From contig NW_027363790.1 in NCBI RefSeq assembly GCF_046119375.1, positions 310,001 to 374,000 of the forward strand: DNA of 64,000 nt, read 5' to 3'. Positions 1 through 64,000 of the stretch are shown here, piece after piece. Every line of letters begins with the position of its first letter. Position 1 is the first letter of the stretch. A program made the position numbers and the translations under genes. Under the pieces are notes generated by a model. It searched no databases. It was not told the origin of the DNA and saw only the letters and a program-made list of their open reading frames with translations. The stretch is from Phyllobates terribilis (taxonomy: Eukaryota).

Positions 1-39
1 TGAACCTGCGCCTACCCAAGAGCTGATGCGTCACAGCAT

Positions 40-165
40 GTACAAGGGGTACGGAACGGAGCCATGCGTGTATGAGGTGTGCGTAGCTGTGCGTGTACAA
101 GGCGTATGTAGCAGAGCCTTGTGTGTACGAGGTGTACGGAGCGAAGCTGTGTGTTTACGAGGCGT
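40..165. repeat. Degenerate copies of the 30-bp GTGTACGAGGTGTACGGAGC repeat
   Basis: tgtgtacgaggtgtacggagcgaagctgtgtgtttacgaggcgtac matches the unit of the array at ~59140-60175. Confidence 0.75.
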
Positions 166-537
166 ACTTTATACTCCATTTAAAGTCTGGCAGTTGTGTG
201 TTGTTCCAAACTATTCACATTTGGTCGCTGACCAATACCATACTACAAGGCCAGTACCCAAAACCGTGGTTGTCATATGTATCAGATATTACTGCAATAC
301 TAGTCCAGAAATTTTTAGGGAACGTGTCAAATATTCCCTCACCTACTGTACTCACCCATCCCTTGTAGATTGTGAGCCCTTGCCGGCAGGGTTCTTTCTC
401 CTCCTGTGCCAGTCGGTGACTCTTGTTTGTTCAAATTATTGTACTCGTTGTTTGCTATGTATACCCTTTTTCACATGTAAAGCGCCATGGAATTAGTGGC
501 ACTATAATAATAAATAATAATAATAATTATACTCCGT

Positions 538-1400
538 TTAACCCCTTAAGGACCGAGCAACTTTGTAGATTATTGACCAGGCCAATTTTTTTCAATTCTG
601 ACCATTGTTTATGAGGTAATAACTCTGGAATGCTTCAACGGATGCCCCTGATTCTGAGAATGTTTTTTCGTGACATATTGGACTTCATGACAGTGGTAAA
701 ATTTCTTCGACATGATTTCAGTTGATTTGTGAAAAAAAAATGGAAATTTGGCAAAAAAGAAACTCTCCATAAGTGATACCATTTTTATCCAGGGGTATAG
801 TGAGCATTTTGAATCCACAGGTACTGCACACAATGTGATATTAGATCGTCATCTAGAAATATTTCAATTTTTTCACAAAAATGTTTTGTTAGCCCCAATT
901 TTTACACTTTTGCAAGAGGTAACATGAAAAAAATGGACCACTCAGTTTGTTACCCACTTTCTTCTGAGTGTGGCAATACTCCACATGTGGTCAAAACACA
1001 CTGTTTGGACAAACGGCAGGGCTGCAAACGGAAGAAGCACTATTTGAATTTTAGAACACAAATTTGGCTGAAATAGAGGTCTTTACATGCCAAAACAGCA
1101 AAGACTCCACAATTGACCCCATTTTCTAAACTGCACCACCTTATGAATTCATTGGATATAATAAGTGTTTTGAACCCACATTTTGTTAAAGGATTTACTT
1201 CAAAAACTGTGAAAAAAATATATATATTTTTTTTTCACAAAGTGTAATTTTTTAGGACAAATTTTCAATACATAGTAGTGAGAGGTGAGAAAGTAGACTC
1301 CAAAATTCATATTCCTCTTGTGCTCAAACGTAATCCCATTAGCATAGTTTGACTGAATGATCGGACCCAAAAGGGATGGAGCACCCAGTCTTTTTAGGTC
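538..1400. mobile_element. Terminal fragment of TTAA/CCCC (piggyBac-like) long-TIR non-autonomous element
   Basis: TTAA-CCCCTT at 538-547; following sequence aligns by eye to 25791-26010 and to internal parts (26955-27010) of the element at 25791-29700; right boundary approximate. Confidence 0.7.
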
Positions 1401-1415
1401 ATAAATTCATATAAA

Positions 1416-2807
<1,392 letters not shown>

Positions 2808-3079
2808 TATGGGGTACAATGTCCCCAGCATCACATTTGCCAGTAAATATGACTATACTCACAGAGCATACCACAGTTATTTCATTAGTGCTGGAAAAAA
2901 TTGCATTGAAATGAAAGGCAACATGTTTCAAAATGAAGGAGTGTAACAATGTTACACGTGAGCACGTTCACTGTATAGAAGAACATCCAGGGCTACTGCC
3001 ACTCTCGTAACAAAAGGGACTAGTTGTACATCAATCCCTATATGAGGGACGGATGTGCCATGTGATGCTGACACACTAA

Positions 3080-3400
3080 AGTTAAGTGCACACGTAGCAT
3101 TTTTAATGCGTTTTTACTGCGTTTTTTTAGTGCGAAAATGCATCAAAAACACTCTGACAGCAATTGCAATGGTAATCCTGATATGCTGTGCACATGATGC
3201 GGAAATATCCACTCAGGATTACCATTGCGTAAAAAAACGCAGCATGACCATTATGCCTAGAGTTTCCGAATCATTTTGCGCCCATTGACTTTAATTGAAA
3301 CGCAGCAAATCCGCACGTATGCAATTTATACTGGCGGATTTGCTGCGTTTCAATTAAAGCCAATGGGCGGAAAATGCTCCGGAAACGCGCTGCGAGTGGT
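3080..3400. mobile_element. Fragment of GGCT..GTGCCCACG Harbinger-type MITE family
   Basis: gtgcacacgtagc start and ATCCGC/GCGGA-rich body resemble complete copies at 50146 and 60738; boundaries approximate. Confidence 0.5.
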
Positions 3401-3965
3401 ACCCAGGTTGGCTGGGGAGGACTACTACTCCTCTCATCCGACCGCCGTTCAGGCTCATAACAGTGTCAGCGGTGCAGCTGAGAAGAGCAGTAGTTCTCCT
3501 CAGCCGAGCGGGGAACCACCAGCAGTTAAAAAAAAGAAGAAAAAAAACACTATACTCACCTGTCCGGTGCCCCCGATGTCCTCCCAATGCCCCCCAGCGA
3601 CGTTCTCCTCCCGGCGGCTGGGGGTACACTGCAGGGAGCGTGCTCTCAAGAATGTCCCCATGGTGGTGAGCTCACTGGGGCTGATCAGCTGATCTTCAGC
3701 TAATGAACCCCAGTGACCTCCTGCAGCAGCAATGTACACTGACAGGAGTGATTTTACACCCTGTCAGTATACATTGCTGTCTTCTACAGCAGTGACATCA
3801 GTGATTGGTGATGTCACTGCTGTAGAAGTAAATAAACTATCGCACCCCTGGTATAGGTTGGTGCACGGGTAAGGTACCAAGCCAAATATCAATATATAAC
3901 AAAGCTCGGCACTCGAAGACTCAAATATTTTTACTTGATTTTAATTAAGTAAATTACAGTACAAA

Positions 3966-4005
3966 ACACAAACGTTTCGGTCGCATATGACCTTCATCAG
4001 TGTAC
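3966..4005 (-). ncRNA. Minimal type I hammerhead ribozyme motif in a Penelope-like terminal-repeat fragment (~3840-4010)
   Basis: Minus strand: taca-CTGATGA-a-GGTC-atatgc-GACC-GAAAC-GT-T-tgtg; core CUGAUGA and GAAA, 4-bp stem II, palindromic ACGU stem III, GUU triplet, short stem I. Confidence 0.65.
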
Positions 4006-4043
4006 AGTACTCAGTTTCTTGTCGTGTTGGTGCACTGTGTTGG

Positions 4044-4871
4044 CCATTGTTGCTATAGTTGTGTGCTTGTGGGGCGGCGTGGCCTGGAGTCATGGGGACT
4101 CGGTCTTGCAGTATGTGTGCTGTGAGGCACCAGGCCGCCCATCCTGCTGGTGCATGGTCGCTGTGGCGGTGGTTGGCACACGGCTCCGCTCCCGTTCAGG
4201 CAGGAAATGTTAGGACTCACTACAAGGTTTGCCGTGACGTGGCAGTGGGCTTCATACAGTCTGATCAGAATGTTAAACTAAGAACCTCATGTTCAGTTTT
4301 ATATATTTTTGCCGAGAGGCATTAGATCAAAGTATATTTTTGGAGGTGCTGTCCATTCTCTTTTTTTGGCTCAGTGCATGATGTCCTTTTTTTTCGGATG
4401 TGCACTCCTCCCATTTGGCACAGGAGATTTTAATTAGCAGGAGACTGCAAAGAGGGTCTAGCCTATTTTTGCTCTCACTTGAGAGCTTGTGGAAGGTGAG
4501 TCACAATGCTCCTTTCATATGGTGCTAGTGCAGTGTGTCGTCCATTGTTGCTGTGGCTTTGTGCTCGTGGGGCGGCGCGGCCTGGAGTCATGGGGACTCG
4601 GTCTTGCAGTATGGGTGCTGTGAGGCACCAGGCCGCCCGCCCTGCTGGTGCATGGTCGCTGTGGCTGTTGTTGGCACACGGCTCCACTCCCGTTCAGGCA
4701 GGAAATATTAGGACCCACTACGAGGTTTGACGTGACGTGGCAGTGGGCTTCATACAGTCTGATCAGAATGTTAAACTAAGAACCTCATGTTCAGCTTTAT
4801 ATATTTTTGCCGAGAGGCATTAGATCAACGTATGTTTTTGGAGGTGCTGTCCATTCTCTTTTTTTGGCTCA
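4044..4871. repeat. Diverged direct duplication, ~330-bp homology, period ~498 bp
   Basis: 4044-4373 matches 4542-4871. Confidence 0.85.
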
Positions 4872-5249
4872 TTAACTTTTTCATTTTTTTTTTTTTGTAC
4901 TCCAATTTATTAATGGGTGATGAAGAAATAAAAAGTGAATTGAGGGAAAATGACAGAAGGTGGCAAGGGTAAAAACAAAAAAAATAAATCCACTTATTCT
5001 AGGGATGTTTGATAGCGAAGGAAATATTCCCTAATGCAGAGGCCAGGCTGATCAGGACAAGTGTCACACTGGTAAATGGTTTCCCTTTTAACTCCATCTT
5101 TATAAACACACCCTGCATCTCTTTTTAAGTCGGCCTTATTTGGTTGTTGGTGGCACTTGTGAGGGAAAATGCTGACTGGGAATTATTCTGCTGGCCTCGC
5201 TAGATGTTTCTCCCCCCAGCCTCCCTTGGTCTCGAACTATCAAATGTTT

Positions 5250-6279
5250 TCTCACTTTTTCCTGGAACTCAAGATAAGATCCTTTGTTCCCAGTTTTTCC
5301 TTATAGTACAAAAGAATTACAGTATATAAAGCCACTTGGACAAGGTGTACCACAAGTTTTTTTTTACCATACGGGAGATTTGTGAACAGCCCTGTAGAGC
5401 TGCAGCATCTGGTCCACAAGGTCCACACCACCCATGAACTTATTGTAGTCCTGTATGCAGACGGGCTTCCGGATAGTATAACTTGTCCCGCGTACAGAGA
5501 CAGGGCTGCTTCTGTCAGCATGTATTGATAACAGCATGAGGAAATCTTTTTTAACATGAAATTTGACAAGCAGCATGTCCTCATTACAGAGTGCCTTAAT
5601 TTAATTTGCCTTTAATTTTTGGGTGACAAGAGTCTTGGGCAACGCTCTTTGGTTCCGGCGTAAGGTTCCACAAGCCACTTTTTTTGGCAGACCGGCACCT
5701 GAACAGGGGTACACTTGTATAGTAGTTATCTACATACAAGTTGTAGCCCTTATCTAAAAGGGGATGGACCAGGTGCCAGACAATTTTCCCAGCTACGTTT
5801 AGGGGGGAAGGCATTCGAGAGGAACAATCTGGGTGTCTTTTCCCTCATACACCCAGAATTTGTATGTGTAGCCATTGTCGCTTTCACACAGCTTTTATAT
5901 TTTCAGTCTGAATCGGGACCTTTTATTCGGCAAGTACTTCTTGAAATGCAGCCTGCCCTTGAAAAGGACCAGAGACTCATCCATAAAGATATTTTTTTCG
6001 GAGGCATATGTCTGGGAAAATTTATTGCTAACGTAATTCATCAGGGGCCTGATTTTGTAAAGTCATAGCTGGAGTCATTGAGAGGGGGGCAATTTGCGTT
6101 TTATGCGAAATGTAGAAATCACAGAATGTTCTCAAGTCGTCGCCGGGCCATTACCTCTCTGCACATAGGGGTTTCGTACAGGACATCAGTTGACCAATAT
6201 GATCTGATGATGGTTTTTTTTATCAGACCCATATTGAGAAGAAGGCCAAAAATTGTTAAAATATCCGCCACATCAACAG
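5250..6279 (-). pseudogene. piggyBac (PGBD4-like) transposase pseudogene, 5' truncated
   Basis: Fragments LLLNMGLIKK..SYWSTD, MDESL, GYNLYVDNYYTSVPLF, DYNKFMGGVDLVDQML (three catalytic Asp contexts); many frameshifts; cut at 6280 by a hAT terminus. Confidence 0.85.
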
Positions 6280-6825
6280 TAGGCATGAGCGAACATTTCA
6301 ATGTTTGGTTAGGAAAAGTTCGCTGAACAAATTGATATTCGCCAAATTTATTCACTGAATGTTTGTCGAACATTTCCGAATCCCATAGGAGTCAATGGGG
6401 GGGGGACCAAAAAAATGCATATACAACACCTAGAAACAGGACCAAAAAGCTGCCAAAACACATCAAATTAGTTGTAAAAACCAGGGAAGTGCCATCAATT
6501 GACCCAGAGTATAAGTACTATAATTATTATTACTGTGACAGCGACATTTATTCAGTTGCGCTTTACATGTTAAAAGGGGTCACCGACTGGTACAACAGGA
6601 GAGAGGACCCCGCCTGCGAGGTCGCACTGTCACGGATGTGGTTTGTAGAACCACTGTGCCACGGACCCCAGAGAGCTTGGAGGGGTGTTACCAAGCGAGC
6701 GCCAGACTGTTCACTAGAGCATCTGATGGTGAGGTTAGACTTGGCTCCCGATGAACGCCAGGTGCCACTTCAGGACAGACCAACGGACACGCAGCAGCTG
6801 GATCCAATAGGACAGACTAGATGGT

Positions 6826-6987
6826 GCAGCAGGCAGAGTCTGTATGAGGAGCGCAGCAGGCAGAGTCTGTATGAGGAGCGCAGCAGGCAGAGTCTGTATG
6901 AGGAGCGCAGCAGGCAGAGTCTGTATGAGGAGCGCAGCAGGCAGAGTCTGTATGAGGAGCGCAGCAGGCAGAGTCTGTATGAGGAGC
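6826..6987. repeat. 27-bp tandem repeat x6 (GCAGCAGGCAGAGTCTGTATGAGGAGC)
   Basis: Six identical units read directly. Confidence 0.95.
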
Positions 6988-7191
6988 GCAGCAAGGACTG
7001 GTACGCAACCTTACACAACTTAGACTGCAGAACAGGAAGGTTCCACTACAACCAGCCCAGTAGATGGAGACCCAATCAGGATTCCCCAGATTTAAAAAAA
7101 TTAGTGGCAGATGCCAGCAAAGTGGCATCAATTTCACTACTGTAGAAATAGTGTAAATAAGACCCACACCTCTTCCAGTACAGCCAACCAC

Positions 7192-7620
7192 TGTTATGAT
7201 CTGCTACAAGCGCTAAGGAAAGACAGGAGATCTGTCCCTACATTAGAACTACGCTAGATCCCTACGATGTAACGGGGAACCTGATCCTGCGATCAGACCC
7301 GCTAAAGTCCTCAGCTAGTCTGAACGAAGACCTATAGATGTGAGGGAGGGATCCCTACAAGAACTAGGGACTGGGAGAAAGATGGACACCTCCTAGCAGA
7401 AATTGTAGCAGTAAAAAGACAAACAAACAACATAGAACATAGAGGTCAAAAGACCAAGCTAAACTGACAGAGAAAGGTAACTAAGCACCTGGCTAGCTTA
7501 AGAGTAGAAATTGAAATTACAATGAAGTCCAGCAAGGCCCGAAGGGCGGAGCAGGCTTAAATAGGCAAAAAGGTCATGTGACCAGCAAAATAGAAAAAAC
7601 CTAACAGGAGAGTTCTAACA
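7192..7620 (-). repeat. 3' LTR (429 bp); polypurine tract adjacent at 7621-7634
   Basis: TGTTATG..TAACA; AGAAGAGGGGGTAC on minus strand immediately upstream. Confidence 0.95.
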
Positions 7621-10600
7621 GTACCCCCTCTTCTATGAGGATCCCAGGCTTATCAGGAAACCTCTTGTGAAACGCTCTGACAAGTCTGGAAGCAGAAACA
7701 TCATCCGCCCTCATCCATGAGTTATACTCTGGACCGAAACCCTTCCAAGCGACGAGATACTGCAAACTCCCCCTATACCGTCTAGAATTAAGGATGCGGG
7801 AAATCTCATATTCCCCGTCCTCCACCACCGGAGGAACAGTGGCAGTGGCGTCTCTATCTGATACATCAGCTTTTTTCAAAAGAGAAACATGAAACACCGG
7901 ATTAATCTTCCAGGAGGTGGGAACCTCCAACCTAACAGCAGATTGGTTAACTACCTGAAGCACCTTAAAGGGCCCTACAAACTTGGGACCCAATTTTTTA
8001 GAAGGAATCCTCAACCGCAGATTCTTAGAGGACAACCAAACCATGTCACCAACCGTAAACAAAACCTCTTGACGTTTCCTGTCAAAGTACCTCTTAGATT
8101 TTTTGTTAGCCTCCTGAAGATTACCACGCACATCCGTCCAAACTCTCTCCAAATCACCGGAAAAACTCTCCTCCTCAGGCACAGCCGATACCAATTTGAA
8201 GAATGACCCAAAAGACGGATGTCTCCCAGAACAACAAAAAAAAGGCGAACATCCAGCAGAAGAGGATGTATGGTTGTTAAGAGCAAATTCAGCAAGCGGC
8301 AGAAACTCAGACCACCCCTCGATTGTCTGCCACAAAACAACGCAAGAACTGCTCAACATCCTGATTCTTCCTTTCTGTCTGGCCATTAGACTCAGGATGA
8401 TATCCAGATGAAAACGACAACTGAACTCCCAAACCTGTCACAAAAGGCACGCCAAAAACGAGCCACGAACTGAGGTCCCCTATCAGAAACAATGTCAGTA
8501 GGAACATCATGGAGTCTGACAATTTCCTTAACAAAAGCCTTAGCGAGTGTCTTAGCGCAGGGCAGTTTGATGAAGGGAACCAAGTGATACATCTTGCTAA
8601 AAAGGTCCACAACCACCCAGATGACCGTGAAACCCTTAGAGGAGGGAAGGTCAGTAATAAAGTCCATAGCCAGATGTGTCCAAGGTGCACTAGGAACCTC
8701 CAGAGGGCAAAGCAACCCCGCAGCAGGAGTATGAGAAGACTTAGATCTAGCAAACACAGTACATTGACGCACCCACTTGATGACTTCCTTCTGCCATCCA
8801 GGCCACCAAAAACTGCGACCCATAAGTCTCTTGGTCTCAGAAATTCCTGGATGACCTGCCAACCGAGACTCATGACACTCAACAAACAAATCTCTCCTAA
8901 AGGTCCTAGGCACAAACAACCTCCCATGGGGAGTGTTAGATGGGGCATTCTCCTGTGCTTTAAGAATCTCATCTTCCAAAACGGAGTCCAATGCAGCAAT
9001 CACAACACCTTCTTGTAAAATGCTTCCTCCTCCTCAGCACCGACCATGGGAGAAAAGCTGCGAGACAAAGCATCAGCTTTAACATTCTTGGTACCCGGGA
9101 TGTAAGTAACGGAAAAATTAAACTGCGAAAAAAAAAGTGCCCACCTAGCCTGACGGGCATTCAAGCGCTTGGCAGCATCAAGATAGATCAGATTTTTATG
9201 ATCAGTGAAAACCTGAATGGGAAATTCAGCACCTTCCAAGAGATGACGCCAGTGTTCAAATGCGAGTTTAATAGCCAGCAATTCCCGATTACCAATATCG
9301 TAATTAAGTTCAGTCTCAGAAAAATTTTTTGAAAAAAAGGCACAGGGATGTACTCCATCCTTGATTTCCTGAGACAACACCGCACCGACCCCCACAGAAG
9401 AAGCATCAACCTCAACCAAAAACGGCTTAGTCACATCAGGCTGCATAAGGATGGGGGGAGAGCTGAACCTCTCCTTTAGAAACACAAAAGCTTCAATGGC
9501 CTCAGTAGTCCACTGAACCGTATTAGCACCTTTCCTGGTGAGATCGGTCAGTGGTTTAACAATAATAGAAAATTTTTTAATGAATTTTCTGTAATAATTG
9601 GCGAAACCCAAAAACCTCTGTATCGATTTCAAACCAATAGGCGTAGGCCATTCCTGCACAGCTTGAACTTTCACCGGGTCCATTTCAAAACCCTCGCTGG
9701 AGATAATGTATCCCAAAAAACTAATTCTCTGTACAGCGAACTCGCATTTCTCTAGCTTAGCAAAAAGCGAATTGTCAATTAATAACTGTAATACCTCACA
9801 TACGCTCCGCCAATGACACTCCAGATCAGGCGAATAAATCAAAATGTCATCCAAATACACAAACACATTTTTGCCAATCAATGGTCTAAGGATGTCATTA
9901 ATAAGATTCTGAAAAAATGCTGGTGCATTGGTAAGACCAAAAGGCATAACCAGATTCTCAAAATGACCCACAGGAGTGTTAAAAGCAGTCTTCCATTCAT
10001 CACCCTCCTTCATGCGCAACAAATTGTATGCCCCCCGGAGATCAATTTTAGAGAACCACTTGGCCCCCACTAACTGGTTAAACAAATCAGGAATCAATGG
10101 CAGTGGGTAGGGATTGCGTACAGTAATTTTATTAATCTCGCGAAAGTCCAGACAGGGACGTAAACCGCCGTCCTTTTTTTTTAACAAAAAAAAATCCAAC
10201 AGCCACAGGTGACTTAGAGGGTCTGATATGACCGGCGGCCAAGCTTGTCTGTATGTATTCCTCCAAAGCCTTTCTCTCAGGAATAGTAAGATTAAATAAA
10301 CGACTTTTAGGAAGAGTCGCTCCAGGGACAAATTCAATGGTACAATCATAGTCTCTATGGGGAGGCAAAATTTGCGACTCCTCCTCAGAAAAAACTTTCC
10401 AAAAATCCTGAATAGGTACAGGTAATTCCCCTTTATCCACAGCAGCAATGCGCCCGTTACAACACTTGTCTTAACACTTAGGGCTCCAGGACTTAATTTC
10501 ATTAGTAGACCAATCCAGTACAGGATTGTGCAATTTTAACCAGGGTAACCCCAAAACTACTGGAGAAGGCAAATTATTTAATACCACCAAATCCAAATTT

Positions 10601-10880
10601 TCTTGGTGAATACCATTAACAGTGAGGGGAAATTAATAAACCTTGTGAGTAACACAGTTCAAGGGAGAGCCATCGACAGAAACCACGGCAATAGGGGATG
10701 AGAAAGGTTTGGGTTTTAATTTAAGTTTTTCCAAGAATCCCCCATCAATCACATTCAGAGTAGAACCACAATCCACAAATACCCGAAATTCAATTAATTC
10801 TTCTTGAGCTGCAGTAGTAGCAGAAAGAAATACCCCCTTAGTGTTTAAACAGGCTATACGGGAGTAACTGACCTTTTTTT
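7601..10880 (-). pseudogene. pol: pol: protease, reverse transcriptase, RNase H, integrase, chromodomain (fragmented)
   Basis: VFVDCGS protease motif; YLDD; [16 protein letters not shown]; [17 protein letters not shown] (DDE); GPKFVGPF; YEISRIL..YLVAWKGFGPEYNSW chromodomain; split across several ORFs. Confidence 0.93.
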
Positions 10881-10885
10881 TTTTC

Positions 10886-11683
10886 TTAGTTCATACGAAG
10901 CACACAGTTCTTAATGAAATGGTCAGATTTTCCGCAATAACAGCACAAACCTTCAGAAAACCTGCGGTCTTTTTCCTGAGAGCGGGGTGACATCGCCCCA
11001 ATCTCCATCGGCTCTCCAATGTCAGTACAGACCCTCTCAAGACTCGGAGCTGACATGGCAAAGGATTTACTCTCATTAACCCTTGCACGCAGTCTCCTGT
11101 CCACCCGTATAGCTAATTGCATAGCCTTCTGCAAGTTTCCAGGTGTAGGATAAGCAATCAGCAGATCCTTAAACCTTTCACCTAGCCCAGCAAGAAACAA
11201 ACTTTTCAAAGCTGAATCGTTCCACCCCACCTGAGCAGACCACCGACGGAAGTGAGTACAATAATTTTCCACATTACCTGATCCCTGCCTCAAAAATCTC
11301 AATTCCATCTCAGCTGATGAGACATGATCAGGATCATCATACAACAACCCCAAAGCAGAAAAAAAACTATCCACTGATCTAAAGCATGGATCACTAGGTT
11401 GGAGAGAAAAGGCCCATCCCTGAGGTTCTTTGCGCAAAAGAGACATTATGAACCCTATGCGCTGTGATTCATCACCAGAGGATCTGGGTCTCAAACGAAA
11501 ATACAATAAACAAGCATTTTTAAAGGAAAAAAAATCTTGCTGTTCACCAAAAAATAAATCCGGCAATCGTACCTTTGGCTCCACAAAATGCGCTCCAGAA
11601 CAGCTACTCACATGTTGTTGGAGCTCGGCCACCTCCAGAGAGAGTCCCTGCAGGCGTTGAGCCAAATCCTGAACCGACACCAT
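10886..11683 (-). CDS. gag: Retrotransposon Gag with CCHC zinc knuckle (265 aa)
   Basis: Open ORF just 3' of PBS; retrotransposon gag core; CCYCGKSDHFIKNC knuckle. Confidence 0.9.
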   Translation of the reverse strand: MVSVQDLAQRLQGLSLEVAELQQHVSSCSGAHFVEPKVRLPDLFFGEQQDFFSFKNACLLYFRLRPRSSGDESQRIGFIMSLLRKEPQGWAFSLQPSDPCFRSVDSFFSALGLLYDDPDHVSSAEMELRFLRQGSGNVENYCTHFRRWSAQVGWNDSALKSLFLAGLGERFKDLLIAYPTPGNLQKAMQLAIRVDRRLRARVNESKSFAMSAPSLERVCTDIGEPMEIGAMSPRSQEKDRRFSEGLCCYCGKSDHFIKNCVLRMN

Positions 11684-11721
11684 GATGGAAACTGGAGGTC
11701 TTTCCTTAGAGATATTTTTGG

Positions 11722-11730
11722 GCTGGACTT
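11722..11730 (-). other. Candidate self-priming primer-binding site (AAGTCCAGC)
   Basis: Begins 2 nt 3' of the 5' LTR, not a TGG tRNA-type site; perfectly complementary to GCTGGACTT in the LTR (12068-12060) ~25 nt downstream of TATTTAA. Confidence 0.75.
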
Positions 11731-11732
11731 AC

Positions 11733-12155
11733 TGTTATGATTTGCTACAAGCACTAAGGAAAGACAGGAGATCTGTCCCTACAATAGAACTACGCTAGAT
11801 CCCTACGATGTAACGGGGAACCTGATCCTGCGATCAGACCCGCTAAAGTCCTCAGCTAGTCTGAACGAAGACCTATAGATGTGAGGGAGGGATCCCTACA
11901 AGAACTAGGGACTGGGAGAAAGATGGACACCTCCTAGCAGAAATTGTAGCAGTAAAAAGACAAACAAACAACATAGAACATAGAGGTCAAAAGACCAAGC
12001 TAAACTGACAGAGAAAGGTAACTAAGCACCTGGCTAGCTTAAGAGTAGAAATTACAATGAAGTCCAGCAAGGCCAGAAGGGCGGAGCAGGATTAAATAGG
12101 CAAAAAGGTCATGTGACCAGCAAAATAGAAAAAAACTAACAGGAGAGTTCTAACA
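11733..12155 (-). repeat. 5' LTR (423 bp)
   Basis: Matches 7192-7620 with about 6 substitutions and one 6-bp indel by eye. Confidence 0.95.
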
Positions 12156-12304
12156 ACCACGGAGATGAAGACCTAACCAGGAGTGTTCACATTACCCTAA
12201 ATGAGGGCCTAACACCACCGAAGTGGCAAAAATATCATCAGACTACAAGTAGTTTAACGCAGACCCATACTTGTCCCACTACAGCCAACCCAGGAGATGC
12301 AGAC

Positions 12305-12740
12305 TCAATCGGAAGTATTTACATTTAAAAAAATAGGGCCTAAGACCACCATTTCCGTGGCCAACAGATTGGAGATGGTGGAGTTCAAACTCTTAGCTTT
12401 GTCATGTGTAGGATGAAACAATCTCTTACGTGACCACAACAGCGGGATTGAGGGCTGGCTGCAGTGCTGAGAGAGGGCAGAGTACTGTGAAACGGACAAA
12501 CCGATAGACCGTGAGTGAGGTGCGGGCGGAGATGTTACATTGGATTGAGAAGCGTGTGGTGTGCTCAGGGAAACAAACACAACAGGCATGTCCACTTCAC
12601 TTACAGCTGACGGGCTGTCACTCAGCCTAACTGCAGCGGGTATACAGCTGGTTCTGTCGGATACCTGCGTGACACAACTTGGCACGGTAACAGAGAAGGA
12701 GGAAGAAGCAGCAGAGGTGTTTGATGGGGCGGCTGATGGT
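12305..12740 (-). pseudogene. Second, diverged fragment of hAT transposase linker region
   Basis: QQPSAAPSNTS..LWSRKRLFHPTHDKAKSLNSTI paralogous to 15067-15780. Confidence 0.8.
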
Positions 12741-13269
12741 TGTTTATTGAAAATCAATTTAGAGTTTATCATGTTTGTGTACCCATTTGAGGAGAATAAT
12801 ATCTGCACCAAATGCTCAACTTCACTACAGTATAACTATAGAAATGCATGGAGACCAAAACCTCTTCCACTACAGTCAACCCAATGGATAGAGACCCATT
12901 CAGGATTCCCCACATTTCCAAAAATTAGCTGCAGACGCCAGCAAAGTCTAATCAATTTCACTACAGTAGAAACAGTGTAAATGAGACCCACATCTCATCC
13001 AGTACAAACAACCCAAGAGATGGAGACTTAACCAGGAGTGTTCACATTGCCCTAAATGAGGGCCTAACACCACTGAAGTGGCATCAATTTCACTAGAGTA
13101 TAAGTATTGCAAAGGAGGCCTAATCAGTTCCACTACAGCCAACCCAATAGATGGAGACCCAATCAGGATTCCCCACATTTAAAAAAAATTGTGGCAGACG
13201 CCAGCAAAGTGGCATCAATTTCACTACTGTACAAATAGTGTAAATAAGACCTACACCTCTTCCAGTACA

Positions 13270-16200
13270 GCCAACCGGCAGCGCTGAAGACACTTTCAAA
13301 GGGAACGCTGGCTGCTGGGCATGATAAAACCTCCAAAGCGTGAGAGGCGAGCTCAGGCCATTCATCCATTTTTGAAGACCAAAATGTAAAAGGGTCCAAA
13401 CCCTCCCTGATGGTATTGATATTGAACTCTAGATACTCCTGCACCATCCTCTAAAGTCGTTCATCACGTGTCAGACTTGTACTCTGTTGTGCTGGTGCAA
13501 AAAATATGTGAAAAGATTCACAGAAATTGCTTCTGCCACTTACTCTGCTGCTGCTAATGTTTTGGCGTTGACGAACTGATGTGCTGGAGGTTGAAAGACT
13601 ACAGCTGCGATGCACACTGTGTGCCTCACTGTTATCTTGGGGAAAACCTCTATTAAGGTTGCTTAAAAGCTTGTTTCGATACTCCAACATAAGCGGGTCC
13701 CTTTCCGGAGCGGGAAGCATCTGGCAAAATTGACTCTTATAACGTGGATCTAACAGGGTGGCAACCAAGTAGTCAGCATTATTTCGAATCTTAACTATAC
13801 GGGGATTATGTTGCAGATAGAGCATCAAAAAGGCACTCATATGTCGGGCTCTTCCAGGAGGTCCAAAGCCAGGCTGTATTGTGGGCTGCGTAACACTGAT
13901 GCTTGTACCCTCCATCCCCTCCTGCCAACGACATTCAAACAAGAGGGGATGATTATCCTCTTCATCCTCTGACAGCTGCTCACCCATCACCTCTTCCTCC
14001 TCCATTAGTTCCTCGGCTTTTGCATCTTCACTAACAGTTTGCCTGGTATCACCAAACCCCCTTGATCGCTGTAATCCACCGTCACTTGGCATCCACCTGT
14101 GTGACGACAGACTGGAAATTTGAGACATTGGTATCCCTTCCGCACCCTCCTCTTGTTCTGGGGCCACCACCTCCTGCTGCAGGTTATTTCAAAGTTTGCT
14201 CCAGCATGTATATGACCGGAAGAGTGATGCTGATGCCATCGTCAGCGCTAACCAGTTTAGTAGCCATTTCAAAACCATGCAAAAGGGTGCAGAGGTCCTT
14301 AATCTGTTCCCACTCCGCAAATGTGATATGCCCCAAGTCCGTACTGCGTTGCTTCAAGCTGTACGTGATGACATACTGCGTCAGAGCTCGTTGCTGCTGG
14401 CACAGTCGCTGCAACATGTGCAGAGTGGAATTCCACCGCATCGGCACATTGCAGATCCAACCTGTTAACTGGCACAGACAAAGACCTCTGTATTGATGCA
14501 AGTCAATGACATGAAGGGTGCGAACGGTGGAAGTGAGCACACAGCTTCTGTACTTTGTGAAGCAGCTCATCCAGGCCAGGATAGTGGCGAGAAATCGCTG
14601 TACCACCAGGTTGAGGACGTGAGCCATGCAAGGCACGTGTGCGAGCTTGCCTCGGCCTAGGGCCACTAACAGGTTCGCACCGTTATCGCACATGGCCTTC
14701 CCTGGCTCTAGGTTCAGCGGAGACAGCCATTGCTGAAACTGAGCCTGGAGATCTGCCCACAACTCTTCACCTGTATGACTGCAATTTCCAAGGCATATTA
14801 ATTTGAAGACTGCCTGATTATGGTGAGCCCTGACTGCGCATTACGGAGGTGGTGTATATTCGCTCCGCACCCTTGGAACGCGTGTCTCGTTAAGGCAGAG
14901 GTTGAGTGCGTAGGTGGAGGCCCTAGAGGGGAGGTGGAGGATGCAGAAGCAGCGGAGGAAGTGGGAAATACAGAGGTTTCTTCTGCAAGCCTTGGGGATT
15001 TCAAGATTTGTGGAGCAGCCCCTTCCCCGCCTGCCCCCACAGCCACCAGAGTCACCCAGTGCCCAGTCAGCGAGATGTAATGCACTTGGCTATGCTTACT
15101 TGTCTAAGTGTCTGTGGTGAAATGCACCCTGGCGCACATGGATTTCGACAAGGAACGGGTGAAGTTGTCTGTGACATGCTGGTGTAGCGCAGGCACAGCT
15201 TTCTTAGAGAAGTAATGGAGACTGGGCAACTGGTACTGGGGAACTGCGACGGCCAATAGTTTTCGGAAACTGTATCTACCAGACCCAAAGGCAACATTTC
15301 TGTGGCCAACAGATTGAAGATGGTGGAGTTCAAGCTCTTAGCTTTGTCATGCGTAGGATGAAACAATCTTTTACGCGACCACAACTGCGGGACCGAGGGC
15401 TGGCTAAGGTGCTGAGAGAGGGTGCAGTATGGTGAACCGGAAAAACTGGTGGAGTGTGAGTGAGGTGAAGAAGTTACGGTGGATTGAGAAACATGCGGTG
15501 TGCTCGGTGAAACAAACACAGCAGACGTGTCCGCTTCCGTTACAGCTGACAAGCTGTCACTCAGCCTGACTGGAGCGGGTAAAGAACCGGAGTTTCTGCG
15601 ATGGGAGACCTGCGTGACAATACTTGGCACGGTAACAGAGGAGGAGGAAGAAGCAGCGGATGTGTTTGATGGGGCAGCTGATGGTTGTTGAAGTGCGCTG
15701 TTCCGCATTTCAGCGCGGTAAGATTCCCAGCATAAAGAATGTTGTTTGAGCATGTGAACGTTCATGCATATAGTAGTCAAATTATTGCAGTTTTTCCCTC
15801 TACTGAATTTTTTATTGCAATGTTTGCAGATAACGTGAGTTGGCTCATCCTTTGCAGTGACAAAAAAGGCCCATGCATGGCAACCCTTGCTGCCCCTGCG
15901 AGCTGCAGACCGTGACCCCTTCTGGCCACAGCCATAGTTGTGGCTGAGGATGCAGTGCTCCTTGTGCTTGCATCACTCCATGTCTGTGCCGTAGGGTGAA
16001 ATGTAACCTCCTTGTCTTCCTCCTCCACCTCCTCTGATGAGCTACTCGGCTGTGTGACTCTGGGTTCACACCAAGTAGGATCTTCAACCTGGTCATCATC
16101 CAATGTGTTATCCCATTCCTCTCCCTCAGAGTGACCCCTCTCCTCTTGCTGCCCTGACAGCACAGTACTGTCCGCATGAGATTCAGTTATCTGAGTCTCA

Positions 16201-16290
16201 TCGGGATCACCTCCCTCCCCTGTGGTTATCGTCTGGTGATGAGGTTCAGGAGCCTGCTTGGACCCTACTTCGTCCTGCCCCGAATCCAAG
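13270..16290 (-). pseudogene. hAT transposase pseudogene with BED finger and hATC dimerisation domain
   Basis: BED-like AWAFF..CKHC..HMLKQH; CDNGANL, CMAHVLNLVVQ, RWNSTLHML; WPELASHALEVLSCPAASV..SAAG; truncated just after SAAG. Confidence 0.88.
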
Positions 16291-17844
16291 CTAAAAAAAA
16301 TTTGGGCATCGGTGCAGATGCTTTCCTCCCCTTGACTCTGTCACTGTTTGGAGTACACTTCTGATGCCCATGGTGTAGAATGGGTGAATAGTTCTACAGA
16401 CTCGCCCATCTGTGGTTCGCTATAGTCAGTTGGTCAGTTGTGACGTGGGGGGGGGGGGCATGGGTAATTGGGGTGCCACCTCTGTGGACTGTAGTGAGTG
16501 TGATGTTGAGATGGAGGAAGAAGAGGAGAGGGCACTGGAAGCAGACCTTGCCATCCACTGGAGCACCTGATCTTTCTGGGCCTTATCAACAAGGCATCCA
16601 CTAACAGTTGTCAGTTATCTTTGGATAGGACCGTTTTGTGATGTCCCCTACTGTATTACTTTAGGAACAGAAGATTTTTTTTTTAATGTGGATGAGGCCA
16701 GTATAGCATAGAATATATGCTCCAAAATGTTTCAAACTCAGATCTAGCCAGCTGTATCACTTTACTCAGAGCAAAAAATATTTTTGGGTTACACTGCATA
16801 AGCTCTGCGTCCAGCTGACTTTGACCCCCACTGACGTAGTAGCTGTCTTATAGCACTGTATGACTTTTGGCACAGGAAAAAATATTTTTTGGACTGGGTT
16901 TAGCAAGAGAAAAAAAATCTATTTTTTTTACTCTGAAACCACCAGAAGTTCAACTCCACTAAAATAGTATCTGGCACTAAAAAAAACTTTAGTGCACACA
17001 GCTTTCAATATCACAATAGCAGCAGAAAAAAACTGATTTTGTGCTCTGCAATAAGAAGCTCTGCAGACTGTGAAGAGCACAATTTCAACCCCACTAAATG
17101 AAAAGGTGCACTGCGCTTGCTTGATCACATTAGCAATTGCAAAAAAACATTCAAGGTATCCTGAGACATGGAGCTCTATACCAGCGGTGCACAGCACTAT
17201 TGTATGGCATGGGCCATCTGTTTCTGTCAGAATCTTGCACAAGAACACCAAAAATGTGCTGCACCAGCGGTTGCAGAGGTACACAGGCAAGGAATTATCT
17301 ACACTATCTGACTACCACACAAGCGCCCATCTATCTAGCTAATATCTCTCATTACACAGGAGAACTCTGAGCTGCGTCTGTCTCCAGCAGTGACATGCAT
17401 ATAATGGCGCTGAGGGAACATGGCCGCTTTTTATATTGAGAGGACATGTGATTTCTGCAGCCAATTGCAGAAGCCCTTATGTCTGGACAGTGTAGATGCT
17501 TCCTGTGCTATGATTGGCTGGCTGCGCTTTCTCCAGTTAAAGTTACCGCCCACAGGAAAAAAGAAAAATAAAGTGCGCTGTTGGCTGATCTGACCTGTTC
17601 TAAGCTCTCCCCAGCCCCCACACTCACCTGGCACGTCACCCCCCCCCATCATACACTTGCACTATGCTAACAAAACTGTTCAAAATGCTGTGGTTGCCCT
17701 GTATTCGCGGTCCCACGCAAGTTCTTAAAACTTTTCAGATTTTAAGAAAATTTCATCGCCTTTGTGATCACGAATCTGAATGTGCCATATTTGTGCCGAA
17801 TTTGAAACTTTTGAACATTTGCCGAACAAATTCACTCAACACTA

Positions 17845-18303
17845 GTGACGACCACAGTTTTAGGCTGGGGTCTTTTTGTACAGTATTGTTCAGCGACCAA
17901 GTGTGAATAAGTTCAACAACACACAGCTGGCTAACTTTAAATTGAGTATGTTCGGTATGCTCCACAAAATGTCTGTATTATTATGGCAGTAATATGGGAT
18001 CAGGTGTGACGATCACGGTTTTAGGCTGGGCCCTTTTAGTATAGTATTGTTCAACCACCAAGTGTGAATAAGTTCAACAATACACAGCTGGCTGACTTTA
18101 AATCGAGTATATTTGGCACGCTCGACAAAATGTCTATTATTACGGCAGGAATATGGGATCAGGTGTGATGATGGAAAATTGTCTCTGCTTTACAATACAG
18201 CAATGTGAATAAAATAAAAAAAATGCCTGTATTCTGCTAACAAGCATATGGAGCAGCAAAATGGTGTACTGTATTGCTTTTTAAGCTACTAATCAGGATT
18301 AAG

Positions 18304-18342
<39 letters not shown>

Positions 18343-18850
18343 CTGATATCTGGGGCCATGTCTACAGATATCTGTAACAGCAGGAGCAGACAGAACGTGC
18401 AATGGACCCTATTGTGCTGTATACAGTGTCCACAAAATCTGCCTGCCTAACTCCTGCTATCACCACTGAATATATGCAGCTGGATTAGTCCTCAGAAGGA
18501 CTGTTAGTTCAGATGGATATCTATCTTGGTGTGGAATACCTATACCTAACTATTACACTGCCAATTCTGTCCTTCACACAGCAGCACCTCTCCCTACTCT
18601 GCCTGTTTCTGGGTTAGACTCTGATGAGCATAGGGGCACCAGGTCTTATATATACCCGATGACGATATGCGGCCAGCCAATCACTCTAATGCCACAACCA
18701 AGATGGCTATGGCATTACAGTGAGTGGCAGATAATCCCTGCATGTTCACTGTCTCTCTTAAGAGCACCAAACATGCAGGACGGGGACCCGAGCTCCCGCC
18801 CAAGCATCCCGGAAATACTCGCCAAGCATGTCGAGCAGTGAAACCCTCAG
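17845..18850 (-). mobile_element. 5' subterminal fragment of another hAT element
   Basis: 18640-18760 is reverse-complement-similar to 43360-43450; 17845-18170 has two ~160-bp units also seen inverted at 176-310. Confidence 0.55.
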
Positions 18851-19926
18851 GCGAGTGCCACATCCACATCCCCGTTCCTTAACGTCACCCTTTCCCATAT
18901 TGGATGCTTTATGAAAAAAAAAATCCCTGGCTTTATTTTTCACAAGTACCCTCACAGATGTGTTATGTATAAATTCCCTGTATGTAGTAATGTGTGGGTA
19001 ATTTTTTTTAGCTTTATTAGACACAGCAACAGTAGACTCAGGAAAATTACTGGTAAACAGTGACGTTTGAGTATCCCAGCAGACTTTGCGCCAGTCACAA
19101 CTGTTGGATAAATATACGCTTTTTATTTAACCAATAGCACAGTAATTTTTTCGTTATACTGCCTTTATGACACACGCCAACAGCAGACTCAGGAAAATTA
19201 CTGGTAAATAGTTTAGTTTGCATAGCTCAGCAGGCTTTGCGCCAGTCGCACAACTGCTAGATAAATATACGCTATTTCAGCAATAGGCCAGGAATATTAT
19301 TTAGCTGAAAAAATTGTTTAGTACATGCTGGTACTGAGGAATATTATTTTGCTCTATAAAAGAGCTGTTTTGTATATTATGGTACTGGATATGAAACCCG
19401 GCCTCTCTCCCAACTCCCATAATCTGTTCCTACATTATAGACAACCTACAAAAAGAGTGGCGTGACAGAGCCCAAAAAAAGAGTCAGGTCAACATCATAA
19501 TGATTCCAGATTAAAAAAAACGGTTTTATTGTGTATTGAAAATATAAAAAGGAGGTCCCACGGACACTCCTAAATAGATCACAACCAATAAAATAGTAGG
19601 TCATAGGTGAAAACTACACAAAGGACAGAGATACAACCATGTGAGTCCACAAATATGGGTACATGAAAAGAAGTGACAATATTATCAATCCAAGTATCAA
19701 TAAATCCAGTTACCAATTAATTGGACAACGTAACTTACAAGCACTGTATACAATCATGCATATGTGTTGTCTTGGCATCATAACAGTAAAGGTGCCCATA
19801 AGACATGTGTAACCTTCTATGATGTCCAGAAATATAATGACATTGCCTGGGAAGAGAAATTGACCCTGACATAAAGATGAGTCATAACATACCCATAGTG
19901 CGGTATGGACCGGTGTCTCGCTGGGG

Positions 19927-19962
19927 CCCCGACGCGCGTTTCGCGTGAGGCTCTTCGGGGGG
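19927..19962 (-). ncRNA. Hammerhead-like motif (U4C variant) next to a Penelope-like relic
   Basis: Minus strand: cccc-CCGAAGA-GC-ctcac-GC-GAAA-CGCGCG-TC-gggg; palindromic stem III ACGCGCGU, GUC triplet, 4-bp stem I; core has C instead of U4. Confidence 0.5.
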
Positions 19963-20100
19963 CGTTGTGCACAACGTTGTGCCAGGATAACACATATGCA
20001 TGATTGTATACGGTGCTTGTAAGTTACGTTAAACAACCAAAATATCCAGATCAATATATACTAAACGTCTAGACAAAGAAGAGATACCAGCTGCATATAA

Positions 20101-21060
20101 AAGGTAGGTGGTGACAGATATAAGGTAATTAATTTATCTACCCATACCTTATCCAAAACTCAACTAACACTCTTAGGGCCCCGTCACACTTAGCGACGCT
20201 GCAACGATCCCGACAACGATACGACCTGTCAGGGATCGTTGCTGCGTCGCTATGTGGTCGCTGGTGAGATGTCAAACAGGCAGGCTCACCAAAGATCAGG
20301 GGAGCAGCGATATTGTGGAAAGAATCTTTCCACGATGTCCTGCTCCTGGTTACCAGCCTGCTGCTGAAGCAGGAGCAGGCTGGTAACCATGATAAACATC
20401 GGGTTACTAAGGGCACACGCGCACCTAGTAACCCGTTGTTTATCATGGTTACCACTCTGCTACAGTGAGCGGGAGGTTACTGCTCACTTTAGCAGGCTCG
20501 TAACCATGATAAACAACGGGTTACTAGGTGCGCGTGTGCCCCTAGTAATCCGATGTTTATCATGGTTACCAGCCTGATCGCTGCTCCCGGTGGTCACACA
20601 CAGCGATGTGTGCTGACCAGCGGGAGGGCAACGACCAAAAAATGGTCCAGGACACTTTGCAGCGATCAGCGACCTCAGAGCAGGGGTCTGATCGTTGCAA
20701 AGTGTCACACAGAGCGACATCGCTGGTGAGGTCGCTGTTGCGTCACCAAAATCGTGACACAGCGGCGATCTCGCTAGCGATCTCGCTATGTGAGACGGGG
20801 GCTTTAGAGAAGGGCCCTACCTATTCTCCCGTTCATCACCTAGACCCGTTCACGACACTGAAAGATACACATCTATTTGCAAGGAAACTCATTTACAAAA
20901 AATTACATTACAAAACAGCGTTACATGAACTATTTCCTACCAGAGAAGAAAGGGAAGCATTGGAAAACCTGGAATCTCTGGAGGCAGAAAGTAATTCAGA
21001 GATTAGTGACTTTCCCCGTAATCTATGTAACAAATCTAAGAAATTTTCAGCCCTCAGCCT
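20101..21060 (+). pseudogene. Penelope-like element ORF N-terminal fragment (split by MITE)
   Basis: Removing the MITE and one TTA restores KVINLSTHTLSKTQLTLLEKGPTYSP..KDTHLFARKL, matching the VINLS..L.KGL.F.P motif that precedes Penelope-like RTs. Confidence 0.7.
20176..20803. mobile_element. PIF/Harbinger-type MITE
   Basis: TTA TSD (20173-20175 / 20804-20806); imperfect TIR GGGCCCCGTCACAC. Confidence 0.85.
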
Positions 21061-21063
21061 ATG

Positions 21064-22587
21064 TCAAAAAGGGGACAAAAACTGAACTTGGAAATTATAG
21101 GCCAGTAAACTTAACCTCTACTGTGGGTAAAATCCTGGAGGGTTTCCTAAGAGATGCTATACTAGAGTATCAGAAGAAGAAGAACCTCATGACCCAATAT
21201 CAACATGGGTTTACGAGGGACCGTTCCTGTCAGACTAATCTGATCAGCTTTTATGAAGAGGTAAGTTCCGGACTGGACCCAGGAAATGCAGTGGATGTTG
21301 TGTATATGGACTTTTCAAAAGCTTTTGATACGGTTCCACACAAAAGGTTGATACATAAAATGAGAACAATGGGGATAGGGGAAAATATAAGTAAGTGGTT
21401 TAAGAACTGGCTCAGTGATAGGAAACAAAGGGTGGTTATTAATGGAAAACACTCAGACTGGGTCTCAGTTAACAGTGGGGTACCACAGGGGTCAGTATTG
21501 GGCCCACTTCTTTTTAACATATTTATTAATGACCTTGTAGGGGGCATACAGAGTAGTATTTCAATATTTGCAGATGACATTAAACTCTGCAGGGTAATCA
21601 ATACAGAGGAGGACAATTCTATATTACAGGAGGATCTATGTAAACTAGAAGCTCAGGCTCATAAATAGCAAATGAACTTTAATGGGGATACATATAAGGT
21701 AATGCACTTGGGCAGAGGAAATTAAAATGTATAATTATATGCTTAATTGTAAATCACTGGGTAAAACTGTCACTGAAAAAGACCTGGGTGTATTGGTGGA
21801 AGACAAGCTCACGTTTAGTGGCCAGTGTCAGGCAGCTGCTGCAAAGGCAAATAAAATAATGGGATGCATTAAAAGAGGCATAGATGCTCATGAGGAGAAC
21901 ATAATTTTACCTCTATACAAGTCAAGAGTGCGACCACACTTAGAATACTGTGTACAGTTCTGGTCTCCGGTGTATAAGAAAGGCATAGCTGAACTAGAGC
22001 GGGTGCAGAGAAGAGCGACCAACGTTATTAGAGGACTGGGGGGTCTGCAATACCAAGACAGGTTATTACACTTGGGGTTATTTACTTTGGAAAAACGAAG
22101 GCTTAGGGGTGATCTTATTACTATGTACAAGTATATGAGGGGACAGTACAAAGACCTTTCTACTGATCTTTTTACTCTGAGGCCAGAGACGGGGACAAGG
22201 GGGCATCTTCTACGTCTGGAGGAATGAAGGTCTAATCATAATCACAGACGCGGATTCTTTACTGTAAGAGCAGTGAGACTATGGATCTCTCTGCCACAGG
22301 ATGTTGTAATGAGTGATTCACTACTAAAATTTAAGAAGCGCCTGGATGCCTTTCTTGAAAAGTATAATATTACAGGTTATAAATACTAGATTCCTTGATA
22401 GGGCGTTGATTCAGGGAACTAGGCTGATTGTCGTATGGAGTCGGGAAGGAATTTTTTCCCCAATGTGGAGCTTAGTGTTTGCCACATGTTTTTTTTTTTT
22501 GCCTTCCTCTGGATCAACATGTTAGGCTATGGGTTGAACTAGATGGACTTAGTCTTCCTTCAACCTTAAAAACTATGTTACTATGTT
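21064..22587 (+). mobile_element. CR1 LINE, 5' truncated, RT with stops/frameshift
   Basis: GNYRPVNLTS, YMDFSKAFDTV, GVPQGSVLGP, IFADD; 3' tail (ACTATGTT)2. Confidence 0.93.
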
Positions 22588-22969
22588 GATATCCTTCACA
22601 TTTATCCCTAAGCAGCCTGTTCGGGCATTGTGCTGCTGGCAGAGCACTCTGAATCTCACACACTTGCTGTCCTAATTCTTGCATTTTTTGCAACAGCTGA
22701 ATACGCTCTTCATGCTGCTTCCTATAAGCATGGAACAAGATCCAGCCTCTTCTGCTCACTGCAATCAGCTCCTTGTTCCTTTCAACTCTCATCCTTTGCA
22801 AACATGTCACCACATTCGCTGGTTCAGCATCTTTCCTACACTTATCCCATGATTCACTTAATCCAACACATTGCGACCACTCATTGGCCAAAACACAGTA
22901 GGGAGCCTGCTCCCAGCCTGGAACATCAACAGATATATTTACAACCTCTTTTTTCTTAAAGAGAGACAT
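22588..22969 (-). pseudogene. Gag-like ORF N-terminus of a second LTR element, truncated at the CR1 tail
   Basis: ATG ~100 nt downstream of a tRNA PBS; MSLFKKKEVV..PGWEQAPY..coiled-coil-like; family not recognised. Confidence 0.6.
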
Positions 22970-23071
22970 GTTTTACGCAATTTCACACACTTTTCAGGAC
23001 TATCGGAATTTGGTCTCAAAATTCCGGATTATCGGAATTTAGCTAAAATTTAAATTTTAAGCCTTCTGCGT

Positions 23072-23089
23072 ATCCCACTTCTGACACCA
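23072..23089 (-). other. tRNA-Leu primer-binding site TGGTGTCAGAAGTGGGAT
   Basis: 18 nt complementary to the vertebrate tRNA-Leu 3' end ATCCCACTTCTGACACCA, 2 nt from the LTR end. Confidence 0.85.
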
Positions 23090-23091
23090 AA

Positions 23092-23728
23092 TGTTTTGGC
23101 AAGTATTTAAGGGGCTCGGATACGGCTTTAAAGAAGGCGATTAATTTTTATTATAATCAAATGATTACAGAAAATAGGAAATAATCTGATATTGCGGACA
23201 CTTTTACATAATATAAATCACAAAGGTAAAGTAGTTACAGCGCACACGGTACAGGAAAAACTTCACCAGGAGCAACATACATCATCTGTCCGGGAAACAT
23301 CATCTGTGAGAAGCAAAACAGCGAAGACAGAGAAAAGTCCTGGGATGAATCCACACTGTGACGTCAGGGCGTCCCCTTTCAGTCCACAGGTCAACAGGCT
23401 TCTGTCTTAGCTGAAAACTTCACTAGCTTATATATTGTTCAAAAACAAATGCCAGCCTAACCAAATGTTACACAAATCCTGACAGGTTCTATTTGTTCAG
23501 TATAGTATCTTTCTTCTGAGTGGCCGGCTCTTCAGGCGTCAATTCACACCGAACAAATATATCAAATATATCACCGGAGATGAAACATGTCAAATGCTCC
23601 TGGTACCTGATGTCTTACCATTCTATAAGCACAGCATATTCTCACCAAATATCGCTAACTAATATAAACATCATTCTCACTAACCATTGATAATAGAGCT
23701 ATGCGGTCCAGGTGTTGGGAAAATTACA
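23092..23728 (-). repeat. 5' LTR (637 bp) of the tRNA-Leu-primed element
   Basis: Minus strand TGTAATTTTCC..CCAAAACA; TATATAA near 23430 and AATAAA near 23150. Confidence 0.7.
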
Positions 23729-23750
23729 GCAAGTACAAGGAAACATAAAC

Positions 23751-24890
23751 TGGGGGCACAGGTGACATTACTAATATATAGGGGCACAGGTGACATTACT
23801 AATATATAGGGGGCACACAGGTGACATTACTAATATATGGGGGCACACAAGTGACATTACTAATATATGGGGCACACAGGTGACATTACTAATATATGGG
23901 GGCACACAAGTGACATTACTAATATATGGGGGCACAGGTGACATTACTGATATATGGGGGCACACAGGGGACATTACTATTATATGGGGGCACACAGGTG
24001 ACATTACTATTATATGGGGGCACACAGGTGACATTACTAATATATGGGGGCACACAGGTGACATAACTATTATATGGGGGCACACAGGTGACATTACTAA
24101 TATATGGGGGCACACAAGTGACATTACTAATATATGAGGGCACACAGAGGGCATTACTAATATATGGGGGCACACAGGTGACATTACTAATATATGGGGG
24201 CACACAGGTGACATAACTATTATATGGGGGCACACAGGTGACATTACTATTATATGGGGGCACACAGGTGACATTACTAATATATGGGGGCACACAGGTG
24301 ACATAACTATTATATGGGGGCACACAGGGGACATTACTAATATATGGGGGCACACAGGTGACATTAGTAATATATGAGGGCACACAGGTGACATTACTAA
24401 TATATGGGGGCACACAGGTGACATTACTAATATATGGGGGCACACAGGGGACATTACTAATATATGGGGGCACACAGGCTACATTACTAATATATGGGGG
24501 CACACAGGTGACATTACTAATATATGGGGGCACACAGGTGACATTACTAATATATGGGGGCACACAAGGGGCAGTAATACTATTTCGGGCACACAGGGGA
24601 CATTACTAATATATGGAGGCACACAGGGGACATTACTAATATATGGGCGCACACAGGAGACATTACTAATATATGAGGGCACACAGGGGACATTACTAAT
24701 ATATGGGGGCACACAGGGGACATTACTAATATATGGGGGCACACAGGAGACATTACTAATATATGGGGGCACACAGGCTACATTACTAATATATGGGGGC
24801 ACACAGGGGACATTACTAATATATGGGGGCACACAGGGGACATTACTAATATATGGGGGGCACACAGGGGGCAGTAATACTATTTCGGGC
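23751..24890. repeat. 30-bp minisatellite (CACACAGGTGACATTACTAATATATGGGGG), ~38 units
   Basis: Directly visible; produces spurious CPHILVMSPV / VPPYISNVTC ORFs. Confidence 0.97.
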
Positions 24891-25136
24891 ACACAGGAGG
24901 AGTTGTGGCCGCTGCAGGTGAATAGGGGAATATTATCTTGTGGGGTCACATGGGGAGAAGGGAGAATTATTACAGTGGCCGGTACAGAGGGGACATTACT
25001 CTCTGGAGGAGAGGAGGAAATAATAAGGACTATAGTGCGTGTGATAATAATGTGTACAGCGCTGTGGAGTGTGACGGCGATATAGACGGAAGAGGAAGAA
25101 ATAATCCGCATAGAGAATAACGCGGAGTCTGCACAG

Positions 25137-25240
25137 ACCTCCAGCTGCAGAGCCGCACACCGGGACAGACGGAGCCACCTGGGGAAGGGCAGCGTGTAGA
25201 TTGGAGGCGGCTGTGTGAGGTGACGTCACCGGATGGGGCA
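25137..25240 (-). promoter_or_regulatory. Orphan first-exon/promoter-like module with CRE palindrome
   Basis: GCGGCTCTGCAGCTGGAG|GTCTGT resembles GCGGCTCTGCAGGTGGAG|GTATGT at 58941; TGACGTCA at 25221-25228. Confidence 0.45.
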
Positions 25241-25388
25241 GGGCCTTCTCCATTTCACTGCGGTAGAGACTAAAGTGAAGTGTGCTATAGGACCTTTGCT
25301 GACATCAGACCAATGTCGCCATGCGAGGCTGTGTCACCGTGAGAGGGCGGAGCCTAGTCAGTGCAGGCGTGATAGCAGAGTTGTGTGG

Positions 25389-25708
25389 AGCTCGGAGTTG
25401 CTCTTTCCTCACTGTCTCCTCCGCTGTAGCCGCTCAGTGCTGAGGGGAGGAGATTGGAGCTGCTGGAACGCGGGCCTCCGCTGTAGACAGTTCCGCACTG
25501 TCACCACTAGATGGCGCTGCTCCCGGCTCCTCATACATTCTGCTGTGTAGCTCGGAGTTGCTCTTTCCTCACTGTCTCCTCCGCTGTAGCCGCTCAGTGC
25601 TGAGGGGAGGAGATTGGAGCTGCTGGAGCGCGGGCCTCCGCTGTAGCCAGTTCTGCACTGCCACCACTAGATGGCGCTGCTCCCGGCTCCTCATACACTC
25701 TGCAGTGT
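25389..25708. repeat. 160-bp tandem duplication, each unit with a CTCF-like motif
   Basis: Period 160; CCACTAGATGGCGC at 25504-25517 and 25664-25677. Confidence 0.85.
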
Positions 25709-25790
25709 ATCCGTCTCTTCTGCTTTTTGATGCTTTTTTTAGGAAATTGTTCAGGTGTTTAACCCCTTAAGGATGAAGCCAATTAAGTCC

Positions 25791-28700
25791 TTAACCCCTT
25801 AACCCCCGAGGGTGGTTTGCGCGTTAATGACCAGGCCAATTTTTACAATTCTGACCACTGTCACTTTATGAGGTAATTACTCTGGACCGCTTCAACGGAT
25901 CCCCCTGATTCTGAGACTGTTTTTTCGTGACATATTGTACTTCATGATTGTTGTAAAATTTCTTCGATAACACTTGTGTTTATTTGTGAAAAAAAATGGA
26001 AATTTGGTGAAAATTTTGAAAATTTAGCAATTTTCAAACTTTGAATTTTTATGCCCTTAAATCGGAGAGATATGTCACAGAAAATAGTTAATAAATAACA
26101 TTTCCCACATGTCGACTTTACATCAGCACAATTTTGGAACCAAAATTTTTTTTTGTTAGGGAGCTATAAGGGTTAAAAGTTGACCAGCGATTTCTCATTT
26201 TTACAACAAAATTTAGAAAACCATTTTTTTAGGGACCACATCACATTTGAAGTCACTTTGAGGGGTCTTTATGACAGAAAATACCCAAAAGTGACACCAT
26301 TCTAAAAACTGCACCCATCAAGGTGCTCAAAACCACATTCAAGAACTTTATTAACCCTTCAGGTGCTTCACAGGAACTGAAGCAACGTGAAAGGAAAAAA
26401 TGAACATTTAACTTTTTTCACAAAAGATTTACTTCAGACCCAATTTTTTTATTTTCACAGGGGTAACGAGAGAAAATGGACCCCAAAATGTGTAGTGCAA
26501 TTTCTCCTGATCTCGTACATACCACTGGTGGGAAAACCACTGGACGCACGGCAGGGTTCGGAAGGGACGGAGCGCCATTGGACTTTTTGAATGGAAAATT
26601 TGCTTGAATAATTAGCGGACGCCATGTCACGTTTGGGGAGCCCCTTATGTGACTAAACAGTGGAATCCCCCCACAAGTAACACCATTTTGGAAACTAGAC
26701 CCCTCAGGGAACTTATCTAGATGTGTGGTGGGCACCTTGAACCTCCAGGAGCTTCACAGAAGTTTATAATGTAAAGCCGTGAAATTAAGAAAATCTAATT
26801 TTTTTCCACAAAAATGTAATTAAACCCCAATTTTTTTTTATTTTCACAAGGGTAACAGGAGAAAATGGACCCAAAAATTTGTTGTGCAATTGCTCTTGGG
26901 TACGGACATACCCTATATGTAGGGGAAAACTATTGTTTGGGCGGACGGCAAGGAAGGAAACTACACCTCTCAAGGATTTTATCCAGGGGTATAGTGAGCA
27001 TTTTTAACCTACAGGTACTACACAGAATTTAATACCATTAGGTCATCATATAGGAAATGGACCCCATAATTTGTTATGCTATTTCTCCCGAACGCGATAA
27101 TGCCCCATATGTCATCAGAAATTACTGTTAGGCCACACGTCAGGGCTGAGAAGGAAGGAGCGCTATTTGGCTTTTGGAGCATAGATTTTGGTAGAATAGT
27201 TTGTGGATGACATTTGCGGAGCCCCAAAGGTGCCAGAACAGCAGAAAAACCACAAAAGTGGCCCCACTGTCGAAAGTACACATCTCAATGAATTCATCTA
27301 CTGCTGCAGTGACTATTATGTAACATCCACGCCAGGCTTTATTCTGGAGAATTCCAAATATACCAGTTTAGTGCCCATACATAGCGCCCCCATACATTTC
27401 TCACACACCTCGTAAATTAAGTACTCTCCCCGCTACAATAATGCCAAACATGTGGCCACTTAATGCAGTTTAGGTACAGTGGGGCATTTGGATTTGGGAG
27501 ATCAGAATTCACTGGATTTTATTTGAGGGGACGGGAGCTGTCACTTTTCCAGAGACTTTGTTCTACCAGTAACGTGGGACCCCCTATAGTCCTCGTGACA
27601 GATGACGGACCTGAGAGGCAGCTGGTTTTGTGTGGGATAAATTAGGGGTTTTATTGGTAACATTTTGGGGTACATAATTATTGATTGCTTCCAGAATAAG
27701 ACTGGATCGCCAGTCTACGCTGAGAACTTACGACAGGGTTTCCATGTAAATCCCACAAAAATGCGATTCAGACGAAACCCCCAACGGAACCACCCACCAC
27801 AAAGAGGCAGATGGAGACACTTTGGAGCCTGTTTGACATCTGCTCCAGTGGTCTCCATATTTTTAGGCGCACACAGACCTGTGGTTGTCCACACTTGTGC
27901 ACTAAAAAAAAAGCCTAAAATGATGGTACACCGCTGGAACAGAAACCAGTCCAAATGGACTCCATCAGCCTCATAAATGAGTGGCTCCATCTGGGTTTTT
28001 TGTCTGAATTGCAGTTTTGGTGAATTAACACGGAAACCCCAACGTAGGCGCTCAGTGGAGAGCGCAGGATAAACGTGAGTCGAGACTTATTCCGATTTTT
28101 TTGGAGGCACAATGAAGAAATAGACAGCAGTACCAGAATAGTTCTTGTTTTTGCGCTGTTCACCATGCGGTATAAGTGATAAGGCGGATTTATTCTTCGG
28201 GCCGGTGCAATTACAATGATACCAGGTTTATATGGTTTTTTTTAGGTTTTGTTGCTATTACACAGTAAAAATCCTTTTTTTTTATGAAAAGTAGTTATTT
28301 TTGTTGCCATATACTGAGAGCTGTAACTTTTTTATTTTTTGGTGAACAGAGCTGAATGACGGCTTATTTTTTACGTATCGAGTTGCAGATTTTTTGGTAC
28401 CATTTTGGGGCACATAATAATTTTTTGATCGCTTTTTATTCAGATTTTTCAGACACAGGATGAACAAAAACCAGCAATTCAGTTATTGTTTTTATTTTTT
28501 GCGCTGTTCGCCGTGTGGTAAAAGTGATGAGACTGATTTGTCCGCTGGGTCGGTGCGATTACAGCGATACCAGATTTATATATTTTTTTTATGCTTTGCA
28601 ATTTTTACAGACTAAAAACTGTATTTTACAAAAAAGAAAATTGATTTTGCATCGTCGCATTCTGAGAGCTGCAACTTTTTTATTTTTTTGCCGAATGAGC

Positions 28701-29700
28701 CATATTATGGCTTTTTTGCGGGATGATTTGATCGCTTTTTATTCACTTTTTTTGTGAGTCAGTATAATGAAAAAGCATCACTTTTGGCGTGTTTTTTTTT
28801 TTGCTAAACGAACTAAATAACAACACAACAGTTTTATAGAGCAGGTTGTTCCAGATGCGGTGATACCAATTATGTGTATGTTTCCTTTATTTTTGAGCTG
28901 CAAAACGGATTTTAGTGATGTGTGCACTTTGTGTTTTTTTTTTTTACTTTTTTACCAAGTCCCACTGTGGAACATGTGTGATTGTCACTTTGATATGTGG
29001 TCTCATACTCTGCAGTAACTCTGTACTGCAGTGTATGAGACCTGTCAGTGAGTCATGTCTGACTCACTGACTGTGCCTGTGAGAGCCGGCTTGTTGCTGG
29101 ATCTCACAGGCCACCGTACCCTGGGATCATCACATGATCTCAGGGTACCATGGTAACCATAGGGACCCGCGATTCTCATCGCGGGGGTCCAATGGTTATT
29201 AAGGGGGGTATTTCTTGTCATAAAGGGCCCTCAAAGTCACTTCAAATGTGATGTGGTCATTAAAAAAATGGTTTTCTAAATCTTGTTGGAAAAATAGGAA
29301 ATCGCTGGTCAACTTTAAACCCTTATAGCTCCCTAGCAAAAAAAAATTGGGTTCCAAAATTGTGCTGATGTAAAGTAGACATGTGGGAAATGTTATTTAT
29401 TAACTATTTTGTGTGACATATCTCTCTGATTTAAGAGCATGAAAATTAAAAATTTAGAAAATTGCTAAATTTTCAACATTTTTGCCAAATTTCCGATTTT
29501 TTTCACAAATATACGCAAGTCATATCGAAGAAATTTTATCACTATCATGAAGTACAATATGTCATGAAAAAACAATCTCAGATTCAGTGGGATCGTTGAA
29601 GCGTTCCAGAGTTATTACCCCATAAAGTGACAGTGGTCAGAATTGTAAAAATTGGCCCGGTCATTAACGTGCAAACGACCTTCAGGGGTAAAGGGGTTAA
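25791..29700. mobile_element. 3.9-kb non-autonomous piggyBac-like element with ~490-bp TIRs
   Basis: TTAA at 25791-25794 and 29697-29700, CCCC/GGGG termini; 25795-26286 is the reverse complement of ~29214-29696; no coding capacity. Confidence 0.85.
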
Positions 29701-31173
29701 GGGAAAGTTGAGTGGAAAGAAAAATTGTGGTAGGAAAAGGTGCACAAGCAACCGGGATAACCGCAGCCTGAAAGGATTGTTAAAAAAGGCCATTCAAAAA
29801 TTTGGGGGAGATTCACAAGGAGTGGACTGCTGCTGGAGTCATTGCTTCAAGAGCCACCACACACAGACGTATCCAGGACATGGGCTACAATTATCGCATT
29901 CCTTGTGTTAAGCCCCTCATGACCAATAGACAACGCCAGAAGCGTCTTACCTGGGCCAAGGAGAAAAAGACCTGGACTGTTACTCAGTGGTTCAAGGTGT
30001 TGTTTTCAGATGAAAGTAAATTCTGCATTTCATTTGGAAATCAAGGTCCCAGAGTCTGGAGGAAGAGTGGAGAGGCCACAATCCAAGCTGCTGGAGGTCT
30101 AGTGTGAAGTTTCCAATCAATCAGTGATGGTTTGAGGAGCCATGTCATCTGCTGGTGTAGGTCCACTGTGTTTTATCAAGACTAGTGATGAGCGAGTATG
30201 TTCTGTTAATCATTTCGCAGAGCATGCTCAGGCAAACACCAAGTATCTTCAGAGTGCTCTGTGTTATGTTTGAATCACTACTGTGTGCATGTTTTGCGAC
30301 TGTTTGACAGCTTTAATAAATGTGAGGAATGTATGTTTCTTTGACAACTTTAATACATGTGAGGAATGCCTAACAGTTGCAAATCAGGCACACAAGAGTG
30401 ATTCAAACATAACACAGAGCACTCTGAAGATACTCTGTGTTCGCCCGAGCATGCTTGTAAATCTCAAATAATGAGCATGCTCGCTCATCAATAATCAAGA
30501 CCAAAGTCAGCACAGCTATCTATCAGGAAATTTTAGAGCACTTCATGATTCCCTCTGCCGACAAGCATTTTGGAGATGGAATTTTCATTCTCCAGGAGGA
30601 CTTGGCACCTGTCCACACTGCCTAAAGTACCAATACCTGGTTTAAAAACAACAATAACACTGTGCTTGATTGGCCTGCAAACTAGCCTGACCTTAAACCT
30701 ATAGAGAATCTATGGGGGTATTGTCAAGAGGAAGATGAGAGACACCAGACCCAACAATGCAGACGAGCTGAAGGCTGTTATCAAAGCAACCTGGGCTTCC
30801 ATAACACCTCAGCAGTGCCACAGGCTGATTGCCTCCATGCCACATTGCCACATTGATGCAGTAATTGATGCAAAAGGAGCCCTGACCAAGTATTGAGTGC
30901 ATTTACTGAACATACATTTCAGTAGGCCAACATTTTGGATTTTAAAATCATTTTTCAAGCTGGTGTTATAAAGTATTTTAATTTAATGAGATAATGACTT
31001 TTGTGTTTTCATTGGCTGTAAGCCATAATCATAAACATTAACAGAAATAAACACTTGAAATAGATCACTCTGTGTGTAATGACTCTATATAATATATAAG
31101 TTTCACTTTTTGTATTGAAGAACTGAAATAAATTAACTTTTTGATGATATTCTAATTTTGTGAGAAGCACCTG
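29701..31173 (+). mobile_element. Tc1 element lacking its 5' end
   Basis: GRKRCTS, VLFSDESKF, QEDLAPVH, PDLKPIENLW fragments; 3' TIR ending GAAGCACCTG-TA; matching 5' TIR family seen at 62682. Confidence 0.88.
30183..30493. mobile_element. hAT MITE inserted in the Tc1 transposase
   Basis: TIR TAGTGATGAGCGAG / CTCGCTCATCAATA; perfect 8-bp TSD ATCAAGAC. Confidence 0.93.
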
Positions 31174-31276
31174 TATATATACAGGAAAGTGCAGGGTCAC
31201 TGGAGGACACTTCTGCTGTAATTTACACCACTTTTGTGTTGTCAATGTTTATGATTTGGTTTTCTGCTCCATCACT

Positions 31277-32100
31277 GTCACGACCCTCCCTGCAAATTTA
31301 TACCCAAACTCTTAGTTTTCAGTTGATTTTTGAGGACCTCACTCTAGCAACTCCATTTTAGTCTCCTCACTAGTGAGCCGTCTACAGTGGAGGCTAAAAT
31401 GATAAAAAGTCCTCACGTATCTGAAGCTGAACCCATGCAAGTTAACCGCCTATTAAAACGTGAAAGTGCTGCGAGAAAAGAACGGAGACTTCGGGAAAAT
31501 TTGTGTTTTTATTGTGGCAAGACTGACCACTTTCTCGTCAATTGTCCTTCTCAACTACATAAAGCAGTGGCAGTGGATCTCAACTTTTCCGAAGAAGAAT
31601 CAGTCTTGTCTGAATCAGCGCCTCCAGTGAATGTGGTCATCCATTCAATTTCTTCTATTGCACCCAACAGTAAAAAAGAAAACAAGGACTCTCATTGCTT
31701 TATTTTTATCAAGTTTCAAGTTGATTCTCAAATGATTTCCACATCTGCCATGGATGATTCAGGAGCAAAAGGCAATTTTATGGACATCTCTTTCGCAAAT
31801 GAACATGGGGTAAAAATTCAAAACAGACTTTCATCTATTATCATGGAAACTGTTGACAGATATCCACAAAATTCGGAACCAGTGAATCAAGAGACTGAAC
31901 CCTTAGAGATGTTATGGAACCTAATCACCATGAGGTTTTATCCTTCCTACTAATCTCATCTCCACATTTTCCAATAATCCTCGGGTTTCCATGGCTACAG
32001 ACTCAAAATCCCACTATCAATTTGGAAACCAAAGAAATGTCTTTTCCATCTACTGTACCCTTCCCACAGGCTTCACCAAATGAAGAGTTTGTAGAGGATT
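31277..32100 (+). pseudogene. Gypsy gag-protease fragment
   Basis: CFYCGKTDHFLVNC knuckle, SAMDDSGAKGNFMD protease motif, LGFPWL; boundaries approximate. Confidence 0.8.
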
Positions 32101-32383
32101 CTTGTGCCGATACAGTGTAATACTTTAATTAGCCAGATGATTAGATGTGGTAATCCAAAAGAAATACATTATTGGGTTTTATTAGAGATTGCTGGCTGTT
32201 TTATTAATGTTCTGCTTGCTCTTCAGTTTATGTACACTAATTTAACTTGTAAAGTGTTCAGCATTCCACTAATTTCATTACTATCTAAGCAGCCTCTAAC
32301 CATTTTTCAAAAGTCGTCTAGGCCTATTGTGTAAGTGTTGAAAGAAGATCCGGCAGAACCTTCACCACAGGGAATCTCACATG

Positions 32384-34345
32384 TATCATAGAATCATAGA
32401 ATGGTAGAGTTGGAAGGGACCTCCTGGGTCATCTGGTCCAACCCCCTGCTCAAAGCAGGATTCACTAGATCATCTCAGACAGATGTCTGTCCAGCCTCTG
32501 TTTGAAGACGTCCATTGAAGGGGAACTCACCACCTCTCGTGGCAGCCTGTTCCACTCATTAATCACCCTAACTGTCAAAAAGTTTTTTCTAATATCTAAT
32601 CTGTGTCTCCTCCCATTTAGTTTCATCCCATTGCTTCTAGTCTTTCCTTGTGCAAATGAGAATAAAGATGATCCTTCTACAATGTGACAGCCCTTGACAT
32701 ATTTGTAGACAGCTATTAAGTCTCCTCTCAGTCTTCTTTTTTGCAAGCTAAACATTCCCAAATCCTGCAACCGTTCCTCATAGGACATGGTTTGCAGACC
32801 AGTCACCATTCTGGTCGCTCTTCTCTGAACTTGCTCCAGTTTGTCTATGTCTTTTTTAAAATGTGGTGCCCAAAACTGTACACAGTATTCCAGATGAGGT
32901 CTGACCAAAGAGGAGTAAAGACCGATAATGACTTCACGTGATCTAGACTGTATGCTTCTGTTAATACATCCCAGAATTGTATTTGCCTTTTTTGCTGCTG
33001 CATCACACTGTTGACTCATGTTCAGTCTATGATCTATTAGTATACCTAAGTCTTTTTCACATGTACTGTGGCTTAGCTCTATTCCTCCCATTCTGTATAT
33101 GCTTTTTTCATTTTTATTGCCCAGATGTAGTACTTTGCATTTTCCCTGTTAAAAACCATTCTGTTGGTTGCTGCCCACTGCTCCAGTTTATTTAGGTCTT
33201 TTTGAATCCTCTCTCTCTCTTCTCTAGTATTAGCTATCCCTCTTAGCTTTGTATCATCAGCAAATTTAATCAGTTTACCCTCAATTCCTTCATCTAAATC
33301 ATTGATAAAGATGTTGAACAATACAGGTCCCAGGACGGAGCCCTGTGGTACCCCACTTGAGACATTCATCCAGCTGGATGTGAAGCCATTTACAACCACC
33401 CTTTGAGTCCGATCACTAAGCCAGTTATGAATCCACCTAACAGTTGCCTGGTCCATTGCATACTTGGTCATTTTTTCAATAAGGATGGTGTGAGATACTT
33501 TGTCAAATGCTTTGATGAAGTCAAGATATACTATATCTACAGCATTTCCCTGATCCACCCAGTCAGTGATTCTGTCATAGAAGGAAATTAAGTTAGTCTG
33601 ACATGACTTGTTAGTTACAAACCCATGCTGACTCTGGTTAATCACTTCATTCTTATCCATGTACTTACATACATGTTGTTTAATAATTTGTTCAAAGATC
33701 TTTCCTGGTATAGAAGTCAGACTCACCGGCCTATAGTTCCCTGGGTCCACCTTCTTCCCCTTTTTGAAGATAGGAACAACATTTGCTCTTCTCCAGTCTT
33801 CTGGGACTTCTCCTGTTCTCCAAGAATTTTCAAAGATTATGGAGAGTGGTTCTAAAATTTCTTCTACGATCTCCTTCAGTACTCTGGGGTGTAATTCATC
33901 TGGACCTGGAGACTTGAACTCATTTATGTTAGCTAAATATTCCCTCACAATCTTTCTGTTTACAGATAACTTGGATTCCTCTATTCCTTTAAAAGGACAG
34001 TGAAGATCAGTTGATGTTACATTTTCTTTCTGAGAGAAAACAGATGCAAAATAGGAATTAAAAAGTTCGGCCTTCTCAACATCCTCTCTTACTATTTCTC
34101 CATTTTCATCCTGTAAAAATCCTATAGCATCTTTGACTTTTCTTTTACTTTTGACATACCCCCAAAATCCTTTTTTATTGCTTTTGACATCTCTTGCAAG
34201 CCTTAATTCATTGTCAGCTTTAGCTAACCTGATACGTGCCCTGCAGGATCTGCAGACTGCATTATAATCTTCTTTAGATATGCCTCCCTCTTTCCATTTA
34301 ATAAACATTTCTTTCTTTCTTTTTAGCATGTGTTTAAGTTCTGTA
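32384..34345 (-). mobile_element. CR1 LINE, 5' truncated, one frameshift
   Basis: SPGPDELHPRVLKE, GNYRPVSLTS, KFADDTKL; 3' ATTCTATG tail at ~32384-32401; different subfamily from 21064. Confidence 0.95.
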
Positions 34346-35180
34346 GACCCAGGTGATGCGGTCGACCTGAGAAAGATACCTCCACTAATGCACACTTCGC
34401 TTTGGAAGGGGTGGGTGAAAGGAGTTCTGCCCATTCAAGAGACTTGAGCCCAGAGAAGCAGAAGGGAGCATGTATTTCTGTAGCTGTGGGACTTGGGACA
34501 GAGAATCAAGGAACATCAGAAAGATGAAAGGAGAATGAGAGACATCCTTCAGGACAGCAGATGGATTGCATGGCATCCAAAGAGACACCGATTTGAATTT
34601 CACATGATTCTGGTCTAAGGGTATGCTCCCTGACTGGAAAGATATGGATTTGCTCCATTTAATCATCAGAGATACCATAGATACTTTTGGGGAGACCAGG
34701 AGAGGACAAAGAAGTCACCTGGTCCCATGGATGTTGTTTGGGCGTTGCTAGGGTGAACCCGCCGGTCACCTAGAACCCATGGAGACATTTAGAGTTGCCA
34801 GGAGGGACCCACCGGTCGCCTGGCCCCATGGAAACTCTCGGAGAGGCCAGGTTGGGACCCTCGGGTCTCCTGGCCTTGTACCTTGATGGACTGCTAGCTT
34901 CCTAAGCTTACTGCTACCTCCTCTCTGTGGGGGCCCACCAGAAGCGGGGGGCCACTGGTTGAGGTAGTCGGCCCTGGAAGTCTCCAAAGGCGCAGTTGTT
35001 CTATCCTAGGCAGTCGAAGAAGGAAGGGTGAGACTGTGTAATGTTCCATCTTGGGTATATGATGGGATTGTTCTGTGTGTTTGTCAGTTTGTGGGTCAAT
35101 AAAGTATTGCCACGCTGTTTTACCCTCACCCTGTGCTGTCTGAGTAGCGTTACGCCCATGGAAGACCCCGGGTCTTCACA
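34342..35180 (+). mobile_element. Probable solo or partial LTR
   Basis: TGT..ACA bounds, AATAAA at ~35098; no matching TSD found. Confidence 0.4.
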
Positions 35181-35489
35181 ATCCTGAATAATCTTCTAAA
35201 CTACCATCTGTGTATAAAGAATTTGATGATGTATGTGACAAGTAGTATTGTGTCTAGGTGTTAGCCTAGTTTCCAGTCTCCAAGCTCCTGAACATTTTCC
35301 TAGATTGTTCTCACCCATCTACGGATTGTTCCTACAACTCCTTTTGCTAACTACAAGAACTTCTGCTACTGCTTGCTCTTCTGCTCGTGCTCCTTTGGCC
35401 ACTGGTTTCCTGCAGTACTGTGCCGGTATCGTAGCACGCCGTCCAATCAACCTTACTGCATTTGGTGGTATCTGAGCAGAAAATATCGG

Positions 35490-36334
35490 CCATTGGAAAC
35501 CAAGCATGCCTGTAACTTCACACAGCCGCCACCATGTGTTACAAAAGATGTGCTGTGTTTGGATCATGAGCCGTTTCAAGCCTTCTCCAAACTTTATTCT
35601 TCCCATCTTTTTTATACAGGTTGATATTAGTTTCATCTGTCCAAAGAATGCTTTGCACCTTGTGGTGAACCCTCTGTATTTGCTCTTATGAAGTCTGCTC
35701 TTTTATGGTGGACCTAAACACTGAAACACCTTTTTCCTGGAAAGTTTTCTTCACGTAGGTTCATATTGTGAAGGGGCTTTTCTTCACCATTGAAAGGATT
35801 CTGCAATCATCCACCACGGTTTCCTTCAGTGGGCGTGCACACCTTTTTGAGTCCCCAAGCTCAGAAGTGAACTTTTTTTTTTTGCAAAATATACCATTCT
35901 GTTAATTTAGCAACTCCTAATATTTCTGATCATTGGTAGATTTGATCTTTTCTCTTCCATTGAGAGCTCATTTCTGTGTTATGGGTTCACAGCAACAGCT
36001 TCCAAATACGAAGCCACACCTGGAATCAGCACAAGACCTTTTACCATCTTAATTGATGATGGATTAATGGGGGAAGAGCCCATACAGCCAGTGAAAGAGC
36101 TTTTGAAATAATTGTCCAATTACCTTCGGTTCCTTGAAAAAGATGCAGCCCCATATTAAAGAGCTGTAATTCCTAAACCCTACATCCAATTATGATGTGA
36201 ACACCCTCAAATTAAAGCGGAGAGTTGGAACTTTAAGGCCAGACTGATTATATAATTTTATCCTAAATATGTTTTGGTAAACCGATAAAATGCCCAAACT
36301 CGTATCACTGTCCAAATATTTTCTGGACCCAACT
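35490..36334 (-). mobile_element. Degraded Tc1 fragment
   Basis: TIR-like GTTGGGTCCAGAAAATATTTGGACAG and scrambled transposase residues. Confidence 0.55.
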
Positions 36335-37073
36335 ATTTAAAGAAATCAAACCAAAGATGGCCAAAAAATAAGCTATTTGTAATAATGAGAAATGACACAG
36401 GGAATAAGTATTTAACTCACTCACTTAAGTTTATTTAATACTTCACACAAAAGCCTTTGCTGGAGATGACAGCTTCAAGATGCCTCCTGTATGGAGAAAC
36501 TAGTCACATGCATTGCCCAGGTGTGATTTTGGCCCATTATTCCACACTAACACTCTTAAAATCCTGAAGGTCCCATGGGGAATCTTCATCATCCTGGTAG
36601 TTGGCAGCAGATTGGCTCTAAATGCCCCAAAGTCGCTGAGGTTCTAATCCCCAGCGAGCCAATGGGATTGTAATATATGATGTTAACTGTTGTTGACCCA
36701 ATAAAGTCTTATCTGAGTGTGGTCCCCTATCCTGCATTGTCTGAGAAGTGTTATACCAACGGAAAGGAGTACGGCAATCAATAGGATGAACCCTGGCCCA
36801 TGTGGTCTTTCTAACACTGCTGCATGGACAGTGCATGCACACTCAGCTCTGCTACATACGCACATTTACATACACACAGCTCTGCTACATACAGTGGTGT
36901 TCAAAAGTCCTGCATAGGTATAGGATAAATTGATTTTTCAAGTTTTAAACGTTTTCTGTCGAATATCTTCGATGCTAATATGACATTATATATGGTTTTG
37001 TTCAGAATACAATTTTGCATTCTCTCCCTGTAATATTTTTAGCTTTTGAAGCAGTTTTGCCTGAAATTATTGC

Positions 37074-37495
37074 TGTTATGTTCTGCTACCAGAGCTAAGG
37101 AAAGAGAGGAGATCTGTCCCTACGATAGAACTCAGCTTAATCCCTACGATGTAACAGGGGACCTGATCCTGCGATCAGACCTGCTAAAGTCCTAAGCTAG
37201 TCTGTACGGAGACCTATAGATGTGGGGAAGGAATCCCTACAAGTACTAAGGACTGGGAGGAATATGGGACACCTCCTAACAGAAATAGTAGCAGACAGAC
37301 GAACAAACAAAATATATAGAACATAGAGGTCAGTAGACCAAGCAAACTAACAGAGCAAGACACAGAGCACAGGCTAGCTAGAAAGTAGATATACAATGAA
37401 GTCCAGCAAAGCCAGAAGGGCGGAGCAGGCTTAAATAGGCCAACAAGGTCATGTGACCAGCAAAGGAAAAAAAACCTAAGAGCAAGGTTCTAACA
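37074..37495 (-). mobile_element. Solo LTR related to the chromovirus LTR
   Basis: TGTTATG..TAACA, TSD ATTGC (37069-37073 / 37496-37500), clear but diverged similarity to 7192-7620. Confidence 0.93.
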
Positions 37496-37699
37496 ATTGC
37501 AACAATATGGGAATTGAAAGCACAACTAAATATTGTACAGCTTCAGATCCAAAATTAGCCAATCACAGATGAGGTTCTTGTGACCAATCATAACCTGGAT
37601 ATGGCAGCCAATCACATTCCATTACATTGCATCACATCTGCTGCTTTGTTTGCTTGTTTTATCTGTTGGTCTATCTAGTGAATCATACTGTAGAGCTTT

Positions 37700-38710
37700 A
37701 TGATGGGAGCCTTCAGATTTTTGTCAGCGGAGGATCGTGTGCGAGTTGTGGTGCTACATGAAGAGGGTTATACTGGCCCCCAGATCGCAAGGAAGGTCGG
37801 CTGTAATCAGAGTACAGTCGTAAGAATTTTGCAGAAACATAAGCAGCTTGGAATTACCCAGGACAGGCCCAGATCTAGTCAGCCCAGAAAGTCAACTAAA
37901 AGGGAGGATAGAGTACTGATAAGAACATCCCTTGCCAATCGAAAGCTCACCTCTCCTCAGCTTCTGCGAGAATGGCAAGAAAAGTGCAATATTGAGGTAT
38001 CAACATCAACTGTTAGGAAGAGATGTTTGGAAGCAGGATTGAGAGGGTACAAGGCCCGAAAGAAGCCATTGATGACAGCCATACAAAGACAAAGGCGAAA
38101 ACTGTGGGCATTGAAATATTCAAAATGGAGGAAGGAGGAGTGGGAAAAAGTGCTATTTAGTGATGAAAGCACTTTTTTCATTTTAGGAAATGATGGCAAG
38201 TCTTATCTGAGAAGGTTTCCACATGATGAGTACAAGCCAGTGTTTGAGCTTCTCTGTGAAACATCCGATGAAAGTAATGGTCTGGGGCTGTATGGCAGCC
38301 AATGGTGTTGGAAGGCTTCATATTGTGGAGGGTATGGTAATGCAAAAAAATACATAGACATCCTTAATAAGAAAATGCTGCCTTCTGCTCAACACCTGTT
38401 TTCAGGGGATTATATCTTCCAGGATGATAATGCTCCTTGTCACAGAGCTAAGAATGGAAAAATAGAACAAGGTGGCTACTATTGACTGGCCAGCCCAGTC
38501 CTCGGACCTCAATCTAATTGAAAATTTGTGGCACAAGGTATCAATAGAGATATCTAAAAAATAGCCAAGGACCAAGAGAGAGTTGATTGAGTCTCTGATA
38601 CAGGCCTGGAAGCACATCATCACTCGTGAACATCTGCAGAAGCTTGTTCACTCAATGCCACAGAGATGCAAGTTGGTGCTCAAGAGCAAAGTCTGGCCAA
38701 TAAAGTATTA
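37700..38710 (+). pseudogene. Tc1-family transposase pseudogene (element ~36892-39627, interrupted by solo LTR and MITE)
   Basis: HTH N-terminus, VLFSDEST, FQDDNAPCH, SDLNLIENLW; frameshifts and an internal deletion; outer bounds tentative. Confidence 0.85.
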
Positions 38711-38718
38711 GAAGCTAA

Positions 38719-39487
38719 GGCTAAGTGCCCACGTTGCGGAACTGAAGCATATTTTTTACACTTCTCCTTGGCGGGAAAATCGCATGCGGTTTTCCCGCCA
38801 GGTAGAAGCGTTTGTGAGGTGTCTTTGCATGCATTTCCGCATGCGGGTTATCAAGCACTTCTCCAAGTGATTTAAGCATCACTTGGAAAAGTGCTTGACA
38901 ACTTGTTCACACTATATAAATCCATGCAACCGGCATGGATTTATATAGTGTGACCAAGTAATAGTTAAAAAAAAAATCAGAATGGTAAAAAATAAAAAAA
39001 TAAAGTTTATACTCACCTTCCGATGCATTCTCTGCCCCGTCCGGAGTCTTGAGCGGCTCACGCTGTTGTGTGCAGGACCTGCGGTGAAGTCATTGAGTCA
39101 TGTGATAGGTCACATGACTCAATGACGTGGCAGGTCCTTCACACAACAGCGCAACGGAGGGAAAACATCAGAAGATAAGTATAAACTTTATTTTATTCTT
39201 TTTTTTACAGGTTCTTTGGTACCCAGGTCTGGATGAGAGTCTCCTCTCCTCCAGACTTGGGTACCATCCGCACATTGATTCCGCATGCGGAAACGCAAAA
39301 TTAATGAACATGCTGTGGATTTTTGACCGCAGTATATACGCTGCGGAAAAATCCGCAGCATGGGCATTGACATTGCGGAATGCCATTGGGGACCATGGGG
39401 TGCGGATATACATGCGTTTTACAAGCGTTTACGCTGCGGAAATTCCGCAGCATATACGCTTGTAATACGCAACGTGGGCAGGCAGCC
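38719..39487. mobile_element. PIF/Harbinger-type MITE
   Basis: TAA TSD both sides; TIR GGCT..TGCCCACGTTGCG. Confidence 0.88.
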
Positions 39488-39929
39488 TAAAGATGCAGTC
39501 AAAAGGCCCTTTTCAGGACTCTGAATTAAATAAAAAACAATAAATCTTAAAAAGTAAAATTTAAGTCTGTGTGAACTTGCATTGGAAGTTAATGAACTTA
39601 GAAACCTGTTCACCATTCTACACACTGTACTGGTGTAGGTATGGTTATGATGGTTATGCTGTAAAAAAAAATTATCAAAAATGCGCATACCATAACAATT
39701 TATACACTTGGGACATTCAAAAATGAGTATGGCATACAATGAGGGATTACAAAAACATATATGTTCCACCAGTTTCACTGTAGAGATGCAGAAGTATGAA
39801 ATATATAGTTTTCTTCATGCCTATGCAGAACTTTTGAACACCACTTGTATGCATATTTATATACACAGAGCTCTGATTCACATTTACATACACACAATAC
39901 GTATGTACAATTTGTCAATAACATATATA

Positions 39930-40635
<706 letters not shown>

Positions 40636-42074
40636 TCAACAGGAAAAAGGCCTCTCTTCTGTGTGGGTTCTCAGGTGCTTAATCAAATGTGATTTCTGGT
40701 TAAAACATTTCCCACATTCTGAACATGAAAAAGGCCTCTCTTCTGTGTGGGTTCTCAGGTGCTTAATCAAATCTGATTTCTGGTTAAAACATTTCCCACA
40801 TTCTGAACATGAAAAAGGCTTCTCCCCTGTGTGGGTTCTCTGGTGGTTATCAAGATTCTGTTTCAGGTTAAAACATTTTCCACATTCTGAACATGAAAAA
40901 GGCTTCTCCCCTGTGTGGGTTCTCTGGTGGTTATCAAGATTCTGTTTCAGGTTAAAACATTTCCCACATTCTGAACATGAAAAAGGCTTCTCCCCTGTGT
41001 GGGTTCTCTGGTGGTTATCAAGATTCTGTTTCCGGTTAAAACATTTCCCACATTCTGAACATGAAAAAGGTTTCTCCCCTGTGTGGGTTCTCTGGTGGCT
41101 ACGAAGATGCGATTTCCAGCTAAAACATTTCCCACATTCTGAGCATGAAAAAGGCTTCTCCCCTGTGTGGGTTCTTTTGTGCATAACAACATCTGATTTC
41201 CATTTAAAACATTTCCCACATTCTGAACATGAAAAAGGCTTCTCTCCTGTGTGAGTTCTCTGGTGGTTATCAAGATTCTGTTTCCGGTTAAAACATTTCC
41301 CACATTCTGAGCATGAAAAAGGCTTCTCCCCTGTGTGAGTTCTCTGGTGGTTATCAAGATGCTGTTTCCATCTGAAACATTTCCCACATTCTGAACATGA
41401 AAAAGGCTTCTCCCCTGTGTGGGTTCTCTGATGGCTATCAAGATACGCTTTTCGGTTAAAACATTTCCCACATTCTGAACATGAAAAAGACTTCTTCCCT
41501 GTGTGCGTTATTTGGTGCAAAACAAGACTACGTTTATGTCTAAAATATTTTCCACATTCTGAGCAGGAAAAAGGCTTCTCCCCTGTGTGAGTTCTCTGAT
41601 GACTAAGAAGAGATGATTTCTTCATAAAACATTTCCCACATTCTGAACATGAAAATGAATTCTCCCCTGCGTGAGTTCTCTGGTGTCGAACAAGTTTCGA
41701 TTTCTGGTTAAAACATTTCCCACACTTGGAACAATAAAATATATTCTCTGCTGTGTGAATGTCTTGATTCTTAAGAAAAAACTTTTGGAGAGGAAAACTA
41801 TTTCCATATTCTGAACATGAAAATGGATTATTTGCCTTAGGAGCAGTTTGCTTTTTAATGCTTATTTTGTGACTTTGATTTTCCTTAGTAGTCGGTAATG
41901 AATCAGAAGACAGGACCTGTTTCAAAGGATCAGATGACAGATCTTTGCTGTGAAGGGATGATGGTGTATCTGGAGTAATGGCATTCACTTCAATTGTATC
42001 TTGTGGCATCTCAAGATCATCGGATTTAAAAATTGATGATGTCAGCTGTCCCTCTGATCTCCTGGTACAGTCAT
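40636..42074 (-). CDS. KRAB-C2H2 ZNF gene, last coding exon: linker, 1 degenerate and 13 intact C2H2 fingers
   Basis: TTATTCTTGGCAG acceptor, phase 1; [19 protein letters not shown] repeats; TGA at 40636-40638. Confidence 0.95.
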
Positions 42075-44106
42075 CTGCCAAGAATAAAAACAGTTATAAT
42101 TTTTGAATAAAATATCCTTGAATGTAATATTTGTGAACATTTCTACTTAAACTGTCGGTAACAATTGAAAGTTACGTAGAAAAATTATTATTATTTACCA
42201 AGACAATGACAGTTCACAGTCTAATAGAAAACCTCATAGGATGAACCAGTGGAGCGTGGTGTTCAACTGTTTGTTCATTCTGCCTCCAAAATATGGAATA
42301 AAAAAAGCCACCAAAAAATGTTATGTAGGCGAAAATAATACCAATAAAAACTTCTACTCATCCTGCAAAAAAAAAAAAGTCCCCACTCAAGTCCATTATC
42401 TGTCAGTGGAAAAACAGAGGTTTCCACATTATTAGTGGCTCAAAAGGCTCTTAAAAAGAAACATGGCTTCCATAAACCAATCCAGCAATATCCGCACTCC
42501 CAAAAACAAATGCCCCCCTTGCTTCTGACCCTTGCAGTGTGCCAAACCACATTTAGCATCCATGAATTTGGCATTACTATAGTGAGAAGAACACAGTTAA
42601 TTTATGGTGTGTGCCTCCTGGAGCACAATATGGGCACTATGTGTTGGGTAATAAAATGGCCAATGTGCAATTTTCACTCTCCAAAATCCACTGCGTGCTA
42701 ATTTCCGGAAAGTGTCTGTGGAGTCAAAATAGTCACTAGTCCTATAGATTCATTCATTGAGGGTTATAATTTCCAAAATGGAGTCACTTTATGGGGATTT
42801 CTAATGTTCTGGTTTTCTGCCATTTTGTCATATTAGGGCTTCTGCAAATGGTGAATCCCATCTCCTCTGGGATCTTCTCCTGTCACCAGGAGCCGCCTTA
42901 TTCATTCTGCGGGTGGCATTGGTGATGGAGATGTTGGAACCAGAAGCTCTGGGCGCACAGGCCCTGTCCAGCCATTAAGATTAGGGTGCTTGGGACCTGT
43001 AGTACCATCCAGTCTGGCAGTATGAGTGTGTGCAATCCAGCTGAAGTCACACTACTAAAGCTCAGAGTATATTGCCAGAAGCTGCCTGATACAGCCTTGT
43101 TCTCCTCTGGTTCAGTCCTCTGTACTCAGCACCCGGCTTGTGTGTTTGGTTCCTGATATGGCTTTGGCCCATTTACTGACTATTAGTGATGAGCGAGCAT
43201 GCTTGTCACTACTCGTTACTTACCCGAGCATCACAGTGCTCGAAATGCTCAGTACTCAGCGAGTATTTTTTTTTCTTAAAATTTCGGGAGCGAGCTCGAG
43301 TGCCGGCCTCACATGTTTGGCACTTTTTAGGCAGCCAATTAACATGTAGGGATCGCCTGCCAGTCACTGTAATGCCGTAGCCATGTTGGTAGTGACATTA
43401 CAGTGAATTGCTGGCCGCATAGCATCATCAGGTCTATATAAGACCAGGGACCCTGCCCTCATCACAGTCTACCCCGGAAATAGGCAGAGTAGGGAGAGCT
43501 GCGGCTGAGCGAGGGAGAGAATTCTAGCTTCTTTTAGGCAGGGATTCCACACTAGTTGTATTTATTTCATCTGAACCAACAGCCCTTGTAAGGGCTCATT
43601 CTGATGTATATTAATACTGCTGTTAGCAGGTTAGGCAGAGTTTGTGGAGAGATAGTGCACTACAGGTTAGGCTTCATTGCATGTTCTTTCTGCTGCTGTA
43701 ACTCATATCAATAGCCCTAGTTCTCAGGGATAATAATATTCCTTTTTGCTCTTAATCCTGCTAATTTTTGTGAAAAGCAATATACTACACTATTTTTACT
43801 GCTCCATTTGTTTGTTAACAGTATACAGCCACACTTAGTTGATTTGACTAGCATTGCTATGTAGTGCAAGCATTGAAAAAGTCCATCTGTGGTGGTCAGA
43901 TTTTACTGCGTAATGATCCTGAAATTTTTTGTAATCTGCGAAATATTATACTCCATTTAAAATGTGACAGTTGTGTGTTGAAAACATACATCCTGACTTG
44001 GCCGCTAACCAATAGCATATTGCTATTGCAGTAAAACTTGCTCATCTGAAGTGGTCAGATTTTTACTGCATTAATAATCGTGAAATTTTGTTGAAGCTGC
44101 CAAATA

Positions 44107-44790
44107 CACTGTGTTCCAAATTATTATGCAAATAATATTTTTTCAGATTTTCCCAAATTACCTATATGAATTGCAGTCATTGTAATTTTCCAGTCAAATA
44201 ACTATTAGAGTACAATTGAAAGGTTTTTGTACAAACTGCCTATGATAACAGTATATTTTTTAAAAAATAAAACACTCAAACTGCACTCAAAATGCATGTT
44301 CCAAATTATTATGCACAGCAGAGTTTTCAACGTTTTCATTTTAATAAAGAACAAAAAAATGGTCATTTTTGAAATTATAAGCATTAGCAGGTTATTACAA
44401 ACTGAAATCAAACAGTTTTCACCTCAAAACTTTATTCTAGGTGATGTTACATTTGCACATAGGACCCCTTGTTCGAAAGGAGCTTCTGAACTCTCTCGTC
44501 CATTGAATTTGTCAGGTTTTGGATGGTTTCTGCTTTAATTGTTTTGCACGAGGACAGAATACCCTCCCAGAGCTGTTGCTTAGATGTGAACTGCCTCCCG
44601 CCATCATAGACACTCCTTTTGATGAAGCTCCAGAGGTTCTCAATGGGGTTGAGGTCAGGGGAGCATGGGTGCCACACCATAAGTTTGTCCCCTTTTACGC
44701 CTATAGCAGCCAGAGATGCAGATGTGTTATGTGCAGCATGAGACGGGGCAAGGGGAAACTGTGCCTGCTGAAGTAGCACAACAAACACCC
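44107..44790 (-). mobile_element. Tc1 3' fragment nested in the hAT element
   Basis: TA-CACTGTGTTCCAAATTATTATGCA with inner DR; PCSPDLNPIENLW. Confidence 0.8.
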
Positions 44791-47700
44791 ACATCATGTC
44801 GACCTAGCGTCCTGTCCCACTTTGTGGAACAACACTCTTGAAGCCAGACCAGTGTGAAAAGGTTGTTGGGTTGATAGCAGACAATGCTTCCAGTCAGTTT
44901 TCAGCACCACCCTGTCTTCCACACGGTCCAGTCTCAGTAGTCTTGAGTCTGGACCACATAATCCTCACCCTGAGCCTCCTTCCTCTCACCATGCCGAGCG
45001 CCCGGAGACAAGTGATCTCACACTTAGACACTCCGAAGGGCTGTTTATATTTCCATTTATAGTTTCTGTCCTCTTGCCCTGTTCGCTTCAAGCAGGATAT
45101 GAGGAGATCACACTTAGCGATACCCAAATATTTGTAAGTCAGTAGGAAGACAAGGGTGTGGACGGGGAAGACGAGATGGTGGACGATGAGGTTACTTACC
45201 CAATCTGGGAAGGTGACAAGCAGAGCAAAGACAGCAGCGCAGAGAAGGTGGGATCCATAGTACCGCAACAGGCAGGAAGAGGTAGTGACGTGACCATAGA
45301 GACAAGGCGGGCAACTGTTCCCCAGAACACCAGCACGAGGGAAGTTGCCAGTCCAAGGGTTAGGTCTTCCTGAGTCTGGCGCTTTTTTAAAAACTGTCCA
45401 GTTAACCCAAAAAAGGCTATTTGCAACATATACTGTGCCAGCATCAGCAGGGGCAGCACAACTACTAGCCTGACCACCACCAGCATGCTCAGGCACACGA
45501 TAGCAAAGCACTCAACTAGCTGGGCCAAACGCCAGGACCAGAAACAGTGTCTGTGGGCGACACCACTGCCTCTTCACCTGTTGTATGTGCATGCCAATCC
45601 CCTGTCCATGATGCAGGCGAAGATGCCTCCCACTCTCCACCTGTCGTAGCAACCACATTCACGTCCTTGTCCCAGCGCAGCGTTCAGTTGTCCCTTGGAA
45701 CACAAGCGGAAATACGCAGCCACCTGCACACCCACAGGCCACAATACTAAACGGCCACATTTCCAGACTGCTCGCACTGGAAATATTGCATTTTAGGCTT
45801 GTGGAGAAGGAAGCTTTCTGCAACCTCATGGCCGCAGCTGTACCTAGGTACTCAGTCCCCAGCAGCCACTATTTCTCCCGATGTACCATCCCTGCCTTAC
45901 ACAAGCACTTGTCCCTTAACATTACCCGTGCCCTCACAATGCAGTTACTAGGAAGGTCCACCTAACCACAGACATGTGGACAAGTGCTTGTGGCCAGGGA
46001 TGCAACATTTCCCTGACGGCACAATGGGTGAATATTGTGCAAGCCGGGACGGAACATGTGCTACCGATGCCGAGGATTGCGGGCCCTGGTTCAATCAGGG
46101 TTGCCCCCACCTTGTACAGCAGTTCCTGCACCTCCTTCGCCTCTTCATCCTCCATATCTCTGAAACATCAATAATATGAAGCTAGAAACTTCAGCACTGC
46201 CTTGGCCAAGCAGCAACAGGCTCTGCAGAAGCTAATCTGCTTAGGTGACAAACTGCACACCCCTGCAGAGTTGTTGAAAGCTGTAACAGAGCAGACAGAT
46301 CTGTGGCTCTCACCGCTGAACCTACAACCAAGCATGGTCGTGTGTAACAATGGCTGGAACCTGCAAGTGGCTCTGAAGCTTGGCAACCGAGCACATGTAC
46401 CATGCCTGACCCACGTGCTCAACTTAGTGGTTCAGCGGTTTCTCAAAACCTACCATGATCTGCCTGAGCTGCTTGTGAAAGTACACTGCGTGTGCCCATT
46501 TCCGCAAGTCAGCTACAGCTTCCGCCGCCCTGGCTGTGCTTCAGCAGCCTTTGTAACTTCCAGCTCACTGATTGTTGTACAATGTTACCATGCGTTGGAA
46601 CTCAACGTTGCATATGTTAACAAGGCCTTGTGAGCAGCAGTGGCCAGTTGTTGAGTACCAGCTCCAACACGCCCGTCAATATTCTGGTCAGTCTCCGCAC
46701 ATAAGAGCTGATGAGTGGACATGGATGTCTGACATCTGTGCAGTTCTCCAAACCTTTGAGGACTCCACCAAGATAGTGAGCGGTGGTGACGCCATAATCA
46801 ACGTCACCCTCCCGCTTCTCTGCCTACTGAAACGCTCGCTGCTCACAATTAAAGAGGAGGTTTTGCAGGCGCAGCAAGTTGAGATGGGCAAGAAACTATA
46901 CAGGGTGATGCTACACAGCCCAGCCTTGTATCATCTTTTCAACGTGGATTGGGTGCGAATGAGGAACACAGGCAGGTTTCCTGCGCTACAGACGGTACAA
47001 CCTGCACCACCTTCATCCCGTCTGTTCACCGTGGCTGAAGAGGAGGAGGACAAAAGAGGAGTATGAGGAGGAGATGATGGACAATCATCCATCTTGGTGG
47101 GGACAGGGAAGTCTTGGCTCTTCGCAGTCTGGCACATATGGCTGAGTTTATGTTCTGCTGCCTTTCCCGTCGTTGTACACATTTTAGGCAACAGTAATTA
47201 CTGGTTGGTCACCCTTCTAGATCCATGCTACATGGAGAACTTTCTATCTCTCCTTCAAGTGGCAGCGAGGTCTAATAAAATGTTGCAGTACCAGAAGGCC
47301 CTAGTTGAAGAATATAAAAAATTCCCATCTGACAACTTAGATGGTAGAGGTCACAGTTCATTGGACAACCAATGAGTACAGGGAGACAGACACACAAAGC
47401 CATATGCAGTAGAAGCAGGGGAACACTCTCAAAGGTCTGGGACAGTTTTCTCAGACCCTCCCAGTGCCCAGGCCCTGATACACGGGGTAGTCTGACAATG
47501 AGGGAAAAGTTTTAGAAGATACTGAAGGAGTATCTTGCTGACTGTACCACCGTCCTTGGTGATTCCTCTGTGCCTTACAACTATCAGGTATCCAAGTTAG
47601 ACTCGTGGCATGAACTGTCTCACTACAGCTTGGAGGTCCTGGCCTGCCCTGCCTCTAGCGTTTTGTCAGAGCGGGTTTTTAGTGCGCCGGGGGTATTATA

Positions 47701-48619
47701 ACTGATAGGTGCGCCCACTTGTCAACTAAAAATGCTGACAGGCTGACTAATATCAAAATAAACAAGGCCTGGATTGGCCCAGACTTCTCAACACCACCGG
47801 ATGACAGCAACAGAACATAAACTCAAATCCATTTTTTTCTGGTCTATTCCCATGCAAATCTTCACACCCAGATAGGTGTGAAGATTTCTTCTTTTTATGT
47901 TGTCCTATTCCTTCTTCTCATCCTACACCACAATATCAACAGGGTGATCATCATGCAACACCCCCATTAATTATTTTAAAGGTATTTAGGACGCCCGCAT
48001 GAATAATTTTTAGAGACCTACTTCTAACATTCTTTACAATATACATGTATACTCCTGCTGGAAAAGAGTGTTCATTTTCGTTGCATACACTGTCTATAAC
48101 TTGATTGCATTCTTCAAAAAACTCACTGACAGATGTGTTTTTTAATGTAACCTACACTCAGAAAGTCAACAAAGCAGGCAGAGTTGCGTGCGTTCCTTCA
48201 CAGTTTGGTGCTGCCATATCCCAAAAAAATACTCTGGGGGCGGGTTAAAATCTATTTTATATTCTGCAATATTACCTCTCTTATCTGTAATTTGTGTACG
48301 AGTGAGCTATAGCACTAGGAATAGCGTATTACAGGTTATCTAGTCAGGGATTATAGCCTTATACTCCGTGCTGCTGCAAGCAAAAAAGAAAAAAAAATCT
48401 ATGCTATTCCTTATTAATACCACTGTTAGCTACATTTAGTATAGGGATAGGTGCTAGGTGGTAGCATCTGCTGGAAAGGACTGTTCATTCTGGTCAAACA
48501 CATCTTTCCACAGTTCATAACTTAATTAATTTCTTCCATTCACTCATTGACCAATTCAAAATTTTTACGGTGATCTGTACTCAGAAATTCATCAAAGTTC
48601 ACAGAAATTTATCATGGTT

Positions 48620-48940
48620 GACAGAAATTCATAACTTGGGGTCCTTGTCCTGCTGAAAGACCCATGACCTAGGATGCCAATCCAACTTTCTGACACTGGG
48701 CACTACATTGCTACCCAAAATCCTTTGGGAATATTCAGATTTCATGATGCCTTACAAAAAGTGAAGGCATTCAGTGCCAGAGGAAGCAAAACAACCCCTA
48801 AATATCTTTGACCCTCCACTATAATTGACTGTAAGTTCTGTGTTCTTTTATTTTTAGGCCTCATTCCATTTACAGTAAACAGCTGAATGATATGTTTTAC
48901 CAAAAAGCTCTATCTTGGTCTCATCTGTCCACAAGATGCC
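48620..48940 (-). mobile_element. Small Tc1 internal fragment
   Basis: WTDETKIELFG and FQQDKDPK on the minus strand. Confidence 0.65.
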
Positions 48941-50145
48941 TACTGGCCCTGTAAAAATAGTGGAGGCCACTTGCTGGCACTCTATAAATTGTGAGGGCCG
49001 CCTGCTGGACCTCCAAGTTTCAAACTTTACATAATATATACAAAAAAGAAAATTTGACCACCTCAGATGGATACGTTATATTGCAGAAGCAATATATGGC
49101 CATGCAAGTTTCAAACTTTACCGTATTAAAGAAGTTGTCCACTAATTTTACATTTATACCCCATCCGTAGGATAGGGCATCAATGTCTGATTGACCTGGG
49201 TCCCGCACCCGGCAACCCCGCCAATCAGCTGCTATTGGTGCCAGTGGCTTCCGTCGGCCGGAAGCGCTTACTTGCGGAGCTTGGCCGTCTAGCTTTAGTG
49301 GCCGCCGCAGGGTACTCTAACAATAGTAAGGGCCGCCTGATGGCGCTTTATAAATAGTGAGGCCTGAAAAAAAAATGGGACTTACAGAGTCTCTCTTTCA
49401 TGAATGAAACATGTATCTGATCATGTCTTACACACCACATGGCCAGATAAGGTAGTAAAATGTTAAAATTACATTTACCGGTGAATGTATTTTTCACCGT
49501 TGAAAGCAATGTGAACGTGCAAAAACACTAAGTGTGAACATAGCCCAAGGTGTGGAGGAGTATTTTTTCTGTTATTTATTTTGCATTATATAGAAGTCAT
49601 TATCCTGGAAAGAATGTTTCTTAAAAATTGTTTCCAGGAAAATCCATTTTATCTTCGTTTTTGTATTTTTTATTGTCAGCCCGTAAAAGTGGCATACTAC
49701 TCTGGTAACATTGTTCACAGCAGCGACCTGGGATTCAGAGATGATTCCAGGGGTCTTCCCCATGCTGTTTCCACTGTTTTCATAGATCTGAACAATTTTT
49801 AGACTTCCTCCAGCCCTACGGAGGATATGGGGGGGGGGGGGTTGGGGAAGGAACCGCCAGAAAATTGCTCGAGTAACAAATAACCAAGCATCACTACTGA
49901 CTACTCTTTTGTCTTCTGATTTTGTATTTTCTCTGCCCTCCTGGTTCTAACCCGGCTACCTGACTATTCTTCATATCTCACTCCACAGAACAACAGGTCA
50001 CACCAAGGCCCAAGCCTAGGTGTCTCTGTGTAAGTCCAGATTCATGTAGATGGGTTAAAGAAGTTAAAGGTTGATGGGGAAAACTGTGACTATAGACAAT
50101 AACACATCACATTTTCTACTGAAAAGATTAGGCTGAACAGTCTTA

Positions 50146-51015
50146 GGCTGTGTGCCCACGATGCGTTTTTTAAGCATTTCCGCAGTGGCAAAAACGCTGC
50201 AGAAACGCTTAAAAAACGCATGGTAGAAGGCCTGCCATGTTCCCCAATGATAATCCGCATGTGCTGTGCACATGCTGCGGAAATTTCCGCTGCAGGTTAT
50301 CATTGCGGAAAAAACCGCAGCACTACCAATTATTTTGCGGAAGCGCTGCGTTTTCACCGCCATTGACTTGCATTGGAACGCATGGAATCCGCATCACTGC
50401 ATCTGTACATGCGGAATCCAAGCGTTTCAATGTGCGGATGGTACCTGGGTCTGGAGAAGAGGAGACTCTCCTCCGGACCCAGGTACCATAGTACCTGTAA
50501 AAAAAGAATAAAATAAAAAATAAATACTATACTTACCTTCTGACGGCTCCCGGTCTCCTTGTCTTCGCTTGCCGCCAGATCGCGGTGGACTGAAGGACCT
50601 GCGCTGACGTCATTTAGTCATGCGACGGCAGGTCCTTCAGTGTTGTGTACCGCAAGCTGCCGGCAAGCCAGGACAGAACGAAGCAAGACTCCAGGGGCTA
50701 TCAGAAGGTAAGTATAGATTTATTTTTTCATTTTTTTTACATTCTTTGGGGTCGTTTGCATGGATTTATATAGTGTGACCAAGTTGTCAAGCACTTTCCA
50801 AGTGATGCTAAAATAGCTTGGAAAGCACTTGTCAACCGGCATGCGGAACTGCATGTGAAGAAAGCTTCACATCCGCATGTCCCTGGCAGGAAAAACGCAT
50901 GTAAAATCCGCATGTACAATCCGCATGTACAATCCGCATGCGTTTTTTCTGCCAGGGAGATGCAGAAATGCTCAGGAAAAAATCCGGAACATTTCTGCAT
51001 CGTGGGCACATAGCC
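50146..51015. mobile_element. PIF/Harbinger-type MITE
   Basis: TTA TSD both sides; TIR GGCT(G/A)TGTGCCCACGATGC. Confidence 0.92.
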
Positions 51016-51370
51016 TTAATCAGTAAAGAAAAATGAGAAGATTAACTAGTGGAGAAACCTCTCTGGAGTAAACAGATTACCAACAGCCACAAACTCTAAA
51101 TTAACGTAAAATCCAATATTTTCTGTCAGATGAGCTTCAAGAAGAAATATTAGACAGTTAAAGAGAACTTTTTATAATAGTGCAGAGATGAGGCGTCTTA
51201 AATTTGAATATCTGGCATTTGGAAGAGGTAATGAGACCTCTTTTTAAACAGACCAGGGAGTTACTGAGTAACATAAGTGAGGCCGGCCGATCCCACCACA
51301 ATCATACAAAATGAAAATCTGTAAACAAATAGACATAGGATAAAAAAATGTTACATCCCCAACAACAATA

Positions 51371-52965
51371 CAGTTATATGAAAAAGTTTGGGCACCCCTA
51401 TTAATCTTAAGCTTAATGTTTTATAAAAATTGGTGTTTTTGCAACAGCTATTTCAGTTTGATATATGTAATAACTGTTGGACACAGTAATGTTTCTGCCT
51501 AGAAATGAGGTTTATTGTACTAACAGAAAATGTGCAATCTGCATTCAAACAAAATTTGACAGGTGCATAAGTATGGGCACCTTTATCATTTTCTTGTTTT
51601 AAATACTCCTACCTACTTTTTACTGACTTACTAAAGCACTTTTTTGGGTTTTGTAACCTCATTGAGCTTTGAACTTCATAGCCAGGTGTATGCAATCATG
51701 AGAAAAGCTACTTAAAGTGGCCACTTGCAAGTTGTTCTCCGGTTTGAATCTCCTCTGAAGAGTGGCGTCATGGGCTCCTCAAAACAACTGTCAAATGATC
51801 TGAAAACAAAGATTATTCAACATAGTTGTTCAGGGGAAGGATACAAAAAGCTGTCTCGGAGATTTAACCTGTCAGTTTCCACTGTGAGGAACATAGTAAG
51901 GAAATGGAAGAACACAGGGACAGTTCTTGTTAAGGCCAGAAGTGGCAGGCCAAGAAAAACATCAGAAAGGCAGAGAAGAAGAATGGTGAGATCAGTCAAG
52001 GACAATCCTCAGACCACCTCCAGAGAGCTACAGCATCAACTTGCTGCAGATGGTGTCACTGTGCATCGGTCAACTATACAACGCACTTTGCACAAGGAGA
52101 AGCTGTATGGGAGAGTGATGCGAAGAAGCCGTTTCTGCAAGCACACCACAAACAGAGTCGGCTAAGGTATGCAAAAGCACATTTGGAGAAGCCAATTTAT
52201 TTTTGGAAGAAGGTCCTGTGGACTGATGAAACCAAGATTGAGTTGTTTGGTCATACAAAAAGGCGTTATGCATGGCGGCAAAAAAACACAGCATTCCAAA
52301 AAAAACACTTGCTACCCACAGTAAAATTTGGTGGAGGTTCCATCATGCTTTGGGGCTGTGTGGCCAATGCCGGCACCGGGAATCTTGTTAAAGTTGAGGG
52401 ACGCATGGATTCCACTCAGTATCAGCAGATTCTTGACAATAATATTCAAGAATCAGTGACAAAGTTGAAATCTACTCAGGCATTCATGCAGAGGAACAAT
52501 TACAATGTTCTGGAATGGCCATCCCAGTCCCCAGACCTGAATATCATTGAACATCTGTGGGATCATTTGAAGAGGGCTGTCCATGCTCGGCGACCATCAA
52601 ACTTAACTGAACTGGAATTGTTTTGTAAAGAGGAATGGTCAAAAATACCTTCATCCAGGATCCAGGAACTCATTAAAAGCTACAGGAAGCGACTAGAGGC
52701 TGTTATTTTTGCAAAAGGAGGATCTACTAAACATTAATGTCACTTTTCTGGTGAGGTGCCCATACTTATGCACCTGTCAAATTTTGTTTGAATGCAGATT
52801 GCACATTTTCTGTTAGTACAATAAACCTCATTTCAAGGCAGAAACATTACTGTGTCCAACAGTTATTACATATATCAAACTGAAATAGCTGTTGCAAAAA
52901 CACCAATTTTTATAAAACATTAAGCTTAAGATTAATAGGGGTGCCCAAACTTTTTCATATAACTA
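51371..52965 (+). mobile_element. Tc1 IR/DR transposon with ~211-bp TIRs and defective transposase (51770-52737)
   Basis: TA flanks, near-identical long TIRs, WTDETKIELFG and SPDLNIIEHLW present; frameshift near 52130; second catalytic D segment deleted. Confidence 0.95.
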
Positions 52966-53299
52966 TATATGTATGAGGGGAGAACTCCAACACTAAACTG
53001 GAGTCACACTCATTTATGATGGACCATTGGAGCAACTATGACTCCTGAGCAGAAGAGTAGAGAAAGTATTAATGCCCCCATTTCAGGAGAGATTGTGCAG
53101 TAATCTGAATTCCTTAGGACTGATAACATAATGGAATTCATGATGTGGAGTGAATCCATGAAACCAGGGCTCGAGCCAACACATCTCCTGCAGGCGTGAA
53201 TAAATGTATATTACAGCCATCAGCCACTCACAGCTTAGAGATATATCATGGCAAAGGTGTAATATTTTCTGTATAGTTTATCACAATCCTGTTTGAAGT

Positions 53300-53640
53300 T
53301 AGTTGGTTTTAAAAGAAATTGAAAAGTCAGGATAAAGGGAAACTCTGCTGTTATTGTACAGAAATTCACACTTGGCCTCACTGCACATTTAATGTTGTCG
53401 ATCATAAAAGTGAAGTTTGGCCATAAAGACTGGACCTGGTCTTGTAGGGACCATATGAGCACATTCAGCAGCACAGAAGGGAGAGAAGGTAGATTCATCC
53501 AATAAGATATCAGGGATCTAGGAAGCCAACAGCATCATTACCCTCCGCTTTCTTTTACAGGTCCATCATAATATTTTTCTTCAAGTGATTTTCTAACTTC
53601 TCAGCACATTCTACATAATGTGAAAAAGTCACTGGTAAAG
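53300..53640 (-). pseudogene. L1-like ORF1 relic
   Basis: EKLENHLKKN..KAEGNDAVGFL and RPGPVFMAKLHFY..YNNSRVSLYPDFS in shifting frames. Confidence 0.55.
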
Positions 53641-54170
53641 TACTGGAGGAGAGATGTGTAGCACTGAGATTGTTAGCTCCAGTAATTAAACATAGGAAAA
53701 AGGTTCCAGCACACGAGGGGGTAAATCAGCCATCTTTAGTGCTAGAATGATTGAACACCTGTAGAGAGGGAGGAGGTCATAGGATAAACTTCACAGCCTT
53801 TAGAGTATTTGTGGGGTGGGCCTGGAGGTAACAGCCGCACTGTTCCTGTGTCTGCCTCTTTAAGAAGCTGAGTGAGTCGATCACAATATGCTGACATTTG
53901 GCTTTGTAGTTTACAGATCTGGGCAGGTAATGGTCAAAGTCTCCTAATGACAGTGGGTAGGTGGATCCTCCAGGTTGTAAGTTCTATAGAAAAGGGCTTT
54001 TAATGCCCAAAGTCATTTGGACAGTTTTGGGTGGAGGAGAATGTTGTGGTCTAGAGGGAAATGGTGATCACACGATTGTGATACGGCCGGTCTACACCAC
54101 CGATAAAGCAGCCACAGCTGGTGACTGAGAAGAATCTGTGACTTCTCGGCATTTAATGGTCACTACTCAC

Positions 54171-54261
54171 CTGGGTGGTCATATGTAGGAATCTCCTCTT
54201 TACACCACTCATCACCCCTCATATATGTCTCTGTAGTATTAATATGGGTCAGATCTTCACC
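54171..54261 (-). CDS. ZNF coding exon 5 (GEDLTHINTTETY..IPTYDHP)
   Basis: CAG/GTGAGT boundaries, 91 bp, phase 0 to 1. Confidence 0.88.
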
Positions 54262-54457
54262 CTGAAACAAATATTGTAAAAGTCAGACAGATGGAGAGGT
54301 CACATCTATGATCAGCTCTAATCCTGCCATCTCCACCGTCCTCATTACACAAATAGACAACATATAATACTGGTGGATAAAACAAAACTGATAACAAGAC
54401 CTTCACAGCCGTCTACACATCATAGGGGAGATCTCATGACACCTTCTCTCCATCTAC

Positions 54458-54555
54458 CTGATGATCCTGAGGAACATTTGGGTCTTCTTGTTTACAGTCC
54501 TGTGGAAGAAGAGGACGGGGACATCTCTCTGGTGTTGTCCTCTTGCTGGACAGAT
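54458..54555 (-). CDS. ZNF coding exon 4 (DLSSKRTTPERCPRP..PQDHQ)
   Basis: CAG/GTAGAT boundaries, 98 bp, phase 1 to 0. Confidence 0.88.
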
Positions 54556-54638
54556 CTGGAAGAAACACATACAGGGACTGAATTCATTCTTCACATACAG
54601 ATAATTATAGGCCGTGTGTATTTAGTCCTGTCTATTAC

Positions 54639-54762
54639 CTGGTGATGTGAGGGGCTGGGGAACCTCCATCATGACGTCCTTATACAGATATTTGCGTCCT
54701 TCTAAATACTCCCACTCTTCCATGGACAAATAGACAGTGACATCCTGACACCTTATAGGAAC
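54639..54762 (-). CDS. ZNF coding exon 3, KRAB-A box
   Basis: [33 protein letters not shown]; CAG/GTAATA, 124 bp, phase 0 to 1. Confidence 0.92.
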
Positions 54763-54845
54763 CTGACACATACAATGATACCGTCACCCCCCCGATCCCT
54801 TCATAGTGTTACTGTATAATGTTCCAGCATTCCCAGCAGTGTCAC

Positions 54846-55025
54846 CTCTCCAGTCAGCAGCTCAATCATCTTGTAGGTGAGTTCTAGGATCTTCTGGTCA
54901 TTGATGTCCTCATGTATCAGGGGATGAGGTGGAGGCCTTGTGATTGGGCTCAGGGGTCTTTCCCATCCCTCAGACACAGGGTCCTGACAGCGCTCACTAG
55001 AGGTCTTCTTCACTACTGAGTAATC
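54846..55025 (-). CDS. ZNF coding exon 2 (DYSVVKK..KILELTYKMIELLTGE)
   Basis: CAG/GTGACA boundaries, 180 bp, phase 0 to 0. Confidence 0.88.
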
Positions 55026-55154
55026 CTGGTTATGAAGAGACACATTAATAAATCTCACTACAGACATTTCCAGTGTCCTCACCTCTCCAGTTCTGTCCAT
55101 CTGTTATTCCCATAGATAAGAATGATGTAATGAGACGTCATCAGAATCTCTCAC

Positions 55155-55232
55155 CTCTCCAGTAAGCCGGAAGAGGATCTCCAGGGTGAGGTGTAATATC
55201 CTCTCAGCCATCTTGTGTCTGTCCGTATCCAT
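55155..55232 (-). CDS. ZNF coding exon 1 (MDTDRHKMAERILHLTLEILFRLTGE); exon acceptor at 55304
   Basis: ATG at 55232, GTGAGA donor; frame is also open for 24 codons upstream to the acceptor, so the true start is uncertain. Confidence 0.8.
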
Positions 55233-56280
55233 CTTTGATGGGTAAATCAGGAAAATTCTCTTATATAGAAGATCTTCACTGAGAGGATCTGATATTGTAG
55301 AGACCTGAATGAGAAGATGATGAGCCGATGTAACATCATAAAAATCCTGTGAAATAATACAATTACTGGAGATAATAAGGGAAACATATCAGGAGATAGA
55401 AGGTGTAGATGTTGTATTCTCTAGTCTTATATGGACATCTCCTCCATACTCCCAATCACTGGCTGTGTTACTCACTGCGTCAGCAGCTGATTGGCTGTAA
55501 TAATCACAAGTTCGTTGGGGCTGACCAGGAAATACAGAGATTGGCGGGGACCCTAACAGCAATGATATTTTTATTATTTTACAACATTCAGTTATTTTCA
55601 TTGACTTCTACTAATAAAACCTATATATTTTAGGCCACAGACAACAAGCAGTTTCTTCCCCGGAGTCTGCAGCTGAATACGTTTCTCATAGACTCATCTT
55701 CCATAACGCTAATTCTCATCTCATTTACCTACACTGGAATTATATTATACTGTGTGTGGGGGGGATGGCGGTACTGTGGGAACATTACACTGTGTGGGGG
55801 CATCATATATACTGCATAAGAGCAAACAAAAAAAACGAAGAAAGATGATCTAGCGGCCGTATTGTAAAACTACAATAATCCTTATTAGTATCAATAATCA
55901 ATCACAGGGCATGGAAGTGAACAGGGCACAGTGCAAATGGCTATGCACAAAGACGCGCAGCAGGGAAGATACATAGTAAGAGCAATAAGTTAAAGCGGAT
56001 AATTTATATATATGTGTACACCCCCTACATATCCAGGAATCAATACATATAAGAATGAACAAGTATAAATCTGTCTTAGTATGATATGTCACTCTTTAGG
56101 GTAGTGTGGAACCACTTCAGTATGTGCAAGGCTATATGTACCCACATACTGGCCAATCATTATAGGGTAAATTGATTGTAAGGCAAATTGATATTGCAAT
56201 TTACCCTATAATGATCACCACAGGTAGTCTCACATGCAAACCCAGGGGATGGGTTCCACCTGAGAAAATATCTCCACTAA

Positions 56281-56524
56281 AGGCCCCGTCACACTAGGCG
56301 ACGCTGCAACGATCCCGACAACGATACGACCTGTCAGGGATCGTTGCTGCGTCGCTATGTGGTCGCTGGTGAGCTATCAAACAGGCAGGCTCACCAATGA
56401 TCAGGGGAGCAGCGACATCGTGGAAAGAATCTTTCCACGATGTCCTGCTCCTGGTTACCAGCCTGCTGAAGCAGGAACAGGCTGGTAACTATGGTAAACA
56501 TCGGGTTACTAGGGGCACACGCGC
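56281..56524. mobile_element. Truncated copy of the 20176 Harbinger MITE
   Basis: TAA-AGGCCCCGTCACAC start, near-identical to 20176-20420. Confidence 0.88.
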
Positions 56525-56734
56525 ACAATACGTTTCCTTCCTTCCTGTCTCCATAGTTGGGTCGTATGTATCTATTACAGGAAACAGAACAAAAACCTTA
56601 TGATTCTTATAAAGGGGCAACACAAGACCCCAAAAGAGTCTCGGTGCTGAAGGGGTTACTGCCCCCCGCGCCCAGTAATGGGGTCTCCACATACCTCCAC
56701 CTGCAGAGCCGCCACCACATATATGGCTGCTCTG
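56525..56734. repeat. 210-bp direct repeat, copy 1
   Basis: Apparently identical to 58771-58980. Confidence 0.95.
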
Positions 56735-58745
56735 GTGGTGGCATCATACATACAGCATAAGGGGCATAATGGGGGCATTACAATGCGTGGGGATATCATA
56801 CATACTGCATAAGGGGCATAATGGGGACATTACACTGTGTGGGGACATCATACATACTGCATAAGGGGCATAATGGGGACATTACACTGTGTGGGGGCAT
56901 CATACATACTGCATAAGGGGCATAATGGGGGCATCACACTGTGTGGGGGCATCATACATACTGCATAAGGGGCATAATGGGGGCATTACACTGCGTGGGG
57001 ATATCATACATACTGCATAAGGGGCATAATGGGGACATTACACTGTGTGAGGGCATCATACATAATGCATAAGGGGCATAATGGGGTCATTACACTGCGT
57101 GGGGACATCATACATACTGCATAAGGGGCATAATTGGGCATTACACTGTGTGGGGGCATCATACATACTGCATAAGGGGCATAATGGGGGCATCACACTG
57201 TGTGGGGGCATCATACATACTGCATAAGGGGCATAATGGGGGCATTACACTGTGTGGGGGCATCATACCTACTGTATAAGGGGCATAATGGGGGCATTAC
57301 AGTGTGTGGGGGCATCATACATCCTGTATAAGGGGCATTACACTGTGTGGGGGACTCATACATACTGTATAAGGGGCATAATGGGGGCATTACACTGTGG
57401 GGGCATCATACATCCTGTATAAGGGGCATAATGAGGGCATTACACTGTGTGGGGGACTCATACATACTGTATAAGGGGCATCATGGGGGCATTACACTGT
57501 GTGGGGCATCATATATCCTGTATAAGGGGCATAATGGGGGCATCATACATCCTGCATAAGGGGCATAATGGGGGCATTACACTGTGTGGGGGCATCATAC
57601 ATCCTGCATAACGGGCATAATGGGGGCATTACACTGTGTGGGGGCATCATACATCCTGCATAAGGGGCATCACACTGTGTGGGGGCATCATACATACTGC
57701 ACAAGGGGCATAATGGGGGCATTACACTGTGTGGTGGCATCATACATCCTGCATAAGGGGCATAATGGGGGCATTACACTGTGTGGTGGCATCATACATT
57801 CTGCATAAGGGGCATAATGGGGGCATTACACTGTGTGGGGGCATCATACATACTGCATAAGGGGCATAATGGGGACATCACACTGTGTGGGGGCATCATA
57901 CATCCTGCATAAGGGGCATCACACTGTGTGGGGGCATCATACATACTGCACAAGGGGCATAATGGGGGCATTACACTGTGTGGTGGCATCATACATCCTG
58001 CATAAGGGGCATAATGGGGGCATTACACTGTGTGGTGGCATCATACATTCTGCATAAGGGGCATAATGGGGGCATTACACTGTGTGGGGGCATCATACAT
58101 ACTGCATAAGGGGCATAATGGGGACATCACACTGTGTGGGGGGCATCATAAATCCTGCATAAGGGGCATAATGGGGGCATCACACATCCTGCATAAGGGG
58201 CATAATGGGGGCATTACACTGTGTGGGGGCATCATACATACTACATAAAGAGCATAATGGGGGCATTACACTGTGTGGGGGCATCATACATCCTGCATAA
58301 GGGGCATAATGGGGGCATCACACTGTGTGGGTGGCATCATAGATCCTGCATAAGGGGCATAATGGGGGCATTACACTGTGTGCGGGCATCATACATCCTG
58401 CATAAGGGGCATAATGGGGGCATTACACTGTGGGGGGCATCATACATCCTGCATAAGGGGCATAATGGGGGCATTACACTGTGTGCGGGCATCATACATC
58501 CTGCATAAGGGGCATAATAGGGGCATTACACTGTGTGCGGGTATCATACATCCTGCATAAGGGGCATAATGGGGGCATTACACTGTGGGGGGCATCATAC
58601 ATCCTGCATAAGGGGCATAATGGGGGCATTACACTGTGTGGGGCATCATACATCCTGCATAAGGGGCATAATGGGGGCATTACACTGTGTGGGGGCATCA
58701 TACATCCTGCATAAGGGGCATAATGGGGGCATAACACTGTGGGGC
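56735..58745. repeat. ~52-bp minisatellite (GGCATTACACTGTGTGGGGGCATCATACATACTGCATAAGGGGCATAATGGG)
   Basis: Directly visible, ~38 variant units; a lone monomer at ~55780-55820. Confidence 0.96.
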
Positions 58746-58770
58746 AGTAAAGGGGTCCTGTACTATGAGA

Positions 58771-58980
58771 ACAATACGTTTCCTTCCTTCCTGTCTCCAT
58801 AGTTGGGTCGTATGTATCTATTACAGGAAACAGAACAAAAACCTTATGATTCTTATAAAGGGGCAACACAAGACCCCAAAAGAGTCTCGGTGCTGAAGGG
58901 GTTACTGCCCCCCGCGCCCAGTAATGGGGTCTCCACATACCTCCACCTGCAGAGCCGCCACCACATATATGGCTGCTCTG
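58771..58980. repeat. 210-bp direct repeat, copy 2
   Basis: Apparently identical to 56525-56734. Confidence 0.95.
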
Positions 58981-59040
58981 TGCGCACAGGAGCTGTGATG
59001 AGGTCACAGGAGGGGAGGAGTCAGGGGTCACATGATCAGG
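58941..59040 (-). promoter_or_regulatory. Candidate non-coding first exon and promoter of the ZNF gene
   Basis: GGAG|GTATGT donor at 58940-58939, TGACCTCA at 58999-59006, adjacent to a CpG-rich array; TSS not determinable. Confidence 0.5.
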
Positions 59041-59139
59041 GGCCTCAGTGGATGCGGGACTCTGCTGTGCTGGTTGTCATGGTGCTGGATGAGCTGAAGG
59101 TTTTGTGTGGGGTCAGGAGGGGTTTACAGTGTGGATGTA

Positions 59140-60175
59140 GCAGAGCCGTGTGTGTACGAGGTGTACGGAGCGGAGCCGCGTGTGTACGAGGTGTACGGAG
59201 CGGAGCCGCGCGTGTACGAGGTGTACGGAGCAGAGCCGTGTGTACGAGGTGTACGGAGCGGAGCCGCGTGTGTACGAGGTGTACGGAGCGGAGCCGCGCG
59301 TGTACGAGGTGTACGGAGCGGAGCCGCGCGTGTACGAGGTGTACGGAGCAGAGCCGTGTGTGTACGAGGTGTACGGAGCAGAGCCGCGTGTGTACGAGGT
59401 GTACGGAGCGGAGCCGCGCGTGTACGAGGTGTACGGAGCGGAGCCGCGCGTGTACGAGGTGTACGGAGCAGAGCCGTGTGTACGAGGTGTACGGAGCGGA
59501 GCCGCGTGTGTACGAGGTGTACGGAGCGGAGCCGCGCGTGTACGAGGTGTACGGAGCGGAGCCGCGCGTGTACGAGGTGTACGGAGCAGAGCCGTGTGTA
59601 CGAGGTGTACGGAGCGGAGCCGCGTGTGTACGAGGTGTACGGAGCAGAGCCGCGTGTGTACGAGGTGTACGGAGCGGAGCCGCGCGTGTACGAGGTGTAC
59701 GGGGCGGAGCCGCGCGTGTACGAGGTGTACGGGGCGGAGCCGCGCGTGTACGAGGTGTACGGGGCGGAGCCGCGCGTGTACGAGGTGTACGGAGCGGAGC
59801 CGCGCGTGTACGAGGTGTACGGAGCGGAGCCGCGCGTGTACGAGGTGTACGGAGCGGAGCCGCGCGTGTACGAGGTGTACGGAGCGGAGCCGCGCGTGTA
59901 CGAGGTGTACGGGGCGGAGCCGCGCGTGTACGAGGTGTACGGGGCGGAGCCGCGCGTGTACGAGGTGTACGGGGCGGAGCCGCGTGTGTACGAGGTGTAC
60001 GGAGCGGAGCCGCGTGTGTAAGAGGTGTACGGAGCGGAGCAGCGTGTGTAAGAGGTGTACGGAGCGGAGCCGCGTGTGTACGAGGCGTACGGAGCGGAGC
60101 CGGGCGTGTGCGAGGCGTGCGGAGCGGAGCCAGGCGTGCGGAGCGGAGCCGGGCGTGTACGAGGTGTACGGGGCG
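59140..60175. repeat. CpG-dense 30-bp minisatellite (GGAGCGGAGCCGCGCGTGTACGAGGTGTAC), ~35 units
   Basis: Directly visible, 28- and 30-bp variants. Confidence 0.97.
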
Positions 60176-60214
60176 GATGCTGCCCCTCTCCAGGAGCGAT
60201 CACAGCAGCACGGC

Positions 60215-60319
60215 ATGAGACGTTCTTGTACTACACAGACTGTCCTGACAGAACACAGCTCGTCAGGACATAGCCCCGACCTCCAGCGACAGCCGGACAG
60301 TCCCATTGGATCGGGGACG
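60215..60319 (+). CDS. Tentative first coding exon of an unrecognised plus-strand gene
   Basis: ATG with G at -3, 35 codons, weak ACG|GTTGGG donor in phase 0, compatible with the exon at 61691. Confidence 0.3.
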
Positions 60320-60737
60320 GTTGGGGGGTTTCTGTATATAAGTTTTGTGTGATAATTGTAGAATTATTAATGTCTTAGCATAAAAGGATGGACCTGAGTG
60401 TTTGTGCCGGCGTCCACATGCATGGAGGGGGTTGAGGCGGTGCTGGCTGTATTATGCAGACGGCATGTGCCTGTAACAGTAGTAACCAGAAACTACTAGA
60501 AACTCTGCACCAAAATGAAGCAAATCCTTATTCTGGGACCTTCGCCTTGTACGTAACACCCCCGGATCCGGTACAAGCAGATGTTCTCATTCATGTCATT
60601 TTCTGCTGAAGGTTCTGCGTTTTTCTGGCCAACTATAAAAGAGAAAAAGCGTAAAACAATATTTGTTTCTGCTGCATTGACATAAGTACAATCTTTCATC
60701 ATATATAAATCTATTACACGTCGGGTCAATGCTGTAA

Positions 60738-61114
60738 GGCTGTGTGCCCACGTAGCGTTTTTCAAGCGTTTTTGATGCGGAATTTCCGCAGCGGAAACGC
60801 TTGTAAAACGCTTGGTAACCCGCACCCCATGGTCCCCAATGGGATTCCGCAAGTTCTATGCACATGCTGCGGATTTTTCCGCAGCGTTTATGCTGCGTTC
60901 AAAAATCCGCAGCATGTCAATTAATTTTGCGTTTCCGCAAGCAGAATTGCCTTTGTCCAATGCATAAAAAACGCAAGGCAATTTCGCATGTGGAAAACGC
61001 GTGATAAACGCGCGATAAACGCGTGCGGAATTCCGCATGCGTTTTTCCGGGAGAGGACTTGCAGAAATGAAGCAGAAATTTTCTGCTTCATTTATGCAAC
61101 GTGGGCACATAGCC
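60738..61114. mobile_element. PIF/Harbinger-type MITE (short version)
   Basis: TAA TSD both sides; TIR GGCT(G/A)TGTGCCCACG. Confidence 0.92.
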
Positions 61115-61690
61115 TAAAGGACAGTAAAGTGCCATGGTTGTGGTTGTGGTATTTGGGTCACTCTACTTCCCTCCCAAAAATGTAATCAGAAACTTGTAAC
61201 TACTGATCTTTCCACAAGAAAAAGCCGACAACTCCCATCAATGGGATCATTTTATAAAATTAGGTCTTCGCAAGATGAAAATGGTCTCACAAACCACATT
61301 TTTTTTTAAATGTTCATAAAAAAAAAAAAAAAACAAAAAATAATAACCTTACTTTGATTTTTTCCCCATTTTTCAATACTTTATGTGCTAAATTGAATGT
61401 TGTCATTCCAAACAACAACTAGTCCCACAAAACACAAGCCCCCCGTCTATGTGAATGAAAAAACAAAGTTATATTTTTTGGGAAAAAGGGGAAGAAAAAA
61501 ACAAAAAATTGGTCTTGTCAGAATAATGTAATTGCTATATATATATTTTTTTAAAATTGAATAATTTTACCCCAAAATTGTGATCTGTTATAATATTATG
61601 ATTATTCATGCGAGATTAATCATTAGTCTGTAGATAAATCCAAACATCTGGAAGATGTAGAACAATATATCTGTGATTCTCTTCTGCCAG

Positions 61691-61833
61691 GATAAGCGCG
61701 TCCTTTCTGTCCTTTCTGTGATGGAGAAAACTCTTGAAAGATTCAGAAAGTCCGATGAGCTTTTGGAGCTTATTGTAAAGGGTCTTAATGACGACCTGGG
61801 AAAGAAACCACCAGAAACAAAGGATCCAACCAG
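61691..61833 (+). CDS. Candidate internal coding exon, product unknown (DKRVLSVLSVMEKTLERFRKSDELLELIVKGLNDDLGKKPPETKDPT)
   Basis: TGATTCTCTTCTGCCAG acceptor, CAG|GTAAGT consensus donor, 143 bp, only the phase-0 frame is open. Confidence 0.55.
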
Positions 61834-62681
61834 GTAAGTTCTAATGATCCCGTCTGATAAAATGATCAGCTTTATTTCCATGGGATTGTTCTGTAGAAGA
61901 GATGGGACCTGCAGCATTTTGATCCTGAACTTCACTATGTATAGATGTAGCAAAGCTTAATGTGACAATTCACACACCGCATTGATACATTGTCTCAGAA
62001 GGTTAGCTCTCATAACAGAATTAACATCACTTATAGTGGAACTAAACTTACAATTTATTTTCAGAATTGTGAAAATTCTGGCACTTTGCAAAGCACTTCA
62101 TTAGTTTCTTTGGCGTCATATCCATAAAATGATCATATTAAAGTGGCCTCCAGACCCTGCTTTTCCCCAGTGCAGGAGCGTTGCTGGGGTCCTAAGAGAT
62201 CAGGAACCCCAGCCCCAAAGTACATGTTTCCCCATATAACCTCCCTGCCACTTAAAAGAGGATTTATACATATATAATTACAGTATACCACTGCTACTAA
62301 TCTAAAATACACTATACAAAGACCAATATTCCCAAAATTACTACTATACAAGGCCAAAATGATCCTGCTACACAATGTCCTCTACCATCACCACCACACA
62401 GTGAGTCCATATATGAAAGAAAACCCCGCAGGGTAAAAGACCATCAAAGGAGTCCAGGGAGTATAAAATCTATCATATTTATTCAGCAATAGAAAAATAG
62501 GATGATGGGGGAAGGGACACAACACATATGTGATTGTTAGACATGTAAGCGAAAAAAGCCAGCCACGCAAGGAAGGGGCCATTCCAGGTATAATGGCTGT
62601 CTATAGTATCATCATGGGTGTACTAAAATATCCCAAAATAGACACCGCATATATTCCACTGGGGGCAACAGTCATCATATG

Positions 62682-62950
62682 CAGGTGCATCTCACTAAAT
62701 TAGAATATCATCAAAAAGTTAATTTCAGTTCTTCAATACAAAAAGTGAACCTCCTATATTATATAGAGTCATTACAAACTGAGAGATCTATTTCTAGTGT
62801 TTATTTCTGTTAATGTTGATGACTATGGCTTACAGCCAAAGAAAACACAAAAGTCATTATCTCAGAAAATTAGAATGATTAACAAAAAACATCTGCAACG
62901 GCTTCTAAGTGTTTAAAAATGTCCCATAGTCTATTTCAGTAGGCTCCACA
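62682..62950 (+). mobile_element. Tc1 5' terminal fragment (same family as 29701-31173)
   Basis: CAGGTGCATCTCACTAAATTAGAATATCATC matches the reverse complement of ~30900-31173. Confidence 0.85.
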
Positions 62951-62952
62951 AT

Positions 62953-63277
62953 AACATAGTAACATAGTTTTTAAGGTTGAAGGAAGACTAAGTCCATCTA
63001 GTTCAACCCATAGCCTAACATGTTGATCCAGAGGAAGGCAAAAAACCCCATGTGGCAAACACTAAGCTCCACATTGGGGAAAAAAATTCCTTCCCGACTC
63101 CATACGACAATCAGACTAGTTCCCTGGATCAACGCCCTATCAAGGAATCTACTATTTATAACCTGTAATATTATACTTTTCAGGAAAGGCATCCATGCCC
63201 TTCTTAAATTTTAATAGTGAATCACTCATTACAACATCATGCGGCAGAGAGTTACATAGTCTCACTGCTCTTACAGT
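62953..63277 (-). mobile_element. CR1 3' end fragment (same family as 21064-22587)
   Basis: (AACATAGT)2 tail and near identity to the reverse complement of ~22260-22587. Confidence 0.92.
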
Positions 63278-64000
63278 CAGGGCCGGCGTCAGTACCCGGG
63301 CAAGTGCCGGGGCCCTGGAAAATCAGAGGGGCCCAGCCGCCCACTCACTGTTGGGGCCCGGCCCACACACCCGCCCGCCCACTCACTCACTGTCGGGGCC
63401 GGGCTCACACACCCACCCGCCCACTCACTGTCGGGGCCGGGCCCACACACCCACCCGCCCACTCACTGTCGGGGCCGGGCCCACACACCCACCCGCCCAC
63501 TCACTGTCGGGGCCGGGCCCACACACCCACCCGCCCACTCACTGTCGGGGCCGGGCCCACCCGCCCACTCACTGTCGGGGCCGGGCCCACACACCCACCC
63601 GCCCACTCACTGTCGGGGCCGGGCCCACACACCCACCCGCCCACTCATTGTCGGGGCCATGGCCGCATCTTCGGCACCTGTTCAGTGACGCAGGCGCTGC
63701 TTGATTGCCGGCACTCCCCCAGTCCCAGAAATGGCCGCGCGCTGTCAGGCTGTGTCTGCTAGTAATGACACGGCAGGGTCGACGGCACTGCACCTTTAAT
63801 TTTGCTTGTGTGTCGCCCCTGCCGCGTCATTACTAGCAGACACAGTCGCACAGCGCGCAGCCATGTCTGGGGGAGTGCCATCAAACACCGTCAGAGCGGA
63901 GGTCCTGCACAGATGGGGGGGGAGCGGCCCGGACCCGACCGCAAGTGGGCCCCTCTGATGGTCCAGGGGGCCCTGCACTGCCCCATACCTGAGGAGCTGC
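63278..64000. mobile_element. Probable hAT-type MITE inserted in CR1, other end beyond the window
   Basis: CAGGGCCGGC terminus at the abrupt CR1 break; TSD cannot be confirmed. Confidence 0.5.
63335..63655. repeat. 38-bp GC-rich minisatellite, ~8 units
   Basis: TCGGGGCCGGGCCCACACACCCACCCGCCCACTCACTG repeated. Confidence 0.95.

What the first reader, a model, noticed from the sequence alone, without database searches (positions are those of the whole stretch)
11722..12100. Chromovirus with a tRNA-independent, self-priming primer site
Seen: the sense-strand sequence after the 5' LTR is gt-AAGTCCAGC rather than a TGG-starting tRNA PBS. Its exact 9-nt complement GCTGGACTT lies in the LTR (12068-12060) ~25 nt downstream of TATTTAA, where transcription would be expected to start. 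The same 9-mer is retained in the 3' LTR (7525-7533) and in the diverged solo LTR (37399-37407). Established: Tf1 of S. pombe primes reverse transcription by pairing the mRNA 5' end to the PBS, and this has been proposed for vertebrate Tf1/sushi chromoviruses. Inference: this frog family self-primes, and the TSS is at or next to 12068.
Basis: partly seen in the sequence, partly recalled or inferred. Interest (0 to 1): 0.7.

Follow-up and report, generated by a model that had tools for sequence, protein, structure and literature searches.

The report
Self-priming sushi-type retrotransposon family
This jumping gene has no ordinary tRNA docking site; the nine bases after its left repeat pair with the predicted start of its own RNA, and related families keep that pairing with different letters, so it likely primes its own copying, a trick known from yeast Tf1 and already proposed for this group in vertebrates.

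Summary
Observation confirmed. A 4,964-bp chromodomain Ty3/gypsy element (minus strand, 12155-7192, GTGGT target duplication) has GT+AAGTCCAGC after its 5' LTR. The complement starts 30 nt after the first base of TATTTAA. The family has 16,990 LTR-leader junctions. Covariation, the key test, holds across families: of 39 delimited chromovirus elements (nine primer types, three lineages), 33 pair perfectly and 5 have one non-Watson-Crick position, always 29-33 nt after a TATA-like box. Two non-chromovirus controls lack this. A 12-bp U5-leader stem gives the Tf1 'pretzel' topology. Self-priming is likely (0.85), but the start site and cleavage were not observed. Results against: the 9-mer also equals the anticodon arm of 15 of 60 tRNA-Ser(TGA)-type genes found, so tRNA-half priming is not excluded for this family; and no compensated variant was found at four positions within it. 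The mechanism is published for the Tf1/sushi group, and this scan noted it before in this genome (e1-8631615, e1-9302274). One possibly new detail: a C that the LTR does not template follows the primer site in 61 of 61 sites and may be a copy of the RNA cap. Verdict: new member of a known kind; interest 0.33.

The parts
12156..12160 (-). left target-site duplication GTGGT
11733..12155 (-). 5' LTR, 423 bp, TG...CA
12092..12098 (-). TATA-like box TATTTAA, first base 30 nt before the predicted start
   Evidence: offset -29 to -33 in 39 of 39 elements (three G-type copies and one E-type copy have only a weak box)
12060..12068 (-). predicted self-primer GCTGGACTT (predicted RNA nt 1-9; start at 12068 inferred)
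12054..12058 (-). predicted RNA nt 11-15, predicted to pair with 11735-11731 after one bulged C (short upstream duplex)
   Evidence: minimum-energy and centroid folds
11754..11765 (-). U5 arm of a 12-bp U5-leader stem
   Evidence: 0 of 500 leader shuffles pair as well
11731..11732 (-). 2-nt spacer GT (GC in 1 of 57 junctions)
11722..11730 (-). primer-binding site AAGTCCAGC
11721..11721 (-). near-invariant C after the PBS, not complementary to the base before the primer; candidate copy of the m7G cap (inferred)
   Evidence: 39 of 39, 22 of 22, 100 of 100 listed, 56 of 57
11698..11709 (-). leader arm of the U5-leader stem
10886..11683 (-). gag: Retrotrans_gag domain and a C-X2-C-X4-H-X4-C knuckle
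7601..10890 (-). pol in four separate reading-frame pieces in this copy: protease-like (below Pfam cut-off), RT-RNase H, integrase zinc finger and core, SH3_Tf2-1 plus chromodomain
7623..7634 (-). polypurine tract before the 3' LTR
7192..7620 (-). 3' LTR, 429 bp; holds the 9-mer at 7533-7525
7187..7191 (-). right target-site duplication GTGGT
37074..37495 (-). solo LTR of a sister subfamily, GCAAT duplication, 9-mer at 37407-37399

Best explanation
This is a chromodomain Ty3/gypsy retrotransposon whose primer site is complementary to nine bases of its own LTR and which likely primes reverse transcription with the predicted 5' end of its own RNA, as Tf1 does. Shown: LTRs, target duplication, domains, the 9-bp complementarity, its position 30 nt after a TATA-like box, a 12-bp U5-leader complement, and the same layout with different letters in eight other primer types. 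Inferred: transcription starts at G12068; nt 1-9 fold back onto the PBS about 335 nt downstream, flanked by a short upstream duplex and the crossing U5-leader stem ('pretzel'); RNase H would cut just after the primer (Tf1: between nt 11 and 12); the freed 3' end would prime minus-strand DNA; the capped primer would later be copied into the plus-strand PBS, which may explain the extra C.
For: Of 39 delimited chromovirus elements, 33 pair fully, 5 have one non-Watson-Crick position and 1 has three; TATA-like box at -29 to -33 in all 39; pyrimidine at -1 in all 39. In nine type representatives all 89 primer:PBS columns are Watson-Crick; positions 3-8 each show 3-4 different pair types. Own PBS against own LTR gives 9-12 nt, other combinations mostly 4-8 (three 9s), controls 5-6. 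14 of 22 further PBS sites have an exact complement at the same place and 3 a near one; 5 have none found. One-step compensatory series: ATCTGAGCGC/ATCAGAGCGC and ATACTCTAGC/ATACTCAAGC/ATACTCAGGC. The 38 self-complementary elements in the RT tree form one clade (SH-aLRT 100, quick tree). With the predicted start, primer:PBS pair probabilities are 0.95-1.0. U5-leader stem: 0 of 500 shuffles. Self-priming is described as common to Tf1/sushi elements, vertebrates included (passages of PMC6317226, PMC4600332, bioRxiv 10.1101/2022.12.06.519325).
Against: Start site, cleavage and priming were not observed. The 9-mer equals nt 26-34 of a tRNA-Ser(TGA) variant, and a half ending at nt 34-36 pairs as stably with the PBS region (-20.4 to -22.0 kcal/mol) as the element's own first 20 nt (-19.5). 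No copy changed at both partners at four positions tested; 70 copies have a changed primer G4 and none a compensated PBS. The duplex is 9 bp, against 10 or more in the other types and 11 in Tf1. The whole leader folds only slightly better than shuffles (z -1.66, 6 of 100). The U5-leader stem is significant in only part of the other families (A, A2, B, E, F, G: 37-250 of 500). Kin share letters, so nine types are fewer than nine independent events.
Confidence: 0.85

Rival explanations
1. This one family is primed, wholly or partly, by a 5' half of tRNA-Ser(UGA) cut in the anticodon loop; the LTR match would then be an inherited relic or a second option.
For: 15 tandem tRNA-Ser(TGA) genes, one Arg(TCT) and one Gln(TTG) gene hold the exact 9-mer ending in the anticodon loop. 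39 more Ser(TGA)-type copies would pair with one G-U, 6 with a mismatch. Duplex energy is comparable. The PBS is fixed across subfamilies (99 of 100 listed) with no compensated variant at four positions. Four other primer types gave no tRNA gene in the 21 loci checked of 38 matches, so the match is specific to this family.
Against: The LTR complement sits where it sits in all other families. The exact-match tRNA is a minority variant (15 of 60 found) with a C27-A43 mismatch in its anticodon stem. Copying that tRNA past the 9-mer would put G, not the observed C, after the PBS, and the next base varies (C 31, T 18, A 8 of 57). Half-tRNA priming is reported only for Ty1/copia elements (PMC6317226, PMC10886601). 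Halves cut in the loop end in cyclic phosphates that cannot prime (recalled). A rough estimate, not computed from a full tRNA set, gives a 1-10% chance that one of nine primer types meets such a match.
Confidence: 0.07
2. The primer has the element's sequence but comes from elsewhere: the copy of the 9-mer near the RNA's 3' end, a second RNA molecule, or an RNA that starts further upstream.
For: The 9-mer is also in the 3' LTR. An earlier scan note proposes this for another Gypsy lineage (e1-7857552; not tested here). No start-site data.
Against: Pairing stops exactly at the base 30 nt after the TATA-like box: in 9 of 9 types the base before the primer does not pair with the base after the PBS, as expected for an RNA 5' end.
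Confidence: 0.05
3. The pairing is structural or regulatory (translation, packaging) and priming uses something else.
For: Covariation shows selection for pairing, not what the pair does.
Against: One arm always starts 2 nt after the LTR end, where a primer must bind; no TGG site is present; Tf1 precedent.
Confidence: 0.03
4. Chance complementarity.
For: A 9-mer complement occurs in 0.3-2% of shuffled LTRs; three of the off-diagonal PBS/LTR combinations reach 9 nt.
Against: It recurs at one fixed position in nine sequence types.
Confidence: 0.01

Closest known systems
Tf1/Tf2 of Schizosaccharomyces pombe (also Tj1, Tosmo1-3, Tcry1)
   Same: Chromodomain Ty3/gypsy element; no tRNA PBS; PBS complementary to the (here predicted) RNA 5' end; flanking duplexes possible (passages of PMC7175516, PMC4600332, bioRxiv 10.1101/2022.12.06.519325).
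   Different: Primer 9 nt here, 11 nt in Tf1; start and cleavage are shown for Tf1, only predicted here; this Gag has a CCHC knuckle, which the fission-yeast Gags lack.
[quoted passage not shown] 2001
   Same: Vertebrate-type chromovirus for which self-priming and the 'pretzel' were proposed (seen only through citing passages).
   Different: Butler 2001 itself was not read. No reference RT was in the tree, so the exact clade is untested. This family forms its own lineage, about 55-61% RT identity to the other families sampled.
Half-tRNA-primed Ty1/copia elements (Drosophila copia, yeast Ty5; plant Osser, Bryco, Bianca)
   Same: The PBS matches a tRNA anticodon arm.
   Different: Gypsy domain order; 9-nt match only; an LTR complement is present at the TATA-defined start; half-tRNA use is reported only in Ty1/copia.

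Membership tests
Tf1/sushi chromoviruses | Ty3/gypsy order gag, PR, RT, RNase H, IN between TG...CA LTRs | tested here: met
   best solved relative is Ty3 RT; protease hit below Pfam cut-off
Tf1/sushi chromoviruses | Chromodomain at the integrase C-terminus | tested here: met
   PF00385 43.2 bits (cut-off 25.1) after PF24626 69.7 bits
Tf1/sushi chromoviruses | No PBS for a tRNA 3' end (TGG...) | tested here: met
   no TGG in the 33 nt after the LTR; PBS fixed in 99 of 100 listed copies
Tf1/sushi chromoviruses | PBS complementary to an LTR segment at the promoter-defined start, covarying among relatives | tested here: met
Tf1/sushi chromoviruses | Transcription actually starts at the primer's first base | not testable with these tools
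   no RNA holder on record and contigs only
Tf1/sushi chromoviruses | Three-duplex 'pretzel' structure | tested here: inconclusive
   central duplex and 12-bp U5-leader stem found (0 of 500 shuffles), but the leader arm starts 12 nt after the PBS and the upstream duplex is only 5 bp
Tf1/sushi chromoviruses | RNase H cleavage releases the primer | not testable with these tools
   needs bench data
Tf1/sushi chromoviruses | RT/IN phylogeny groups it with Tf1, sushi-ichi, Maggy | not tested
   tree holds only elements of this genome; no reference sequences were fetched
Half-tRNA-primed copia/Ty5 type | PBS complementary to a tRNA anticodon stem-loop | tested here: inconclusive
   9 of 9 with 15 variant Ser(TGA) genes, 8 plus G-U with 39; pairing beyond needs a bulge and the base involved varies
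Half-tRNA-primed copia/Ty5 type | Ty1/copia domain order (IN before RT) | tested here: not met
   RT-RNase H precedes IN

The most novel reading that the evidence does not exclude
The C that follows the primer site in every family, although the LTR base before the primer would give A or G, is a copy of the m7G cap: these vertebrate-type chromoviruses keep a capped self-primer on their cDNA, reverse transcriptase reads through it into the cap, and the genome thereby records each family's transcription start to the nucleotide. (A bolder but much less likely reading, that this family's primer doubles as a tRNA-Ser half site, is scored among the rivals at 0.07.)
Probability: 0.4. Interest if true: 0.55.

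Novelty: new member of a known kind. Interest (0 to 1): 0.33.

Why it matters
Self-priming has been shown by experiment in fission yeast and proposed from sequence for vertebrate Tf1/sushi elements. This genome gives nine covarying primer types with a fixed promoter geometry and a 17,000-copy family, so the proposal becomes easy to test with 5'-end sequencing. If the extra C is a cap copy, it is a cheap genomic marker of self-priming and of the start site in any LTR family. A self-primed family would also likely escape silencing by tRNA 3' fragments (inference from recalled literature). As a mechanism it is already in print.

Tried and rejected
Start site from reads: no RNA holder listed; all 24 runs are contigs; 7 runs... 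precisely X1, X3, X5, X12 and X19, X22, X6, X10 were laid and cannot show starts. In one search none of the 40 listed differences (of 66) falls in either 9-mer while 11742, 12050, 12052 and 12071 vary; 26 rows are hidden, so this is not counted as evidence. No joint at the GTAAGT splice-donor look-alike appeared in either lay. Full host tRNA set: the Rfam search returned 63 hits and the 6 loci scanned were all tRNA-Lys, so tight patterns were used instead; types B, C, E and G were not searched against tRNAs. Write-back of primer letters into the PBS inside this family: 0 double changes at primer positions 3, 4, 6 and 7; only position 4 has a denominator (70); of 20 such copies followed up, 18 had a 3' LTR in range, 17 unchanged and 1 changed in both LTRs with the PBS unchanged; the single PBS variant listed has an unchanged primer. 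This is what decay after insertion gives and neither supports nor refutes. Close sister families: the gag search returned only copies at 95-100%; subfamilies at 81-83% gag identity have the same PBS, so no intermediate step into this 9-mer was found. Controls: of 20 integrase-selected loci only L183 and L185 gave a full non-chromovirus LTR pair; their PBS is tRNA-like by recall only. The careful tree did not finish; the quick tree is quoted, L144 left out. Papers not held: Levin 1995, Lin and Levin 1997 (RNA) and 1998, Atwood-Moore 2005 and 2006, Esnault and Levin 2015; Butler 2001 was not looked up.

Full report
1. Observation. The element lies on the minus strand from 12155 to 7192, with TG...CA LTRs of 423 and 429 bp and a GTGGT target duplication. 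After the 5' LTR come GT and AAGTCCAGC (11730-11722). The exact complement is at LTR positions 88-96 (12068-12060), 30 nt after the first base of TATTTAA. 22 of 3,000 shuffled LTRs hold such a complement anywhere. The copies at 7525-7533 and 37399-37407 are real but add little: one is the twin LTR, the other a solo LTR of a sister subfamily, 97-100% identical to the 40 scored hits.

2. What it is. Pfam finds gag, RT, RNase H, integrase zinc finger and core, SH3_Tf2-1 and a chromodomain in Ty3/gypsy order; the protease hit is below cut-off; the best solved relative is Ty3 RT. In this copy pol is in four frame pieces. The family is large: a pattern for the LTR end plus leader has 16,990 matches in the 10.57-Gb genome; 99 of the first 100 listed keep the PBS (counted by eye). 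Of the 30 closest loci, 30 keep the PBS and 29 the LTR 9-mer; 8 share this insertion's flank and are duplicates. The host name was not tested.

3. Covariation across families. I fetched 100 ten-kb loci chosen by Pfam score (PF24626, PF16297, PF00385, PF00665; fetched in 14, 15, 34, 35, 39). 38 gave a chromovirus with both 5' LTR ends defined (by the LTR pair, or for six by homology of the end), 2 gave non-chromovirus LTR pairs used as controls, 54 were oriented but not delimited, 6 had no protein match. L035, L042 and L062 were dropped before the count because their LTR start was undefined; they showed no 9-mer complement and are counted among the 54. With the window element, 39 elements fall into nine primer types: 33 pair perfectly, 5 have one non-Watson-Crick position, 1 has three. 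The best TATA-like 7-mer in a -40 to -21 search window starts at -30 in 26, -31 in 9, and -29, -32 or -33 in 4; four of these boxes are weak. The base before the primer is T (31) or C (8). In one representative per type all 89 columns are Watson-Crick; the first two are always G-C and C-G, while positions 3-8 each show three or four pair types. Each PBS matches its own LTR over 9-12 nt; cross-matches are mostly 4-8 with three 9s; the two controls reach 5 and 6 on their own LTRs. Among the 54 other loci, 22 PBS sites of known type were found in 21 loci: 14 have an exact complement after the TATA-like box, 2 one mismatch, 1 (L062) two, and 5 none at that place; 33 loci had no recognisable PBS. 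A quick RT tree (43 of 44 rows, L144 left out) puts the 38 self-complementary elements in one clade (SH-aLRT 100) of three lineages, the window family being one; it has no reference elements and is midpoint-rooted.

4. Structure. Folding the predicted RNA from 12068 gives the primer:PBS helix with pair probabilities 0.95-1.0, extended by 5 bp after a bulged C; overall folding energy is only z -1.66. U5 (11765-11754) and leader (11709-11698) are complementary over 12 bp, 11 bp in the sister subfamily; 0 and 1 of 500 shuffles do as well. This stem crosses the primer helix, as the three-duplex 'pretzel' of Tf1 would. A stem at a similar U5 place is seen in types C, D, F2 and F3 (5-23 of 500) and is not significant in A, A2, B, E, F and G (37-250 of 500).

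5. Results against. (a) tRNA halves. The 9-mer is nt 26-34 of 15 tandem tRNA-Ser(TGA) genes, and also occurs in one Arg(TCT) and one Gln(TTG) gene; 39 further Ser(TGA)-type copies have T and 6 have A at the second place. A half ending at nt 34-36 pairs with the PBS region at -20.4 to -22.0 kcal/mol against -19.5 for the element's own first 20 nt. The exact variant has a C27-A43 mismatch in its anticodon stem. Patterns for four other primer types gave 38 matches; none of the 21 loci scanned holds a tRNA gene. Half-tRNA priming is reported only for Ty1/copia. I rate this rival 0.07. (b) Within the family no copy is changed at both partners at positions 3, 4, 6 or 7; 70 copies have a changed G4, and in 17 of 18 checked the change is in the 5' LTR only, so these arose after insertion. 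(c) No read data show the start.

6. The extra C. The base after the PBS is C in 39 of 39, 22 of 22, 100 of 100 listed and 56 of 57 stored junctions (these sets overlap in part). The next base varies (C 31, T 18, A 8 of 57). Continued complementarity to the LTR would give A or G in all nine types. An m7G cap can template a C for MMLV-type RT (PMC6885630, passages), and about half of Tf1 cDNA keeps a full PBS copy at its 3' end with added nucleotides (PMC11042837, passages). Inference: the C is a cap copy or pairs with the cap, which would fix the start at G12068. It may equally be an ancestral base kept for another reason, and all types share one ancestor. Searches and the scan look-up found no statement of this, but the primary Tf1 papers were not held, so it may be in print.

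7. Mechanism. Shown: layout, complementarity, covariation, geometry. Inferred from Tf1 (first 11 bases pair with the PBS, RNase H cuts between 11 and 12; PMC7175516): start at 12068, fold-back, cut after the primer, minus-strand synthesis from it. Confidence 0.85.

8. Known or new. Self-priming is called common to the Tf1/sushi group of fungi and vertebrates (PMC6317226; bioRxiv 10.1101/2022.12.06.519325; PMC4600332). Searches for an amphibian or zebrafish treatment found nothing relevant, in a library that lacks most subscription papers. It works like Tf1; membership is met on domains, chromodomain and PBS layout, untested on phylogeny, start site and cleavage. The scan noted the same signature before in this genome (e1-8631615, e1-9302274) and in others; those notes are not independent support.

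9. Papers seen. Passages only: PMC6317226, 10.1101/2022.12.06.519325, PMC4600332, PMC3601003, PMC4340606, PMC11042837, PMC5371799, PMC10886601, PMC7175516, PMC5341516, PMC6885630. Seen only as citations: Butler 2001, Levin 1995 and 1996, Lin and Levin 1997 and 1998, Atwood-Moore 2005 and 2006. No supplements or figures were read; Figure 4D of the preprint, which shows other pretzels, bears on the extra-C question and could not be seen.

10. Verdict. Real feature, interpretation supported, new member of a known kind. Interest 0.33.

Noticed in passing
G000:C11:604.84-605.13 Mb (L203-L217): Tandem tRNA array (Ser-TGA, Ser-CGA, Asp-GTC) in which a block of 15 Ser(TGA) genes carries a C27-A43 anticodon-stem mismatch, flanked by copies with T27.
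   Followed up: partly
G000 small contigs C2755-C8306: All 150 best Retrotrans_gag hits and most of the top SH3_Tf2-1 hits lie on small unplaced contigs rather than chromosomes; possibly DNA of another organism in the assembly. Not checked.
   Followed up: no
window 13166-13450 and 6122-6391: The element sits among DNA-transposon remnants: hAT dimerisation domain and a DDE_Tnp_1_7 fragment. 8 of the 30 closest loci share its flank, so the insertion has been duplicated with its surroundings.
   Followed up: partly
G000:C1:20005207-20018828: Four family junctions at about 4.53-kb spacing suggest head-to-tail tandem copies sharing LTRs, reminiscent of the tandem Tf1/Tf2 insertions in PMC11042837.
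   Followed up: no
window 11727-11735: The LTR end plus spacer reads like a 5' splice donor (recalled motif); no joint there in laid contigs.
   Followed up: partly
L183, L185: Non-chromovirus controls have a post-LTR stretch resembling a tRNA-Ser 3'-end PBS (recalled) that does not start with TGG; L185 also has a same-sense partial copy of it inside its LTR.
   Followed up: no
L032, L054 and kin, just before the primer: Types A and B have a YY1-like motif (recalled) directly upstream of the predicted start; in type B it lies within an 8-bp inverted repeat.
   Followed up: no
window 23742-24970, 40428-41819, 56669-58683, 59062-60197: Long tandem arrays with units of 30, 84, 52 and 30 bp.
   Followed up: no
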